DNA from: Candidatus Dormiibacterota bacterium
GTDB lineage: Bacteria; Chloroflexota; Dormibacteria; Aeolococcales; Aeolococcaceae
Direction: 5' to 3'
Length of the DNA stretch: 64,000 bases
Assembly: GCA_963718525.1 (NCBI GenBank)
Contig: OY970355.1
Coordinates: 960,001-1,024,000, forward strand
Each line of letters begins with the position of its first letter. Position 1 is the stretch's first letter. Positions 1 to 64,000 of this stretch are shown piece after piece. The notes below the pieces were generated by a model. That model worked only from the letters and a program-made list of their open reading frames with translations. It was not told the origin of the DNA and did not search any database. Made by a program: the position numbers and the translations under genes.

Positions 1-64
1 GCGCGAGGACGTGCGCCTCCAGGGTGAGGTGCGGGCCATCCGCGAACAGCTGCACAACCGTTGA
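1..64 (+). CDS. dnaA: 3' end of chromosomal replication initiator DnaA (partial)
   Basis: Frame 2..64 reads REDVRLQGEVRAIREQLHNR*, like a DnaA domain IV C-terminal helix; lies directly upstream of DnaA boxes and dnaN. Confidence 0.7.
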   Translation, partial: REDVRLQGEVRAIREQLHNR

Positions 65-307
65 CAAACCTGTTGCCGAACCCCGGGACGGCATGTGGAC
101 AAGGTGCGCAACCTCCGAGCAGGTGGACGACCGGTGCGGAACTCCTGCCACTTGCGCACACGCCGGCAACGCCCGTGGAGCCCGGGTGAGATCGTTTCAC
201 GAGTTGTCCCCCGTGTCCCCACCACTACATCGTCTACTGATCTCTAAACTCTGCAGGTCATACTCATTGAGTCTGGTGATAACTGAGCCTCCAGAGAGGA
301 ACCGTCC
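65..307. other. oriC (dnaA-dnaN intergenic origin)
   Basis: TGTGGACAA at 94-102 (reverse complement TTGTCCACA, high-GC DnaA box); degenerate boxes at 122-130, 152-160 and 204-222; CTA-like trios (CCACTACATCGTCTACTG) and AT-richer DNA at ~222-285. Confidence 0.75.
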
Positions 308-1423
308 ATGAAAGCGACCGTCTCGTCCTCGACCCTCAGTGGTGCACTTGGGCTCGTATCCCGCGCGGTGTCACCCAGGTCGACGCTGCCCGTGCTGAGC
401 AACGTGCTTCTCGAAACGGGTATCGATGGCCTACGCGTGACCGCCACGAACCTCGACCTGACGATCACGGTCGTGGTGCCGGCGACGGTGCTCGAGGAAG
501 GCAGGATCACCGTGCCGGCGCGTCTGCTCGGCGAATTTGTCGCGTCGCTTGGCGATGCTCCGTGCACCATGGAGTTGGAACCGACCACACAGGTGCTCAA
601 GCTCAACGGTGGCGTACACCGAGCAAACCTGCACGGCATCGACGCCGTGGAATTTCCCCCGCTCCCAGCCCATGACACCGAGACGTCGATCGAGGTCGAC
701 GCGGTCACGCTGCAGAACGCGATCGCACAGACGGTGATGGCGGCAAGTTCCGACGAGGCATCTCCGGTGCTCACAGGAGTCCTGCTGCAGATCGAGGGCT
801 CGCAACTCACGCTTGCTGCGACAGATCGGCATCGACTTGCGGTCAAGACGATCGACGTCACGGTGAACGGAACGCCGCCGGTGACATCGGTGATCGTTCC
901 GTCAAGGCATCTTTCGGAAGTCGCCCGTGCGGTGAATCCGAACCGTCCGACGGTGGGCATCGCATTTGCCCATGCGCGCAACCAGGTGTTCTTCACCATG
1001 AAGGACGTGGAGATCTCCTCGCGTCTCATCGAGGGCACATATCCCAACTACACACAGGTGATTCCGGGCAAGTCGACCACGACCGTGAGCCTGTCGACAG
1101 CGTCATTGCTGCGTGAGGCGAAGACCGCCGCGGTGCTCGCGCGAGACGCCGCCAATCCGGTGCGCCTGCGTATCGGTGACGGGACGCTCACGTTGCTCGC
1201 GCAGACCGCAGAGGTCGGAGACGACGAAGCACCGTTGACTGCGACGGTGCAGGGAGACGACGTGCAGATCGCTTTCAACGCGCGCTACATGCTCGACGCG
1301 CTGTCGGCGCTGGACTCCGACGAGGTGCAACTCTCGTTCAATGGCTCGCTGCAACCGGGAGTCATCCGTCCCGTGGGCAAGGACGACTATCTCTGCATCA
1401 TCATGCCGGTGCGGGTCGCCTGA
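308..1423 (+). CDS. dnaN: DNA polymerase III beta sliding clamp
   Basis: 371 aa; PVLSNVLL, ATNLDL, ATDRHRLA, SRLIEGTYPNY, FNARY, IIMPVR; AGAGGA RBS. Confidence 0.97.
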   Translation: MKATVSSSTLSGALGLVSRAVSPRSTLPVLSNVLLETGIDGLRVTATNLDLTITVVVPATVLEEGRITVPARLLGEFVASLGDAPCTMELEPTTQVLKLNGGVHRANLHGIDAVEFPPLPAHDTETSIEVDAVTLQNAIAQTVMAASSDEASPVLTGVLLQIEGSQLTLAATDRHRLAVKTIDVTVNGTPPVTSVIVPSRHLSEVARAVNPNRPTVGIAFAHARNQVFFTMKDVEISSRLIEGTYPNYTQVIPGKSTTTVSLSTASLLREAKTAAVLARDAANPVRLRIGDGTLTLLAQTAEVGDDEAPLTATVQGDDVQIAFNARYMLDALSALDSDEVQLSFNGSLQPGVIRPVGKDDYLCIIMPVRVA

Positions 1424-1459
1424 ACTTCGACGCGCACGGGCGAGCTTGCCGGCTCCCTT

Positions 1460-1747
1460 TTACATCGCCTTGAAGCGGATCCGCCTCACCAGGTCCTGAC
1501 CGACACGCTGATTGAGTGCATCGATAACTCGCGGCGCGTCCATCTGGAGCTGATGCGCGAGCGCGCTGTTGGCCGTGGCGATGACCAGCACACCCCGATC
1601 AAGCCGTTCTGCGCGGCACAGACCGGCAAGTCCGGCACCGACGACGTCTGCCAGCGCGAGCCGCAAGCGCTCCTCGCGCACCTGGACCCTGACGCCCAGC
1701 CCCCGCAGCGCTGGATCGATGATGTCGGAAAGGCGCTGCTCAGGCAT
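1460..1747 (-). CDS. dciA: DUF721 / DciA-family protein
   Basis: GVLVIATANSALAHQLQM...LNQRVGQDLVRRIRF pattern; ATG overlaps the recF stop. Confidence 0.8.
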   Translation of the reverse strand: MPEQRLSDIIDPALRGLGVRVQVREERLRLALADVVGAGLAGLCRAERLDRGVLVIATANSALAHQLQMDAPRVIDALNQRVGQDLVRRIRFKAM

Positions 1748-2936
1748 GTACGTCCTGGGCGACGACGCCACCCCGCACCGTGAAGTGGCGCACCTCCTCG
1801 AAGTCTGCGATGTCGGTGAGCGGCTCCGTCGTCGTCACAAGCACCTGGTGTCGTGCTCCCATCGCAAGCAGTGCCAGGAGGCGCATGCGGCGTTCGGGAT
1901 CGAGTTCACTGAGCACGTCATCGAGCAGGATGACCGGTGGCACGCCCGCCGTGTCCTGGACGTACCGGACCTCGGCGAGCTTGCACGCGAGCACGATGCT
2001 GCGCTGTTGACCCTGTGAGGCCGTGCCGCGCGCGGCCCGGCCGTCGAGGTCGAAGGCGATGTCGTCGCGGTGCGGTCCAGCGAGCGTGATCCCGCGGGCA
2101 ACCTCCTCGGCAGCGTGGTCGCGGAGCGTGTCCAGCAACGAATGCTCGGCCGCATCCAATGTGTTCGGGATCGCGTCGATGTGCACAGGCGCATACCGGA
2201 GCGCGATGCGTTCGCGCTGACCGCTGAGATCGTTCAACGAGAGTGCGGCGAGCGGTGCCAGCGCCTCGACGAGGCGCGATCGAGCGAGTGCGAGCCACGC
2301 GCCGTGATGCGCGAGCTCGCCGGTGAAGCTGCTGAGCGAGTCACGAGCGCCGCCGCCGAGGCGAAGCTGATGAAGCAACGCATTGCGCTGCTCGAGGACG
2401 CGGCGGTACCGCGACATGTGCGCCACCGCCTGCGGATCGGTCTGAGCGAGGATGACGTCGAGAAACCGCCGGCGTCCGTCGGGACCTCCACGCACCAGTG
2501 CGAGGTCCTCCGGCCAGAAGAGCACGACAGGACAGACGCCGAGCACCGAGCGGGCGGGACGCGGCTTGCCGTCGACAGCCATGACCCGCGACACCCGACC
2601 TGTCGAGACATCCCGCTGCAGCCGCAGCGACAGCGAGACGTCGATAGGAGGACGGGTAACATCGGCCTCGGCCATCGCGGCGTCCTCGTTCCAGAGGAGC
2701 AGATCGCCACTGCTCGTGGTTCGGGGAGACCGGGTGAGCGCGAGGGTGGCGATGGCCTCGAGCAGGTTGGTCTTGCCCTGCGCGTTGTCGCCATGAATGA
2801 CATTGAGCCCGGGGCCGAGGCGAACCGTCGCCTCCTGGTAGTTTCGAAAGCGGTGCACTCGCAGGCGCACGATCGCGCAGCGCGGCCCCCCGGTGCCGGT
2901 GGTGGGCGTGGTGACGCTTGGTGCGTCGATGCTCAC
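1740..2936 (-). CDS. recF: DNA replication and repair protein RecF
   Basis: FRNY, GDNAQGKTNLLEA, GPHRDD, ASQGQQRS, LLDDVLSELD. Confidence 0.97.
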   Translation of the reverse strand: MSIDAPSVTTPTTGTGGPRCAIVRLRVHRFRNYQEATVRLGPGLNVIHGDNAQGKTNLLEAIATLALTRSPRTTSSGDLLLWNEDAAMAEADVTRPPIDVSLSLRLQRDVSTGRVSRVMAVDGKPRPARSVLGVCPVVLFWPEDLALVRGGPDGRRRFLDVILAQTDPQAVAHMSRYRRVLEQRNALLHQLRLGGGARDSLSSFTGELAHHGAWLALARSRLVEALAPLAALSLNDLSGQRERIALRYAPVHIDAIPNTLDAAEHSLLDTLRDHAAEEVARGITLAGPHRDDIAFDLDGRAARGTASQGQQRSIVLACKLAEVRYVQDTAGVPPVILLDDVLSELDPERRMRLLALLAMGARHQVLVTTTEPLTDIADFEEVRHFTVRGGVVAQDVHA

Positions 2937-4084
2937 GTGGCTGCTCCGGCCATGGAAGCGATCAGGTCCGAGATGCGGCGGGTGGCGTCCGGACGCGCTG
3001 CTGCCTTCACTGCAGCGCGCATGGTCGTGAGCGCCGGGGATCCCGGCGCGGCGAGCTCGGCGACGGCGTCAACGAGCTGCTCGTCACGCGGAACGTAACG
3101 CCCCGCGCCGATATCAACCACCCACTCCACGTTACCGCGCTCCTGGCCGGGGAGATACCAGACCAGGAGGAGCGGCAGCCCACAGCAGAGCGCTTCGGCG
3201 ATCGTCCCGGGGCCTGCCTTCGAGACGACAACGTCGCTGGCCCGCATCCACTCCGCCATGTTGTTCACGTAGCCGAGGACTCGCACCGGTCGTGCCGTGG
3301 TGGTACGCAGACCGGAGAGGGCAGATCTGGCACGGTCGTTGCGGCCGCAGATGACTACAAGCTCCACGTCGACGTCGAGGCCGGCCGCCGCGATCGCCCG
3401 AGCGTGATGGACGAGGCCTCCGGATCCGTCGGCGCCGCCACAGACGAGCACCACGAAGCTTCCGGATCGCAACCCGAGATGCTCGCGGATCGAGGCGATT
3501 CCGGCCGGGTCGCTGGGGAGCTCCGTGAACCGCCGGTCAACGGCGAGGCCGAAGTCGTAGCAGCGCGATGCGGGGATGCCGGCGCGGCGGCAATGGTCGA
3601 GCCCGCCCGGAGAGGGGACCACCACCGCGTCGACGTCGCGGCACGCCCACGCGGCATGGATATCGACGAGGTCGGTGATCACCGTGACGACGGGAATCCG
3701 CCGCGACCGGCTGCTGCCGGCGTTCACACCGACGTGGTTGAGCAGGGGGTGAAAGGACACGACGCAGTCCGGATCGATGCGTTCGATGGCCTCACAGACC
3801 GCATTGGTCACCGACCGCAGCACCGTCCGCTGGAGCAAGACGACAGCAGCGCGGCTGTTGGTCGAGTGATACAAGCCACCCCAGAGCCAGCGCGCGTGCC
3901 GGGTGATGGGGCCGTACAGGCCGGCGGTGCCGCCGATCACGCGCGGCCTGGCACTTGTGAACGGGTCGAGGATGGTGACCTCGAACTGACCGGGAAAGGC
4001 GGCGGCGATCTGACGTTCGACAGCAGTGGCCGCGGCGCGGTGGCCCCCACCGGTATCCGCGATGAGAAAGAGCAGCCTGCGCAT
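2933..4084 (-). CDS. MGDG synthase-like glycosyltransferase (GT28, diacylglycerol glycosyltransferase)
   Basis: DTGGGHRAAA, TVITD, HAAW, SKAGPGTIAEA, PGQERGN. Confidence 0.88.
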   Translation of the reverse strand: MRRLLFLIADTGGGHRAAATAVERQIAAAFPGQFEVTILDPFTSARPRVIGGTAGLYGPITRHARWLWGGLYHSTNSRAAVVLLQRTVLRSVTNAVCEAIERIDPDCVVSFHPLLNHVGVNAGSSRSRRIPVVTVITDLVDIHAAWACRDVDAVVVPSPGGLDHCRRAGIPASRCYDFGLAVDRRFTELPSDPAGIASIREHLGLRSGSFVVLVCGGADGSGGLVHHARAIAAAGLDVDVELVVICGRNDRARSALSGLRTTTARPVRVLGYVNNMAEWMRASDVVVSKAGPGTIAEALCCGLPLLLVWYLPGQERGNVEWVVDIGAGRYVPRDEQLVDAVAELAAPGSPALTTMRAAVKAAARPDATRRISDLIASMAGAAT

Positions 4085-5820
4085 CAGCTCACCGTGACGG
4101 ACGCCGCAACCAGCGTGCCTGCCGCGAAATCAGTGATGACCTGGATGTTGCTCCCGTCGGCGTTCTCGACGTAGGCCTGGTCGACCCCGCCCGAGTCGGC
4201 GTTGAGGTAGACCAGCTGGCGGCCGGATGGAGCCACGACAACCGTGCCGAGCGAGCCGGCGGACGGACCCGAAGCGATCGGGATCTGCTCGTCACCCGCA
4301 ACACTGACGAGCACGAGGGTGGGGGTGGCCGTCGCGGGCCTGCGAATCCCGACGAGCGTCCCGGTCGCCGTGAATCCAACCGGCTGGAGCGAGGAATCCA
4401 GCAATCGCGGGGGCGTGGACGAAGGCCCGATCCCGGCGACCCAGGTTCCCTGAGCACCGGGTGCCGATCGAAGGAACGCGAGCTGCGACCCGTCAGGCGC
4501 AATTGCAGGATCGCTCGAGGCGCCGGTGACGCCCGGGATGGGGTACCGGGCGAGCACCAGCGAGTCGGCGAGCTCGAGGTGCTCGACGTCCTCGGCGCCC
4601 GCCACGTCCAGGACGAGCTGCTCGCCGAGCGGGCTCCATACCGCCGGGGCCACCAGTGGGTCGCCGGGCGGCAGCGAGGTGAGCGTGCCCGTGGTCGGGT
4701 TGTAGAACGAAACCTTGCCCGCCCGTGAGAACGCCAAAGTCGACCCGTCAGGCGACCATGACGGCAGGGACGAGTTTTGGAAGCTCATGGCCACCGTCCC
4801 GGAGGCTGGGTCGAGGATGACCAGCACAGGAGCGGGCGCGTTGACGGTCGCGTCGAGCTCGACGACGGCGAGCCAGCCCCCGCCGGGCGAGAGGGCTGCA
4901 GCCGCATAGGTGTAGAGCGGAGACCCGGAGCCGGCCGTCCCGCATCCCGACGGCCGCGGACAGCGGGGCGCGATGAGCACCGCCTCGGTGGCGATGGGTT
5001 CGCCGGGTTGGGCCGGCGCCAGCGGGGAGATCAACACGGTGGTTGCGCCCTCTCCCGGAACCGCGGCAAGCACCACGACGTGTGGCGCGGGCGACATCCC
5101 GGCGGCTGTGAAGCTTGAGGTCGCCCCGACGGTCAGCGGCTGGTGGCTGATGTCGGTGGCTGTCGGGGCGACAGTCAGGCGGTACGTGACGCCCGCCTGC
5201 AGGATGGCCCCGGGCAGCACGACGAAGCGGCTCGGATCGCGCGAGTTGCGAACCACCCGCGTTCCCGGAATCGACGGGCTCAGGGAGATCGCCGCCTCAG
5301 TAGTGTCTGCCGCCATTCCCGTGGAGAAGCTCACCGAGATCGGGGTGTCCACAGGCACGCCCTTCGATCCGTCCACGGGCTGCACGGCGCGGACCATCGG
5401 GGCCGCGCCGGCCGTGAACGTCCACTGGTGATCGACTGAGTTCACGACCCCGCTCGGGTCGCTGATGCCGCCCGCGAGGGTGAAGGTGTAGGACGTGCTC
5501 GGAGCAAAGATCGCCCGAGGATGCAGCAGGGTGAACCCCGTGTTCCCGGAAAGCCAGACGATCCGGCAGGGCGCGAGCGGGCCGGCGCTGAATGCGGCGT
5601 CCAGGTTGCAGGAGTGAATCGGACGGTTCACCGAGAAGCGGCCCTTGACCGAGGCGGTGACGACGGCCCGGTCGAACTCGACCGTGACCGGTGCGTCGGC
5701 GGCCACGCCCACCGCCCCGCGATTGGGAATCAACTGGATGATCTGGGGCGGGCTGCTGAAACATCCCGAGAGCGACGCGCAGACGAGCGCCGCCACAACC
5801 CAGAGCGCGATCCGGCGCAG
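4084..5820 (-). CDS. Lipoprotein with two Ig-like (Big_5-type) domains and a TolB/PD40-like beta-propeller
   Basis: Lipobox LSGC; DAPVTVEF/DTPISVSFS Ig repeats; WSPDG/APDG repeats; start codon uncertain (CTG 5820 or GTG 5796). Confidence 0.7.
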   Translation of the reverse strand: MRRIALWVVAALVCASLSGCFSSPPQIIQLIPNRGAVGVAADAPVTVEFDRAVVTASVKGRFSVNRPIHSCNLDAAFSAGPLAPCRIVWLSGNTGFTLLHPRAIFAPSTSYTFTLAGGISDPSGVVNSVDHQWTFTAGAAPMVRAVQPVDGSKGVPVDTPISVSFSTGMAADTTEAAISLSPSIPGTRVVRNSRDPSRFVVLPGAILQAGVTYRLTVAPTATDISHQPLTVGATSSFTAAGMSPAPHVVVLAAVPGEGATTVLISPLAPAQPGEPIATEAVLIAPRCPRPSGCGTAGSGSPLYTYAAAALSPGGGWLAVVELDATVNAPAPVLVILDPASGTVAMSFQNSSLPSWSPDGSTLAFSRAGKVSFYNPTTGTLTSLPPGDPLVAPAVWSPLGEQLVLDVAGAEDVEHLELADSLVLARYPIPGVTGASSDPAIAPDGSQLAFLRSAPGAQGTWVAGIGPSSTPPRLLDSSLQPVGFTATGTLVGIRRPATATPTLVLVSVAGDEQIPIASGPSAGSLGTVVVAPSGRQLVYLNADSGGVDQAYVENADGSNIQVITDFAAGTLVAASVTVS

Positions 5821-5851
5821 GCCGGAGGAGATTCCGGAGCCGCGAATCCGG

Positions 5852-7147
5852 TCAGTACGCCCGGTTGAGCGCGGCGTCGACGTCAATGGGGGCGATTGCG
5901 CCATCGCCGCCCTTGACCTCGATGACCGACTGGCGATCGGTGGCAAGCGAAGCCACTGCCGCCGTGGCCTTGTCGAGGGACCGCTGGGATTCGGTGTACG
6001 TCCCGAGGATGTCGCCATCGCGAAGCAGGATGATCCCCGCCTCATTCGGGGTTTGCACCACCACCGACCCGCTCACGTGTTCCTCGGAAAGGTACTCGAG
6101 CAGCGCTTCGAGATTGACGAAGCGCCCGAGCAGTCCGCTGTACAGGTATGGCGACGTGAACAGCTGAGCCAGCGCGGTCACCGTCTCTCCCTCGAGCTCG
6201 ATGACATCGATCACGCCATCCCCGGCGTCCATGTGCCTGCGGATCTGCAGGAATGCGCCCTCGCCCTGAACCGCGGTGCCGTTGCTGCACAGCGCCTGAA
6301 GCGCCTGTCCGTCGTTGAGGAGGATCACCCCGCTGTAGCCGTTGCCACTGAGGTTCACGTAGCCGGTGTGGCGGTCCGACCTGAGCGTGCGGAGCAGACG
6401 CGGGAAGTCGACGAATGCACTCTTCAGGCCTTCGTAGTGCGCCCGGCCCGAGGGGAGCGGGTACACCCGCACGGCGGGCGTCGTCGAGGTGGCTGCTCCC
6501 CCGGGTCCCGCTGTCACCGGGCGATCCGGCGAGGCCGCCGGCGCCGTGGAGGCGGGTGCCGGCTGATAGGACACCGGCTCGGGAGCCGGGTGGTAGGAGA
6601 GAGGCTCAGGCGCGGGGGCCGGCTGGAATTCAGGCATCGGCGCCGGCTCGGGCTCGCTTGCGGCGGAGACATAGGTCTCCGGGGCCTGCTCGGCCGCGGG
6701 CGCCGACGACGCCACGGCGTATGCCGGCTCCTCGATCGGCTCCGGAAGGCTCGCCGCCGGGGCTGACGCGTAGGCATCGGACGAGGAGTACGCCGGCGCT
6801 GCCTCCGGCCACGTGGAGACGGCTGTCGACGCGGCGGCAGCCGGCGCCTCACGGCTCTCGGCCGCGGCGATCAACTCGGCCGGCGAGGCTTTGATCGTCT
6901 CTTCAGCCGGGAGCTTGGCGCGCGGATCGAACTGGTAGGAGCCGTCCTCCCAGGCGAGCGCGTCGATGACGACCTCCTCGCCGTGTCCACCGGGTCCACT
7001 TGCGTGAAACAGATGCCCGAACAGGAAGTACAGCGAGGCGTTGTCGCCACCGTTGTCGATGGTCAGGGTGCCGGTTGCCCGCTCTGCCTGCATCGACTGC
7101 AGCAGTGTCGCGAGCCCGCCGTCACTAAGGGAACCCTGGGTCTGCAC
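5852..7147 (-). CDS. DUF4388 (PatA-N-like) domain protein with Pro/Ala linker and repeated C-terminal domains
   Basis: QGSLSDGGLATLLQ...TGTLTI...LYFLFGHLFHA...WEDGSYQF; related repeats FVDFPRLLRTL..HTGYV and FVNLEALLEYL..VSGSV. Confidence 0.7.
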   Translation of the reverse strand: MQTQGSLSDGGLATLLQSMQAERATGTLTIDNGGDNASLYFLFGHLFHASGPGGHGEEVVIDALAWEDGSYQFDPRAKLPAEETIKASPAELIAAAESREAPAAAASTAVSTWPEAAPAYSSSDAYASAPAASLPEPIEEPAYAVASSAPAAEQAPETYVSAASEPEPAPMPEFQPAPAPEPLSYHPAPEPVSYQPAPASTAPAASPDRPVTAGPGGAATSTTPAVRVYPLPSGRAHYEGLKSAFVDFPRLLRTLRSDRHTGYVNLSGNGYSGVILLNDGQALQALCSNGTAVQGEGAFLQIRRHMDAGDGVIDVIELEGETVTALAQLFTSPYLYSGLLGRFVNLEALLEYLSEEHVSGSVVVQTPNEAGIILLRDGDILGTYTESQRSLDKATAAVASLATDRQSVIEVKGGDGAIAPIDVDAALNRAY

Positions 7148-7292
7148 GGGTGCGGGTCTCCAGTTTTGAGTAGGAAGACCGTCCCGAGGGAGGCGGTCCG
7201 AATTGGAGTCGGCCCGTATAGTAGCAACCCTTCACCGTTCCGAACGAGGTTGGATACTCCAGAATGACGCGAGCTCAGTTCGAGGAATTGGT

Positions 7293-8006
7293 GTGGATGG
7301 ACAGCAGGTGCGGGTGCTCGTGGTCGATGACGACGCGCTCGTGCGCCGGGCCGTGCGTCTCACGTGCGAGAGCGAGGGCTACACGGTCCAGGAGGCCGAG
7401 CGCGCCGGCGAGGCGCTAGCGCGCCTCGAGGTCTTCCATCCGGACGTCGTCGTGCTCGACATCGTCCTGCCCGACCTGTCGGGGTTTGACGTCTGCCGCG
7501 AGATCCGCCGGGCGGGGCACCGGATGCCGGTGATCATCCTCAGCGCCAAGCACGACGAGATCGACGTCGTCCTCGGCCTCGAGATCGGCGCCGACGATTA
7601 CATCGCCAAACCCTTCCGGGCCCGCGAGCTCCTGGCGCGAATCGGCGCCCACCTGCGCAGGGCCAAGGAGCTGCGCGGCGAGGACAAGCCCGCGGACGGG
7701 CGACTCGTGTTCCGAGACCTGGTCATCGATACGGCGGAGCGGCGCGTGACCCGCGCCGACCACGACATCCTGCTCACGCACACGGAGTTCGATCTGCTCT
7801 CGTATCTCGCCTCGAACGCCGGCAAGGTGCTCTCCCGCGAACGGATCCTCAGCGCCGTCTGGGGGTACGAGCACCCGATCGAAACCAGGGTGATCGACGT
7901 GCACGTCCGCAACCTGCGGCGGAAGATCGAGCCGGATCCGGCCCAACCCCGTCACATCCTCGCCGTCCCGGGCATCGGGTACCGCTTCGCCGGGTTGCGG
8001 CGCTGA
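7293..8006 (+). CDS. OmpR/PhoB-family response regulator (no adjacent kinase)
   Basis: VLVVDDD, LDIVLP, GADDYIAKPF, LTHTEFDLL, VIDVHVRNLRRKIE, GIGYRF; GAGGA RBS before GTG 7293. Confidence 0.93.
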   Translation: MDGQQVRVLVVDDDALVRRAVRLTCESEGYTVQEAERAGEALARLEVFHPDVVVLDIVLPDLSGFDVCREIRRAGHRMPVIILSAKHDEIDVVLGLEIGADDYIAKPFRARELLARIGAHLRRAKELRGEDKPADGRLVFRDLVIDTAERRVTRADHDILLTHTEFDLLSYLASNAGKVLSRERILSAVWGYEHPIETRVIDVHVRNLRRKIEPDPAQPRHILAVPGIGYRFAGLRR

Positions 8007-8047
8007 CGATCGTCGCGGAGGTGAGGTTGCCGCAAAGTACACTCGGC

Positions 8048-8308
8048 ATGGTGCGCACTCCTCCGATGCTCGACCCCCGCGAGCCCGTGGCCACGGCCCG
8101 TCAGGCCGATCCGGTCTCGGCGTTCACCGTCGGCGCTCTCTCGGTCATCGCCGTCGCGCTCCTCGCAGCTGCCGTCCTCGCCACCTACACCTACGCGACC
8201 CCCAACGTCGAGCTTCCGCTGGTGATCGCGATCGCACTGTTCTTCGTCGTCGTGGTCGCCGCCAACATCCTCCGAGTCGCGGTGCGCCTCCTGCGCCCGG
8301 GGCGCTGA
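8048..8308 (+). CDS. Small two-TM membrane protein
   Basis: Two hydrophobic segments; stop 3 nt before next gene. Confidence 0.6.
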   Translation: MVRTPPMLDPREPVATARQADPVSAFTVGALSVIAVALLAAAVLATYTYATPNVELPLVIAIALFFVVVVAANILRVAVRLLRPGR

Positions 8309-8311
8309 CCG

Positions 8312-8971
8312 GTGTCGGAGCATCCCGGCGCCGGCCAGGCGGGTTCGGAGCCGGCAGGAGCAGATCGCCCGACGTTTCCGTCGTATGAGGAGTTCGCCTC
8401 CGACCTGCTCGAGGCCGTGGACGCGGTGGGGCTCAGCATCGAGGACGTTCGCCATCATCTCGAGCCGGGTCTCGGCGAGCGCCGTTTCGAGTGCACGGTG
8501 CGCCTCACCGGCGATCCGCCACCGCGCTACCACGTCCATGTCAGCTATACGTGGGACGCGCTGCTGACGTTCATCTCCGCGTACGGACCCGGAGCGGACT
8601 GCGAGCTGTACCACGACGACGACGAAGCCCAGGACTGTCCGCACCAGCAGATCACGCCGCAGGCGTTCGTCGATGTGGAGGCTGAATTCGTCCTCGGCGA
8701 CGGTGGCTACGAGCTCCACGACCTGGATGAGGTCGGCGGCTGGGTCGAGACCGTGCAGTCCTTGCTTGGCAAGGCGTTTTCCGAGGACGACAAGCCGAGC
8801 GTGCATGTCGGCATCGCGGTGCTCGGCACCACGACGCTTGTGGAGAAGTTCACCGCCGAGCACTCGTGGTTCCTCGACTTCGAGAAGCAACCCGACCTGG
8901 CGACGCTCGCCAAGCAGATCGACTCGGCGCTCAAGCTGGTGCCCCAGCTGGCGGATCGCCTTCCCATCTGA
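8312..8971 (+). CDS. Acidic hypothetical protein
   Basis: 219 aa with GC3-biased codons; CELYHDDDEAQDCPH motif. Confidence 0.7.
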   Translation: MSEHPGAGQAGSEPAGADRPTFPSYEEFASDLLEAVDAVGLSIEDVRHHLEPGLGERRFECTVRLTGDPPPRYHVHVSYTWDALLTFISAYGPGADCELYHDDDEAQDCPHQQITPQAFVDVEAEFVLGDGGYELHDLDEVGGWVETVQSLLGKAFSEDDKPSVHVGIAVLGTTTLVEKFTAEHSWFLDFEKQPDLATLAKQIDSALKLVPQLADRLPI

Positions 8972-8979
8972 GGGCCTCT

Positions 8980-9423
8980 TCAGCCGGGCGTATAGCCCGC
9001 TGCGGCAAGCAGCTCACGCTCGAATGGACGGTGCTCGAGCTCGGCGTGGGGAACGGTCAAACCCGGTTGCCGAACGTGGATCTCGCCACGTTCCCCGAGC
9101 ATGAGGATGTCCGCGTCGGCAATCCGCGGTCCCCACGGGTATGTGCGGCGACGGCCTGCGGCGACCTCGGCGGCTTTGCAATGGGCGAGCCATCGGGCAG
9201 GCGACCACGCTGCCGGGCTCCGGAGCCGGACAACCTGGTTGTGAAAGTCGCCCTGAGCGGTCACCCCGACCGGCCTGGTCACGATCTCCGGGGAGATCGA
9301 GACGATGTCGACACCGCTCGTCGCCAGCGCCTCTCGCAACCGAGCGAGGTTCGCGCCGCGGTGACCGAGGTTGCTCCCCAGTCCCACCCACGCCGTATCG
9401 GTCGCATCCGGGTCGGTGCTCAC
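8980..9423 (-). CDS. folK: 2-amino-4-hydroxy-6-hydroxymethyldihydropteridine diphosphokinase
   Basis: VGLGSNLG, QGDFHNQV, WGPRIADADIL, LTVPH..L..RPF. Confidence 0.92.
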   Translation of the reverse strand: MSTDPDATDTAWVGLGSNLGHRGANLARLREALATSGVDIVSISPEIVTRPVGVTAQGDFHNQVVRLRSPAAWSPARWLAHCKAAEVAAGRRRTYPWGPRIADADILMLGERGEIHVRQPGLTVPHAELEHRPFERELLAAAGYTPG

Positions 9424-10664
9424 CCGGTAGGGGCCGGAATCGGCAGATCGCGGATCGCTTCGGGGGTCCCGCGAACAACAGCGTCGGCCGCGCGCAAGGC
9501 GCGCACGGTCTCGGCCACGTCGTGGACTCGCACCATGTGTGCGCCCGCCTGCACCGAGAGCACAGCGAGCGCGAGGCTCGGCTCGAGCCGGTGGCTCTGG
9601 CCGGCCTCGCCGATGAGCAGCCCCGTCGTGGATTTCCGGGATGGGCCAACCAGCACGGCACGACCCATGCCCAGCAGCTCGCCGAGCCGGCGGACCAGCT
9701 CGAGGTTGTGTGCCGGGGTCTTGGCAAAGCCGAAGCCGGGATCGATGATCACCTGCGACAGGACGATGCCGGCGTTCTCGGCGACCGCCAGGCTCTGTCG
9801 AAGCCCGAGTGCCACGTCCTCGAGCAGCTCGCCGTAGTCCGTACCGAGCTGGTTGTGCATCGCGACGACAGCGGTTCCCGGGTGCGCGGCGATCACGGCG
9901 GCCATGCCGGGATCACCTCGGAGCCCCCATACATCGTTGACGATCACGGCTCCGGCATCCAGAGCCGCGGCGGCCACCACCGCCTTGCGGGTGTCGATGC
10001 TGATCGGCACCCCGAGAAGCCCGGCGAGCCCGCGAATCACCGGCAGCACCCGCGCGATCTCAGCCTGGGCGGTGACCTCCTCCCGGCTTCGAGACGGTCG
10101 GGTGCTCTCCCCGCCGATGTCCACGATGTCGGCGCCGGCATCGGCAAGAGCGTGCGCCCGCGCGACGGCCGCCTGCACATCGTCGCCAACCCCGTCGCCG
10201 GAGAAGGAGTCCGGGGTGACGTTGAGGATGCCCATCACCAGGGTCCGTTTGCCGAAGTCGAGGCGATATCCCGGCAGCTCGACCGGCGCGGGAGCAGCGC
10301 CACGGGCCATCAGCACCGACCCGATTGCAGCTCCGACCTCCCCGGCGTTCTCGCTCCATGCCGCCAGCTGCATCGGCAATCCGCCCGCGGTGGCGAGGGG
10401 CATGAGCAGCACCGCCCGATCGCCGTCGGGGCTGCTCAGCACCTCGCCGCCACCCTCGGCGACGAGGCGTTCCAGGATCCGTAGCTGGTCAGAGCTCAGC
10501 CCGCGCAGCGCCAGCGCCTCGACCGCACCACGCCGCGCGAGCACGATGAGCTTCTCGGGTGAGACGCCGAGGCCGAGCACGGCATCGCGGAGCGAGTCGG
10601 GAGGCCCGGGGAGGAGCGGGCGTACGTTGTAGCGAGCGGCGACCTCAGCGCTTCCCGCGCCCAT
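9420..10664 (-). CDS. folP: Dihydropteroate synthase with N-terminal extension
   Basis: MGILNVTPDSFSGDG, DIGGESTRP, IDPGFGFAK, GPSRKS, VRVHDV. Confidence 0.95.
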   Translation of the reverse strand: MGAGSAEVAARYNVRPLLPGPPDSLRDAVLGLGVSPEKLIVLARRGAVEALALRGLSSDQLRILERLVAEGGGEVLSSPDGDRAVLLMPLATAGGLPMQLAAWSENAGEVGAAIGSVLMARGAAPAPVELPGYRLDFGKRTLVMGILNVTPDSFSGDGVGDDVQAAVARAHALADAGADIVDIGGESTRPSRSREEVTAQAEIARVLPVIRGLAGLLGVPISIDTRKAVVAAAALDAGAVIVNDVWGLRGDPGMAAVIAAHPGTAVVAMHNQLGTDYGELLEDVALGLRQSLAVAENAGIVLSQVIIDPGFGFAKTPAHNLELVRRLGELLGMGRAVLVGPSRKSTTGLLIGEAGQSHRLEPSLALAVLSVQAGAHMVRVHDVAETVRALRAADAVVRGTPEAIRDLPIPAPTG

Positions 10665-10665
10665 G

Positions 10666-11163
10666 TCAATTCGCGGCGGGCGCGGGTATGTCGGCAGGCT
10701 GCAGTTCGCCCGCTTCGCGCTTCGGCACCATCACCCTGCGCTTGAAGGTGCACACCCGCTCGCCCCGCTGGTTGAATGCGCGCGTCTCGACGGTGATGAT
10801 GCCGCGGTCCGGTTTGCTCGACGACTCGCGCTTGTCGAGCACGGTTGTCTCGGCGTAGATCGTGTCCCCGTGGAAGGTCGGGTTCTCGTGCTTGAGCGAT
10901 TCGACCTCGAGGTTGGCGATCGCCTTGCCGCTGATGTCGGGAACGCTCATCCCCAGCGCCAGGCTGTAGACGAGGTTCCCCACCACCACGTTGCGCCTGA
11001 ACTCCGTCTGTGTTTCCGCGTAGTGCGCATCGCTGTGGAGCGGATGGTGATTCATGGTGAGCAGGCAGAACAGGTGGTCGTCGGCCTCGGTGATGGTCTT
11101 GCCCGGCCAGTGCTTGTACGTGGTTCCAACGACGAATTCCTCGTAGTAGCGGCCGAACTGCAT
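10666..11163 (-). CDS. MaoC-family dehydratase
   Basis: GRYYEEF..G..YKHWPGKTITEAD, MNHHPLH, PTFHGDT. Confidence 0.92.
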   Translation of the reverse strand: MQFGRYYEEFVVGTTYKHWPGKTITEADDHLFCLLTMNHHPLHSDAHYAETQTEFRRNVVVGNLVYSLALGMSVPDISGKAIANLEVESLKHENPTFHGDTIYAETTVLDKRESSSKPDRGIITVETRAFNQRGERVCTFKRRVMVPKREAGELQPADIPAPAAN

Positions 11164-11231
11164 GGATCAGCTCCCGTCGGGGTCTGAGGCGCGGCTGAGT
11201 GCCCGTGTGTCCATGGTGCAACCTACTCTAC

Positions 11232-12104
11232 GTGGCCGCGAAGCAACTCCGCCCCGACGCGTCGAGCGGCGCCGCCACGGTCATCCTCGGCGAGGCACTC
11301 GAGGTGCTGCGCTCGTTGCCCGACGGATGCGCGGGTCTGGTCTACGTCGATCCTCCGTTCAATACCGGTGGTGCTCGTACGGGTCTGACAACCAGCGTCA
11401 TCGCGGACGAGACCGCATCGCGGCGTGGATTCGCCGGCCGGCATTACCGTGTCGAAAGCCGGCCCGGCGCGCGCTACGCCGACCGATTCGACGACTACAT
11501 CGGATGGCTCCGTCCCCGTCTCGAGGAGTCGCGGCGAATCCTCGCGTCACAGGGCAGCCTCTATTTCCACATCGATCCGCGCGAGTCGCACTACTGCAAG
11601 CTGCTGCTCGACGAGATCTTCGGCCGCGAGTGCTTTCTCAACGAGGTGATCTGGGCGTATGACTACGGCGCGAGAACGACGCGCAGGTGGCCGGCGAAAC
11701 ACGACGTCATCCTCGTCTACGTGAAGGAATCGCGCGGGTACCACTTCGATTCCTCGGAGGTCGCGCGCGAGCCGTACATGGCCCCACGCCTGCAGACACC
11801 GGAGCGCGCCGCGCGCGGCAAGCTGCCGACCGACGTGTGGTGGCACACGATCGTGCCGACAGGATCGCGCGAGCGCACCGGATACCCGACCCAGAAACCG
11901 CTGGGGATCGTGCGCCGCATCGTCGCCGCCTCATCACGACCCGGTGATCTGGTCGTTGACTGGTGCGCCGGCAGCGGCACCACCGGCGCCGCCGCGGCCG
12001 AGCTGGGAAGGCGCTTTCTACTTGTCGACGATCAGCCCGCTGCGATCGATGTGATGCGCCGGCGCCTCGCCGGCGTCCCCGGACTGCGGGTGATCACGCG
12101 GTGA
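11232..12104 (+). CDS. Orphan N6-adenine/N4-cytosine DNA methyltransferase (beta-class motif order)
   Basis: DPPFNTG precedes YPTQKP and DWCAGSGTTG; start uncertain (11199 or 11232). Confidence 0.9.
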   Translation: MAAKQLRPDASSGAATVILGEALEVLRSLPDGCAGLVYVDPPFNTGGARTGLTTSVIADETASRRGFAGRHYRVESRPGARYADRFDDYIGWLRPRLEESRRILASQGSLYFHIDPRESHYCKLLLDEIFGRECFLNEVIWAYDYGARTTRRWPAKHDVILVYVKESRGYHFDSSEVAREPYMAPRLQTPERAARGKLPTDVWWHTIVPTGSRERTGYPTQKPLGIVRRIVAASSRPGDLVVDWCAGSGTTGAAAAELGRRFLLVDDQPAAIDVMRRRLAGVPGLRVITR

Positions 12105-13257
12105 TGCGGTGCCGCTCCAGCAACCCCTTGGCGATGATCAGACGCTGGATCTCGTTGGTCCCCTCGCCGATGATGAGGAGCGGCGCGTCGCGGTAGAGAC
12201 GCTCGACGTCGTACTCCTTTGAGAAACCGTAGCCACCGTGGACCCGCATCGCTTCGCTGACGACCTCGAAGCAGGTCTCGCTGGCGAACAGCTTGGCCAT
12301 GCCGCACTCGACGTCGGCACGCTCGCCGGCGTCCTTCTTGCGCGCGGCGTAGTTGGTGAGCAGCCGCGCTGCCTGGATCTTGGTCGCCATGTCGGCGAGC
12401 TTGAACTGGATCGCCTCGTGCTGGGAGATGGGGACGCCGAACGCCTGTCGCTGCTGCGCGTAGGCAATCGAGAGCTCGAACGCGCGCTGCGCGACACCGA
12501 CACCGCGAGCAGCGACATTGACTCGCCCCACCTCGATGGCGGCCATCATCTGCTTGAAGCCCTGGCCCTCGACCCCGCCGAGAAGATTGGCCGCGGGCTG
12601 CGGGTTGTTCTCGAAGACGAGCTCGGTCGTCTCGACACCTTTGTAGCCGAGCTTCTCGATCCGGCGCGATGACGTGAAGCCGGGGTACTGCTTCTCGGCA
12701 AGGATGCAGGACATGCCGCGGTGCGGCGGGCTTGCGTTGGGATCCGTTTTCACGAGGGTTGCCACAACCGTCGAGTGCTCGCCGTTGGTCGCCCACATCT
12801 TCGTGCCGTTGATGACGTACTCGCCGTTGTCGCGGATCGCGCGAGTTTGGATGGCCTGGACATCCGAGCCGCAATTGGGCTCGCTCATCGAGAATCCACC
12901 GTGAAATTCCCCGGTGGCCATGCGCGGCAGGAAGCGCTGCTTCTGCTCGTCAGTCCCGAAGTTCTCGAGCAGGAAACTGACGATGAAGTGCGTGTTGATG
13001 ATGCCGGTGATCGACATCCATCCCCGCGCGATCTCCTCGCAGACCATCGCGTAGGTGGTGTAGTCGAGGCCGGTGCCGCCGTACTCCTCGGGGATCGCGA
13101 ACCCGAAGAAGCCAAGCTGCTTCATCTGCGCCACGATCTTGTCGGGGTAGACGTCGTCGTGATCCAGGTCGTGCGCCACCGGCATGATCTCGCGTTCGAC
13201 GAAGTCGCGGACCATGCCGACGATCTCGCGCTGCTCGGTGGTCATGTCGATGGACAT
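12094..13257 (-). CDS. Acyl-CoA dehydrogenase
   Basis: IPEEYGG, SEPNCGSD, NGTKMWATNG, RQAFG, HGGYGF, IGEGTNEIQR. Confidence 0.95.
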   Translation of the reverse strand: MSIDMTTEQREIVGMVRDFVEREIMPVAHDLDHDDVYPDKIVAQMKQLGFFGFAIPEEYGGTGLDYTTYAMVCEEIARGWMSITGIINTHFIVSFLLENFGTDEQKQRFLPRMATGEFHGGFSMSEPNCGSDVQAIQTRAIRDNGEYVINGTKMWATNGEHSTVVATLVKTDPNASPPHRGMSCILAEKQYPGFTSSRRIEKLGYKGVETTELVFENNPQPAANLLGGVEGQGFKQMMAAIEVGRVNVAARGVGVAQRAFELSIAYAQQRQAFGVPISQHEAIQFKLADMATKIQAARLLTNYAARKKDAGERADVECGMAKLFASETCFEVVSEAMRVHGGYGFSKEYDVERLYRDAPLLIIGEGTNEIQRLIIAKGLLERHRITA

Positions 13258-13285
13258 GGGCAGAGTCTATCGTCGGGGCGGGCGG

Positions 13286-14011
13286 CTAGGCTTCGGCGAC
13301 GCCGAGGATGTGGACGCGCGCGCGCTGCAGGCGTGGCGCGGCGAGGACCCGTTCGATGCCGAACGACGCCTCGAGCAGCGGCCGGTTGAACGCGATGTAC
13401 GACGGGTCGCCGTTGTACGTCAGCTGCATGCGCTCGAAGCCGGCCGCGTTGAGCAGCCGGTGCAGCTGCGCGCCGCTGTTGGCTCGATAGCGGACCGGGT
13501 ACGCGTCTCCCTCGCCGCGTCCGTAGAGACGGCGAGTCAGGCCGGCGTGCCAGCGATGGGGGATCGCCCTGATCATCCAGGCGTTGTAGTTCCACGCATT
13601 CGGTGTGAGAAACAGGAACTTCCCGCCGGCCGCGAGCACGCGCCGCACCTCGGAGAAGACGAGGCCCGGGTGGTCGAGATGTTCGAGGACCCATGCCGAG
13701 GCGACGAGGTCGAACGTCCCCGTTGCGAAAGGGAGATCCTCGCCCGAGGCCACGACGCGGTGCTCGATCACCCGGTTGTCTGCCAGCGCCTCGGGGTCTG
13801 GATCAAGTCCGTACACGGTGGCGCCGGGCGCGCACGAGAGATCGTCCCCATGCAGACCGTTGCGTCCGCATCCGAGGTCGAGGATCCGTGCGCCCGGTGA
13901 CGAGATTTTGGCGATCAATGCTCGGTACCGGCTCACGCTGTCGACCCAGGACGGGTTGCGCCGCCGATACTCCGCGCGGGCGCGCGTCTGCCGTTCGAAG
14001 CCTGATGTCAT
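13286..14011 (-). CDS. Class I SAM-dependent methyltransferase
   Basis: ILDLGCG, LPFATGTFDLV, VLEHL, EVRRVLAAGG..LFLTPN. Confidence 0.9.
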   Translation of the reverse strand: MTSGFERQTRARAEYRRRNPSWVDSVSRYRALIAKISSPGARILDLGCGRNGLHGDDLSCAPGATVYGLDPDPEALADNRVIEHRVVASGEDLPFATGTFDLVASAWVLEHLDHPGLVFSEVRRVLAAGGKFLFLTPNAWNYNAWMIRAIPHRWHAGLTRRLYGRGEGDAYPVRYRANSGAQLHRLLNAAGFERMQLTYNGDPSYIAFNRPLLEASFGIERVLAAPRLQRARVHILGVAEA

Positions 14012-14092
14012 GGAGGGCGGCAGTGTAGTCGGCGGTCGCGCCGGCGGTTGCGCTGGTACAGTTGCGTCGATGAGCGAACGGCCGTTCGCGCG

Positions 14093-14869
14093 ATGATCGC
14101 CGATATCGTCGGCGCCAACTCCACGGCAGCGACCGCGGTCTCAGCCACCCCTGTGTTGGGCAGCTTCGACATCCGTGCGGAGGACTGCATCAACTTCCTG
14201 CGGGGGCTTCCGTCCGAGTCGGTGGATCTGATCGTCACCGATCCGGCGTACTCGGGAATGAATCGGCATATGCGTTTCGGCCATGGGCGCATCGTCGGTC
14301 ACTACGGGAAACCCGACAACGAGCGCTGGTTTCAGGAATTCTCTGACGACCCGGAGTCGTACGCGGTGTTCCTCGGTGAGTGTCACCGGGTGCTTCGCAA
14401 GGACCGCCATGTCTACATCATGTTCGACAGCTTCTCGATGCTCTCTCTCGGCGCGCTGGTGCGGGACTTCTTCGATGTGAAGGGGGTGGTCGTGTGGGAC
14501 AAGGTCCATCTGGGAATGGGCCACTACTTCCGGCGACGTCACGAGCAGATCGTGTTCGCGAGCAAGGGGCGGAGGAAGGTGTCGAGGCGAGACCTGCCCG
14601 ACGTGTGGGCCGTCCCGCGCATCCACCGCGCCGCCTATCCCACGCAGAAACCGGTGAAGCTCTTCGAGTTGATGGTGCAGGCCAGCGCCGAGCCCGGGTT
14701 TCTGGTCTGCGATCCGTTCTGCGGCAGCGGATCGTCGGGCGTCGCTGCGTTGCTCGGTGGCTGCGACTTCATCGGCGCGGACATCGACGCGCGCGCCGTC
14801 GACATCGCGCACGATCGCCTCGCGAATTTCGTTGCATCGGGGCTGGATCAGCTCGAGCCGGCTCACTGA
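14093..14869 (+). CDS. Orphan DNA methyltransferase (beta-class; DPAY catalytic variant)
   Basis: SVDLIVTDPAY, YPTQKPVKL, DPFCGSGS. Confidence 0.88.
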   Translation: MIADIVGANSTAATAVSATPVLGSFDIRAEDCINFLRGLPSESVDLIVTDPAYSGMNRHMRFGHGRIVGHYGKPDNERWFQEFSDDPESYAVFLGECHRVLRKDRHVYIMFDSFSMLSLGALVRDFFDVKGVVVWDKVHLGMGHYFRRRHEQIVFASKGRRKVSRRDLPDVWAVPRIHRAAYPTQKPVKLFELMVQASAEPGFLVCDPFCGSGSSGVAALLGGCDFIGADIDARAVDIAHDRLANFVASGLDQLEPAH

Positions 14870-14878
14870 TCAGGTTGA

Positions 14879-15865
14879 TCAGTAGCGGGTGCCCTCAGGT
14901 GCCGGGAGCGCGTCGAGCTCGGCCAGGTCCTCGGGGCTGAGCTCGAGGTCAGCCGCCGCCGCGTTCTCCACCAGGTACCTCGGAGTCTTGGTCCCGGGGA
15001 TCGGCACCACGTTCCGGCCCCGAGCCAGCACCCACGCCAGCGCGACCTGCGCGGGGCTCGCTCCGACACGGCCGGCGATCGCGCGCACCCGCCCAACAAT
15101 GGCCAGATTGGCGTGCAACGCCTCCTGCTGGAAGCGCGGCAGCTGGCGCCTGAAGTCATCCTGGGGAAGGTCGTCGAACGACGAGAACCGCCCGGCGAGG
15201 AAACCTCGACCGAGCGGCGAGAACGCGATCAGCGCGATGCCCTGCTCCTTGCAATGCGGGAGCACGTCGGCCAGCACATCCCGGGTCCAGAGCGACAGCT
15301 CGGACTGCACGGACGTCACGGGATGCACGTCCTGAGCTCGCCTGATCTCGGCCACGGACACCTCGGAGAGCCCGATGTGGCGGGCTTTGCCGGCCGCCAC
15401 GACTTCGGCCATGGCGCCCCAGGTTTCCTCCAGCGGCACCGCCGGGTCGACCCTGTGCAGCTGGTAAAGGTCGACGAACTCGGCACCGAGGCGTCGCAGG
15501 CTCTCATCGATTGATCTCAGGACGTGCTCGGGCCGTCCGTTCCGGCCGGCACCCGGAGATGGGGTACCCGCTCCCACGCTCGAGCCGGTGTCGCCCATGA
15601 CCAGCCCGACCTTGGTAGCGAGCACGGCACGATCGCGGTAGCCGCCCGCGAGCGCCCGACCGACCAGCTCCTCGTTTGTGTACGGGCCGTACGCGTCGGC
15701 GGTGTCGATGAGCGTCATGCCGAGGTCGAGTGCCTGGTGGATCACAGCGATCGAGGTCACGTCATCGCGGGGTGTCTGGAGGTCGTACGAGGCTGTCATG
15801 CCCATGCAGCCCAGGCCGATGACGCCAACCTCGGAGCCATCGCCGGTGAGCGTTGTGGTTCGCAC
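14879..15865 (-). CDS. Aldo/keto reductase
   Basis: IGLGCMGM, DTADAYGP, DLYQLHRVDP, IGLSE, VPIPGT. Confidence 0.95.
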   Translation of the reverse strand: MRTTTLTGDGSEVGVIGLGCMGMTASYDLQTPRDDVTSIAVIHQALDLGMTLIDTADAYGPYTNEELVGRALAGGYRDRAVLATKVGLVMGDTGSSVGAGTPSPGAGRNGRPEHVLRSIDESLRRLGAEFVDLYQLHRVDPAVPLEETWGAMAEVVAAGKARHIGLSEVSVAEIRRAQDVHPVTSVQSELSLWTRDVLADVLPHCKEQGIALIAFSPLGRGFLAGRFSSFDDLPQDDFRRQLPRFQQEALHANLAIVGRVRAIAGRVGASPAQVALAWVLARGRNVVPIPGTKTPRYLVENAAAADLELSPEDLAELDALPAPEGTRY

Positions 15866-15880
15866 TGAGGGTCGATTCCT

Positions 15881-18229
15881 CTACATCTCGGCTGTCGGAG
15901 CGCGGAAGTAGTTTGAGGCGGTGGGCCGTACGGGCGGCCGCGCGGCCCGATGAGGCCAGAAGGCCAGGCGCCCGGCGAGGACGAGGAGGGCGGGAAGCAG
16001 GAACGAACGCACCAGGAAGGCATCGATGATGACCCCGACGCCGAGGATGAACGCGAACTCGCGGAAGGGCTGCAACGGCACCAGGTCCAGCACCGCAAAG
16101 CTCGCCGCCAGGGTCACGGCCGCGATCGCGACTGCGCGCGACGCTCGTGGCAGCGCGATCTCGACCGCCGTGGCGATGTCGCGTATCCGGGCCTCCTCCC
16201 AGATACGGCCCATCACGAAGACGCTGTAGTCGGCGCCGAGGGAGACGAGCAGAACGCCCGCGGTCACCGGCACGAAAAAGGTGACATCCGGATAACCGAG
16301 CGGACCCTGGAACACGTCGACGAAGACACCCAGGGACGCAGCCAGGCCGAGCGCACTCGACGCGATCAGCAGCAGCGGCGCCAGGATCGCGCGGAAATAG
16401 AGCATCAGGACGAGGCTCATCAACAGGGCGGCAAGGAGCGCCACTCGCCAGATGTCCGTGTCGGTCGCCGCAACTGCATCCGCCGCGGTAGGCGTCGTGC
16501 CTGACCACGAAGCCGTCGCATCGGCCAGTCCTACCTCGGGGAGCGCCGCCATGACCCTTCCCCTGAGCGCGGTGAACGCCGAGATCGCTGCCGCGTTGTA
16601 CGGGTCGTCGCGGAAGACCACGAAGAAGCGTGCCGCCCCCTGGTTCGACGTCGTGAACAGCGACGTCCCCAGGTTGAACGGGAGCTGGCCCGGGCCGATC
16701 ACGGCCGCGACACCCGGGCTGCTCGTGATCGCCCGGTCGACGGTTGTCAGCGCCGAGCTCTTCGAAGCGATCCCAGGGGCCTGCAGGATCAACGTCGTCG
16801 GCCCGACGATACCGGGACCGAACCCAGCAGCAGCCGCTTCCGCCGCCTGGCGAGGCTCGCTGCTGGGTGGGAGACCACTCACGACATTGCTGCCCAGGCG
16901 AACCTGTGTGAGACCACTGCCCGCCAGCACGAGCAGGGCAACCGAGACGACCACGATGATGCCGGCCGCCCAGCGCCGGCGGATCAACCGCGCAACCGTC
17001 CAGCGCGCTGCTCGGGTGTCACCCCGGGTTCGGCTGGCGTCGGCCGCCCGGGTCCGGAGGCTCGGCCAGAAGGCAACCCGGCCGAGTACCCCCACGAACG
17101 CGGGAACGAAGGAGATCGAGACGAGGCCCGAGATGATCACGGCAACGGCCATCCCCGGGCCGACCGCATGAAAGAAGTCGAGGTTCGCCCCCACGAGCGC
17201 GACAGTCCCCGCGGCGACCGTGAGGGCGGCCGCGATCACCAGCGGGACAACCCTGGATGATGCGTTCCTCAACGCGTTGGTGCGGCGCTCGCCGGCAGCC
17301 AGGCGGGCGCGCACGGCGGTCAGCGTGAACACCGAGTAGTCGGTGACCACCCCCAGGATGAGCACCACCATGATCGGCGAGAGCTGGGAGGGAATCTGCA
17401 CCCCGATGGCTTGGGCTCCCCAGCCGAGCACGTGCCGGGTAATCACATAGGCGAGCCCGGCTCCGGCCAGGGGCACGAGTGGCGCGATCGGGGAACGGAA
17501 GATCAGGCCCACCAGGACGGCGATGACCGCGACCGTCACCAGTTCGAGCAGCAGCAAGGCGTTCTCGATGAGGTTGCCTTCGCTGATCTGGGCCGGCACG
17601 GGACCGGTCACTCCGACAAACGTGCCAGGAGCGCGAGGTTCGGCAGCCGCATAGCGCTGGGCGCCCCCACTGATGTCACCGGACTGGGCCGTTGACGGGA
17701 AGAAGAGGTACGTCACCGTGGTGGTCGCCGGAGTGCCGGTCGTCGAGACCAACCCCGGCACATTGACCAGGGGAATCGCGAAGTCGGCTTGGCTTGCGGG
17801 CGCTCCACTCGGACGTGCACGGTCTATGGCCTGGGCCTGCTGAGCGATCGCCAGAAGCGTTGCGGGCGGAAGGGTGCTCGAGCCGTGCTCGACCACCATC
17901 GCCTGGCTGTCCGCCAGCGACGCCCCGAAGAGGGCGCGCTCGTGCACCTGCGCGTTCACGGCGGGCGTGTTGTTTGGCACGAGCTGGATCAGGCCAAACC
18001 CGGAGGCCGCGCCGAAGTCGGGGAGGAATGCCGCTGCCGCAATCGCTGCGGCGATCCACACCGCGATGAGCGGCAGTCCGAGGTGGGCCGTCAAGCCCGC
18101 GTACAGCCGCCACGGCCACGGTACGGCCGAGGGGTCGTCAGTCTGCTTCGCCGCCTCGACCGGGCGAGGTTGCGGCTCGACCCCGCGTGTCTGGGGAGAC
18201 GGCGGCGAGGAGGGTGGCGAGGTGGACAT
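15881..18229 (-). CDS. MMPL/RND-family transporter
   Basis: Two TM bundles with GVVTDYSVF and SLGADYSVF motifs. Confidence 0.9.
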   Translation of the reverse strand: MSTSPPSSPPSPQTRGVEPQPRPVEAAKQTDDPSAVPWPWRLYAGLTAHLGLPLIAVWIAAAIAAAAFLPDFGAASGFGLIQLVPNNTPAVNAQVHERALFGASLADSQAMVVEHGSSTLPPATLLAIAQQAQAIDRARPSGAPASQADFAIPLVNVPGLVSTTGTPATTTVTYLFFPSTAQSGDISGGAQRYAAAEPRAPGTFVGVTGPVPAQISEGNLIENALLLLELVTVAVIAVLVGLIFRSPIAPLVPLAGAGLAYVITRHVLGWGAQAIGVQIPSQLSPIMVVLILGVVTDYSVFTLTAVRARLAAGERRTNALRNASSRVVPLVIAAALTVAAGTVALVGANLDFFHAVGPGMAVAVIISGLVSISFVPAFVGVLGRVAFWPSLRTRAADASRTRGDTRAARWTVARLIRRRWAAGIIVVVSVALLVLAGSGLTQVRLGSNVVSGLPPSSEPRQAAEAAAAGFGPGIVGPTTLILQAPGIASKSSALTTVDRAITSSPGVAAVIGPGQLPFNLGTSLFTTSNQGAARFFVVFRDDPYNAAAISAFTALRGRVMAALPEVGLADATASWSGTTPTAADAVAATDTDIWRVALLAALLMSLVLMLYFRAILAPLLLIASSALGLAASLGVFVDVFQGPLGYPDVTFFVPVTAGVLLVSLGADYSVFVMGRIWEEARIRDIATAVEIALPRASRAVAIAAVTLAASFAVLDLVPLQPFREFAFILGVGVIIDAFLVRSFLLPALLVLAGRLAFWPHRAARPPVRPTASNYFRAPTAEM

Positions 18230-18254
18230 GCGACGACCCCGTGGAGGCTAAATG

Positions 18255-18271
18255 TGATAGCCACGCTATCA
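18255..18271. promoter_or_regulatory. Palindromic operator-like site upstream of the MMPL gene
   Basis: TGATAGC-CAC-GCTATCA perfect 7-bp inverted repeat 25 bp upstream of the ATG. Confidence 0.45.
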
Positions 18272-18295
18272 TCCTGGTCCCCTCCCCCGCAGGCC

Positions 18296-18697
18296 TCAGG
18301 CCGGCTCGAACTCTCCAGTGGCGAACTGAGTCAGGGACAGCAGGTTGCCGTCCGGGTCCTCGAACCAGGCGACACGGTCACCCGACGGCGACGTCCAGAT
18401 CCCGTGTTCGTCGACGTCCATGCCGCGATAGCGCAGCAGCGTCACGCCCGCAGCTGCGAGCCACGCAGCCGCGGCGGCAATGTCGCCGACGCCCCACCCC
18501 AGCACGGTGTAGCGAACCCGGGAGAGCTTGCGCACCGGAGTCAGCCGCAGCATCGTCCCATTGGCGTCGAAGACGCACGCAAATGGACTCTCCTCGGCCA
18601 TGCGCAGCCCGAGTATTTCCAGGTAGAACTCACGAGCGCGCGGCAGATCCGTCGTCGGTACGAACGCGATGAGCCGGGCGTCGTCGAGCGCGTCCAT
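18296..18697 (-). CDS. VOC/glyoxalase-family protein
   Basis: DLPRAREFYLEILGL, VAWFEDPDGNLLSL. Confidence 0.9.
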   Translation of the reverse strand: MDALDDARLIAFVPTTDLPRAREFYLEILGLRMAEESPFACVFDANGTMLRLTPVRKLSRVRYTVLGWGVGDIAAAAAWLAAAGVTLLRYRGMDVDEHGIWTSPSGDRVAWFEDPDGNLLSLTQFATGEFEPA

Positions 18698-18698
18698 G

Positions 18699-19649
18699 TC
18701 AGCCGGCTGCCGGCTCCTCGCTGTGAGATGGCGACGGCGTCAGTCCGGCGGCGACACCGCGCGCGTAGAACTGCACGGCGATCTTTCTCGACGCCTCGTC
18801 AATCATCTCGTCGCCGAGCATCACCGCTCCTTTGCGCTCAACCTCGGTCGCCTGACGGTATGCCTCGAGCATCCGGGCGGCTTTGTCGAAGTCGGCCTGT
18901 GCCGGCGTGAACGTCTCATTGGCAGGCTCGATCTGCACCGGATGGAGCACCCACTTCCCGTCGTAGCCCAACGCGGCCGCGCGTGAGGCCGCGGCCCGGT
19001 ATCCCTCCAGATCATGGATGGCCAGGTACGGTCCGTCGACGACCTGGATGCCGGCGGCCCGCGCCGCCACCGCAAGCTTGAACAGCACGTAGTGAAAAAT
19101 ATCGCCGGGATAGTTGTAATCGTTTCGCACCGACAGAGACGGCAGCTGCATCGACGCTGAAAAGTCCGCCGGGCCGTAGGTGAGCGTCTCCAGTCGCTCA
19201 CTCGAGAACGCGATCTCCTCGGCGCGCATCAGACCTTCGGCGTCCTCGATCTGCGCCTCGATGCCGATGCGCCCGACGTCGTAACCGAGTGCCTGCTCGA
19301 GCTGCAGCAGCGCACGATCGACGAACGCCACGTCGCCGGCGTTGCGCACCTTCGGCACCATGATGCAGTCGAGGACGTCGCCGGCACCGGTGACGACCTC
19401 GCGCAGGTCATCGAACGCGAACCGGCTGGTCACCTGGTTGATGCGCACCACGCGCGTCTTGCCGTGCCAATCCTGGGTGCGCAGCGCTTCGACGACCTTG
19501 GTGCGCGCGGCAGGCTTCTCCAGCGGTGCGCAGGCGTCCTCGAGGTCGAGGAACACCTCGTCGGCCGCGCTGGCCGCGGCCTTCTCCATCATCCGCGGGT
19601 TGCTGCCAGGGACGGCAAGAACCGAACGGCGAAGGCGGGTGGCAGACAC
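18699..19649 (-). CDS. CitE/HpcH-family CoA-ester lyase (malyl/citramalyl-CoA lyase-like)
   Basis: RRSVLAVPG, DLEDA, VRIN, PKV, GPADF, GYDGKWVLHP. Confidence 0.92.
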   Translation of the reverse strand: MSATRLRRSVLAVPGSNPRMMEKAAASAADEVFLDLEDACAPLEKPAARTKVVEALRTQDWHGKTRVVRINQVTSRFAFDDLREVVTGAGDVLDCIMVPKVRNAGDVAFVDRALLQLEQALGYDVGRIGIEAQIEDAEGLMRAEEIAFSSERLETLTYGPADFSASMQLPSLSVRNDYNYPGDIFHYVLFKLAVAARAAGIQVVDGPYLAIHDLEGYRAAASRAAALGYDGKWVLHPVQIEPANETFTPAQADFDKAARMLEAYRQATEVERKGAVMLGDEMIDEASRKIAVQFYARGVAAGLTPSPSHSEEPAAG

Positions 19650-19654
19650 GTCGC

Positions 19655-20149
19655 CTACTCGGTTGAGGTGGGACCGTTGTCGGGGGAGCTGGGCTTGTCC
19701 TTGGGTGGCGTCGTGCGGTCGTCGGGAGGAATCGGCCGGTCGTCCGGAGGGACATCCCTTCCGTCCGGGGTCATGCCACCGAGCCCCCCCATGCCGCCGA
19801 ACAGACCACCGAGCATCTGCTGGAACTGTTCGGGCCCACCCAGGTCATCCTGCACGCGCTCGAACATGCGCGCCATCAGCTCCTGAAGCTGTGGATCCTC
19901 GGAAAGCTTTTCCTGGAGGCCGCCCAACTGGCTCATGAGCTGTTCCATCTGGACCTCCTGCGCCACCTGCATCAGCACGGGTTGCGAGGCCGCGGCGGCC
20001 ACCACCTGCACCTGCTGGCGGATCACCTCGAATCCCTTGCAGGCCATGCACGTGCCCTGGTGCTGGCACCGGCACAGCCGGGACTTGAGCTTGTCGAGCT
20101 CCGAATGGATCCCGCTCAGATCGATGCCGGGAGGAGAGGTGTCGCCCAT
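19655..20149 (-). CDS. Hypothetical protein with Cys cluster and Q/M-rich helical region
   Basis: CRCQHQGTCMAC; TACGAT-N7-ATG leaderless-type start at 20149. Confidence 0.65.
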   Translation of the reverse strand: MGDTSPPGIDLSGIHSELDKLKSRLCRCQHQGTCMACKGFEVIRQQVQVVAAAASQPVLMQVAQEVQMEQLMSQLGGLQEKLSEDPQLQELMARMFERVQDDLGGPEQFQQMLGGLFGGMGGLGGMTPDGRDVPPDDRPIPPDDRTTPPKDKPSSPDNGPTSTE

Positions 20150-20190
20150 GGTGCTGATCGTAGTTGACCTGCGGCCCCGAGCCGCGCACG

Positions 20191-20218
20191 TTGCATCTCC
20201 GCCGCGATCGGGTATAGT
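20191..20218 (+). promoter_or_regulatory. Putative sigma70 promoter for the helicase
   Basis: TTGCAT-N16-TATAGT. Confidence 0.45.
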
Positions 20219-20253
20219 CATTCGCAGACGGGAGGCTTCGCGCATCCCCGCGG

Positions 20254-22956
20254 TTGACGTCGATTGGATCGTCGCCCCGCGTCAAAAAGCACCGCCCGAG
20301 GCCGTCCCGAAGTCCAGTAATTGCGCCGGTGGACAGGGGTCACCGCGCATCCGAGGTTGACAGTCCGCTGATAGCCCCAGACCTCGCGCTCGATCGTCTG
20401 CACCTCATCGTGCCCGACGGCAGCGATGCCATGGTCGTCCTGGAAGCATGGGCGAACGGCTCGCAGCCCGGTGCCGATCCGCGCACGGTTTTTGCCGAGC
20501 GCATCGGTGAAGTCGGTCACGTCTCCGTCTCGTTCGGAGATGAGGATCCGATCCAGTTGCGTCTCGATCTTCCTGACCTCGTCCTGCAGTGCGTCGCCCA
20601 GCCGGGACCGGACGGCACCCGCGACCACCTTGGTCTCCGGGTTCTGTCCATCCGTCCGACGGGCGGCCAGCCCGAGGGCGCCAAGCTCCTCACAATCACC
20701 GCCCGCGAGCCGGTCGTGACCGAGGCAAACGGCGTGGTCAGCGATACCTTCCGCCTGCTCGACTGGCGGATCTCGACGCAGCACGCGGCGAGATCGGAGC
20801 AGCTCTACGCGACATTGAAGCTCGTCGACAGCCTGGAACGAGCCGAGAAGCAGCGGGCGCAGTCCCAGCGGACCCGGTTCAACGGCGCGCGCGAGTTCTG
20901 GCGCTGCCGCACCTGCCGGGCGCTCTGGCGGCCCGACACCCATGAGCGATGCCCGTCGTGTGGACGCGAGTTCACTGACGCGGACCGCAAATCTCCCGAG
21001 GTCGGCAAGGTCGAGTTCCAGATCCCCGCCGGTGAGCCGATCAACCTCACGCCGGATGCGGCGGTCCTGATCGAGCCGGACGACGAGACCAATTTCGTCG
21101 GTCGGGTCGCACGCATCGATCACCAGCGCCATGTGGTCGAGATCGTCACCCGCACCTTCGAACACTCCGGCAGCGAGGGGTACATCGCCCCGTCGTTCAA
21201 CAAAGCCCTCTACCAGGCGAAGCGATCGGTGCTTGCGGCCATCGCCACCAAGGACTTCGGCGTGGGCCTGCTGGCGCAGCTCCTGGTCAGCCCCGAGACG
21301 ATCGTCGCGCCCAAGGACGAGTTGGACGCGGATTCGTCCTGGCTGACGAGCGGGATGCGCCCCAACAAGCCGCAGAACCGCGCGGTCGGGTTGCTGAGCC
21401 GTCTGAGCGCGGGCCAGGCCGTGTTCATCCAAGGCCCCCCAGGCACCGGCAAGACCACGGTCATCGTCGAAGCGGTCAAGCGCCGGCTCGCTGCCAATCC
21501 GGATGAGCGAATCCTGGTCACCTCGCACAGCAACCTCGCAGTCGACAACGCGCTCGAGCGACTCGCCGGGACGCCCGGCATGCGCGCGGTCCGCGTGGCT
21601 CGCGCCGAGAGGGTGCATCCGACGGTCGACAAGTTCCGCTGCGACGACGAGGACGACCCCCGTCTCCTCGAAGCCAATTGCTACTTCGCGACCTGCGCAA
21701 CGGCGGCGACGTCGGGGATCACCGACATGAACTTCGACATTGTCATCCTCGACGAGGCCAACAAGGCACGCGCGGACGAGGCGCTGCCTGCGTTGCGCCT
21801 CGGCCGCAGCCTGGCCCTGGTCGGTGACCACAAGCAGCTGCCGCCGGTGGAGGACGACGCGCTCTACGGCATCGTCGAAACCGACCCCGCGCTCGAGGAC
21901 CTGGTCAACCGCAGCCTGTTCGAGCAGTGCTGGGATGGCGGACTGCCCGCCGAGGCGCAGTGCCTGCTGACGATTCAGCACCGCATGCACCCGGACATCG
22001 CAGCGTATGTCTCGGCCGCGTCGTATGACAACCAGCTGGAGAACGCGCCCGAGGTCCTCGAGTACGACTACATCACCCGCAAGCCGTTCCCGGTGGCGCT
22101 GCATTTCGTGGACACCGAGGGAATGCGCGGTGGGCGGGAGCGGCGCGGTCCCGGCGGTGCGCTGCGCAACGAGGCCGAGGTGCGGGTGGCCGCCCAGGTG
22201 GTGCGGCTCCTCGACGAGCGCGCTCCGCGCGAGCTCAGCATGGCCGTCATCGCGATGTACGCCGAGCAGGTGGAACGCCTCCGCCAGGCGCTCGGCCGCC
22301 GGCGTTTCAAGCGCACGGTGAAGATCGACACCGTCGACTCGTTCGAAGGGCGCGAGGAGGACATCGTGGTCATCTCCTTGGTGCGATCGAATGAACGCGG
22401 ACGCATCGGGTTCCTCAGGGTTCCCAACCGGCTCAACGTCGCGATCTCCCGCGCCAAGCGAATGGTGGCGTGCATCGGTGACAGTGCAACGCTCCGCAGC
22501 GGCGACGAATCGATGTACGGGATGCTCGTCGAGGCGGCTCGTTCGACGGGAGGCTGGCTCAGCGCGCTCGAACTCGTGTCGCAGCCCAAGCCGCGGCGTG
22601 GCGAGCGCCAACCCGGTCAGGGCGGGGGAGGAGAAGCGGGCGACGAGACAGATCCCGAGCGCGCCGCGAAACGGCGTCGTCGCCGGAGGCGCGGCAGGCG
22701 CGGCGCCCAGGCGCCGCTCACCGCCTCGACCGAGCCCGGTTCGGAAGCCTCCGCCGGGACCGCTGCTCCACCCGCTGTCGATGGACAGCCCCAGGAGGGG
22801 GCGCAGCGACGCCGCCGCAGGCGTCGCCGTCGCGGCCGCGGTCGCGGCCCGAGTCTCGGACAGACGGCCGCCCCGTCGGGCGAAGGTGCGACGTCCCCGC
22901 CGGATGAGCAGCCGACCGTTGCGCCGGCCGCGGCCGGGGACAGCCCCGAGGGCTGA
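20254..22956 (+). CDS. Upf1/DNA2-NAM7-like superfamily 1 helicase with zinc ribbon and Arg-rich tail
   Basis: QGPPGTGKT, SHSNLAVDN, DEA, GDHKQLPP, QHRMHP, DSFEGRE, RLNVAISRA; CRTC..CPSC; start uncertain. Confidence 0.9.
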   Translation: MTSIGSSPRVKKHRPRPSRSPVIAPVDRGHRASEVDSPLIAPDLALDRLHLIVPDGSDAMVVLEAWANGSQPGADPRTVFAERIGEVGHVSVSFGDEDPIQLRLDLPDLVLQCVAQPGPDGTRDHLGLRVLSIRPTGGQPEGAKLLTITAREPVVTEANGVVSDTFRLLDWRISTQHAARSEQLYATLKLVDSLERAEKQRAQSQRTRFNGAREFWRCRTCRALWRPDTHERCPSCGREFTDADRKSPEVGKVEFQIPAGEPINLTPDAAVLIEPDDETNFVGRVARIDHQRHVVEIVTRTFEHSGSEGYIAPSFNKALYQAKRSVLAAIATKDFGVGLLAQLLVSPETIVAPKDELDADSSWLTSGMRPNKPQNRAVGLLSRLSAGQAVFIQGPPGTGKTTVIVEAVKRRLAANPDERILVTSHSNLAVDNALERLAGTPGMRAVRVARAERVHPTVDKFRCDDEDDPRLLEANCYFATCATAATSGITDMNFDIVILDEANKARADEALPALRLGRSLALVGDHKQLPPVEDDALYGIVETDPALEDLVNRSLFEQCWDGGLPAEAQCLLTIQHRMHPDIAAYVSAASYDNQLENAPEVLEYDYITRKPFPVALHFVDTEGMRGGRERRGPGGALRNEAEVRVAAQVVRLLDERAPRELSMAVIAMYAEQVERLRQALGRRRFKRTVKIDTVDSFEGREEDIVVISLVRSNERGRIGFLRVPNRLNVAISRAKRMVACIGDSATLRSGDESMYGMLVEAARSTGGWLSALELVSQPKPRRGERQPGQGGGGEAGDETDPERAAKRRRRRRRGRRGAQAPLTASTEPGSEASAGTAAPPAVDGQPQEGAQRRRRRRRRRGRGRGPSLGQTAAPSGEGATSPPDEQPTVAPAAAGDSPEG

Positions 22957-22961
22957 CGAGC

Positions 22962-23570
22962 GTGAGCGATCCGGTCACGGTGTTCGTCCGCTCCGGGGAT
23001 CCCGCCTCAGAAGCGACGCTTCGCTACCTGGATCAGCGGAGCGTCGCGTACACAAAACGAGACGTGCTCACTGACCCCTCGGCCACGGCGATCCTGTTCG
23101 GGCGCCTGGGACGTGTGGTCGTTCCCGTCGTCCAGGTGGGCGAGCGTCTGCTGGTCGGCCATGACCCGGTGCAGCTCGCGCGATTCCTTCCGCGAGAGGA
23201 CAGCGAGGAGCAGCACGTCTCGTTCGGAGCGTCGGTTCGGACCGTGACCGGTGAGATCGCAACCGCCAAACAGCTGCCCGCGACCTACGGCGTCGAGGTC
23301 GGTCAGGTGAAGCCGGGCTCACCTGCCGAAGCCGCCGGAATCCTGCCGGGCGACGTGATCACGGGGATCGGTCCGTACACGGTCAACGGCGGCGCCGACC
23401 AGTTCCGGCGTGCCGTGTCGCTGCGCCAGCCCGGCGACACCATGATGCTCACCCTCTGGCGCGAGGGCGACGTCTCCGAAGCCGCAGTGGTGTTTCCGAC
23501 GGAGACCCCGTTGGACGCGGCAACCCAGACGCCCGCGGACGAGCACGCTGAGGAAACACCTCCCGCCTGA
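22962..23570 (+). CDS. Glutaredoxin-like (Cys-less) plus PDZ domain protein
   Basis: VTVF...YL....VAYTKRDV..D...VPVVQVG..LLVG; GSPAEAAGILPGDVIT. Confidence 0.75.
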   Translation: MSDPVTVFVRSGDPASEATLRYLDQRSVAYTKRDVLTDPSATAILFGRLGRVVVPVVQVGERLLVGHDPVQLARFLPREDSEEQHVSFGASVRTVTGEIATAKQLPATYGVEVGQVKPGSPAEAAGILPGDVITGIGPYTVNGGADQFRRAVSLRQPGDTMMLTLWREGDVSEAAVVFPTETPLDAATQTPADEHAEETPPA

Positions 23571-23617
23571 TCGTCTGTCAGGCTCACAACCGGCCCGGTG
23601 CCGGCGTTTGGTATGCA

Positions 23618-24100
23618 GTGAGCAAGGTGAAGTCAACCGCCCTACCGCCCTTTCAGTGCGTGTTCGACGAGCACGCTCAGGCGGTGCTGGCCTTCCTGAA
23701 CGGTGCTGTTGGCTCGTCCGAGGCCGAGGACTGCTTCCAGGAGACGATGATGAGCGCGCTTCGGGCGTACCCGCGACTAGGGGACGCTTCGAATCTCCGC
23801 GGCTGGCTCTTCACGATCGCCCGCCGTAAGGCGATCGACGCGTACCGGGCGCGGGCACGCAGACCCATGCCGGTGGCCAACCCGGATCCGGGGACCGCTC
23901 GCGACCCGCTCTCCGAGATCGACGAAGGGCTCTGGGATCAGGTTCGCCATCTCCCACTCAAACAGCGCAAGGCTTTGGTCCTCCGCTTCGGCGGCGACCG
24001 AAGCTATCCCGAGATCGCCGCGACGATGTCGACCACCCAGGACTCCGCGCGCCAGAGCGTGCACGAGGGGCTGAAGAAACTCAGAAGGGAGCTCCGATGA
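23618..24100 (+). CDS. ECF RNA polymerase sigma factor
   Basis: EAEDCFQET, WLFTIARRKAID, LPLKQRKALVLRF, SYPEIA. Confidence 0.9.
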   Translation: MSKVKSTALPPFQCVFDEHAQAVLAFLNGAVGSSEAEDCFQETMMSALRAYPRLGDASNLRGWLFTIARRKAIDAYRARARRPMPVANPDPGTARDPLSEIDEGLWDQVRHLPLKQRKALVLRFGGDRSYPEIAATMSTTQDSARQSVHEGLKKLRRELR

Positions 24101-24693
24101 CCGTGGACCAGGCGATGACCGACCGATTCCTGCAGCGGGCCGAGGCCAAGGGGCTCGTCGATGTGGCGGTGACGACCATGGACAGCCCGGTCGGCACCCT
24201 GCTGCTGATGGCGACACCCAAGGGGCTCGTTCGGATCGCCTTCGAGAGCGAGAACCGTGACGACGTCTTCGCCGAGGTGGCCGAGCAGCTGTCGCCCCGG
24301 ATCCTCGAGTCGCCGCGCCGGCTCGACCCGGTGCGCCGGGAGCTGGACAGGTACTTCGCCGGCAAGCTCCGCAATTTCGAGGTGCCGATCGATTGGTCGC
24401 TGACCGGCACGTTCGCACGGAGGGTGCTTCGGCGCACCGCGAAAATCCCATATGGCGACGTGGCAACCTACGGCGAGGTCGCGTTCGAGGTCGGGACTCC
24501 ACGCGGAGCCCGCGCGGTCGGCAATGCGCTCGGCTCCAATCCGATCCCTGTTGTCGTGCCGTGTCACCGGGTGGTCCGCGCCGGCGGCTCGATCGGTGGC
24601 TATGGGGGCGGGCAGCCGCGTAAGCAGTGGCTCCTCGCCCTCGAGACCGCTGAGCCGGCGACTACCAGCCGGGAGGGGGCTCGGACCGGTTGA
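24097..24693 (+). CDS. ogt: Methylated-DNA-protein-cysteine methyltransferase
   Basis: IPYG..TYG, ARAVG, NPIPVVVPCHRV; ATGA overlap with the sigma gene. Confidence 0.95.
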   Translation: MTVDQAMTDRFLQRAEAKGLVDVAVTTMDSPVGTLLLMATPKGLVRIAFESENRDDVFAEVAEQLSPRILESPRRLDPVRRELDRYFAGKLRNFEVPIDWSLTGTFARRVLRRTAKIPYGDVATYGEVAFEVGTPRGARAVGNALGSNPIPVVVPCHRVVRAGGSIGGYGGGQPRKQWLLALETAEPATTSREGARTG

Positions 24694-24916
24694 GCAGCCG
24701 GACGAAATCCTCGGCCCGGGCGACGGCTTCCCAGCGGCGCGAGAAGAAGTCCTGGGTGATCATCCGGTTGTCGGCGAGCGAGGTCACCGTGACCGCCCAC
24801 TGATTGAGCGCCCGCGAGACCTCGACCTCGTGGGTGGCGGCTTCGTTGCGCATGACAACACCGCTGGCCGCCGGACGGCGCCCACGGTCGTTGCGTCGAG
24901 AGGACGCCATAGCCAT
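24662..24916 (-). CDS. Small hypothetical protein
   Basis: GGAGG 8 nt before ATG 24916; 84 aa. Confidence 0.55.
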   Translation of the reverse strand: MAMASSRRNDRGRRPAASGVVMRNEAATHEVEVSRALNQWAVTVTSLADNRMITQDFFSRRWEAVARAEDFVRLLNRSEPPPGW

Positions 24917-24989
24917 CGCAAAGACCTCCAGTAAATCCCCGGCAGGCCTACGCCTCGCCGCCCAAACCATTGTCCCCCAAATGGGTGCC

Positions 24990-25976
24990 TCAGAGCGAGA
25001 GGGTCAGCTGGTTTCCGCTCGGGCGTTCTCCCTGCTCTTCCAGTGCGTCTCGGCTCGGGGCCGGTGGCGGCGTGGAGGCCTCGACCCAATCCGGGACGCG
25101 CCCATCGCGCTCGCGGAGGGTCTGGATCACCGGCGCGGGAGGGCGCGGCAGTCCCAGCCCGAGCAATGCCCCGAAGTCGAACGCGTTGGCCACCGCGTAA
25201 TTGCTCCGGTTGTTGTTCAGCAGCACGTGCACCGGTACCCCGGAGTCACTCGCCGCGCGCATCGCCGGAATCCATTCGGCGAGTTCCGCCGGTGTGTAGA
25301 GGTAGTTGAAGCGATCGCCACTGGTGGGGCCGGACGTGTACCACGTGTCCCGGTTGCGCCCGTGGAATCGTGCGATGCACAGACGCGGCGAGGTGACCGC
25401 GAGCAGCGGCGGCGCTGTCGCCGATCCGATTTGCGGAGCATCCACACCGACGTAGACGCACTCGAGCTCCCGGAGCAGATCCTCCGTGGCCGGCCAGGCG
25501 TCGCGATCGAACCACGAGCGGTGCCGGAATTCGATCGCGAGGAGATCATCGGGGTGGCGGTCACGAGCGGCGAGCAGCCACTCGCGTGAGTCCGGACGGT
25601 TGGTGAGCCACGGCGGGAACTGGTAGTGGACGGCGACGAGCTTGCCGCTCGAGCGCAGCGGCATCAGCGCGGCCATGAAGTCGCGCTCCTCGTCGACGGT
25701 CGGCTTGCGAGGGACCCGGTCCTCGCGCTCGTGGCCGGTGAGGCTTCGGTATGCCTTGACGTTGAAGCGAAAATGCTCAGGAGTCCGCTCCACCCATCCT
25801 TCGACCACCTGTGGGCGCGGAATCCCGTAGAAGGTCGTATCGATCTCGACGAGCGGGAAATACTCGGCGTAGAAGGTGAGCTTGTCGCGCTGGCGGCGTC
25901 CGTGCTCCAGCTCGGCTGGATAGAAGTCGGTGTGATCGGCCCAATTGCAGGTCCCGACCGCAATCGGCGCGCCCAT
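24990..25976 (-). CDS. DUF72 (YecE-like TIM barrel) protein
   Basis: VGTCNW, VEIDTTFY, QFPP, EFRHRSW, RFHGRN, YLY. Confidence 0.92.
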   Translation of the reverse strand: MGAPIAVGTCNWADHTDFYPAELEHGRRQRDKLTFYAEYFPLVEIDTTFYGIPRPQVVEGWVERTPEHFRFNVKAYRSLTGHEREDRVPRKPTVDEERDFMAALMPLRSSGKLVAVHYQFPPWLTNRPDSREWLLAARDRHPDDLLAIEFRHRSWFDRDAWPATEDLLRELECVYVGVDAPQIGSATAPPLLAVTSPRLCIARFHGRNRDTWYTSGPTSGDRFNYLYTPAELAEWIPAMRAASDSGVPVHVLLNNNRSNYAVANAFDFGALLGLGLPRPPAPVIQTLRERDGRVPDWVEASTPPPAPSRDALEEQGERPSGNQLTLSL

Positions 25977-26078
25977 ATGAGCAAACAGTAACGAAGCCGT
26001 CACCAAAGCTGACGAGATCGGCGGCGTCACTGGCCATACGATCCCGGCGGTGGTGCATAAGGCGGAGCTCTCCGAGGA

Positions 26079-28685
26079 GTGATGGCGTCCGGACGACGCC
26101 GTCTCAGCGCCGGCTGGAACCGGCGGTCGCGAATCGATCCGCGACTGTGGATCCTGGGCGCCTGCCTGCTCCTGATTGCACTGGGACTCTGGATCGCGTA
26201 TGCGGGAGCCCTGCCGGTGTATTCACCGCCGAGCCTGCCATGGTGGATATTCGCGATCGCATTCTTTGCCGCGTCCCGCCTGGCATCCATCGACAGTCCG
26301 CGCCACGGCACCCAGTCCATCACGCTGGCAGCGGCACCATTCGTCGTGGGGCTGTTTCACGCGACTCCACTCGCGCTGCTCCTCGGGTATGCGCTCGGGA
26401 CGGCAGCCGCAGCGGCCACCCGCCGACCGCGCGCCGTCTGGCAGACCGCCTTCGACATCGTCCGCTTCGGGGCGTTCGGGGCGATCGGGATCTGGGCCTT
26501 CCGAGCGATCGCGGGCAGCCCCGACCTCGCCGTCTGGCACAGCGCTCTCGGCGCCATCGCGGCGACGGCGATCACCGTCCTGAGGCGAGCGATGACGGAG
26601 GGCGTCATTCTCCGGCCGCGTGAGCGCGGCTCGTGGATCGATGTCGTCAACCACCTGCGCGCGGCCGTCGTGGCCGCCGGTGCGTCGATGTGCATCGGCC
26701 TGATCGCCGTGCGCCTGATTCCGGTCGATCGTCTGGCACTGGTGCCGCTCGTGGTGGTGACCTTCGCCGTGTTGTTCACACACCGCGCCTGGGTGCGAGA
26801 GCGCTACGACCACGAGGCGGCCGAGTTCCTGGTCGGCGCCGTCGACGCTCTCGCGGGTCGCGAGCTCGAGCCCTCCATCGTGCTGCTGCTCAACCGCGCC
26901 CGCGACATCTTCAGTGCCGAGATCGCGCAGCTCACGGTGTTCCCGTCCCAGCCGGCGGAGAAGGCGTTCCGTACCACCGTCCGTCATGGCAAGCGCGATG
27001 AGGTGATGGTGCCACTCGGTCTCGGCGAGCTCGACGATGTGCTCGAGGCCGAGACCGCGGGCGTGATCGTGCACGCGGGAACCGCCGATGACCCCAGCTC
27101 CGAGATGCTCATGCGCCGAGGAGTCAACGAAGCGATGGTCGCGTTGCTTCGGGGCGAGTCGCGAATGATCGGCAGTCTGATGGTCGGCGGCCACCTCGAC
27201 GCTCGCACCTTCGATGATCGTGACCTCCGTCTGTTCCGCACGCTGGCCACGAGGACGACGGCCATCCTGGAGAACAGCCGGATGGAGCGGTCGATCGCGC
27301 GGCTGACAGAGCTGCAGGAGCAGCTCACCCACCAGGCGTACCACGACTCGCTGACCGACCTCGCCAACCGATCGCTGTTCGGACAGCACATCGATCAGGC
27401 GTTGCGGCGCAGCGCAGAAGGCGCGGCGAGCGTCGCCGTGATCTTCCTCGACATCGACGATTTCAAGGGCGTCAACGACACGCTCGGCCACGCGGCGGGC
27501 GACGCGCTGCTCGTCGAGGTTGCGGCGCGCATTCGCGCCTGCCTGCGCCGTCCCGACACCGCCGCGCGCCTCGGCGGCGACGAATTCGCGTTGCTGATCG
27601 AGGGGGTCGACAGCGCCATCGAAGCCGAACATGTGGCGCGACGCGTGCTCGACGTCCTGCGCGAGCCCTTCACGGTCTCTGGGACGTCGGTGATCGTCCG
27701 CGCCTCGCTGGGCATTGCTGTTGCTGACAACTCCGACGCAAACGCTGCGAGCCTGATGCGCCAGGCTGACGTTGCGATGTACGTCGCCAAGGGCGCCGGC
27801 CGGAATCGCTACGTGCTCTTCGCGCCCGGCATGGAGAGCGAGGTGGTGCACCGGCGCAAGCTCCGCGGCGAGCTCGAGCGCGCCATGGAGCTGAACCAAT
27901 TCATCCTCCACTACCAGCCGGTGGTCAACCTGATCACCGGCGAGATCACCGCCGTCGAAGCCCTGGTGCGCTGGCATCACCCGCTTCGTGGCATCGTGGC
28001 CCCCGGAGAGTTCATCGCGCTCGCCGAGGAGAGCGGTCTCATCATGCAGCTCGGCGAATTCGTGCTGCGCACCGCGTGCGCAACCACGCTCCGGTTGCAG
28101 CGCCTGCAATCGACGCCACTCGCTGTGTGCGTCAACGTCTCGGTCGTGCAGCTGAACGCCCCGACATTCGTCGAAGACGTGCTCGCCATCGTCGAGGAGA
28201 CCGGGCTCTCTCCCGACACCCTGATACTCGAGCTCACCGAATCGATGTTCGTCGAGGACACGGCGATCGTCATCTCCAAGCTCGAAGCCCTGCGCAACGC
28301 GGGAATCCGCGTCGCCATCGACGACTTCGGCACCGGCTATTCGTCGCTGAGCTACCTGCGCCGGCTCCCGGTCGACATCCTGAAGATCGCCAAGCCGTTT
28401 GTCGACGATCTCGCCGCCGGAGCGGACGAGGACTTCACCCGTGCGATCGTCACCATTGCAGACGCGCTCCAGCTGCATGTCATCGCGGAAGGCATCGAAG
28501 CTGCGTCACAGGTCACCCGGCTGCTGAGCCTCGGATGCCTTGCCGGCCAGGGATACCACCTCTGCCACCCACTTCCGGGAGTCGAGATCGAGCAGCTGCT
28601 GCGCCAGGGCGGGATCGACCGCTCCCGGCTGGAGGCTGTACAGGACACAGCAGAGAAGCGCATGCCGCTGCGATTGCTCGGGTAG
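26079..28685 (+). CDS. Membrane-bound GAF-GGDEF-EAL diguanylate cyclase/phosphodiesterase
   Basis: N-terminal TMs; RLGGDEF, EALVRW, DDFGTGYSS. Confidence 0.93.
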   Translation: MMASGRRRLSAGWNRRSRIDPRLWILGACLLLIALGLWIAYAGALPVYSPPSLPWWIFAIAFFAASRLASIDSPRHGTQSITLAAAPFVVGLFHATPLALLLGYALGTAAAAATRRPRAVWQTAFDIVRFGAFGAIGIWAFRAIAGSPDLAVWHSALGAIAATAITVLRRAMTEGVILRPRERGSWIDVVNHLRAAVVAAGASMCIGLIAVRLIPVDRLALVPLVVVTFAVLFTHRAWVRERYDHEAAEFLVGAVDALAGRELEPSIVLLLNRARDIFSAEIAQLTVFPSQPAEKAFRTTVRHGKRDEVMVPLGLGELDDVLEAETAGVIVHAGTADDPSSEMLMRRGVNEAMVALLRGESRMIGSLMVGGHLDARTFDDRDLRLFRTLATRTTAILENSRMERSIARLTELQEQLTHQAYHDSLTDLANRSLFGQHIDQALRRSAEGAASVAVIFLDIDDFKGVNDTLGHAAGDALLVEVAARIRACLRRPDTAARLGGDEFALLIEGVDSAIEAEHVARRVLDVLREPFTVSGTSVIVRASLGIAVADNSDANAASLMRQADVAMYVAKGAGRNRYVLFAPGMESEVVHRRKLRGELERAMELNQFILHYQPVVNLITGEITAVEALVRWHHPLRGIVAPGEFIALAEESGLIMQLGEFVLRTACATTLRLQRLQSTPLAVCVNVSVVQLNAPTFVEDVLAIVEETGLSPDTLILELTESMFVEDTAIVISKLEALRNAGIRVAIDDFGTGYSSLSYLRRLPVDILKIAKPFVDDLAAGADEDFTRAIVTIADALQLHVIAEGIEAASQVTRLLSLGCLAGQGYHLCHPLPGVEIEQLLRQGGIDRSRLEAVQDTAEKRMPLRLLG

Positions 28686-28689
28686 CAGC

Positions 28690-30705
28690 GTGTCCCCCTG
28701 GCTCGCCCTGCCGGTCGTCGCGGTTGTGGCGATCGCACTTGCGGGAGTCGCATGGGCGGCGGTGCGTCGCGAGAAGACCCGCCTCGGGTTTCTGCACACG
28801 ACCGCACTTGCGCTTCTCGAGGCTCGCGACCTCGAGGCCGCATCCGTGGAGGTGCTCCGCCGCGCGTGCAGCCGGTTCGGGGCCCAGTGCGCCGAGCTCA
28901 CCCTGATCCCCGAGACGGGCACCGCGGCGGCGTTCCGGACCACGATGCGTGGCGGTCAACCCGTCGACGTGATGCGGTCGACCGACCTCGAGGACGACGA
29001 GGACGGCGCTCTGACCCCTCCCGTGTACGGCGTGGTGCACATCTCCGAGGCTGCTGCCGACCCGTGGGTGGCCCGGCTGTGCGCCCGTCTCGGGATTTCG
29101 CGGGGGCTTGCGGTGAGCCTTCGCCACGGCTCTCGCACCGTCGGCTATCTGGCTCTGGGCCTGCGCGCCAGCGACCGGCGCGAGTCGCGCGCCGATGATC
29201 AGCATCTCCAGGAGCTCGCCAACCTCGTCGCCCTCACGATCGAGCGCAGCCGCCTGCACGAGGCGCTCGTCCGGATGGCGGCCCTGCAGAGCGAGCTCGC
29301 AGACCGAGCATTTCACGACCCGCTCACCAACCTCGCCAACCGCGTGCTGTTCATCGACCGTATCGAGCGAGCGCTCCTCGAACGGGACCCGGAACGCCAC
29401 GCGGTGAGCGTCGTCTCGGTCGACCTCGAGGACTTCCGGCGGGTCAACACGGAGTACGGCCACGCGACCGGCGACATCGTGCTCATCGAGGTCGCCAGGC
29501 GTCTGCACGAGTGCCTGCGCCGCACAGACACTGCCGCTCGCCTCGGTGGGGACGAGTTTGCCCTGCTGCTTCCTGAGGTGCTCCACCCTCGTGAGGCAGA
29601 GGTCATCGCCCAGCGCGTGGTGGAGGCGCTCGCCGCGCCGGTTGCCGCTGACGGCGTGACCGTCGCCATCCAGGCATCTGTCGGGCTCGCCTGCGCGAGT
29701 GCCGAGGATGCATCGGCGGCCGTCCTGCTCCGTCGCGCGACGGCCGCTGCGCAGGAGGCGCGCGAGGCGGGATCGGGCACCTATCGCATCCACGGCGGCG
29801 CCTCGGCGGGTCCGGCGGACCCAGACCTTGCGGCAGAGCTCGAATCCGCGCTGAACAAGGGTGAGCTGGTCCTCCACTACCAGCCGATCGTGGAACTCCG
29901 CACCGGCAAGATCCTGGGCGCGGAGGCACTCGTCCGCTGGCGGCACCCGGTACGCGGGCTGATCGCGCCGCTGCACTTCCTCCCCATCGCTGTGGAATAC
30001 GGGCTCATCGAGCGCGTCGAGGAATACGTGATGCGCTCGGCGTGCGAGCAGCTTCGCCGCTGGCAGATCGCGCACCCCGCCACTCCAGAGCTGGCCATGT
30101 CGATCAACGTCGCCGCAGGAGAGCTCAGCCGCGGGGAACTCATCGACCGGGTGAAGCGGTGCCTCGCCAACGGCGACGTCGCTCCCGCCTGTCTGATCCT
30201 CGAGGTGACCGAGAACGCCGTCCTCGAGGATCTCCCGGGAGCGATCACTGCCTTTGACGCGCTGCAGCGAGCGGGCGTGCACGTCGCGATCGACGACGTC
30301 GGTACCGGCTACACGTCCCTCGCCTATCTGCGGCGCCTTCCGATCGACATTCTCAAGATTGCCCGCCCTCTGGTCGCGGAGCTGGGCGATCCAAATTCCA
30401 GCGGCGAGCTGGCACGAACCGTTGTCCGCCATGGCGAGGCGCTCCGGCTTGCGCTGGTCGCGGAAGGGGTCGAGATGCCGCTCCAGGTCCAGCGCCTCAA
30501 CGAGCTTGGCTGCGGGATGGCCCAGGGGTTTTACCTCGCACGTCCCTGCGACGCCGACGCGATGGAGGCGCTGCTCGCCAAGGGGGGCCTCGACCCCGCG
30601 CACTTCGGCCCCGCGGCTCCGGCGCCCAAGGCGGCCGCGAAGCGCAAGCCGCCCCGTTCGCGGCGCGTACCCTCGTCAGGTGCAGCAGCGCGACACACTG
30701 CGTGA
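28690..30705 (+). CDS. GAF-GGDEF-EAL protein (paralog)
   Basis: Single TM; RLGGDEF, EALVRW, DDVGTGYTS; GTG start 4 nt after upstream stop. Confidence 0.9.
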   Translation: MSPWLALPVVAVVAIALAGVAWAAVRREKTRLGFLHTTALALLEARDLEAASVEVLRRACSRFGAQCAELTLIPETGTAAAFRTTMRGGQPVDVMRSTDLEDDEDGALTPPVYGVVHISEAAADPWVARLCARLGISRGLAVSLRHGSRTVGYLALGLRASDRRESRADDQHLQELANLVALTIERSRLHEALVRMAALQSELADRAFHDPLTNLANRVLFIDRIERALLERDPERHAVSVVSVDLEDFRRVNTEYGHATGDIVLIEVARRLHECLRRTDTAARLGGDEFALLLPEVLHPREAEVIAQRVVEALAAPVAADGVTVAIQASVGLACASAEDASAAVLLRRATAAAQEAREAGSGTYRIHGGASAGPADPDLAAELESALNKGELVLHYQPIVELRTGKILGAEALVRWRHPVRGLIAPLHFLPIAVEYGLIERVEEYVMRSACEQLRRWQIAHPATPELAMSINVAAGELSRGELIDRVKRCLANGDVAPACLILEVTENAVLEDLPGAITAFDALQRAGVHVAIDDVGTGYTSLAYLRRLPIDILKIARPLVAELGDPNSSGELARTVVRHGEALRLALVAEGVEMPLQVQRLNELGCGMAQGFYLARPCDADAMEALLAKGGLDPAHFGPAAPAPKAAAKRKPPRSRRVPSSGAAARHTA

Positions 30706-31459
30706 TCTCGCCCTCGCTGCCGCGTCGGCGGCGGGAGCGCTGGTGGCAGCCGCCCATGACCGCCCGGGGACACTGACCGCCGAGATCAAGAGCCCCGGCG
30801 ACTACGTCACCGAGGTCGACCGCTCCGCTGAGCAGGCGGCGATTCGCGTGCTGCGGGAGGGCGCGCCCGGCATCGCGATCCTCGCCGAGGAGTCGGGCGG
30901 CACGCGGCACGACCGCATGTGGGTGATCGACCCGGTGGATGGGACGACGAACTTCCTCCGGGGCTTTCCCGTGGTTGGGGTCAGCGTCGCCCTGGTCGAG
31001 GACGGCCGACCCGTGGTCGGTGCCGTGGTGGCTCCCCTGCTCGGCGAGGCGTGGAGCGCCGCCGAAGGCCTCGGTGCCACCGATCGCGCCGGGCGCCGCC
31101 TCATGGTGTCGACCCACCCGGGTGCCGGCGTCGTCGCCACCGGATTCCCCTTTCGCCGCAAGGAGCGATTGCCGCGGTATCTGCCGGTGATGACCAGGGC
31201 GCTGCGACGTTTCGAGGACCTCCGTCGCGCCGGCGCCGCCAGCCTCGACCTCGCCTATGTGAGCTCGGGCGCCTTTGACGGATTCTTCGAGCTCGGGCTC
31301 GGTCTGTGGGACATCGCCGCCGGCGCGCTCCTGGTTCGCGAGGCGGGCGGCGTGGTCACCGACTGGAGCGGCGATCGAGACGGCGTGTTCGTCAGCGGCG
31401 ACATCCTCGCCGGCACACCCGGGTGGCACGAGGTCATGCTCGAGATCGTTGCTGCGTAA
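30680..31459 (+). CDS. suhB: Inositol monophosphatase (SuhB family)
   Basis: DYVTEVD, AEE, WVIDPVDGTTNF, RRAGAASLDLAYV, WDIAAG. Confidence 0.88.
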   Translation: MQQRDTLRDLALAAASAAGALVAAAHDRPGTLTAEIKSPGDYVTEVDRSAEQAAIRVLREGAPGIAILAEESGGTRHDRMWVIDPVDGTTNFLRGFPVVGVSVALVEDGRPVVGAVVAPLLGEAWSAAEGLGATDRAGRRLMVSTHPGAGVVATGFPFRRKERLPRYLPVMTRALRRFEDLRRAGAASLDLAYVSSGAFDGFFELGLGLWDIAAGALLVREAGGVVTDWSGDRDGVFVSGDILAGTPGWHEVMLEIVAA

Positions 31460-31498
31460 CTGCGAATCCCAGTACGAGCCTTATAAGGTACGTCGCCT

Positions 31499-32329
31499 GT
31501 GAGCACCCAGAAACCATCGTCCCCTGCCCCCGGCATCCTCAGCGGGAAGCGCATCGTCGTCACCGGTGTCCTGACCCCCAGGAGCATCGCTTTCGCGATC
31601 GCCGCGGCCGCGCAGGCAGCCGGCGCCGAGGTGTTGCTCACCTCGTTCGGGAGGGCGATGAGCCTGACCCGGAAGAGCGCCGAGCGCCTGAGCCCGGTCC
31701 CCGACGTGCTCGAGATGGACGTCACCGACGTCGCCCAGGTGCAGGCGGTTGCCGAGCAGGCGCGAGAGCGGTGGGGTGGTGTCGACGGAGTCGTTCATGC
31801 GATCGGCTTCGCACCCCCGGACTGCCTCGGGGGCGGCTTCCTCGAGGCTCCGTGGAGCTCGGTGAGCACGGCGTTCCACGTCAGCAGCTACTCGTTGCGG
31901 ACGCTCGCCGCAGCATTCGCGCCGCTGATGCCAGCGACCGGGGGAAGCATCGTCACGCTGACCTTCGACGCGCGCTTCGCGTGGCCCGTCTACGACTGGA
32001 TGGGTCCCGCCAAGGCAGCGCTCGAGGCGATCGTCAGGTACCTCGCACGCGAGCTTGGGCCTCGCGGCATCAGGGTCAACACCATCTCCGCCGGGCCACT
32101 CGAGACCATCGCGGCGCGTTCGATCCCTGGTTTCGAAACCCTCAAATCATCCTGGGGACGGCATTCGCCACTCGGCTGGGACAGCTCCGACAGCGGACCG
32201 GTCGCCGACGCGACGGCATTCCTGCTCAGCAACCTGGCGCGCGGCATCACCGGCGAGATGATTCATGTCGACGGCGGCTATCACTCACAAGGAGCACCCA
32301 CCATCGAGCCCGCGGAGGCGAAGGCATGA
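31499..32329 (+). CDS. fabI: Enoyl-ACP reductase (FabI/InhA type)
   Basis: SIAFAIA, HAIGFAP, YDWMGPAKAALE, IHVDGG. Confidence 0.93.
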   Translation: MSTQKPSSPAPGILSGKRIVVTGVLTPRSIAFAIAAAAQAAGAEVLLTSFGRAMSLTRKSAERLSPVPDVLEMDVTDVAQVQAVAEQARERWGGVDGVVHAIGFAPPDCLGGGFLEAPWSSVSTAFHVSSYSLRTLAAAFAPLMPATGGSIVTLTFDARFAWPVYDWMGPAKAALEAIVRYLARELGPRGIRVNTISAGPLETIAARSIPGFETLKSSWGRHSPLGWDSSDSGPVADATAFLLSNLARGITGEMIHVDGGYHSQGAPTIEPAEAKA

Positions 32330-33582
32330 GCGGCAGCAACGGCAGCACGCGCGTGGCGATCACCGGCATCGGCGCCGTGACCCCCCTCGGCCTCGACGCG
32401 GAATCAACGTGGCAGTCGTGCCGCAAGGGTCACGGCGGCATTGGGCCGATCACCGCCTTCGACGCGTCGCACCTCACCACCCATATTGCCGGCGAGGTGA
32501 AGGGCTTCGACCCCGAAGCCGTGCTCGGCAAGAAGGAAGCGCGGCGCACCAGCCGGTGCACGCAACTCGCGCTCTTCGCCGCTCGCCAGGCGATCGAGGA
32601 CTCGGGCCTGGACATCCGCCCGATCGCGGAGGACGTCGGGGTGCTGGTCGCCTCGGGGGTGGGCGGCATCGAGGTGATCGAGCGCAACGTCCTCGCCCTG
32701 TACAACCAGGGCCCGAGGCGGGTGTCGCCGTTCACGGTGCCGTCGATGATCATCGACATGCCCGCCGGGGCGATCGCGATCGACTGCGGGGCGAAGGGGG
32801 TGAACTACGCGATCGTCAGCGCGTGCTCATCGTCCGGTCACGCCATCGGCGAGGCCGCGGAATGGATCCGACGGGGTGAGGCCACCGCGATCATCACGGG
32901 CGGCACCGAGGCGTCGATCACCAACATCAGCGTCGCCGCGTTCGATGCGATGCAGGCGCTGTCGACGCGCAACGACGAACCCGAGCGCGCCTCGCGACCG
33001 TTCGACAAGGATCGCGATGGCTTTGTCATGGGCGAGGGCGCCGGGATGTTCGTGGTCGAGGAGTGGGGGCACGCGGTCGCGCGCGGCGCGCGCATCTACG
33101 GCGAGGTGGCCGGCTACGGCGCAACCGCCGACGCCTTTCACATCACCCAACCCGACGAGCAGGGTGACGGTGCCCGGCGCTGCATCCTGCGGTCATTGAA
33201 ACGGGCCGGCCGCGAGCCCGATGAGGTCGACTACATCAACGCGCACGGGACCTCAACGCAGATGAACGATGCGGCCGAAACCCGCGCGGTGAAAGCGGCT
33301 TTCGGCCCTCAGGCCGGCACCATCCCGATGTCGTCGACGAAGTCCATGCACGGCCATCTGCTGGGTGCTGCAGGTGCGGTCGAGGCGGTCATCACGATTC
33401 TTGCCATTCGTGACCAATTCGTGCCGCCCACGGTGAATCTTGACGAGCCCGACCCCGAGTGCGACCTCGACTACGTGCCCAACCACGGGAGGGAGGCTCG
33501 AATCGACTTCGCCCTCAGCACGTCGTACGGATTTGGCGGCCACAACGTGTGCCTGGCGCTGGCACGTGCGGATGGAGCCTGA
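32326..33582 (+). CDS. fabF: 3-oxoacyl-ACP synthase II
   Basis: ITGIGAVTPLG, SACSS, RPFDKDRDGFVMGEG, INAHGTST, KSMHGH, GFGGHN. Confidence 0.96.
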   Translation: MSGSNGSTRVAITGIGAVTPLGLDAESTWQSCRKGHGGIGPITAFDASHLTTHIAGEVKGFDPEAVLGKKEARRTSRCTQLALFAARQAIEDSGLDIRPIAEDVGVLVASGVGGIEVIERNVLALYNQGPRRVSPFTVPSMIIDMPAGAIAIDCGAKGVNYAIVSACSSSGHAIGEAAEWIRRGEATAIITGGTEASITNISVAAFDAMQALSTRNDEPERASRPFDKDRDGFVMGEGAGMFVVEEWGHAVARGARIYGEVAGYGATADAFHITQPDEQGDGARRCILRSLKRAGREPDEVDYINAHGTSTQMNDAAETRAVKAAFGPQAGTIPMSSTKSMHGHLLGAAGAVEAVITILAIRDQFVPPTVNLDEPDPECDLDYVPNHGREARIDFALSTSYGFGGHNVCLALARADGA

Positions 33583-34111
33583 CCGGCTGATCCGCAAGGT
33601 CGGCGGGGGCCGGATCCGGCTCTGCCGTGCCGACATCACCAGGCTGGAGGTCGACGCCGTGGTGAACGCCGCCAACGCCTCGCTGGCCGGTGGAGGCGGT
33701 GTCGACGGCGCCATCCACCGCGCGGCGGGACCTGACCTGATGCGCGAGCTGCGCCAGCGATACGAACGCTGCCCGACCGGGTCGGCGGTCATCACCGGCG
33801 CCGGGATGCTGCCGTCCCGGCACGTCATCCACGCGGTCGGCCCGCGGTGGCGTGACGGGCGTCACGGCGAGCCCGAGCAACTTGCGTCGGCGTATTCCCG
33901 CGCCTTCGAGCTCGCCTCGGAGCATTACTGCGCCACGGTCGCCGCACCGGCGATCAGCACCGGAATCTACGGGTTCCCCATCGAGCTCGCGGCGCCGATC
34001 GCAATCGACGCTGCGGCCGCAGCCCTTGCGGTGCCCGGGACGACCCTGGCCGAGGTGACATTCGCGCTGTTCAGCGACTCCGACCTCGAGGTCTTCGCGA
34101 GGGCCCTGTGA
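33572..34111 (+). CDS. Macro domain protein (O-acetyl-ADP-ribose deacetylase, YmdB-like)
   Basis: DIT, VNAAN..L.GGGGVDGAIHRAAG, VIHAVGP, PAISTGIYGFP. Confidence 0.93.
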   Translation: MEPDRLIRKVGGGRIRLCRADITRLEVDAVVNAANASLAGGGGVDGAIHRAAGPDLMRELRQRYERCPTGSAVITGAGMLPSRHVIHAVGPRWRDGRHGEPEQLASAYSRAFELASEHYCATVAAPAISTGIYGFPIELAAPIAIDAAAAALAVPGTTLAEVTFALFSDSDLEVFARAL

Positions 34112-34149
34112 CGCCGGCTTGACGGACGCGTGGGAGGCGTGGCCATAGA

Positions 34150-35460
34150 GTGGGCAACGCCTTGTCTCAACGCCCTCGGTGGTTTGCCGCCGCCATCATC
34201 GCCGTCTCCTCGATCGTCATCGCCCACTACGTCCAGGTCTGGGCGGTGGTCCCGGCCTCGCTCGCGCCGACGAGCGACTTCGCCGGGACCTATGTTGCGG
34301 CGACCCTGATCCGCGACGGTCACGCCGAGCAGATCTACGACACCGCAGCCGAACGCCGGACGCTGGTCGAGAGCGGCGCTCCAACCGGTCACGACAACAT
34401 CCCGTTCGAGAATCCGCCGTCGGCGGCCGTGGTCGTGGTGCCGTTCACGCTCCTCAATGCCGGTGCCGCCTGGCGCGCCTGGTCCCTCCTCCAACTCGCG
34501 GTGATGCTGCTGGCGCTCGTCATGGTCACGCGCGCAGCCCCATGGCCGGCGGCATTCACGAGGCGGCCGCGCCTGGCAATGGTGCTCCTGGCGCTCGCGG
34601 GTTTCGGCACCGGGCTGCTCTTCCTGGAAGGGCAGTGGGACGGAGTCTCAGTCCTCGGCCTCGCCGGGGCGTACGTGCTCTGGCGGCGGGATCGCCCCGG
34701 GGCCGCCGGGTTCGCCCTCGGCTTCACCGCGGCCATCGCCAAACCCCAACTGGTGATCGGGATCGCCGCCTACATGGTCGGGAAGCGCGACTGGCGCGCC
34801 GTCGGTGGCGCGCTGGTGGGAGCCGCGGCCAGCATCGCGATCGGATTGGTCGGAGCCGGACCGCACGCGCTCGTCGCCTTCGCGGCGGCGATCGCGACGC
34901 CGAGCAACTCCCCGACGGCGCAGATGCAGGGGACGAGCGGCCTGTTCGGGTCCCTCCTGGGTCATGCGCCCGGGGTGTTCCTGCTGGCCGTCGGCGCCGG
35001 GGTGGCGGCGGCGGGTGTGGCGGGGTGGCTCGGCAGCGTGGCCCACCGGCGCCCGGACCTCTTCGAACCGTCGCTCTGCGGAGCGGTGGCGCTGTCGCTG
35101 TTCGCGTCGCCACACCTGCTGGGACATGACCTCACCCTTATGGCCCCCATGCTTGTTGTTGGCGTTGCCTGGCTGGCCGGCCGACCAGGGGAGGGATCGT
35201 GGCCAGGTCGCGCAACGCTCGGCGTCGTGAGCCTCTGGGTGCTGCTCTCCGCGGCCAGCTTCGAGGACCTGGCGCAGAACGCCGTGGGCCTGCCGGGAAG
35301 GGCAACGCCGTGGGTCCTGCTCGTCACCGCCGCGGCCTGGTGCGGGCTGGTCGCGAGAGCCGCACGGTCTCCGGCGGCGGGCATGTCGCTCAGCCGTGTC
35401 GCACGAAACGAACCGTCCGGCGCGTATGCACGACCCGAGAGTCCATCGGGACGATACTGA
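34150..35460 (+). CDS. GT87/DUF2029-family membrane glycosyltransferase
   Basis: SDF..Y, PFENPP, EGQ, KPQ, SPHL..HD; multi-TM. Confidence 0.82.
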   Translation: MGNALSQRPRWFAAAIIAVSSIVIAHYVQVWAVVPASLAPTSDFAGTYVAATLIRDGHAEQIYDTAAERRTLVESGAPTGHDNIPFENPPSAAVVVVPFTLLNAGAAWRAWSLLQLAVMLLALVMVTRAAPWPAAFTRRPRLAMVLLALAGFGTGLLFLEGQWDGVSVLGLAGAYVLWRRDRPGAAGFALGFTAAIAKPQLVIGIAAYMVGKRDWRAVGGALVGAAASIAIGLVGAGPHALVAFAAAIATPSNSPTAQMQGTSGLFGSLLGHAPGVFLLAVGAGVAAAGVAGWLGSVAHRRPDLFEPSLCGAVALSLFASPHLLGHDLTLMAPMLVVGVAWLAGRPGEGSWPGRATLGVVSLWVLLSAASFEDLAQNAVGLPGRATPWVLLVTAAAWCGLVARAARSPAAGMSLSRVARNEPSGAYARPESPSGRY

Positions 35461-35905
35461 TCGTCCCGTCGGGTTCGAGCACGCCGAGACGCACGTCCGC
35501 GACGCCGTCGACCCCGTGCTCGCGGATGGCCGTCTCCACCGCCTCGCGGTCGACCCCTTCGCGCTCCATCGCGCCCTCGATGTACCGCCCGCCTTCGATG
35601 ATCATTCGTGGCGGGGGGACCAGCAGCCGGTGGAATATACGATTGGCGTCGAGCCGCGAGATCAGGAAGTTGAACAGGACGAGCGTGGCGATGATGATCA
35701 GGCCACCGAGGAGCGAGCTGTCCGGGCCCGTCATCGCGGGCTGGACCGCGTTGGCGACCAGAAGTATCAGAACCAGGTCATAGAGGGTGAACTGGCCCAG
35801 CTCGCGCTTGCCGAACAGGCGCAGCGCGACGAGCAGGACCGCGTCGATGACGATGCACCGAACAACGAACTCCCATGCGGGGATGCCGAGCTGAAAGAGA
35901 TCCAT
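35390..35905 (-). CDS. DUF421/YetF-family membrane protein
   Basis: GKRELGQFTLYDL, LEPDGTISI. Confidence 0.9.
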   Translation of the reverse strand: MDLFQLGIPAWEFVVRCIVIDAVLLVALRLFGKRELGQFTLYDLVLILLVANAVQPAMTGPDSSLLGGLIIIATLVLFNFLISRLDANRIFHRLLVPPPRMIIEGGRYIEGAMEREGVDREAVETAIREHGVDGVADVRLGVLEPDGTISIVPMDSRVVHTRRTVRFVRHG

Positions 35906-35988
35906 GTGTCCGCTCCTAGTTGAATCGGTGTTGTGATGGGTACGTTCATACAGATGAAAGGCCTGGGGAGCAGGATGAGAACGGCATC

Positions 35989-37134
35989 ATGAACAGAGGC
36001 GGCGTCCCGATCGCCCGTATCGCCGGAATCAGGGTCTCGGCGGACTGGAGTGTGCTGCTGATCGGCGCTCTGCTCGCCTGGGGCGTGGCCGTCGGTGCGG
36101 TGCCGGCGGCGGTGCCGGGTACACCGGCGTGGCTTGCATGGATCGTCGGCGCAACCGCCGCGCTGCTGCTGATCGCATCGCTCACGGCGCATGAGCTCGG
36201 CCACGCTCTGCTCGCGCGGCGGCGCGGCATCGCCGTCGAGGGCATCAAGCTCTGGCTGTTCGGCGGCGTTGCTCAGATGAGCGGCGACTGGATGACCGGC
36301 AAGACCGAGATGCTCGTGGCCGCAGTCGGACCTGCGATCACCCTCGTCCTCACGGGATTCTTCGTCGGGTCGTCGTGGCTCCTGGTGCAGCTCGGCGCGC
36401 CACCCCTTGTGATCGTCGTCGCCGAGTGGCTCGCAGCGGTCAACCTGCTGCTCTTCGTCTTCAACCTCATTCCCGCCTTCCCGCTCGACGGCGGTCGGAT
36501 ACTTCGTGGCTTCCTCTGGACCCGGACCAAGAACCGGATGACGGCGACTGTCGCGGCGTCTCGCGCCGGACGTTTCTTCGCGGTCGTCCTCATCGGCTTG
36601 GGCGTGCTCGACCTCTTCTTCGTGGACCCGGTCGGCGGGCTGTGGCTGATGCTGATCGGATGGTTCCTGGACAGCGCCGCGCGCGGCGAGGCCCACGGCG
36701 AGCAGGCGCGCCACGCCCTCGAGGGCGTGCTCGTCGCCGACGTGATGTCGAAGAATCCGGTCGTCGTGCCGTCATGGATCACGGTCGAGCTGCTCGTCGA
36801 GCAATACGTGATGGGGCATCAGTTCACGTCCTTCCCGACTCACAGCATCGACGGCCGCATCGACGGCCTGGTGACGATGCGAGGCATCAAGCAGGTCCCC
36901 GTGCAGCAGCGCGCCAAGCGTCGTGCCATCGACATCGCGATCCCCATCGACCGTGTGCCGATTGCGCGCCAGGACGAGAACATCACCGACCTGCTGAAGC
37001 GCATCGGACCGGTGTCCGACGGCCGCGCGATGGTCTATGACGGGGGCACGCTCGTCGGGGTCGTGTCGCCGAGCGACGTCGCGCGCCTGTTCCAGGGCGG
37101 CCCCGGACGCGCCGCCACGCGGGTCGCCGCCTAG
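35989..37134 (+). CDS. Site-2 protease (M50) with CBS domains
   Basis: HELGH, FGGVA, FNLIPAFPLDGGRIL, two CBS repeats. Confidence 0.93.
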   Translation: MNRGGVPIARIAGIRVSADWSVLLIGALLAWGVAVGAVPAAVPGTPAWLAWIVGATAALLLIASLTAHELGHALLARRRGIAVEGIKLWLFGGVAQMSGDWMTGKTEMLVAAVGPAITLVLTGFFVGSSWLLVQLGAPPLVIVVAEWLAAVNLLLFVFNLIPAFPLDGGRILRGFLWTRTKNRMTATVAASRAGRFFAVVLIGLGVLDLFFVDPVGGLWLMLIGWFLDSAARGEAHGEQARHALEGVLVADVMSKNPVVVPSWITVELLVEQYVMGHQFTSFPTHSIDGRIDGLVTMRGIKQVPVQQRAKRRAIDIAIPIDRVPIARQDENITDLLKRIGPVSDGRAMVYDGGTLVGVVSPSDVARLFQGGPGRAATRVAA

Positions 37135-38168
37135 CCTTCGTCGCCGACGCTGAGGATCAACTTTCCTCGGTTCTCGCCGCTGTAGAGCTTGAGCAACGTC
37201 TCGGGAAAGCGCTCCATGCCTGCGACCACGTCCTCGACGGATTTGAGGCGGCCCTCGGCGATCCACCCGGCCAGCGCCAGTGCGGCTTCGCCGTACCGCT
37301 TCGCGAAATCGAACACGAGGAATCCCTCCATGCGCGCGCGATCGACGAGCAGCGCCATGTAGTTCGACGGGCCGCGCACACGAGCTTCGTTGTTGTATTG
37401 CGAGATCGACCCGCAGATCACGATGCGCGCACGGCGCGCGAGCCTGGTGAGGACGGTGTCGAGGATCTCGCCGCCGACGTTGTCGAAGTACACGTTCACC
37501 CGGTCCGGGCAGTGCTCGCGCAATGCTGCGTGGACATCCTCGTTCTTGTAGTCGATCGCCGCGTCAAAGCCGAGCTCCTCGACGATCAGCCGGCACTTCT
37601 CCGGCCCACCCGCGATCCCGACGGCCCGACAGCCCTTGATCCGGGCGATCTGGCCGACGATCTGACCCACTGCGCCCGCGGCCGCTGAGACGACGACCGT
37701 CTCACCCGCGACCGGCTTGCCGATCTCGAGCAGGCCGAAATAGGCGGTCATCCCGGGCATACCCAGCACGCTCAGGTACTTGGTCAGCGGTGCCGCGCCG
37801 GCATCGACGCGGATCACTCCCCGGCCGTCGCTGAGTGCGTAATCCTGAACACCGAACATGCCGCTGACGTGGTCGCCGATCTTGAAGTCGGGGTGCTCCG
37901 AGGCGATGACCCGTCCAATCCCGCCCGCCCGCATGACCTCCCCGATGCCGACCGGCGGCACGTAGGAGCGTCCCTCGTTCATCCAGCCGCGCATGGCCGG
38001 GTCCAGCGAGACGTAGAGCACGCGCACCAGGAAATCTCCACCGGCGAGTGCGGGAATCGGCTCCGTGAGGAACTCCCAGTCGGCTTCGACCGGAAGCCCC
38101 TTCGGACGCGCCGCGAGGCGCCACTGGCGGTTGACGGGGGCGCCGTCAGGCGCGGGTGTCGCAGTCAT
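37131..38168 (-). CDS. NADP-dependent oxidoreductase (CurA/prostaglandin reductase family)
   Basis: SLDPAMRGWM, GMTAYFGL, SAAAGAVG, FDNVGG. Confidence 0.93.
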   Translation of the reverse strand: MTATPAPDGAPVNRQWRLAARPKGLPVEADWEFLTEPIPALAGGDFLVRVLYVSLDPAMRGWMNEGRSYVPPVGIGEVMRAGGIGRVIASEHPDFKIGDHVSGMFGVQDYALSDGRGVIRVDAGAAPLTKYLSVLGMPGMTAYFGLLEIGKPVAGETVVVSAAAGAVGQIVGQIARIKGCRAVGIAGGPEKCRLIVEELGFDAAIDYKNEDVHAALREHCPDRVNVYFDNVGGEILDTVLTRLARRARIVICGSISQYNNEARVRGPSNYMALLVDRARMEGFLVFDFAKRYGEAALALAGWIAEGRLKSVEDVVAGMERFPETLLKLYSGENRGKLILSVGDEG

Positions 38169-38208
38169 CGCATCAGACTACGCGCGATGGGCTGGTAGGC
38201 TCTGGCCA

Positions 38209-39084
38209 ATGCTGGGCGCCGGACTCATACTCTTTCTCGCCGCGCTCCAGGGAATCACCGAACTCTTTCCGGTGTCCTCGTTGGGGCATGCAGTGGTCGT
38301 TCCACGGCTGATCGGGCTCAATTTCAATGAGACCAGCCCGGCGTTCGTCCCGGTGCTCGCGCTCCTCCACCTCGGGACCGCCGCCGCACTGCTCTTCCTG
38401 TACCGGCGCGACTGGGCACGGATCATCTCCGGGTTCGTCCGCGCCGCCGTCCGCGGGCGCATCGAAGACCCGGACCAGCGCCTGGCGATCATGTTGGTGG
38501 TGGGGACCGTGCCGACCGGGATCATCGGATTCCTCCTTCAGGACCCGCTGAAGTCGCTGTTTGGCGATCCCCGAGCCGCCTCAGTCTTCCTCATCGTCAA
38601 CGGCGGCATCCTCTTTGCCGCAGAGATGTTCCGGCGCCGGGACGAGAAGCGCCGCGCGCTGGGCGGTGCCCCAGTGCTCGCCCACGAGGAGGACGATCCG
38701 GCCTACCAGCCCATCGAGGGCCTGAGCCTGCGCACCGCGCTGATCGTCGGATTCTTCCAGGCTGGTGCACTGCTTCCGGGGATCTCACGTTCGGGGATCA
38801 CCATGGCTGCCGGGCTCGTCGCAGGCCTCCGCCACGAGGAGGCAGCGCGCTTTGCCTTCCTGCTCGCCACCCCCATCATCCTGGCGGCAGGTCTGCTCGA
38901 GGTGCCCAATCTCGGGGCTGACGCTCCCACCCTTGGGGTTGGCATCGCCGCCGCCGCGCTGGCAGGAATCGTCGCTTACGCAAGTGCCCGTTTCCTGCTT
39001 CGTTACCTCAGACTCGGACGTCTGGACCCCTTCGCGTATTACTGTGCCGCTCTCGGGTCCGCGGGCCTCGTCTTCATCCACTGA
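38209..39084 (+). CDS. uppP: Undecaprenyl-diphosphate phosphatase
   Basis: QGITELFPVSSLGH, HLGT, PGISRSG, AARFAFLL. Confidence 0.93.
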   Translation: MLGAGLILFLAALQGITELFPVSSLGHAVVVPRLIGLNFNETSPAFVPVLALLHLGTAAALLFLYRRDWARIISGFVRAAVRGRIEDPDQRLAIMLVVGTVPTGIIGFLLQDPLKSLFGDPRAASVFLIVNGGILFAAEMFRRRDEKRRALGGAPVLAHEEDDPAYQPIEGLSLRTALIVGFFQAGALLPGISRSGITMAAGLVAGLRHEEAARFAFLLATPIILAAGLLEVPNLGADAPTLGVGIAAAALAGIVAYASARFLLRYLRLGRLDPFAYYCAALGSAGLVFIH

Positions 39085-39159
39085 AGGTCGTGAACCGACT
39101 GTCGAACGCTGAAATGTCTTCGTACCGTAGGCACGGCCGCACTCACCGGGGGATCTCTT

Positions 39160-39369
39160 ATGCGGGGTAGCCGCCCACTCGCGCTAGCGCTGCTTGTGCT
39201 GGCCGTGATCTTCGCCATCATGGCGATCTTCTACTTCACCCAGAAGACCAGCTTCCTTGCGTCCGGCCCTCCGGCGACGCACTGGAAGCACGCGATCGTC
39301 TTCACCGTGCTCACGCTGCTCGCCGTTGTCGCGGCGAACTTTGCGCGCCCGAAGTCCATCACGGCCTGA
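39160..39369 (+). CDS. Small two-TM protein
   Basis: 69 aa, two hydrophobic helices. Confidence 0.6.
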   Translation: MRGSRPLALALLVLAVIFAIMAIFYFTQKTSFLASGPPATHWKHAIVFTVLTLLAVVAANFARPKSITA

Positions 39370-39376
39370 CCGCCCC

Positions 39377-39871
39377 TTGCCTCTGACACCCGACCGGGCG
39401 GCGCAGATCTATCGCGAGACCTTCAGCGGCACGCGACGAGAGCGACTGTTTCTGTCGTCTGTGTCATTTTTCACGACGTTTGCGGCGACGCGTGCGATCA
39501 CGCACGCGATTCGCGATGGCGTGGGGCCGTTTCACAACCTCACCGTGGGCGGCCGCCACTTCCATCACCTCGTGCTCGGCATCGCCGGTCTCCTCGGTAC
39601 GGGGTACCTCTGGTTGATCGAGGTCAACACCGCGGGGAGGACCAAGGGTACTGACGATGCGCTCGCGAAATTCACGTCCGTCCTGTACGGTGGTGCGGCG
39701 GCGCTCACGCTTGACGAGTTCGCGCTGTGGCTGGATCTCGAAGACGTGTACTGGACCAAGCAGGGACGCGCGAGTGTTGACGCGGTGGTGCTGTTCGGCG
39801 GCGTGCTCTCCATCGGATTGTGGGGCGGACCGTTCTTCCGGCGCCTGTTCCGCGAGCTCTCACACGTCTGA
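39377..39871 (+). CDS. Conserved membrane hypothetical protein
   Basis: GRHFHHLVLGI, LTLDEFALWLDLEDVYW..GRASVDAV; TTG start. Confidence 0.7.
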   Translation: MPLTPDRAAQIYRETFSGTRRERLFLSSVSFFTTFAATRAITHAIRDGVGPFHNLTVGGRHFHHLVLGIAGLLGTGYLWLIEVNTAGRTKGTDDALAKFTSVLYGGAAALTLDEFALWLDLEDVYWTKQGRASVDAVVLFGGVLSIGLWGGPFFRRLFRELSHV

Positions 39872-39883
39872 ACGCCGGCGCGC

Positions 39884-41455
39884 TCACCAGGAATCGACGT
39901 AGCGGCGTTTCGGCGGCTTTGGCGACGGCACGTTGGGATGAAGGATCACCTCGGCAACCAGGGCTCGTGTCTCCGCCGGATCGACCACGTCATCGATCTC
40001 GAAATACGTTGCCGCGTTGACGGCGGTCCCGCGTTCGTACGCATCGGCGACCATCGCGTTGAATTGGGCCTTTCGTGCATCGGCGTCCTCGATCGAATCG
40101 AGCTCCTTTCGGTAGGCGAGCTTGACGGATCCCTCGAGTTCCATCCCTCCGAATTCGCCGGTTGGCCAGGCGACGGTTATGAGTGGAGCGCGAAAGCTGC
40201 CACCCGCCATCGCCTGCGCGCCAAGCCCGTAGCCCTTGCGCAGCACCACCGTCATGAAGGGAACCGTGAGGGCGCCTCCGGCGAGGAACATCCGGCTCGC
40301 GTGGCGCACCAGCGCCGTGGTCTCCGCGTCGGGCCCAACCATGATGCCCGGCGTGTCGCAGAGGAAGAGCACGGGCAGCCGGAACGCCTCGCACAGCTGC
40401 AGGAACCGCGCGGCCTTGTCACCGCAGTCGCTGGTGATAGCACCGGCGAGGTGCATGGGATTGTTGGCGACGATTCCCACCGGGTGGCCTTCGATTCGCG
40501 CGAGCACGGTGACCATGCCGCGCCCGAACCTCGGTCGCAGCTCGAGTGACGAGCCGGTGTCCGCGATGATCTCGACAGCGCGGTGCACGTCGTACGCGCG
40601 CCGCCGGTTCTCCGGGACCACGTCTCGCAGCGGGCGCTGATCTGGAGCTTCCCATGTCGGCACGGGTCCCTGGAAGAACGACAGTGCCTGCCGGGCGAGG
40701 CGAACCGCATCAGCCTCGTCGGTTGCGGCGATGTCGATGACGCCGTTCTTCACCTGCACGTCGAATGGTCCGACCATGTCGGCGTCGACAACACCGAGGC
40801 CGCCGCCCTCGATCATCGCCGGGCCGCCCATACCGATGCTTGCATCCGGCGTCGCGATGATCAGGTCGGAGCAGCCGAGCAGCGCCGCATTGCCGGCGAA
40901 ACAACGACCCGATGCCACCCCGATTCGCGGGACGAGCCCAGAGAGGCGTGCCCAGAGCGCGAACGCCATCACGTCGAGACCCGCGACCATCGCCTGGTCG
41001 GTGTCACCAGGCCTGCCACCGCCGCCCTCGGCGAAGAGCACGACGGGGAGCCGACGGCGCTCGATGATCTCGAAAAGACGGTCCTTCTTACGATGTCCCA
41101 TCGCTCCCTGGGTGCCCGCCAGCACGGTGTAGTCGTACGAGAGAACAGCGCAGTGGGCGCGATCCGCGCCGACAAGGCCGCCGTTCACCCGGGCGGTGCC
41201 GGCGATCAGGCCGTCGGCCGGAGTTCGACGCACCAGGTCGTCGACTGTGCGGCGGCCGCGCTGTGCAGCGATGGCGAGGCCGCCGTACTCGACGAAGCTT
41301 CCCTCGTCGCAGAGGTCGGCGATATTCTCGCGCGCCGTTCGGCGTCCTGACGCATGACGACCTGCGACGACCTCGGCGCGACTCCCGTCGCGTGTCAGGC
41401 TGCGGCGTCGAAGCGCTTCGGCCAGATCAGCGCGCGTCTGCTCGTCTTCGGGCAT
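39884..41455 (-). CDS. Acyl-CoA carboxylase carboxyltransferase subunit
   Basis: YDYTVLAGTQG, GGGGRPGD, DTPGIMVGP, RKGYGLGA. Confidence 0.92.
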   Translation of the reverse strand: MPEDEQTRADLAEALRRRSLTRDGSRAEVVAGRHASGRRTARENIADLCDEGSFVEYGGLAIAAQRGRRTVDDLVRRTPADGLIAGTARVNGGLVGADRAHCAVLSYDYTVLAGTQGAMGHRKKDRLFEIIERRRLPVVLFAEGGGGRPGDTDQAMVAGLDVMAFALWARLSGLVPRIGVASGRCFAGNAALLGCSDLIIATPDASIGMGGPAMIEGGGLGVVDADMVGPFDVQVKNGVIDIAATDEADAVRLARQALSFFQGPVPTWEAPDQRPLRDVVPENRRRAYDVHRAVEIIADTGSSLELRPRFGRGMVTVLARIEGHPVGIVANNPMHLAGAITSDCGDKAARFLQLCEAFRLPVLFLCDTPGIMVGPDAETTALVRHASRMFLAGGALTVPFMTVVLRKGYGLGAQAMAGGSFRAPLITVAWPTGEFGGMELEGSVKLAYRKELDSIEDADARKAQFNAMVADAYERGTAVNAATYFEIDDVVDPAETRALVAEVILHPNVPSPKPPKRRYVDSW

Positions 41456-41492
41456 CGTCGGAGCTTAGTGCTCCGGTGGAGGAGGCGACGCA

Positions 41493-41675
41493 TCAGGCCA
41501 TTGCGTCGCGAGGCGCGATCACCGGCGGGGAGGAAGGCGAAGAGCTGGCGCGCGACGCGGTGACGACCTCGATCGCCGCTGAGATCTCGGCGGCGTTGTC
41601 GCGAGCACGGCGAGCAAGCTCCGGATCACGTTCCACGAGGCGCGCGCGAACGTCGGCCCGGCGAGGCCTTGGACG
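41493..41675 (-). pseudogene. Fragment resembling an actinobacterial-type SAM methyltransferase
   Basis: Startless frame PRRADVRARLVERDPELARRARDNAAEISAAIEVVT between stops; family recalled from memory. Confidence 0.4.
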
Positions 41676-41706
41676 CTATAGGCGGACAGTGTGGATCTAG
41701 GCTTCG

Positions 41707-41814
41707 TCAGGGCGGCGGCTCCACCACGGCAATTCCGTCGGCGATATGGATGCGCCAACCCTCCTCGTGCACCACGCGGTGATGCGGCCGGCACAGAGAG
41801 ACCAGGTTAGTCAG
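41707..41814 (-). pseudogene. C-terminal remnant of an HNH endonuclease (DUF222/REP13E12-type)
   Basis: LTNLVSLCRPHHRVVHEEGWRIHIADGIAVVEPPP*; preceded in frame by TAA, 11 bp from the integrase start. Confidence 0.75.
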
Positions 41815-41824
41815 TTACTGCTAA
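41807..41824. other. Putative attL recombination junction
   Basis: Imperfect inverted repeat TTAGTCAGT-T-ACTGCTAA centred where the HNH frame is broken. Confidence 0.45.
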
Positions 41825-41825
41825 T

Positions 41826-43250
41826 ATGCCCCCTGCCATGAAGAGCCCGAAGGCAGCAGCGATTTATGCGCGGATCAGTAGCGATCCCGCCGGAACCGCG
41901 CTAGGCGTCGAGCGGCAGCTCGAAGACTGTCGGCAGCTCGCGGCCGACCTCGGGTGGAGTGTTGGTGGCGAGTACGTGGATAACGATGTCTCGGCATACT
42001 CGCGCACGCGCAAGAGGCCCGAGTACACGAGGATGCTTGGCGATCTTAGGGACGGCCAGTGCGACGCCGTGTTGGCCTACCACGTCGATCGGCTATACCG
42101 GCGGCCGATAGAACTGGAACAGCTGCTTGAGGTCGCCGCCGAGGCGCGCGTGCTCGGTATTCACTTCGTAGCGGGGCAGGAACTCGACCTTGGCAATGGT
42201 GATGGACTCCTCGTGGTGCGCATGCTCGTCGCGGCGGCGGCACACGAGTCAGCCTCGAAGAGCCGCCGCATCCTTCGCAAGATGGAACAGAACGCAGCCG
42301 CCGGCCTGCCTCACGGTGGTGGCCCCTACCACCGTCCGTTTGGCTACGAGAGCGACAAGATCACTGTTCGCGAATCCGAGGCCGAGCTCATCCGGACGCT
42401 GGCCGGCCGCTTCCTGGCCGGAGAGAGCACCAGGTCGCTCGCGAAATGGCTGGAGCAGGACGGGGCCAAGACGGTCGCGGGAGGGACATGGACGACGACT
42501 ACGGTTCGCAACCTCCTCACCTCCGGCAGAGTGGCGGGCCTGCGCGAGCATCGCGGTCGGATCGTCGGCCCTGCGGTATGGCCGCCGATCATTTCCGTTG
42601 AGCAGCGCGACCGCATCTGTGCACGCCTCACAGCAAACGTCCGCGCCGGGCGACGAACTCCCCGCCGGTACTTGCTGAGTGGATTACTGCGGTGCGGCCG
42701 CTGCGGCACCCGACTGTTCAGCTCAGCTCGGCGAGCCCACCGTCGCTACGTGTGCCTATCCGGACCTGATCACGGCGGCTGTGGTCACCTCACGGTCGTC
42801 GCCGGCCCGTTGGAGGCGCTGGTAGCCGACGCCTGCATCTTCAGACTGGACTCGCCAGAATTAGCCGACGCCCTCGCAGGTCGCGCATCTAAGAACAGGG
42901 AGGCGGCCGCGCTGAGCGAGGAGTTGGCGACCCTCCGAGCGCGCCAAGAAGAGCTTGCTCACCTGTTCGCGGCCGGCGATATCGGCGGCGCCGAATGGCG
43001 GATTGCCGGGCAGGACCTTGCCCAACGCATGCACCATGTCGAGGCGGCCCTGTCGCGGGTGACCCGCACCGACGCGCTCAGCGGCATCGTCGGCGATGGC
43101 GATCGGCTGCGAGCTGCGTGGCAAGGCATCAGTCTTAGTCGACAGAATGCCGTCATCAGGGCAGTACTCGACCATGCGGTGATCGCACCGGGGGTGTCTG
43201 GCGCCCGTGCGCTCGACCATCATCGCGTCGGCTTCGTGTGGCGGGCCTAG
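41826..43250 (+). CDS. Large serine recombinase (integrase), phiRv1-like
   Basis: YARISSD..G..LGVERQ, DNDVSA, DRLYRRP.EL, AAHES, WTTTT, LLSGLLRCGRCG zinc ribbon, C-terminal RV..VWR; start 41826 or 41838. Confidence 0.95.
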   Translation: MPPAMKSPKAAAIYARISSDPAGTALGVERQLEDCRQLAADLGWSVGGEYVDNDVSAYSRTRKRPEYTRMLGDLRDGQCDAVLAYHVDRLYRRPIELEQLLEVAAEARVLGIHFVAGQELDLGNGDGLLVVRMLVAAAAHESASKSRRILRKMEQNAAAGLPHGGGPYHRPFGYESDKITVRESEAELIRTLAGRFLAGESTRSLAKWLEQDGAKTVAGGTWTTTTVRNLLTSGRVAGLREHRGRIVGPAVWPPIISVEQRDRICARLTANVRAGRRTPRRYLLSGLLRCGRCGTRLFSSARRAHRRYVCLSGPDHGGCGHLTVVAGPLEALVADACIFRLDSPELADALAGRASKNREAAALSEELATLRARQEELAHLFAAGDIGGAEWRIAGQDLAQRMHHVEAALSRVTRTDALSGIVGDGDRLRAAWQGISLSRQNAVIRAVLDHAVIAPGVSGARALDHHRVGFVWRA

Positions 43251-43304
43251 TCCCAGAGCGCGAACACCTCGTCGAGTTATGAGTGAGCATCAAATCGACC
43301 AGCA

Positions 43305-44333
43305 CTATCGAGGCGTGAGCAGCTGGCGCAGTTCACGTAACTGACGAGCGACGGACCTCCGATCAGGTTTTTCCTCTGAAGTCTCGGCCAACTGATCAGC
43401 CTTCACCGCGTCGGGCAACGCAATCCCCTCCATGACGATTCTGCGATACAGGGGCAACGCCGCCTGTAGGGTAGCCAGCTGTGGGCCGAAGTTACCCTCT
43501 GGTTCGGCACCCCGTGCCCTAAGCAATCGCTCTTGGCGCGGTCGAATGACGTTCGTACAGATCCACTCCATGTCCTTCTTCGTCACGTACTCGTCGATAC
43601 CACCAACCTTGAGTGCAAAGCTCCCGACGATGACGTCATCGGTGCTGTCTCGGATCTCAAGCAGAGCTTCGGGAAGCTCGATGCCGACGAGGCACTCCGT
43701 CTCTTCGGTGACGAGGAACTCACTGATGCGCGTCGCGATTACGCCGTTGCGCACGCAGGGGAGCCGGTGGCGGGCGCATAGGCAGGCAACAGCGTCATCC
43801 AGCGGTACGCCCTCGTGGAGCCCATGTCTGAGCCAGTGCGGGTTGGAGGAATGGCTCAGGTCGGCGTGGGCGCTCCGCCTTGCGGTGAGCACCGCTTCAG
43901 CGCTCAAAAGTATGCCTGGAAGCCGGTCGTCGGAAACAAGGGCGTCCACTCGCCCGGTAGCCTCGAGTTCATGCACACGGATCCACTCCGAGGCGCGTCG
44001 CCTGCGGACGAACTGCCGAGTGCCAATCGCGTCTGATTCCAGCTGGATATGCGGCGGATCCGTCACCACGCTCGACCCGCTGGGGCCGAGATCAGGAGGT
44101 GATACGTCAAACCAAACGCTATCGCCCTCCCCTCCATGTAGCAGTTCCGGCCTATGCCCGAGCGCACTACGCACGTCCCGACAATCAAGTTCGAGGTGCG
44201 GGTTCTCCGAGAGAAACAACAGACGCGCGCGAAGGCCTTCGGACGTGTCCTGCCACGGAACCTGCCGTCGCGGGTAGACGCGATCTGCCAGGTAGGTGCG
44301 AAGCGCCCGCTCGAACTCGACGTGCAAGTGCAT
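43305..44333 (-). CDS. Hypothetical protein, possible regulator (C-terminal helical DNA-binding-like region)
   Basis: 342 aa ORF divergent from the excisionase; function inferred from position only. Confidence 0.6.
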   Translation of the reverse strand: MHLHVEFERALRTYLADRVYPRRQVPWQDTSEGLRARLLFLSENPHLELDCRDVRSALGHRPELLHGGEGDSVWFDVSPPDLGPSGSSVVTDPPHIQLESDAIGTRQFVRRRRASEWIRVHELEATGRVDALVSDDRLPGILLSAEAVLTARRSAHADLSHSSNPHWLRHGLHEGVPLDDAVACLCARHRLPCVRNGVIATRISEFLVTEETECLVGIELPEALLEIRDSTDDVIVGSFALKVGGIDEYVTKKDMEWICTNVIRPRQERLLRARGAEPEGNFGPQLATLQAALPLYRRIVMEGIALPDAVKADQLAETSEEKPDRRSVARQLRELRQLLTPR

Positions 44334-44461
44334 AGTCCTTGCGTCGCAACTGGGCGAGTGCGAGCCGATAGGGTGCGACGCCGTTGATTTCGTCGTCTGT
44401 GAAGTTCGGCACACTGTCGCCGAACAGGAGGCGAGCGACTCCCGCCCACGTTAGACGGCTT

Positions 44462-44498
44462 GCCCTAGGGCTGCGCGTCATAGGCGCCCTCTATGACG
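44462..44498. promoter_or_regulatory. Operator-like inverted repeats in the divergent control region
   Basis: GCCCTAGGGC (44462-44471) and CGTCATAG-N7-CTATGACG (44476-44498). Confidence 0.45.
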
Positions 44499-44536
44499 TT
44501 CCCACCGAAGCCTGACGGCACTCCACGATTCGCGGC

Positions 44537-44740
44537 ATGGCACCCGACAACTCTAGGACGATCGAAGAGCTGCCCGAGTTCCTGACGAGGGCCGAGGCGG
44601 CCGCACAACTCAGGATCGGCCGGGCGCTCCTTGACCGCATGATCAGCTCCGGCGAGTTGCGCGCACTCCGTGTGCACCGTCGGGTCCTGATCCCAGTCGC
44701 GTCGATCCGTGAGCTCGCCTGCAGAAGTCGACCTCGGTGA
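44537..44740 (+). CDS. Excisionase-like HTH (HTH_17/MerR-like) protein
   Basis: FLTRAEAAAQLRIGRALLDRMISSGELRALRVHRRVLIP. Confidence 0.88.
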   Translation: MAPDNSRTIEELPEFLTRAEAAAQLRIGRALLDRMISSGELRALRVHRRVLIPVASIRELACRSRPR

Positions 44741-45120
44741 GCGCGCAGAGCGGACCACGGCCTGGGTCACGCGACGTCGCAACCCAGCGCCCTGAGGCCG
44801 TTGTCGATACGCCGCTGGCTCGTTGCTCGGTCTCCACGGCCGGTGCGGCCGGCCGGGATCGTCACCCTCCGCAGTTCGATCCGGCGGTGGTGGAGGTCAT
44901 GGTGCGCGCGCCCCGTGAACAACAGCATCTTCCTGCACGCGAGTGCCAGACCTTGCACGACTGGGTCGGAAGGTCGTGCCTCGCGCAAGCCGTTCCGCTC
45001 CACGTCACCGATCCGGCAACGCTGCAGCAGGTGGCGACCCTCCTTGGTGCGACCGCACCAGCGCCGACGAGGCGTCGGACGCCGGGGGCAACTGCAGCGA
45101 CGACCTCACGAGCGTGGTGA
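44737..45120 (+). CDS. Hypothetical mobile-element protein
   Basis: GTGA coupling to the excisionase; SCLAQAVPLHVTDPATLQQVATLL resembles small ORFs of high-GC integrative elements. Confidence 0.45.
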   Translation: MSAQSGPRPGSRDVATQRPEAVVDTPLARCSVSTAGAAGRDRHPPQFDPAVVEVMVRAPREQQHLPARECQTLHDWVGRSCLAQAVPLHVTDPATLQQVATLLGATAPAPTRRRTPGATAATTSRAW

Positions 45121-45207
45121 AGTGCGGCCGATGAATCGCGAAGTCGCTTCTCTGGCGGCGGCCCCATGGCGCCTGTCGCCTCGCGCGGACGTCCGCGACA
45201 AGGCATC

Positions 45208-45966
45208 GTGAGTACGCTTGGCGCAAGGGCGCTCGGACTTGCGGTCGACGGATTTCGGGTTATTCCGGTGATGTCCAACGGCAAGGCGCCTCTCACCGAA
45301 CACGGATGTAAAGACGCGAGCGCTGGCGCTGACCTGATCACGGCATGGTGGCGGCGCTGGCCAGAGGCGAACGTGGGCGTCGCCACCGGAGACGGCCTCT
45401 GTGTCGTCGACGTCGACATGAAGCAGGGCGTCGATGGCGAGGCGACGTGGCAAACTCTTCAGCAGGCACACGGCACGGCGCCGACCACGCGCACAGTGCT
45501 GACCCCCAACGGCGGTCGCCACCTGTACTTCATCAGCGTCGGCGCCAGCGTTGCCTGCAGCGTCAGCAGGTTGGGCCCGGGCATCGACATCCGAGGCTCG
45601 GGCGGCTACGTGGTCGCGGCGGGCACGATCGGCGGCAAGATCTACCAAACCTTGCCCGAGCCTGTCGCGACGGCGCCAGCATGGCTGCTGGAGCTCGTGC
45701 GAGCGCACGACGTCGCAGGCCGCCCGGTCGTCGAATGGCGACAGCTGGCCCGTACGGGGGTCGAGCTCGGTCGCCGTAACGCCGCTGTCGCTTCCTTCGC
45801 CGGTCATTTGCTGCGCAAGGGCGTCGACGCCTGGGTCGTCCTCGAGCTGCTGCGAGGCTGGAACCAGTCTCGTGTCCAGCCGCCGCTGCCGGACGACGAG
45901 CTGCTGCGTTGTGTCGACAGCATCGCGGGCCGGGAGCTGAGTCGGCGGATTGGTCCGCGGTCGTGA
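45208..45966 (+). CDS. Bifunctional DNA primase/polymerase (Prim-Pol plus PriCT)
   Basis: GKAPL..HG.KDAS, WW..WPEANVGVATG, VVDVD, TPNGGRHLYF, GIDIRGSGGYVV, GRRN, PPLPDDE. Confidence 0.92.
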   Translation: MSTLGARALGLAVDGFRVIPVMSNGKAPLTEHGCKDASAGADLITAWWRRWPEANVGVATGDGLCVVDVDMKQGVDGEATWQTLQQAHGTAPTTRTVLTPNGGRHLYFISVGASVACSVSRLGPGIDIRGSGGYVVAAGTIGGKIYQTLPEPVATAPAWLLELVRAHDVAGRPVVEWRQLARTGVELGRRNAAVASFAGHLLRKGVDAWVVLELLRGWNQSRVQPPLPDDELLRCVDSIAGRELSRRIGPRS

Positions 45967-47537
45967 TGACGTCTGACAACATCACGGCGCTTGCCGCGAC
46001 GGAAACGATGCCAGCCATCGTGGTCAACGACAGGCCGCTCCGTGACGTCAGCGCCGATGCTCTGGTCGCGCTCTACGAGTTGAACGACCCTCCCGTTATC
46101 TTCGCCCGCGGCGACGTCCTGGTCCGCGTGCAGCGCAATGCCGATGGCACTGGCCGCGTTGTCCCGCTCGGCGAGGACCACCTCCGCGGCCACCTGACCC
46201 GCAGCGCCGATTTCGTCCGCGCCGTACGGCGCGGGCAGTCGACTGTGGACATCCAAGTAAGCCCGCCCCGGGACGTCGTTCGCGACCTGCTCACTGCAGA
46301 GGGCTTGGCCTTTCCGCATCTGCAAGGCCTGGTCAGTTCTCCGGTGGTGCGCCCCAATGGCAGCATCCTGGAGAAGCCGGGCTTCGACGTGGCGACCGGC
46401 CTCTACTACCTGCCGCCGGTAGGGTTCAGCGTGCCGGCGATCCCCGCCCGGCCGAACACCGACGAGGTGGCCGCGGCGTTGAGCCGGCTGACCGAGGTCT
46501 TCGGAGACTTCCCCTATGCAGACGAGGCCTCGCGCGCGAATGCGATGGCGCTGCTGTTGACTCCGGTGGTCCGCCCGATGATCAGCGGGCCGACCCCCCT
46601 GGGGCTCGTGGACTCTCCTCAGGCGGGGACCGGCAAGGGTTTGCACGTCGAAGTCGCAAGCATCATCGCGACCGGGAGCACGGCCGCGGTGACCACCGCC
46701 CCACGCAGCGACGACGAATGGCGAAAGCGGATCACGTCACTCCTGCTGAGCGGACAGCCCGTGGTGCTCGTAGACAACATCGAGGGGACCCTCCACAGTC
46801 CCAGCCTTGCTGCCGCCATCACGGCGCCGGTCTGGCAGGACCGGTATCTCGGCCAGAACCGTCAGGTGACTCTGCCGGTTCGGGTCGCGTGGCTGGCTAC
46901 CGGAAACAACATCAGGCTGGGCGGGGACCTGGCTCGGCGCTGCTACTGGGTTCGACTCGATGCCCGGAGCGCCCAGCCATGGCGGCGCACCGGCTTCCGC
47001 TACCCCGATTTGGTTGGGCACGTGCGCCAGTGCCGCCCGCAACTGGTCGCAGATCTGCTCACGCTGGTCCAGGCCTGGGTGGCGGATGGCCAGCCCGGCG
47101 CCTCCATCCTGCCCCTGGGGTCGTTCCAGGAATGGGGTCGCATTGTCGAAGGCATCCTGGGCGTGGCCGGCGTCAATGGCTTCCTGGGAAACCTCGACCG
47201 AATGTACGACGTCGCCGACGTCGAGACCGGGGCATGGACAGCATTCCTGGAGGCCTGGTGGGATTACTTCGGCGGCCAGGAGGTGACGGCGGCCGGTGTG
47301 ATCGAGGCCACCGCGTTGGAGCAACCGGGCCTTGTGCGCCTCCGCAACGCCTTGCCAGAGGAGGTGGCTGACGCCAGGCCCGAGCGGCGGAGCCGCGCGC
47401 TCGGGACGGCGCTGGCGTCGCGCGAGGAGCGCCGCTACGGCGCCTCGGGCTTGCGCGTTACCCGGACTGGGACGCAGCACCGAGCCGTCTGCTGGAAGGT
47501 GGTTGTAAATGAGGTGGTGAGTCCGGTGAGTCCCTAA
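45966..47537 (+). CDS. Primase-associated P-loop helicase
   Basis: Walker A QAGTGKG, Walker B VLVDN, ATGNN, DLARR; TGATG coupling. Confidence 0.85.
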   Translation: MTSDNITALAATETMPAIVVNDRPLRDVSADALVALYELNDPPVIFARGDVLVRVQRNADGTGRVVPLGEDHLRGHLTRSADFVRAVRRGQSTVDIQVSPPRDVVRDLLTAEGLAFPHLQGLVSSPVVRPNGSILEKPGFDVATGLYYLPPVGFSVPAIPARPNTDEVAAALSRLTEVFGDFPYADEASRANAMALLLTPVVRPMISGPTPLGLVDSPQAGTGKGLHVEVASIIATGSTAAVTTAPRSDDEWRKRITSLLLSGQPVVLVDNIEGTLHSPSLAAAITAPVWQDRYLGQNRQVTLPVRVAWLATGNNIRLGGDLARRCYWVRLDARSAQPWRRTGFRYPDLVGHVRQCRPQLVADLLTLVQAWVADGQPGASILPLGSFQEWGRIVEGILGVAGVNGFLGNLDRMYDVADVETGAWTAFLEAWWDYFGGQEVTAAGVIEATALEQPGLVRLRNALPEEVADARPERRSRALGTALASREERRYGASGLRVTRTGTQHRAVCWKVVVNEVVSPVSP

Positions 47538-47607
47538 TCAGCCGCCGCAGCGCCGAGCTCCGCGGCCTCCAATCGACATGCAACTCACTGGACTCACCCA
47601 ACTCACC
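47507..47607. repeat. Inverted arrays of 9-bp iterons (putative replication origin of the element)
   Basis: AAATGAGGT, GGTGAGTCC, GGTGAGTCC (47507-47533) facing CAACTCACT, GGACTCACC, CAACTCACC (47581-47607). Confidence 0.7.
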
Positions 47608-47802
47608 AATAAAGACCTCGGCGCTCGCACACCAACGGGACCTGCGGCGTGGCGCCGCGCTGGAATGCACCAAACCTCGTGACGAGCGCCGCCTCGTCAA
47701 GACGCCCTCGCCAGGCGAGGCAACTAACAGAACAGGGCGGGGTCTGACGCCCTCACTGAGCGCCGTTCAACAGTCGGTCCGCGTTAGCTCCCTTCTCACG
47801 AG

Positions 47803-47850
47803 GATTCATCTCATGCATGAGATGAATCTCTTTGATACCATAGATGGTAT
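47803..47850. promoter_or_regulatory. Palindromic operators at the XRE gene promoter
   Basis: Perfect 26-bp palindrome GATTCATCTCATGCATGAGATGAATC (47803-47828) and ATACCAT-AG-ATGGTAT (47835-47850). Confidence 0.65.
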
Positions 47851-48283
47851 GAGAAGAAGCCGTACGGATCTGCGCGACCAGGCGAAACGAGTCGCCACGA
47901 TAAAGAAGCATCGGGTCGACGGACTACACCAGCGGCTGGGGGCACAGGTCGGCGAGAAGATCCAAAAGCTACGCGTAACACGCGGGTACTCGCAGGACCG
48001 ACTTGCCCGCCGCGCAGAGACCTCGCAGTCCGCAATTGCCCGATTGGAAACGGGGAGCGCGCAAGTCCGGCTCGACACGTTGAGTAGGATTGCCCTGGCG
48101 CTTGACGCCGATGTCGACATCAACCTCGTCAAGAAGCCCGCCTCCGACTTTCGCAGCCGCGACTTGCCGAAAGGAACACCCGTCCCGGCGTCGCGGGCGC
48201 GGAGGATGAAGGCGAGGGGCGAGTGGTCAGAAGCCAGCGTCATGGAAACTCGCCCTACACCTCACCGCGAACAAGGATCCTAA
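47849..48283 (+). CDS. XRE-family HTH transcriptional regulator
   Basis: LRVTRGYSQDRLARRAETSQSAIARLETG...TLSRIALAL; TACCAT-N7-ATG start. Confidence 0.88.
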   Translation: MRRSRTDLRDQAKRVATIKKHRVDGLHQRLGAQVGEKIQKLRVTRGYSQDRLARRAETSQSAIARLETGSAQVRLDTLSRIALALDADVDINLVKKPASDFRSRDLPKGTPVPASRARRMKARGEWSEASVMETRPTPHREQGS

Positions 48284-48559
48284 CGAGATCGGCGCTCGGA
48301 CCATCGCCGCCCCGCCGCTCGGTCAACGACTACTTGAGAATCGTCCCAACATCATCTGAGCGGCATCGGATCGGGTCCTCCTTGGGTCGGGGTGGTCCCG
48401 TAGGGTCGTGCCTCCGACCGCTTTCGCGTCGCCGCGAGCCAAGATCTCACCTCGTCGGCCCACTCGCACCACCGGCGCAACTTGATCGGAACTACTGATG
48501 AGAGCGAGCCGAAGCCCTCCAGCCTCTTGGCTTCGGTTCGCCGCCGGGACGAACAAGGG

Positions 48560-49108
48560 TCAGCGTCGACCCGCGCGGTCTCTCTGCGCTCGCCGCGATG
48601 CTACGCGCCACTCGCCCTGTGCCTCTTGGTCGGGAGACTTGGTGGCTTCGGTCTCAGCCGCGGCGTCGTAGCCAACGAGGCGGGCGATCTGGTCCGCCGA
48701 CACGGGGACCATGATGAAGCTGCCGTGGAACGGCGTCGTGCTCAGGGTCGGCGTCGTGCTCACGCCCGGCACCGTGGCCTCGGGGGCGGTGCGGGACGGA
48801 GCGGCCGAGGCCTCCGGTGCCGCGCTGTTCGGCCTTAATGCGCCCTCAGCGCCGCTCGCGGTCGACTTATCGCCACGGCCCCGCCCGACGAACGACGGTG
48901 AACCGCCTTCTCGGGTCTCCACGCGATCCTCGGGGTGGGCGGCCTCCAACGCGGTGACGCGCTCGTCGACGTCATCGAGCCGCACGTTCACGACATCCAC
49001 CTCCTCACGCAGCGCCGCAACTTCGAGCGCGGTGGCGCCCCTAGTCTTCCCACCCGTGTTGTCCACAACCCGCGGCGTCCTCGCTTCGACGGTCTCGACG
49101 TCATCCAT
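48560..49108 (-). CDS. Hypothetical protein with coiled coil
   Basis: AAGGAG RBS; LREEVDVVNVRLDDVDERVTALE heptads. Confidence 0.55.
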   Translation of the reverse strand: MDDVETVEARTPRVVDNTGGKTRGATALEVAALREEVDVVNVRLDDVDERVTALEAAHPEDRVETREGGSPSFVGRGRGDKSTASGAEGALRPNSAAPEASAAPSRTAPEATVPGVSTTPTLSTTPFHGSFIMVPVSADQIARLVGYDAAAETEATKSPDQEAQGEWRVASRRAQRDRAGRR

Positions 49109-49404
49109 GGTGATGCTCCTTGCGCTGCCGTGCCGACATTCCACTCGGCAACGCTAAACCACGATGCCCCAACGGGCAGCGTCGTCATCAGATTGTGCGA
49201 TGCGACTTCGCGTGTGGTTGCGGTGCGGCATCGCTGCGCGAGTCCGTGGTCGATGTCATTGCGTCGGTCAATTCGCGAAGACGTGCGTATCGCGCACGTG
49301 CGCGAGGGCCTCTCTGCGACCGCCGAGAAATCACTGTCTGGACTTATACTATTGACAGGTATCCGAACTGATATGCGAACGTGCGACGGCACTGACAACC
49401 GGAC

Positions 49405-49836
49405 ATGACGAAACGACTGCCGCCTCCGAGCCGTGCGAGGTACGCAGCCGCGCATCCCACCATCGGAATCCATGTGACTAGCGATGTCTATACGCAACTC
49501 GTAGCGCTTCGCGACGTCTCAGGACATTCCTTCGGAACGCTCGTGCAGGAGAACCTCGGCGTCATCGAGAAGGAATACCAGTCCGTGCGCAAGCGGGGGT
49601 TTGATGATGGCCACGTCGTAGGGGTTGCCGAGGGTCGCAGAGCTGGATACCTAGAGGCACTCCATCTGTACTGCGTGAGCTACTCCTGCAGCATCTGTGG
49701 TCTGCCGATGAGGCTGCGACCTGGAAGTCGCGCGGCGAAGGTTGCAGCCGAAGCCCTAGGGGAGATGGGCTGGGGGCATAGCCAGTGTCACCAACGGCGG
49801 CGACCCACAGAGGGCCACGATGCGTCGCAGCAGTAG
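49405..49836 (+). CDS. Hypothetical protein (RHH-like N-terminus, C-terminal CxxC...HxxC zinc site)
   Basis: PPSRARY...HPTIGIHV, G-repeat helix, YSCSICG...WGHSQCH; overlaps resolvase start. Confidence 0.65.
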   Translation: MTKRLPPPSRARYAAAHPTIGIHVTSDVYTQLVALRDVSGHSFGTLVQENLGVIEKEYQSVRKRGFDDGHVVGVAEGRRAGYLEALHLYCVSYSCSICGLPMRLRPGSRAAKVAAEALGEMGWGHSQCHQRRRPTEGHDASQQ

Positions 49837-50503
49837 GGCCGAGCGCGGCCGAACGCCGGCGGCGGGCCGGGGACCGGTCCGCGTCGCCCTCTACGCCAGG
49901 GTGAGCACCCGGGAGAAGGATCAAGACCCGGAACTGCAACTCGCCCCGATGCGGAACTACGCCGCTGCCCGGGGTTGGGAGGCGACCACCTACATCGACA
50001 AGGCCTCCGCGGCAGACATGATGCGGCGCTCCGCATGGGCACACCTCATCGAAGACGCGCGACTTCGGAAGATCGACATCGTCCTGGTGTGGAAGTTGGA
50101 CCGTGCCTTTCGCTCTACGCTCCACTGCTTGCGGACCCTCGAAGTCTGGGACGGTCGTGGCGTCGGCTTCGCGTGCGTGACCCAAGACGTCGATACGACG
50201 TCCTCGACTGGTCAGTTGCTGCTCACGATCCTCGCCGCGGTGGCCGAGTTTGAGCGCACTCTGGTCGCCGAGCGTGTCAAGGAAGGTATGGCGAACGCCC
50301 GACGAAAGGGCATCCGTATCGGGCGCCCGCCCGCCACTGAGCGCGAACACGTCGCACGCCACCTTGCCGAGGTGTGCGCGTCGATCGATGCCGGCACGAT
50401 GAGCAAGCGAGCAGGAGCTCGTCGACTTCGCGTTGGGTTCGGAACTCTCGATCGGATTCTCGCCGCTACGAAAGGGCAGGCTGCGAATCGAGAGCTCTCC
50501 TGA
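49820..50503 (+). CDS. Small serine recombinase (resolvase/invertase) with C-terminal HTH
   Basis: ALYARVST..DQ...Q, VWKLDR, AEFER..ERVKEG..GRP. Confidence 0.93.
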   Translation: MRRSSRAERGRTPAAGRGPVRVALYARVSTREKDQDPELQLAPMRNYAAARGWEATTYIDKASAADMMRRSAWAHLIEDARLRKIDIVLVWKLDRAFRSTLHCLRTLEVWDGRGVGFACVTQDVDTTSSTGQLLLTILAAVAEFERTLVAERVKEGMANARRKGIRIGRPPATEREHVARHLAEVCASIDAGTMSKRAGARRLRVGFGTLDRILAATKGQAANRELS

Positions 50504-50630
50504 GTTCACGGAGGGGGCGTATTCGGGTGCACAGAAACGAAATCGTTGCGGAGCACTCCGTCTGGCAATGACCAAACGGACAGTTCTGGGGACATCCCGG
50601 CGTTGACTCCTCGCAACCTAATCGCGATGC

Positions 50631-53600
50631 TCAGTCCGTTTCGAAGCCGTACGCGTCCAGCTTGAGTGTCCGTGCATTCTCGGTGACGGTGCGCGTCACG
50701 TGATCGGGGAATCCGCCGGAGTTGGTGGCTTTGACCTCGACCGAGATTTCGATGTCGGTACCCAAGTAGCCGGCGAGGTTCGCGATCACCTCAGCCGCCA
50801 GCTTCGCAAAGTCGCGTTGGTATCGCTCTGGGTCGAGCTTGGCCACAGCGTAGAAACGTCGCAGGGCTTCGACCACCGGAGCCTCGGCGTCGCGGTCATG
50901 AAGCGTGAGTTCCGCGGTGGCCGGGGGCTTGCCACCAGCGCCCGAGCCCGCCAGGCGTTCGGTCGCCTCATCGACGAGCTGCGGTGCGGCGGCATCCGGC
51001 TGGACGACGAGGGTCGCACCCGTCACTGTCGTCCCCTCCGCGTGCGTGGAGAGAGCCACAAACCGCCCAGTCGTCGGATCGACGCCATCAGCCAGAGCGA
51101 ATCCCATCGTCTGCCACGTAATCGGATTCGCCCCGTGACGGGCCGTTGCGCAAAGGGTCTCCAGGTTCTTGAGACGCGGGAGATATGGGTATCGGGCGAA
51201 TGCGTCCCACACCGCGTTCACGGTCGTGTAGCCCTCGACCCACATCGGCGAGAGGACACCCCCGGGATTGAGAAGGCCGCGGAGCAGCTCGCTGGGGTAG
51301 GCGATACCAAGAGAACCCGCATTGACGAGCTTTCGGCTCGCACGGGCGCCGACCGGTCCCTGGCCGTCGGCCTTCATCATCTCCCACTCGATTGCGCCCA
51401 TCGAGTTCAGGCTGATGCGGGACTAGACACCAGTGGTAGCTCTCGGCGAGACGGAGGTCCACAGCGCGATCAGCGTCACTTCGCTTGGACCGGGCCTGGT
51501 TGGTCTGGAAGACGTCAAGGTTTAGCTCTGCACGGCGGTCGTCGATCTCCTTCCACGCTAGATACTCGGCCGACCCTCGCTCAAGCTCCCCCAGGCGCGT
51601 CAAGTCGGGGGCGAGGAATACGAGCATATTGCGGTACAGCCGTTGCCCCGACGCTCGCTGGTCGAGGATTTCACGTGCGGCCGCCATGGCCTGGGAGTTG
51701 AGGTCTCTGTTCGTGTGGGGCGCACTCGGCGCGAGGATGACGAGCCGTGCTTCTGAATCATCGGGGACCTCACCGGGACTAGCCGGGCACACGTGTACCG
51801 CCACGAACTCCCCGCGCTCGCGGGCTTGCTCGCGAAGTCTGCGAATGATCTCGGCGTGAAGTTCGTCTCGACGGGTCGCGAGCAGTTGGTCCACAAGTTC
51901 GCGGGCACGCCGGGCAACCGACGCCTGCGTCCCGTACCAGTAGCGGGCGCCCTCGACATAGAGGTAGGAGGATCGGTCTGTAAGTCGGTTGAGTGCATCC
52001 CCATACGTGGCTACGGATTCGCCAGGGAGTGTGCACGCGAGCTTGACACGTTGGATCTCCACGCCGCGATTAGCGGAGCCCGTTCTCGGTGCTGACGCTA
52101 GGAAGACGGCCCTAGCCGCACGCCGGGCAGCTCCGTAGCGCCCGAGGTTGGGGAAGGCTCGGTCGAGCCTGTGCGGCACCGATGACGGTCCATCGATGTC
52201 GCTGTCGAGGATTGGCTGCCATGTGTGGTCAAGGTTTCTCGTCAACTCGGACTGCACAGCCGCATCGTCCAACGGGACGCTGGCGGGGAGGATCAAGGGC
52301 GATTGGTCGTTGCCGGCCCAAAGCGCCGAGATCACTGCGGCCATAAGTCGGAGCACGCCGCGGGTGCGCTGGAAACCCTCAAGGGTCGACCAGTCTTCGT
52401 AGAGGCGAGCGAACAGCTCTGGATGAATGGGGTACGAGCGCTTGATCTTCTCGACATACCCCGGCTCTCGGCACTCGCCAGGGAACTCTGATGCCTGCGT
52501 CCGGTACATCTCGCTGAACGTTTGAGCGGTTGCGTCCCGATACCTGGTGAGGTCGGAGGGGATCGGTTCGAACAGGCGGCGTCGGACGATCTCAAAGCTC
52601 TCGTCGGCCGACGCCGGGCGCCACGATGTTTCTGTGCGGGCCATCACATTGCCAAGTCGACGAGCGGCCTCCTGTCCCGCGACGCCACCGACCTCGGCCT
52701 CAGAACCAATTGGAGTAGCGCCGGACCTAGCGGGGTCGTCGGACACGGGGAGTGAAACCACGAGGAGCACTCCCGGGACCGCGATTGCTGCATCGGCAAG
52801 GGTCTGGGCGAAGGAGAACTGCGTCTCGAACATGCCGCCGGGAAGCAGCTCTGATGTCTCGAAGAGCTGGCGGGCGTAAGCTACCCATTCGTCGATCAAG
52901 AGTAAACACGGGCCGAAACGTCTAAACACTTCGGACATCGCACGGCCAGGGTTAGTAGCGGTCCGGTCGGCTTCGCTCACAAGCCGGTAGCCCTCGACGC
53001 CGCCGAGTTGCCAGGCGATCTCGCCCCACAGGGTGCGTATCTCAGTGCCATCGGGCTTTACCTGAGGCTGACCCGGGGAAAACTCCGTGCCGACGAGGAC
53101 AGCTCGCCTCACGGGAGGCAACTCATTCACGCCAGCAGCGGTAAGAAGCTCCTGAATCTCCTGCGGGAACGATGTGGTTGGCAGACCAGAGAAGAGGTGG
53201 TAGAGCGCAATCATGGAGTGGGTCTTGCCGCCGCCGAAATTGGTCTGTAGGTCGACGACAGGTACGCCCCCGCCACTTGTAATCCGCTGGGCCGCGTGCG
53301 TGAGCAGTTGCCGAAGTCCGGCAGTCAAATATGTGCGTCGGAAGAACTCGATTGGCTCCGTGTACTCGGCGAGCCCTCTTCCGAGGTGCACTTGCTGGAG
53401 GTTGGCTGCGAACTCAGCCAGAGCGAATTTGCCCTTGGCGACGTCGTCGTGGGGCTGGATCACCTCTCGCCACGGCCGAAGCCCCCCGGCGGGCTCGGTG
53501 AAGAGAGCATCCGGGTGGGGCGCGGTCTTCTTAGCGTCCGCTTCGAGACGCTGACGCATCAGGTCGCTCTTGGCCGCGCCGACTTCGGTTGCTTCCGAAG

Positions 53601-53943
53601 CACCAATCACCGTGAGCAGCCGTTCGATCGTGTCGAGGGCGCGGTATGCATCGTCGTGCGAGAACGGTTCGTTGTGAGCCCACTTGTTGCGCCAGTCGCG
53701 AACCTCGCCTATCAGGTTGCGCCCCGTCGTCCGCAACTCGTTCCGAAAAACGTCCTGCCAGTTGTCGAGCACGGCGCTGATTTGCGCCGCGGGATCCTTG
53801 TCGACATTGACGTCGGCGTAGGTAGCCTTCCATCCGTCTCCTTTCGGAGAACTCTTGGACATGCGTTGGTCCACATAAGGCCCGAATGCCCGGCCCAACA
53901 ACTCCAGGGCCCTGGCCACGCGATCCCGATTACTTGTCGCCAT
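50631..53943 (-). pseudogene. Swt1-like HEPN plus DUF499 AAA+ ATPase, split by a +1 frameshift near 51406 (real or sequencing error)
   Basis: RNKWAH HEPN motif, EFAANL, TNFGGGKTH, LIDE, YPIHPEL, FQRTRGVLRL; span 3313 = 3x1104+1; C-terminal part in ORF 50631-51401. Confidence 0.85.
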
Positions 53944-56680
53944 CAACTCTCAACCCTGGGAGTGATCCCTGACCGTCAGCACCAACAGCAGCCATTCGGC
54001 TGATCTCAAGCCACGACGCAGCGAGCGCATTGTACGGACCGGCGTCCTTCGACCACTTTTTTGCCTCAGCAATTTGGAACAAACGATATGCAAGATCACG
54101 AGCGGCGTCGCCGAACCCACCGACCTTCGAAAGCAGGTCCGCGGCTGAGGCCTCACCGTCATTGAGCAGTCGCCGGATCAGATGCTGCGTGACCTCCCAG
54201 ACTGTGAGCCGGCTGTCCGTTGTCGGATCCCACGTCGGGTCCAGCTCGTCACGCTCCAACAATCGCACCTTACCGGCGCCCGACTTCACCAGGCCCGCAC
54301 GAACAAGTCCGTCAACGCTGACGTTCTTCGCACGGCTGAGGTCGTCCGCTCTCCCGTATGTTCCCTCATCCATTCCCTGCTCTGCGTACCAAGCGATCGC
54401 CCAGCGAGTGTCCTCGTCGAACTCACCCTCCTGCTCTGCGCTGACTTCATCTAGAACTTGATTGATCAGCGCCAGAGCCGTCCGGACGTGCATTGGTGTG
54501 CCGTCGGGCTCGACCACTTTGGCGTAACCAGAAAAGACGGCCATACCTGGCCCGATCGCTGCCTGGGCGAGATCGACCGGTGCGATGCCCCCACTTTGCA
54601 AATCTCTGAGAGCGTGCCCTAACCGGCCCTTGAGCGATTGGACAAAGCCCCGCCGATCCGTGACGCCAGCCGTGCTCGGGCGCGGTCGGCACACGAGAAC
54701 GATCGACGATGCGAGGGCATTCGTGCCGAGTCCAACGCTCCGGCTCGCGCGCTCAGTCCGCATCGGCCAAGTGCCAGTCACCATCAAACCCGAGCGGAGC
54801 AGACCATCCAGCATCTTCTCCCAACCGGTCGACGCGACGCCACGTGTGTTCCCGTCGGCCTCGTCCTCTGATTCGCTCTGTTTGAATGCATAGAAGATCG
54901 TTAGCGGCGTGCCCTGCGCCGTATGCTTAGCGGCACCACTGAAAACTTGGCGAAAGCCATGCTCAAAATGTTGCTCAGCCTTGTGCTTGTCCCCACCAAA
55001 CCGGAACGGGCTCGCAATCAGTTCCTCCGTTTTTGGCGTGAGAAGAGTCCTGAGCAGGTCAGGATAGATGTTGAAAAGTGACCGCCGCAGCCACACATAG
55101 AAGAAGTCCGAGAGGTCTGCATATCCGATGTTGTCGTAGTACGGCGGGTCACTACAAAGGACAGCCTCACTCCAACCCAGGGAAGCGGCATTTGCGAGAT
55201 CGACGGACACCTCTGCGGACCCGACCAGTGACTCGACAACGCGCGCCGTCGCCTCAACGGATGAGACGAGGTCTCCTGCGGCTCCAGCCAAAGGGTTAGC
55301 CTCGGCATAGTCCCAGGTCATCGGAATGGCTTGGCGGGCAAAAGTGCTCCTGGTTGCCCCCGTGCCATGACCAGAGCGCCACGTGACGATGGTTGAAAGG
55401 TCGTCGGCAGCATTACTACAAGCAAATGCTAAGTACGTTGCGACGGCGTCGGCGTACGCTGGATCGTCGTGGCTGTCGGCGAGGACGCGCTTGTGCGCCT
55501 CGCCGACGAGGTCACTGAATGTACACAATGTCGCAAGCTGCCGGTCCGTGAATAGATCGGCATGGTGCGTCATGCCATAACCCTGGACCCTAAAGCCGAG
55601 CGCACGCTCCGGCAACTCGCTGTCAGGCACATTCACCGGTGGCCTCGGAAGGTCTTCCATCTGTTGATTTGGCGCTGACGGGGGAAAGTAATCGCGCCCC
55701 TGCGTTCCTTCCGCGGCAACTGCCATGAGCTGTGCACCCATACGGCCGGCTTGCGCCTCGACACGGACATGGTCCAGCGGAACTGCCGTGTGACACACAA
55801 GGCAGGTGGCACCCGTGCGAAGGACCGAACCTTCTACGGGCGGCCCCTCCTTACCGTGTCTGATCTCAAACCCAACATTTCTAGCGGTGGAATCTGGGAT
55901 TGGATGAACCCAGGCTTCTCTGCCTCGCTTCTTGCTCAACCAAAAACTGCGTACGAGAGGCATCGTTGCCTGACAGGCTGGGTTTGGACAAATCACCGTT
56001 CGCGCCCAAAGCCATGCAATGACTTTTGCCCGCCTTCCGTCCGCATGGATGAGCGGCGGGTAGAGCGGGCTGAGTCGGCGCTCAGCTTGGTCGCGCATCC
56101 AGTTGCCGTAGTAGCGAATGTCCTCTGCAAGACCCTGAGCGCGTCGCCAGGTCTGCCCCATTTGAAGCGTCGTTCCGGATTCGGGATGGACAGGTGGTCT
56201 GTTCGCGAACTTCGGGGGAAGTTCCGTCAGCGCTTTGGTGATCAGAACCGCGACGGGATTGAGATCGCTGGCGTGCGCCTCCAACCCAAGGCGTTGCGCT
56301 TCGAGTGGTATGGAGCCACCGCCACAGAAGGGGTCGACGATGGTCGGAAGTCCGTCGGGATACCATCGCCGAATCTCCGCTCGCGCTTCTTCGAGGACCT
56401 TCACGTCGTTTGACGCTTCCCAGGGAACAAGACGCTCGATAATGTCAAAGAGCCGACGACGTTCCTGTTCTTGGTCGGCTTCAGTGTGAAAGAGTTCTGG
56501 ATGCGCAGAGGGATCATCAACGAGCTGAGCAAACAGCACTGCGCGGCATGCCGCGAGGGGGCGGCGCGCCCACCACAGGTGGAGCGTGCTTGGGTGGCCG
56601 TGGCGAATGCTCTTCTCTCTCGCTGCTTCCCTGTTGATTACGTCAAGAGGAAGGGCCACCTCGATCAGCTTCGTTGGCAT
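53930..56680 (-). CDS. DUF1156-family adenine DNA methyltransferase
   Basis: KLIEVALPL, HLWWARRPLAACRA, DPFCGGGSIP, DLNPVA, DPPYYDNIGYADLSDFF; two CxxC motifs. Confidence 0.93.
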   Translation of the reverse strand: MPTKLIEVALPLDVINREAAREKSIRHGHPSTLHLWWARRPLAACRAVLFAQLVDDPSAHPELFHTEADQEQERRRLFDIIERLVPWEASNDVKVLEEARAEIRRWYPDGLPTIVDPFCGGGSIPLEAQRLGLEAHASDLNPVAVLITKALTELPPKFANRPPVHPESGTTLQMGQTWRRAQGLAEDIRYYGNWMRDQAERRLSPLYPPLIHADGRRAKVIAWLWARTVICPNPACQATMPLVRSFWLSKKRGREAWVHPIPDSTARNVGFEIRHGKEGPPVEGSVLRTGATCLVCHTAVPLDHVRVEAQAGRMGAQLMAVAAEGTQGRDYFPPSAPNQQMEDLPRPPVNVPDSELPERALGFRVQGYGMTHHADLFTDRQLATLCTFSDLVGEAHKRVLADSHDDPAYADAVATYLAFACSNAADDLSTIVTWRSGHGTGATRSTFARQAIPMTWDYAEANPLAGAAGDLVSSVEATARVVESLVGSAEVSVDLANAASLGWSEAVLCSDPPYYDNIGYADLSDFFYVWLRRSLFNIYPDLLRTLLTPKTEELIASPFRFGGDKHKAEQHFEHGFRQVFSGAAKHTAQGTPLTIFYAFKQSESEDEADGNTRGVASTGWEKMLDGLLRSGLMVTGTWPMRTERASRSVGLGTNALASSIVLVCRPRPSTAGVTDRRGFVQSLKGRLGHALRDLQSGGIAPVDLAQAAIGPGMAVFSGYAKVVEPDGTPMHVRTALALINQVLDEVSAEQEGEFDEDTRWAIAWYAEQGMDEGTYGRADDLSRAKNVSVDGLVRAGLVKSGAGKVRLLERDELDPTWDPTTDSRLTVWEVTQHLIRRLLNDGEASAADLLSKVGGFGDAARDLAYRLFQIAEAKKWSKDAGPYNALAASWLEISRMAAVGADGQGSLPGLRVDGDK

Positions 56681-59600
56681 CAGGCGTCCAAAGGTGATGC
56701 AGCCCGGTGCCAATAGGCCTGCCAGGCGAGGGTCGTGCTAGTTGTGTCAAACGGCAGGCGGACATCGGGACCATAGGGATGCAGCAAGTACTGCACCCGA
56801 TCGTGCTCCGGCCCGTTGGGCGAGACCTCGACGAGTGCAAGGACGTACGCGTCCGGCACGTTCGCGGCAAACCGAAGCTCGTTTTGAGTTACCACGAACG
56901 TGTCAGCTCCTTCGATGCGGCCCTTGACCTCCAAGAACGAAGTCGCGCCTCCGGCCGTGGTCGAGCGCACGTCGTATCCCGGGTGATTGTGAGGCATCTC
57001 GAACGCCTCGTGGCCGAACCGCCTCTCGATCGACAGTACCGCATCGACCGCACGTCGCTCGACGATGGTTGTGTCAACCGCATAGGTGGCTGATGCCGCA
57101 GGTGGCTCGCCGATCGCCTGTAGCACGAGGCCGATTGGTATGACCAGGGCACCCCCGACAACCACCGGAGGTTGAGAGGCTACCTGCGCCTCGCGATCCA
57201 GTTCGGCGAGTCTGGTTTCCTTGCGGCGTTGCAACTCATCGGCACGTCCAGCAGCCCGGTCCGGATTCATCCGTGGTGACTTGCCGGCGGCTGCTTGGAG
57301 TTGAAGCTCACTTGCGCGGTGATCCCAGTAGGTAACCTCTCGCGTCAGGCGCTCTTGTACCGCGGCTTTCACCTTGGCTACTCGCGCCACGATACGGGAG
57401 CGGACTTCGGCGAGGTGCTCGGCGGAGAGAACGTCGATTCCGTAATCGACCGCCCTCGAACTCAACGTCATCGTGCAGCCATGACATCTTCTTGACCAAA
57501 GGACCGAGGGCCAACAGCTCCGCATCGGTGGGCGGCCGAAGGTCAAGGTAAGGCGCGTAGCTCGCCGGTCGAAGCTCGCCTGCTTCGGGAACTTCAACGA
57601 ACTCGAATCGACGTGACACAGTGCGCCGGTTCCCATGGCCATCGTCTCGCGCATCGGTTAGTGCATGTTCCAGGAAGACGAGCACGCTCGGGTCAGTTCC
57701 GCCGTCCGTTGAGTCAACCAACACCGCTCCTTGGCGGAGGAGAGTTCGGTGGCGTTCCAGGGTGATGTCAAGAACCGCTTCGAGAAGCGGATGGCCAGGA
57801 GCTACCAGCTCAGCGAGCGGCTTGCCTTCAACGTGAACGAGCGTCTTCTCGAACGTCACGCGTTGATATTTCGGAAGAACGGGCACACCGGCACCGATTA
57901 AGCGGTCGCGGTTGCGTATTTCGGCGGGGACGAAAGTGACCTCAAACCTGCTCGCCTCGCGTTCGCTCATCCGGCCGCCGAGGTGCGAAAACGCTAGCGC
58001 GAACCATGCGTGTACATAACCCGGTTGCAGCTTGCGGGCCTCGGCTTCGAGCATGTCGGCTCGGATCTGTTCGAGGTCGGCCGTGGACAGCACCTCGGAA
58101 CTGAGCGCATGCTCGCGGACCATCGCCGGAAGACCTTCGCCAACCTTCGCGTCGATGATCCGGTTGAGTTGCGCCTTTACCTCGGGCTGGTTGCCGTAGC
58201 GAATCGCTTGTAGTAGCAGGTCTCGCAGCTCACGGCCGGGGAGAACATCGCCTAGGACGTCAAACACTTGATCCTTACCGAGGGTGTCGCGCATCTCGGA
58301 GAGCTTGTCCAGAAGCCGTCGGTAGACCTGTCCCTCGCGAGTCTCGTCGGCGACGAGGTTCCACATGTGGCAGACCTCAGTCTGCCCGATCCGATGTACC
58401 CGTCCAAATCGCTGCTCGATGCGATTGGGGTTCCACGGCAAGTCGTAGTTCACCAAGAGATGGGCTCGCTGGAGGTTGATGCCTTCTCCGGCAGCGTCAG
58501 TCGCAACCAGGATCAGACAGTCCTTATCCTGGGTGAATCGTTCCTGGATAACTCGTCGTTCTTCACGAGCTACCCCTCCGTGGATCGCGACCACGGCCTC
58601 GTCCTTGCCTAGGTACGTGCGTAGCTTGCCGACGAGGTAGTTCAGTGTGTCGCGATGCTCAGTGAACACGATCAGCTTCCGCCGCGTTCCACCGGCTTCC
58701 ATCATCTCCGGCGCATCGGCGAGAAGGCCAAGAAGTTCGGTCCACTTCTTGTCGATCTGGGATTGGCGAACGCGGTCAGCGAGGCCTTCGAGTCGACCCA
58801 GTGTTGCGATCTCGTGATGCAACTCAGCCAGGGTGCGCGCGCTCGTGGCTTGATCCAGGAGCTGTTCCTCCAGCTCCTCGACCTCGGCGCCCTCGAGATC
58901 CTCAATGTCGTCATCAAAGTCCTCGTCGGGGTCGTCGAGCTGGATGCGAAGCGGTTCGGATTCAGCAAGGATTGCCTGCGCTCGCTGCTGAGCCCTTGCG
59001 TCGCGCGCCCTTTCTTCTAGTCTTTTGCGACGCCGGGAGAGGGATTGATAGATTGCCTCGGGGCTTGATGCGAGTCGCCGCTGCAACACCGTCAGCGCGA
59101 AGCCAACACGGTTTCCACGCCGACCCTCGCCTTCCGCAGATAGGCGTTCAGCGCGCCCCATTTCCTCTGCGACGTAGTCGGTTACCTCCGCGTAGAGCGC
59201 CATCTCCAAGTCAGACAACTCATACGGGACGGTGTAAGCACGGCGCTCGGGGAATAGGGGTCGACCGTCGAACCGCAGGATGTTCTCCTTCACCATTCGA
59301 CGCATAAGGTCTGATACGTCCGCTGTGTGCACCCCGTCGTGGACCTTCCCCTCAAACCGATCTGAATCGAGGAGCGCCATGAAGAGCTGGAAGTCCTCTT
59401 CCTTGCCGGCGTGGGGTGTCGCCGTCATCAACAGGAAATGGCGGGCTGTCTCACCGAGCACTTTGCCGAGCCGATAGCGCTTTGTCTCCTTTACTTCGTT
59501 GCCGAAGTAATGGGCGGCCATTCGGTGAGCCTCGTCGACCACAACGAGATCCCACTCCGTGGCCGCCAATCGCTCTACCAAGTCATCGTTGCGGGAAAGG

Positions 59601-60223
59601 TGATCCAGACGACCGATGAGTAGATTCCGCTCGCTAAATGGGTCGCCTGTTCGCGCTGCTTCAATCAGCTCTCGGGTCAGAATCGAGAAGTCGAGTCCGA
59701 ACTTGTCGTGCAACTCGTCCTGCCATTGCCCGACGAGCCCACCAGGCGCAACGATGAGAGCTCGGCGCAGATCGCCGCGTAACATCAGTTCCTTTATGTA
59801 GAGCCCCGCCATGATGGTCTTCCCGGCTCCGGGGTCGTCAGCGAGGCAGAAGCGCAGCGGCTGACGGGGCAGCATCTCGCCGTAGACGGCGATGATCTGG
59901 TGCGGCAACGGTTCGATGAGGCTGAGATGAACCGCAAGGCGCGGGTCAAAGAGATAGGCGAGGCGGATTCGGCGGGCCTCCGCAACGAGCCGGAACAGGG
60001 CTGCGTCACCATCGAACGACCAAGCGGCGCCGCGCCCGTCTACGCTCAAGTCGCCCTCTTGGGTGCGGTAGACGACCTGCTCGTCCACCTTGCCCGCCGG
60101 CGTGCGGAACGTGAGTACCACGCTCCGAGTCCCAGCCCAGCGAGCTGCGACAACGGTGACGGCCTCACCTGGGACAACCCCCCGAACAAGCGCGCCGGGT
60201 GTCAGTTCCTCAAGCCTCGTCAT
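56680..60223 (-). pseudogene. SNF2-family helicase plus DUF3883 PD-(D/E)xK nuclease, split by a +1 frameshift near 57459 (real or sequencing error)
   Basis: LADDPGAGKT, DEAH, TATPH, GEGINLQ, EQRFGRVHRIGQ; tail GYDVRS..EVKGR..NE; span 3544 = 3x1181+1. Confidence 0.88.
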
Positions 60224-60383
60224 CGCAATCCATACACCCTACGGTCATTTGTGCACCGCCAGCGCCCCAACGATCGCCCTGCCCTCCGTTTGGCGCCATT
60301 GTGGGACTTCATCTGTCGCCAAGCCGCGGATCTCGGCTGCTTGTGTGGTCTGTAGCCCAGCGGCAGCCTGCGGGACACGTGGG

Positions 60384-61064
60384 TCAGCCACCGTAGCGTT
60401 GCCGGTATTCCCTTCTCACCTCTTGACGGATCCGCGCGTGCTGGGTTCTCTCGAGCGCCAGCTCCCGTCGGGAACCGAAGAAGGCGTCAAATTCTGCCGC
60501 GGCCCGAGACAGGCCTTCGTCTCCCGGGTGGTAAGTACTCGCGGAATCCTGCCACTCCTCCAGTAGCTCGATCTCGAGCAACACAGGCGCGTTAACATCA
60601 TCAAGCGCTTCCAGTTCGACTTTGAGGCGCGAGAGATGATGAATGTAGCGTTGTTGAAGAACGACCAGGCCATAGTCATCGAGGCAAGCCAAACGCCCGA
60701 CAAGATTCAAGTCCGCTGTTCGCACTCGACCGGCTTCCTCAAAAACAGCGAGGTAGTTCTCCGCAACCCCGAGCAGTGTCGGCAATGGACAAACCCGGTA
60801 ATTGTGCTCCCAGAGGTGGGCAGGGTCTTCGTTAGTCCGCACCACACGCGCCATCATTAGATGCGACCGTAGCCTCGTTCCACTGCGCATTGTGCAGGCA
60901 TGACTCAGGACGATCGCCAGCCCAGGCTCCTCCTCGACGCCCGGAATCGACACCTGCTCAAAGATGTCCCCTTGCAACAGAGGCCGAGTAACTGGTACCT
61001 CGCCATCTTGGCGCCTATACCGGTAGATGAGCTCCGGGGAGGTTGGGGATTCAAGTTCCGCCAC
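60384..61064 (-). CDS. Hypothetical protein, divergent PemK/MazF-like fold suspected
   Basis: QGDIF, AIVLSH.C, HLMMARV, AVFEEAGRV..ADL, RLACL...LQQR spaced like MazF elements. Confidence 0.6.
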   Translation of the reverse strand: MAELESPTSPELIYRYRRQDGEVPVTRPLLQGDIFEQVSIPGVEEEPGLAIVLSHACTMRSGTRLRSHLMMARVVRTNEDPAHLWEHNYRVCPLPTLLGVAENYLAVFEEAGRVRTADLNLVGRLACLDDYGLVVLQQRYIHHLSRLKVELEALDDVNAPVLLEIELLEEWQDSASTYHPGDEGLSRAAAEFDAFFGSRRELALERTQHARIRQEVRREYRQRYGG

Positions 61065-61082
61065 AGTCGCTACGCAGGGCTG

Positions 61083-61730
61083 CTAGCGACGTCGTCGCAA
61101 AGACAGCATCCCGTCGCCGGCTTTGAAGACCTCGTGCTCCGAAACAAGTGACTCCCGCCAATCTTGGCTCAAGACTTCCAGTGCTTGTTCGGGTCGGGCG
61201 TGCCCCGTAGCCAGATCAAATAGGGCGTCCCCTCGGCCAGCCAGCAGCAGGTCAAGCCGCCGCGGCCTGAATCGATCCAAAATGGGTAGCTCAAGCCAAG
61301 ATGCTGGGTCCGCGATGTGGTGCGCGCTGAGCACGCTCAGGGTAGCGGCGAGCTGCGCAAGTCTCATTCGATGTTCGGCAACCGCAGACTGGCCATGCCG
61401 CCACTTTCGCAGCGATTGAACCGTAACACCCACCACTCGCGCGATATCGCTCCAAGACATTCCAAACTCAGTGCTGAGTAACTCAAGTATCTGAGGCACA
61501 CTCAGACGCAGATGCATCTCTATTTGGTCTTGGAGAACAACACGCATCGCATCGTGATTTAGGGCGTCCGCCTGCTCCGCTACCTCGCGAATGTGCGAAC
61601 GGAGCTGTCCGGACTGGTAGGCCAACATCAGACCCGTAGGGATTGGAGACTCTGACCTCGAAAGATTCGCTGGCTCGGTTGTGCCTTGCCGTTCGCTTTC
61701 GACGGCGACGTTAGCCTGTGCTGCAACCAT
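61083..61730 (-). CDS. HTH protein resembling Xre/MbcA-type antitoxins
   Basis: GMSWSDIARVVGVTVQSLRKWRHG, DPASWLELP, RRLDLL. Confidence 0.65.
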   Translation of the reverse strand: MVAAQANVAVESERQGTTEPANLSRSESPIPTGLMLAYQSGQLRSHIREVAEQADALNHDAMRVVLQDQIEMHLRLSVPQILELLSTEFGMSWSDIARVVGVTVQSLRKWRHGQSAVAEHRMRLAQLAATLSVLSAHHIADPASWLELPILDRFRPRRLDLLLAGRGDALFDLATGHARPEQALEVLSQDWRESLVSEHEVFKAGDGMLSLRRRR

Positions 61731-62581
61731 CAGCCACCACCTCTTGAATGCTCGTGCTGTCGAACGGCCGCCTCGCTGGTCTTAACAATCGCGTCGAATA
61801 GCCTACGAACCGGCTCGTGAACTAAGTCAGCAGCGGCAAGCGCCGCCTCTAGGTTGAACGCCGGAAGCGGGGCGGACGCTGTCACTGAGCTATCGATATC
61901 GACCAGATAGTAGGGACCGGTCCGAAGGGGGCTGGGCAGCTTTAGGGGACCTTCTGCAATCGAATATCCACGTAGTGAACCGTGACGAAGGATCACTTCG
62001 TGCCCGTCACCCGATACCAGTCGCGTCACTGTCTGGGCGTCCTCGACCGGATACGACAGCACTCGCGACGGAAGCACATGAGCACTTAGTGCCTCGGGGA
62101 CCACGAACTCTTGCCACTGATCAATACTCACCCTTTCCTCGCTATCGTCAAAGCGCAACTCGTTCCAATATCGGATACCAATTCGATCGATCCCCGAAAT
62201 TGCCTCCATCCGCACACCTAAGCCACCGAGCACTTGCTCAAGCACTGATCGGAATGCGTCCCACGAACGGTAGACAGTGGTCTCGACTGCACAAGTCGAC
62301 GCGCCGACGCTGACAGACGTGTACAGGTCACGAGACATGAATCGGTAGCCTTGCTGGGACGAACTCGATCCCGATAGGTCCGGAACGACAGCACCAGGGA
62401 GATTGATCATCAGCCCGCCACTGGTGAAAGGGCGCACGACCGGGAATTCGGGATTCATCACGCTGACGAGTCGCTGGAGTGAGCTAGGGTCGACCAAGGT
62501 CGGCGATAGCGGAAAGCGCACTTCCGCTACGACGAACCTCAATGACGGCTCGTAGACGCCGCGTCGGGGGGCTGTAACCAT
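61730..62581 (-). CDS. TIGR04255-like protein
   Basis: L.FVVAEVRFP, YRF.S.D, ETTVY.SW..F, RIGIRY.N, YLVDID, F..IV; TGATG coupling to next gene. Confidence 0.8.
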   Translation of the reverse strand: MVTAPRRGVYEPSLRFVVAEVRFPLSPTLVDPSSLQRLVSVMNPEFPVVRPFTSGGLMINLPGAVVPDLSGSSSSQQGYRFMSRDLYTSVSVGASTCAVETTVYRSWDAFRSVLEQVLGGLGVRMEAISGIDRIGIRYWNELRFDDSEERVSIDQWQEFVVPEALSAHVLPSRVLSYPVEDAQTVTRLVSGDGHEVILRHGSLRGYSIAEGPLKLPSPLRTGPYYLVDIDSSVTASAPLPAFNLEAALAAADLVHEPVRRLFDAIVKTSEAAVRQHEHSRGGG

Positions 62582-62614
62582 TTCTGCAACTGTATACGCT
62601 ACTAGATCGCAAAC

Positions 62615-62647
62615 GGTTACGGCAAGCCCTGTTGCTTGTCCGTAACC
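62615..62647. promoter_or_regulatory. Inverted repeat upstream of the TIGR04255-like operon
   Basis: GGTTACGG-CAAGC-N6-GCTTG-T-CCGTAACC. Confidence 0.5.
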
Positions 62648-62861
62648 AGGCTAACGGCTCGCTCGATAGGTGATGTCAGGGGACCCTCGTCCCGCGAGCC
62701 CAAGGGACCGAGAGTGGCCCTACGGGGCGATGATGCCGGGCAATAACGGTCGGAGTCGGCATCATGATCGTTGAGCTCCGGGGTAGTGCTTTGTACGCCA
62801 GCGGACTGCCAACGACCCGTTCTATGGCTTTAATGAGGCCATTGATGCAAGGCGACCGGTC

Positions 62862-63860
62862 GTGACGCGTACCTTGGTCGCCGGGGCCTCGTCGAACTCC
62901 AACGGTGCCCCCCCGATGCTGGAGGAGCGCTTCGCGACTGTTCGCGGGCAGCCGCTTCGCTACCTCGTCTGCGGGCGCGGCAAACCGCTGGTCCTCTGCC
63001 ATGGCTTCCTCAGCTCGGCCGAGGAGTTTGGAGGGAGGTTCAGCGAGCTGGGGGCGTATCGAACCCTGATCATCCCCGACCTTCCAGGGAACGGTGCGTC
63101 ACCGCCGCTCCGCGGACGGCACTCGTCCGGGGCCATGGCCGATGTGCTGTTCGACCTGCTGGCTGAGCTCCAGATCGACAAGTTCGATGTCGGCGGTCTC
63201 TGCCTTGGAGCGACCGTCGCCTGCGCGCTCGCGAAGCGGGCAGGCACCCGAGCCGAGCGGTTGGTCCTTCACACGCCGCTGCTGTCGTCCGACCTGATGC
63301 GCCGGCGCTACCGAGACCAGGTGCGCCTGTTGAGCCGCCGGCCCATGTGGGACGGCGTCGTCTGGTTGAGCCGGCAGCGCTGGGTGAGCGATCTCTACAA
63401 GCGCTTCGTCATCGTCGAGGGCGACGTCGACGATCGCACCGCCGACATCAACTACGAGAATCAGCGCCGCGCGGATCCTCGCGCCGCCCGTGAGTGGCTC
63501 AACGACTGCCTGCACCGCGACGACGTCGATGTGGTCGCCGCACGGGCGGAGCGGACGCTCATCATCGTCGCTCGACACGATCGCCTGGTCGACGTGGAAC
63601 GGCTCAAGGACGTGATCGCGACCCTACCCGACCTCCAGGTGTTCACCGACAGCGACCAGGGTCATGGCTGGAACGAGGAGGCCGTGCACCGTCAGCTGGA
63701 GGTGCTCAAGGCGTTCTTCGGCAACTGCCACGGGAATGGCCACACTAATGGAAGTCAGGTGGTTGCCTCGGGCGTGTCAGCGAACGGCGCTGCGAACGGA
63801 GCAAGCCACGGACGGCCCTCGCTGCGCGACACGGTCAGTGTCCCGCTCTCCCACGCCTGA
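62862..63860 (+). CDS. Alpha/beta hydrolase fold protein
   Basis: LVLCHGF, PDLPGNG, GLCLGA elbow (Cys at nucleophile position), GHGW; start may be 62916; host-like GC. Confidence 0.85.
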   Translation: MTRTLVAGASSNSNGAPPMLEERFATVRGQPLRYLVCGRGKPLVLCHGFLSSAEEFGGRFSELGAYRTLIIPDLPGNGASPPLRGRHSSGAMADVLFDLLAELQIDKFDVGGLCLGATVACALAKRAGTRAERLVLHTPLLSSDLMRRRYRDQVRLLSRRPMWDGVVWLSRQRWVSDLYKRFVIVEGDVDDRTADINYENQRRADPRAAREWLNDCLHRDDVDVVAARAERTLIIVARHDRLVDVERLKDVIATLPDLQVFTDSDQGHGWNEEAVHRQLEVLKAFFGNCHGNGHTNGSQVVASGVSANGAANGASHGRPSLRDTVSVPLSHA

Positions 63861-64000
63861 GCGCGACAGGGTCATCCCGGCCTCACCGGCCGTCGTCCCA
63901 GGTCAGCGCCCTCGAGCTCGAGGAGACCCCGGTTTGCGCTCGAGCCCCCACCCATATCCGGTCAGCCCCCCATCAGTGCCGATCAGGCGATGGCTTGGGA

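Follow-up and report, generated by a model that had tools for sequence, protein, structure and literature searches.

Three tightly linked genes on the minus strand of the window (the whole stretch of 64,000 nucleotides of Candidatus Dormiibacterota DNA that was analysed) form a conserved and so far undescribed toxin-antitoxin-like cassette, which sits at the margin of an island gained by horizontal transfer. Our preferred reading, to which we give a probability of about 0.55, is that they are inherited as one unit and constitute a tripartite addiction or abortive-defence cassette resembling type II toxin-antitoxin systems, with gene 3 as the toxin, gene 2 as the antitoxin and gene 1 as a third partner. 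The features described in an earlier reading, made from the letters of this DNA alone (the sequence-only reading), are confirmed, and its interpretation is on the whole partly supported.

61730..62581, minus strand: gene 1, TIGR04255-family protein of 283 amino acids, ATG start (ORF list)
61083..61730, minus strand: gene 2, HTH protein of 215 amino acids, ATG start, putative antitoxin and autorepressor (ORF list)
60384..61064, minus strand: gene 3, putative toxin with a predicted MazF fold, 226 amino acids, GTG start (ORF list)

Layout and conservation of the cassette

Base 61730 is common to the stop codon of gene 1 and the start codon of gene 2 (TGATG, a 1-base overlap) and the gap between genes 2 and 3 is 18 bp (61065-61082), so that the tight linkage claimed at the outset can be read in the sequence itself; the chosen starts of the three genes agree with the aligned N-termini of their relatives. 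Relatives of gene 3 amount to 752 representatives (clusters) in a set of 1.84 billion proteins, and none was found in the 50,697 records of a phage collection. We compared the window with 31 other loci encoding such a relative. Genes 1, 2 and 3 are found in the same order, by tblastn, in 21 of them, and three more (L029-L031) carry a TIGR04255 gene (E-values of 1e-30 to 4e-34), a middle HTH gene and a gene 3 relative, which brings the total to 24 out of 31; conservation of the neighbourhood was one of the checks proposed at the outset. The flanking genes vary from one locus to another (122 ORFs scanned), and over 19 cassettes the distance matrix of each protein correlates with those of the other two (r = 0.94-0.96, Mantel p = 5e-4). 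Because the order of the triad recurs and the protein distance matrices correlate, a chance adjacency of three unrelated genes is ruled out.

The triad is missing from the 7 remaining loci, and in 5 of these (L023-L027) a protein of about 95 amino acids is encoded directly before the gene 3 relative. These small proteins have a MazE/AbrB-type N-terminal motif and the best PDB matches of their profile are to E. coli MazE (E = 0.017-0.022); Pfam MazE_antitoxin is over its cut-off in one of the five and reaches an E-value of 5.5e-4 in a second. Since these loci associate a gene 3 relative with a MazE-like gene and no gene 1, their layout is that expected for a toxin, in line with the toxin-like setting proposed for gene 3. 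In the window the gene directly upstream codes for the HTH protein and not for a MazE/AbrB-type antitoxin.

As for novelty, which had also been claimed, none of the PADLOC v2.0.0 models covers the triad: genes 1, 2 and 3 match no model at E ≤ 1, and neither the triad of L030 nor the pair of L027 does so at E ≤ 0.01. The literature searched, to which the supplementary material of a bioRxiv preprint on systems embedded in Hma may add candidates that bear on novelty, does not describe the triad either.

Gene 3, a putative toxin with a predicted MazF-type fold

Gene 3 belongs to no family of Pfam (at E ≤ 1), NCBIfam or PADLOC, and its profile finds no meaningful sequence match in the PDB. The AF2 model (pLDDT 86.3) is more informative: the top Foldseek matches are to MazF (E = 2.5e-5, TM-score by target of 0.73-0.76) and the ten best VIA matches are all to MazF, CcdB or Kid, with Z-scores of 8.0-11.5, the best one (Z = 11.5, rmsd 2.9) aligning 109 out of 115 residues. 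The predicted SH3-like barrel spans residues 27-148 approximately and covers nearly whole target chains, a first likeness with the MazEF, PemIK (Kis-Kid) and CcdAB systems; others are the small, tightly linked operon, which also occurs on a plasmid, and the MazE/AbrB-type gene that precedes the gene 3 relative in the five loci mentioned above. In contrast with these systems, gene 3 has an additional C-terminal domain of about 80 residues, predicted to form three helices, and in the window two other genes take the place of the MazE-type antitoxin.

Of the proposal that gene 3 is a divergent PemK/MazF-like RNase toxin, the predicted fold is borne out and a likeness in sequence is not. Comparison of the gene 3 family with 12 canonical PemK proteins by hhalign gives a probability of 0.2% only, and PF02452 (PemK/MazF) has no match anywhere in the window's own genome. 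Residues R24 (the catalytic Arg ahead of strand 2) and T48 (the Thr/Ser closing strand 3) are invariant in the 12 PemK sequences; their likely counterparts in gene 3, as placed by secondary-structure register and not by superposition, are P47/G48 and T76/N77, i.e. not a conserved Arg or Thr. The family has instead a conserved motif of its own, H55-x-C57-x-x-R60, and residues C57, R124, R146 and E164 are invariant in 92 of its sequences. A MazF-type fold alone is no proof of toxicity, which we infer. If gene 3 is the effector, it would be a toxin of the MazF/CcdB superfamily, equipped with the H-x-C-x-x-R motif and the three-helix domain, and might act on RNA as MazF does, on another target as CcdB does, or through a different chemistry. 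It would then enlarge the MazF-fold toxins by a family whose conserved motif differs and whose pairing with an antitoxin is unusual.

Gene 2, a putative antitoxin related to MbcA

The HTH assigned earlier to gene 2 is borne out, if weakly, by a match to Pfam HTH_23 (E = 2.3e-5) whose score of 24.5 bits is just under the cut-off of 24.6; the same family is matched by 23 of 25 gene 2 family members. The best PDB match of the family profile is MbcA (profile positions 83-171 on residues 18-108 of a chain of 115), at an E-value of 0.0057 that makes such direct matches to antitoxins marginal. A second route goes through family A9, to which the gene 2 family is related by hhalign with a probability of 97% (E = 1.2e-10) and whose own profile matches 8qnl_A, a protein with an Xre/MbcA/ParS toxin-binding domain, with an E-value of 3e-6, and MbcA with one of 9e-4. 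Pfam DUF2384 does not appear in the list of the 25 families most often matched by the 25 members of the gene 2 family. An Xre-type HTH followed by a domain of the MbcA/ParS toxin-binding type, the latter by a weak match, is what we find in gene 2, and the two routes agree with the antitoxin-like nature attributed to it.

This composition, together with the position directly upstream of a putative toxin gene, is reminiscent of MbcTA, ParST and Xre-RES. There are differences too. RES and ParT, the usual partner toxins of antitoxins of this type, are absent from the cassette, genes 1 and 3 having no match to a RES, ParT-type or ART family in Pfam or NCBIfam; the folds predicted for these two genes are TBP-like and MazF-like; and gene 2 carries an extra N-terminal region of about 80 residues, in a cassette where the third gene is obligatory. 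According to the mechanism that we propose, the Xre/MbcA/ParS-like C-terminal domain of gene 2 would keep the gene 3 toxin inactive. One protein of 479 amino acids (P0107) looked at first sight like a fusion of genes 2 and 3, its N-terminus corresponding to gene 2 (hhalign 99%) and its C-terminal part to gene 3; an Arg-rich low-complexity stretch lies between the two halves and we read it as a frameshifted assembly.

TIGR04255 genes as heads of cassettes

Gene 1 had been assigned to TIGR04255, and rightly so: the NCBIfam profile matches residues 12-266 over positions 5-243 of 252 with 86.4 bits (E = 2.5e-24), over the curated cut-off of 30 bits. It is the only NCBIfam family found for gene 1, which has no Pfam family at E ≤ 1 and no PADLOC family. 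The family is present in 27 out of 301 genomes of the phylum, i.e. about 9% of those sampled. At least two tightly linked ORFs follow the TIGR04255 gene in 29 out of 29 other loci (including L033, from the unpublished genome G038), versus 2 out of 23 for the opposite-direction control. In cassettes of at least three genes, TIGR04255 seems to supply the constant first member while the partners vary, and it does head cassettes with several unrelated partner sets. An illustration is provided by the PADLOC candidate PDC-M32: 6 and 3 proteins encoded by second and third genes of other TIGR04255 cassettes match PDC-M32A and PDC-M32B, with E-values down to 1e-10 and 5e-8, respectively, unlike the window's three proteins, which match no PADLOC v2.0.0 model at E ≤ 1. 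For two other partner families, A6 and A7, the PDB profile matches were uninformative. Our full-text literature search for TIGR04255 returned no paper; if the preferred reading is true, the cassette would provide a first functional context for this family.

The island, the Hma genes and a regulatory alternative

41826-43250: large serine recombinase gene, at the opposite end of the island

The DNA of the window between 44,001 and about 62,750 is without a match in all 15 sampled congeners, and a search of 41 other genomes of the genus returned no gene 3. The triad is directly followed by Hma defence genes. These observations and the presence of the serine recombinase gene agree with the view that the triad heads the defence cargo of a mobile element. 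In another setting, on the Rhodococcus plasmid pNAPH, the triad adjoins the relaxase gene mobF.

The vicinity of the Hma genes raises another possibility, namely that genes 1 and 2 act as sensor and repressor and together govern the transcription of whichever defence gene follows (gene 3 and perhaps Hma); gene 3 would then be an effector under their regulation, with no neutralisation by direct binding. A purely regulatory role of genes 1 and 2 is conceivable because at two loci (L044 and L086) an HmaC-like DUF499 ATPase (Pfam DUF499 E = 2.9e-7, PADLOC HmaC E = 8.8e-40, and a tblastn match) is encoded immediately after a TIGR04255 gene and an HTH gene, and because the triad of the window precedes hmaA, ending 160 bp upstream of it with no terminator-like site found. 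The variety of partner sets headed by TIGR04255 goes in the same direction, as does the weak match of the middle gene of L037 to capH (E = 0.0019). However, no Hma gene is found beside any of the 31 other gene 3 loci, where the only tblastn match to Hma is a SNF2 helicase on the opposite strand (L004), and the three proteins of the triad match no HmaA, HmaB or HmaC model. Moreover, a TAGGGT hexamer in front of hmaA suggests that this gene has its own promoter, gene 2 ends in a domain related to toxin-binding domains of the MbcA/ParS type, and gene 3 relatives otherwise pair with MazE-like antitoxins in the classical two-gene layout. We regard this explanation as rather unlikely.

Candidate promoter region and inverted repeat

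62589..62594, minus strand: -10-like hexamer TACAGT, separated by 7 nt from the gene 1 ATG, a leaderless-type spacing (sequence)
62615..62647, no strand: imperfect inverted repeat GGTTACGG(A)CAAGC-N5-GCTTGCCGTAACC, candidate operator (repeat search and reading by eye)
62574..62579, minus strand: third copy of GGTTAC, which overlaps the first three codons of gene 1 (sequence)

A leaderless-type promoter had been proposed in front of gene 1. The TACAGT-N7-ATG pattern is present, but it is a -10-like pattern only, and a sigma-70 consensus scan of 60200-62900 returned neither a promoter-like nor a terminator-like site. Hexamers of the TAGGTT, TAGATT or TAGGGT type occur 6-8 nt before the start codon in seven related loci (L008, L010, L011, L012, L013, L019 and L021). 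The inverted repeat exists as well, and the repeat search gives it perfect arms of 8 nt (GGTTACGG/CCGTAACC, 17 nt apart), but the 13-bp arms initially described, or arms of 13/14 nt as read by eye, are obtained only with one bulged base; 12 inverted pairs with arms of at least 8 nt are found in 501 nt, so that an arm of this length is not rare. The repeat gains weight because of the third GGTTAC copy at the start of gene 1, which itself belongs to a pair of segments (62571-62583 and 62611-62623) that are 85% complementary, and because GGTAC/GGTTAC motifs recur in related loci. There, repeats of this type are 8-fold enriched upstream of gene 1 (2.44 versus 0.29 per 100 nt), the 5-mer TAGGT is enriched 18.8-fold, and in most triad loci phased GGTAC/GGTTAC/GGTGC repeats are found ahead of a -10-like hexamer. 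Related loci thus keep, ahead of the operon, a GGT(T)AC-type motif in several copies.

The repeat 62615-62647 might also have nothing to do with an operator and be part of the end of the island, i.e. a recombinase site, or a transcript-end hairpin of the neighbouring region. Similarity with congeners resumes around 62,750-62,790 of the window, only some 100-170 bp beyond the repeat, which could therefore belong with the end of the mobile element; the opposite end encodes a large serine recombinase, and the shortness of the perfect arms leaves room for such a reading. Yet the GGTTAC core is also found at the start codon of gene 1, and phased GGTTAC-type repeats precede gene 1 in spite of unrelated flanks, e.g. 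in L019 and L020; as to a hairpin, no T-run follows the repeat and the terminator scan was blank throughout. We hold this explanation to be unlikely. To return to the cassette as a toxin-antitoxin-like unit, gene 2 would use its HTH to bind the GGT(T)AC repeats of the leaderless-type promoter, thereby repressing the operon, and this proposed promoter-operator architecture lends itself to testing.

What could gene 1 do?

The AF2 model of gene 1 (pLDDT 83.6, pTM 0.82) has no fold match with a Z-score of 8 or more. The best ones are to TBP (Z = 7.6, 7.3 and 7.1) and to McsB (Z = 7.4, 182 residues aligned), so that the model looks most like a two-repeat alpha/beta saddle of the TBP type, at middling Z-scores. 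Two other candidates were set aside: the resemblance to AdoMetDC in Foldseek, for which the E-values are good and the TM-score only 0.25, was taken as fold-level only, and the best match of the gene 1 profile among PDB sequences, to mL53 (E = 0.026), was judged not meaningful.

Could gene 1 itself be the active effector or enzyme, with gene 2 as its antitoxin or regulator and gene 3 as an accessory adaptor keeping a MazF-like fold? Gene 1 is constant in all the cassettes, its model also resembles a guanidino-kinase catalytic domain (that of McsB), and a small polar set is kept across 51 members of the family (Y104 in 51/51, R137 in 47/51, Y138 in 48/51, D228 in 45/51 and R133 in 43/51), while the canonical MazF residues seem to be missing from gene 3. 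Against this, the conserved residues of gene 1 are few, which argues against a demanding active site, gene 3 has invariant polar residues of its own, and in 5 of the 31 loci a gene 3 relative is paired with a MazE-like gene only, gene 1 being absent. This makes an effector role of gene 1 quite improbable. In the tripartite toxin-antitoxin-like unit that we favour, gene 1 is an obligatory third partner and most likely a sensor or modulator, which would control the gene 2-gene 3 complex.

A wider and much more tentative proposal, which we would not rate beyond a plausible guess, is that TIGR04255 proteins are TBP-fold sensors, recognising a nucleic acid or another ligand on a conserved saddle face, and stand first in a large, as yet undescribed class of modular cassettes, each made of three genes and serving abortive defence or addiction. 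The antitoxin-toxin pair would be exchangeable (MazF-fold with Xre/MbcA-like, HEPN-like, PDC-M32-like), and gene 3 may have acquired a Cys/His/Arg active site with a chemistry or target unlike those of MazF and CcdB.

Relation to known tripartite systems

Several toxin-antitoxin systems have a third component that accompanies the antitoxin-toxin pair: the toxin-antitoxin-chaperone (TAC) system HigBA-SecB, omega-epsilon-zeta and PaaR-PaaA-ParE. The window's cassette shares with them three linked genes, with a third component beside the putative pair, and TIGR04255 is combined with different partner pairs as are the SecB-like chaperones of TAC. Unlike in TAC, gene 1 opens the operon, and the fold predicted for it is another; no SecB match was obtained in Pfam or NCBIfam, and SecB is absent among the fold matches listed. 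A further difference with the tripartite systems is that regulator and antitoxin appear to be one protein, gene 2. Should the cassette protect against phages or stabilise plasmids, it would widen, for Actinomycetota and Chloroflexota, the range of tripartite systems of toxin-antitoxin type or for defence that are known.

A last likeness concerns HEC-07, like PDC-M32 a PADLOC candidate, which is described as associating an AdoMetDC-like domain (PDB 3C6K), a thioredoxin-like domain and a RelE toxin domain (Payne et al., bioRxiv 10.1101/2024.01.29.577857). The gene 1 model matches 3c6k_A (Z = 7.1) and the gene 1 profile weakly matches thioredoxin-fold proteins, a lead at the level of folds only, the comparison being with that description.

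Organization of the cassette and its surroundings

The triad studied here is best explained as a putative tripartite toxin-antitoxin-like cassette, in which gene 3 would encode the toxin, gene 2 a DNA-binding antitoxin and autorepressor, and gene 1 a third partner common to such cassettes, probably a sensor or modulator. The tight minus-strand linkage proposed in the sequence-only reading was confirmed by the ORF calls, since one base is common to the gene 1 stop and the gene 2 start (TGATG) and only 18 bp separate gene 2 from gene 3.

61730-62581, minus strand, gene 1, TIGR04255 protein, 283 aa (ORF call)
61083-61730, minus strand, gene 2, HTH protein, 215 aa (ORF call)
60384-61064, minus strand, gene 3, protein with a predicted MazF/CcdB-like fold, 226 aa (ORF call)
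41826-43250, plus strand, large serine recombinase gene (Resolvase, Recombinase and zinc-ribbon domains), left end of a ~21-kb accessory region

That reading also placed the genes at the head of the defence cargo of a mobile element, and the surroundings bear this out. Directly downstream, on the same strand, lies an Hma defence system, with HmaA (PADLOC E 0) followed by HmaB (E 0) and HmaC (E 1e-243). G+C content goes from ~0.68 to ~0.60 between 50 and 62 kb of the window. The DNA from 44,001 to ~62,750 had no match in any of 15 sampled genomes of the genus, synteny with eight congeners stops on the left near 41,477, just ahead of the serine recombinase gene, and a search of 41 other genomes of the genus found no member of the gene-3 family; taken together, these comparisons argue that the triad is the outermost cargo, at the right end, of a ~21-kb accessory island.

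Some further observations concern this region. The Hma system is complete (50631-60223, minus strand), HmaA and HmaC each appearing as two overlapping ORFs. One base at 57459 and one at 51406, exactly at the HmaA and HmaC breaks, are absent from the contigs of two sequencing runs, so that the frameshifts are most likely single-base assembly insertions and both genes are probably intact. The HmaC-like ATPase at 51088-53946 (minus strand) has an N-terminal HEPN domain of the Swt1-like type (Pfam E 1.4e-26), which precedes its DUF499 region. A ~106-nt element at the left island edge (41703-41813), immediately before the recombinase gene, is repeated at many scattered sites (82-91% identity) in the same genome and in all eight sampled congeners. 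Candidate identities for it are a repeat element, an attachment site and a small RNA gene. Just beyond the island, an alpha/beta hydrolase gene (62862-63860, plus strand) has a paralogue in the same genome (83% DNA identity, contig C1:3078735-3079679); it does not adjoin the left-flank genes in the congeners checked, and its region may thus be a variable hotspot.

Sequences upstream of gene 1

The proposed TACAGT-7 nt-ATG arrangement is present ahead of gene 1. A consensus scan of 60200-62900 returned no sigma-70-type promoter or terminator-like site, so that within the window it is this -10-like hexamer that suggests a promoter. The inverted repeat at 62615-62647, described as having 13-bp arms, exists with perfect 8-nt arms, but reaches 13/14 nt only with one bulged base. 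Its GGTTAC core recurs in a third copy overlapping the start of gene 1. In other genomes, the region upstream of gene 1 in most triad loci contains three or four phased TTTYGGTRY-type repeats (in the forms GGTAC, GGTTAC, GGTATC and GGTGC) spaced by 11-12 nt and then, 6-8 nt ahead of the start codon, hexamers resembling TAGGTT. The density of the repeat motif is 2.44 per 100 nt upstream vs 0.29 in the loci as a whole, and, among 5-mers upstream of gene 1, TAGGT is 18.8-fold and GGTAC 7-fold overrepresented. This recurrence, along with the GGTTAC copies in the window, supports a candidate operator and a leaderless-type promoter; the identity of the protein that would bind the operator is one that we infer.

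The three proteins

Gene 3 matches no family in Pfam, NCBIfam or PADLOC. Its predicted model (pLDDT 86.3) retrieved MazF structures with Foldseek (E 2.5e-5, TM by target 0.73-0.76), and in an independent structure search, VIA, the ten best rows were all MazF, CcdB or Kid (Z 8.0-11.5). These matches span residues ~27-148; residues ~150-226 are modelled as three helices, for which the matches were generic only. The predicted fold is therefore MazF/CcdB-like, which upholds that part of the earlier proposal of a divergent PemK/MazF-like protein, but similarity to PemK at the profile level did not hold: profile-profile comparison of the family with 12 canonical PemK proteins from relatives gave a 0.2% probability, and the PemK HMM has no match in the window's genome. 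The 12 PemK proteins have an invariant Arg before strand 2 and Thr ending strand 3, of which gene 3 has no conserved counterpart, as judged by secondary-structure register rather than superposition. Across 92 gene-3 family members, P28, G32, C57, R124, R146 and E164 are invariant and D33, H55, P56, R60 and W85 are at least 90% conserved. The chemistry or target of gene 3 may thus differ from that of MazF.

The HTH expected in gene 2 gives a weak Pfam match in the protein itself, and HTH_23 is recognized in 23 of 25 proteins of its family. The top solved relative of the family profile is MbcA, which acts as the antitoxin in MbcTA of M. tuberculosis (E 0.0057, nearly the whole chain covered). 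The relation is strengthened by A9, a family of middle genes from other TIGR04255 cassettes (8 sequences), which bridges gene 2 (hhalign 97%, E 1.2e-10) to a solved Xre/MbcA/ParS toxin-binding-domain protein (E 3e-6) and to MbcA (E 9e-4).

Gene 1, as anticipated, is a TIGR04255 member (NCBIfam, E 2.5e-24), with no family in Pfam or PADLOC. Its model (pLDDT 83.6, pTM 0.82) is built of two strand-helix-strands-helix repeats. Over the whole chain, it best matches TBP (Z 7.6, 7.3 and 7.1; 160-169 of 180-189 residues aligned) and the McsB kinase domain (Z 7.4); since the search gave no match at Z 8 or above, the fold assignment is tentative. At 61824, the window has A and the contig of run X1 has G, which would turn Leu253 into Ser; as run X1 is possibly the source sample, the discrepancy may stem from assembly or from strain variation.

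Conservation of the triad

The gene-3 family comprises 752 representative clusters among 1.84 billion proteins (E up to 1e-3). Species-representative genomes yielded 31 loci (numbered L below) with a gene-3 relative, mostly in Actinomycetota (e.g. Mycobacterium angelicum, Amycolatopsis, Kribbella, Streptomyces) and Chloroflexota. Conservation elsewhere had been named as a check, and the triad occurs in 24 of them: 21 keep genes 1, 2 and 3 in order and orientation by tblastn, and L029-L031 are three more, in which a TIGR04255 gene (E 1e-30 to 4e-34) and a gene-3 relative enclose an HTH middle gene whose Xre_ParS matches are weak (E 0.003-0.006, well under the cut-off). At five loci (L023-L027) a conserved ~95-aa protein directly precedes the gene-3 relative; its profile has E. 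coli MazE (E 0.017-0.022) and then AbrB as best solved relatives, which points to a MazE-related protein; one of the five passes the cut-off of Pfam MazE_antitoxin, another matches this family at E 5.5e-4 and three have no match to it. At L032, a gene-2-like ORF lies upstream of a partial match to gene 3, and L028 was placed in no layout class.

Between any two of the three proteins, the matrices of pairwise distance over 19 cassettes are correlated (r 0.94-0.96), which shows joint inheritance and is no sign of binding. The flanking genes differ between loci and include housekeeping genes, integrases, methyltransferases and TIR proteins. A plasmid of Rhodococcus pyridinivorans, pNAPH, also carries the triad, with the annotations TIGR04255 family protein, transcriptional regulator and hypothetical protein, between the MobF relaxase gene and other transfer genes. 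The main rival to the toxin-antitoxin-like reading is that genes 1 and 2 are a regulatory pair for downstream defence genes; at the other gene-3 loci, Hma was not found adjoining the gene-3 relatives.

At three of the 24 triad loci, a DUF1883-TIR protein gene follows the gene-3 relative:

L008:8679-9464, DUF1883-TIR gene, within ~10 bp of the gene-3 stop
L018:8687-9472, DUF1883-TIR gene, abutting or overlapping gene 3
L020:8659-9444, DUF1883-TIR gene, the gene-3 ORF stop ahead of it being less clear

The L008 protein is ThsB-like (PADLOC PDC-S66, E 8e-63). These loci may represent a four-gene variant, or the TIR gene may just be a neighbouring defence gene.

Novelty and other TIGR04255 cassettes

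Consistent with the suggestion that the triad is not an already described system, no PADLOC v2.0.0 model matches it, and a full-text literature search returned no paper with 'TIGR04255' and none with 'MazF' plus 'DUF2384'. The main text of a preprint on Hma-embedded systems presents nine other candidates (Payne et al., bioRxiv 10.1101/2024.01.29.577857). One of these, HEC-07, has an AdoMetDC-like N-terminal domain (same preprint), which resembles the gene-1 fold, a likeness that we take only as a lead.

Of 301 genomes sampled from the phylum, 27 encode a TIGR04255 protein. Leaving aside the locus of the window and including L033 from an unpublished genome (G038), at least two tightly linked co-directional ORFs lie downstream at 29/29 loci (ORFs of at least 70 aa) or 28/29 (at least 110 aa), vs 2/23 and 0/23 in the opposite-direction control. 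The partner genes form several unrelated sets: A9-type HTH proteins with uncharacterised third genes of ~285-315 aa; a ~190-aa family with a small third gene, matching the PADLOC candidates PDC-M32A (6 proteins, E down to 1e-10) and PDC-M32B (3 proteins); and a set with a HEPN-like third gene (Pfam E 1.9e-5, above cut-off, in L040; 0.003 in L039). In one case (L044/L086, genome G027, contig C134), an HmaC-like DUF499 ATPase (PADLOC E 8.8e-40; 31% identity to the HmaC of the window) is encoded directly behind a TIGR04255 gene and an HTH gene of 200 aa, which links TIGR04255 cassettes to Hma-type genes a second time.
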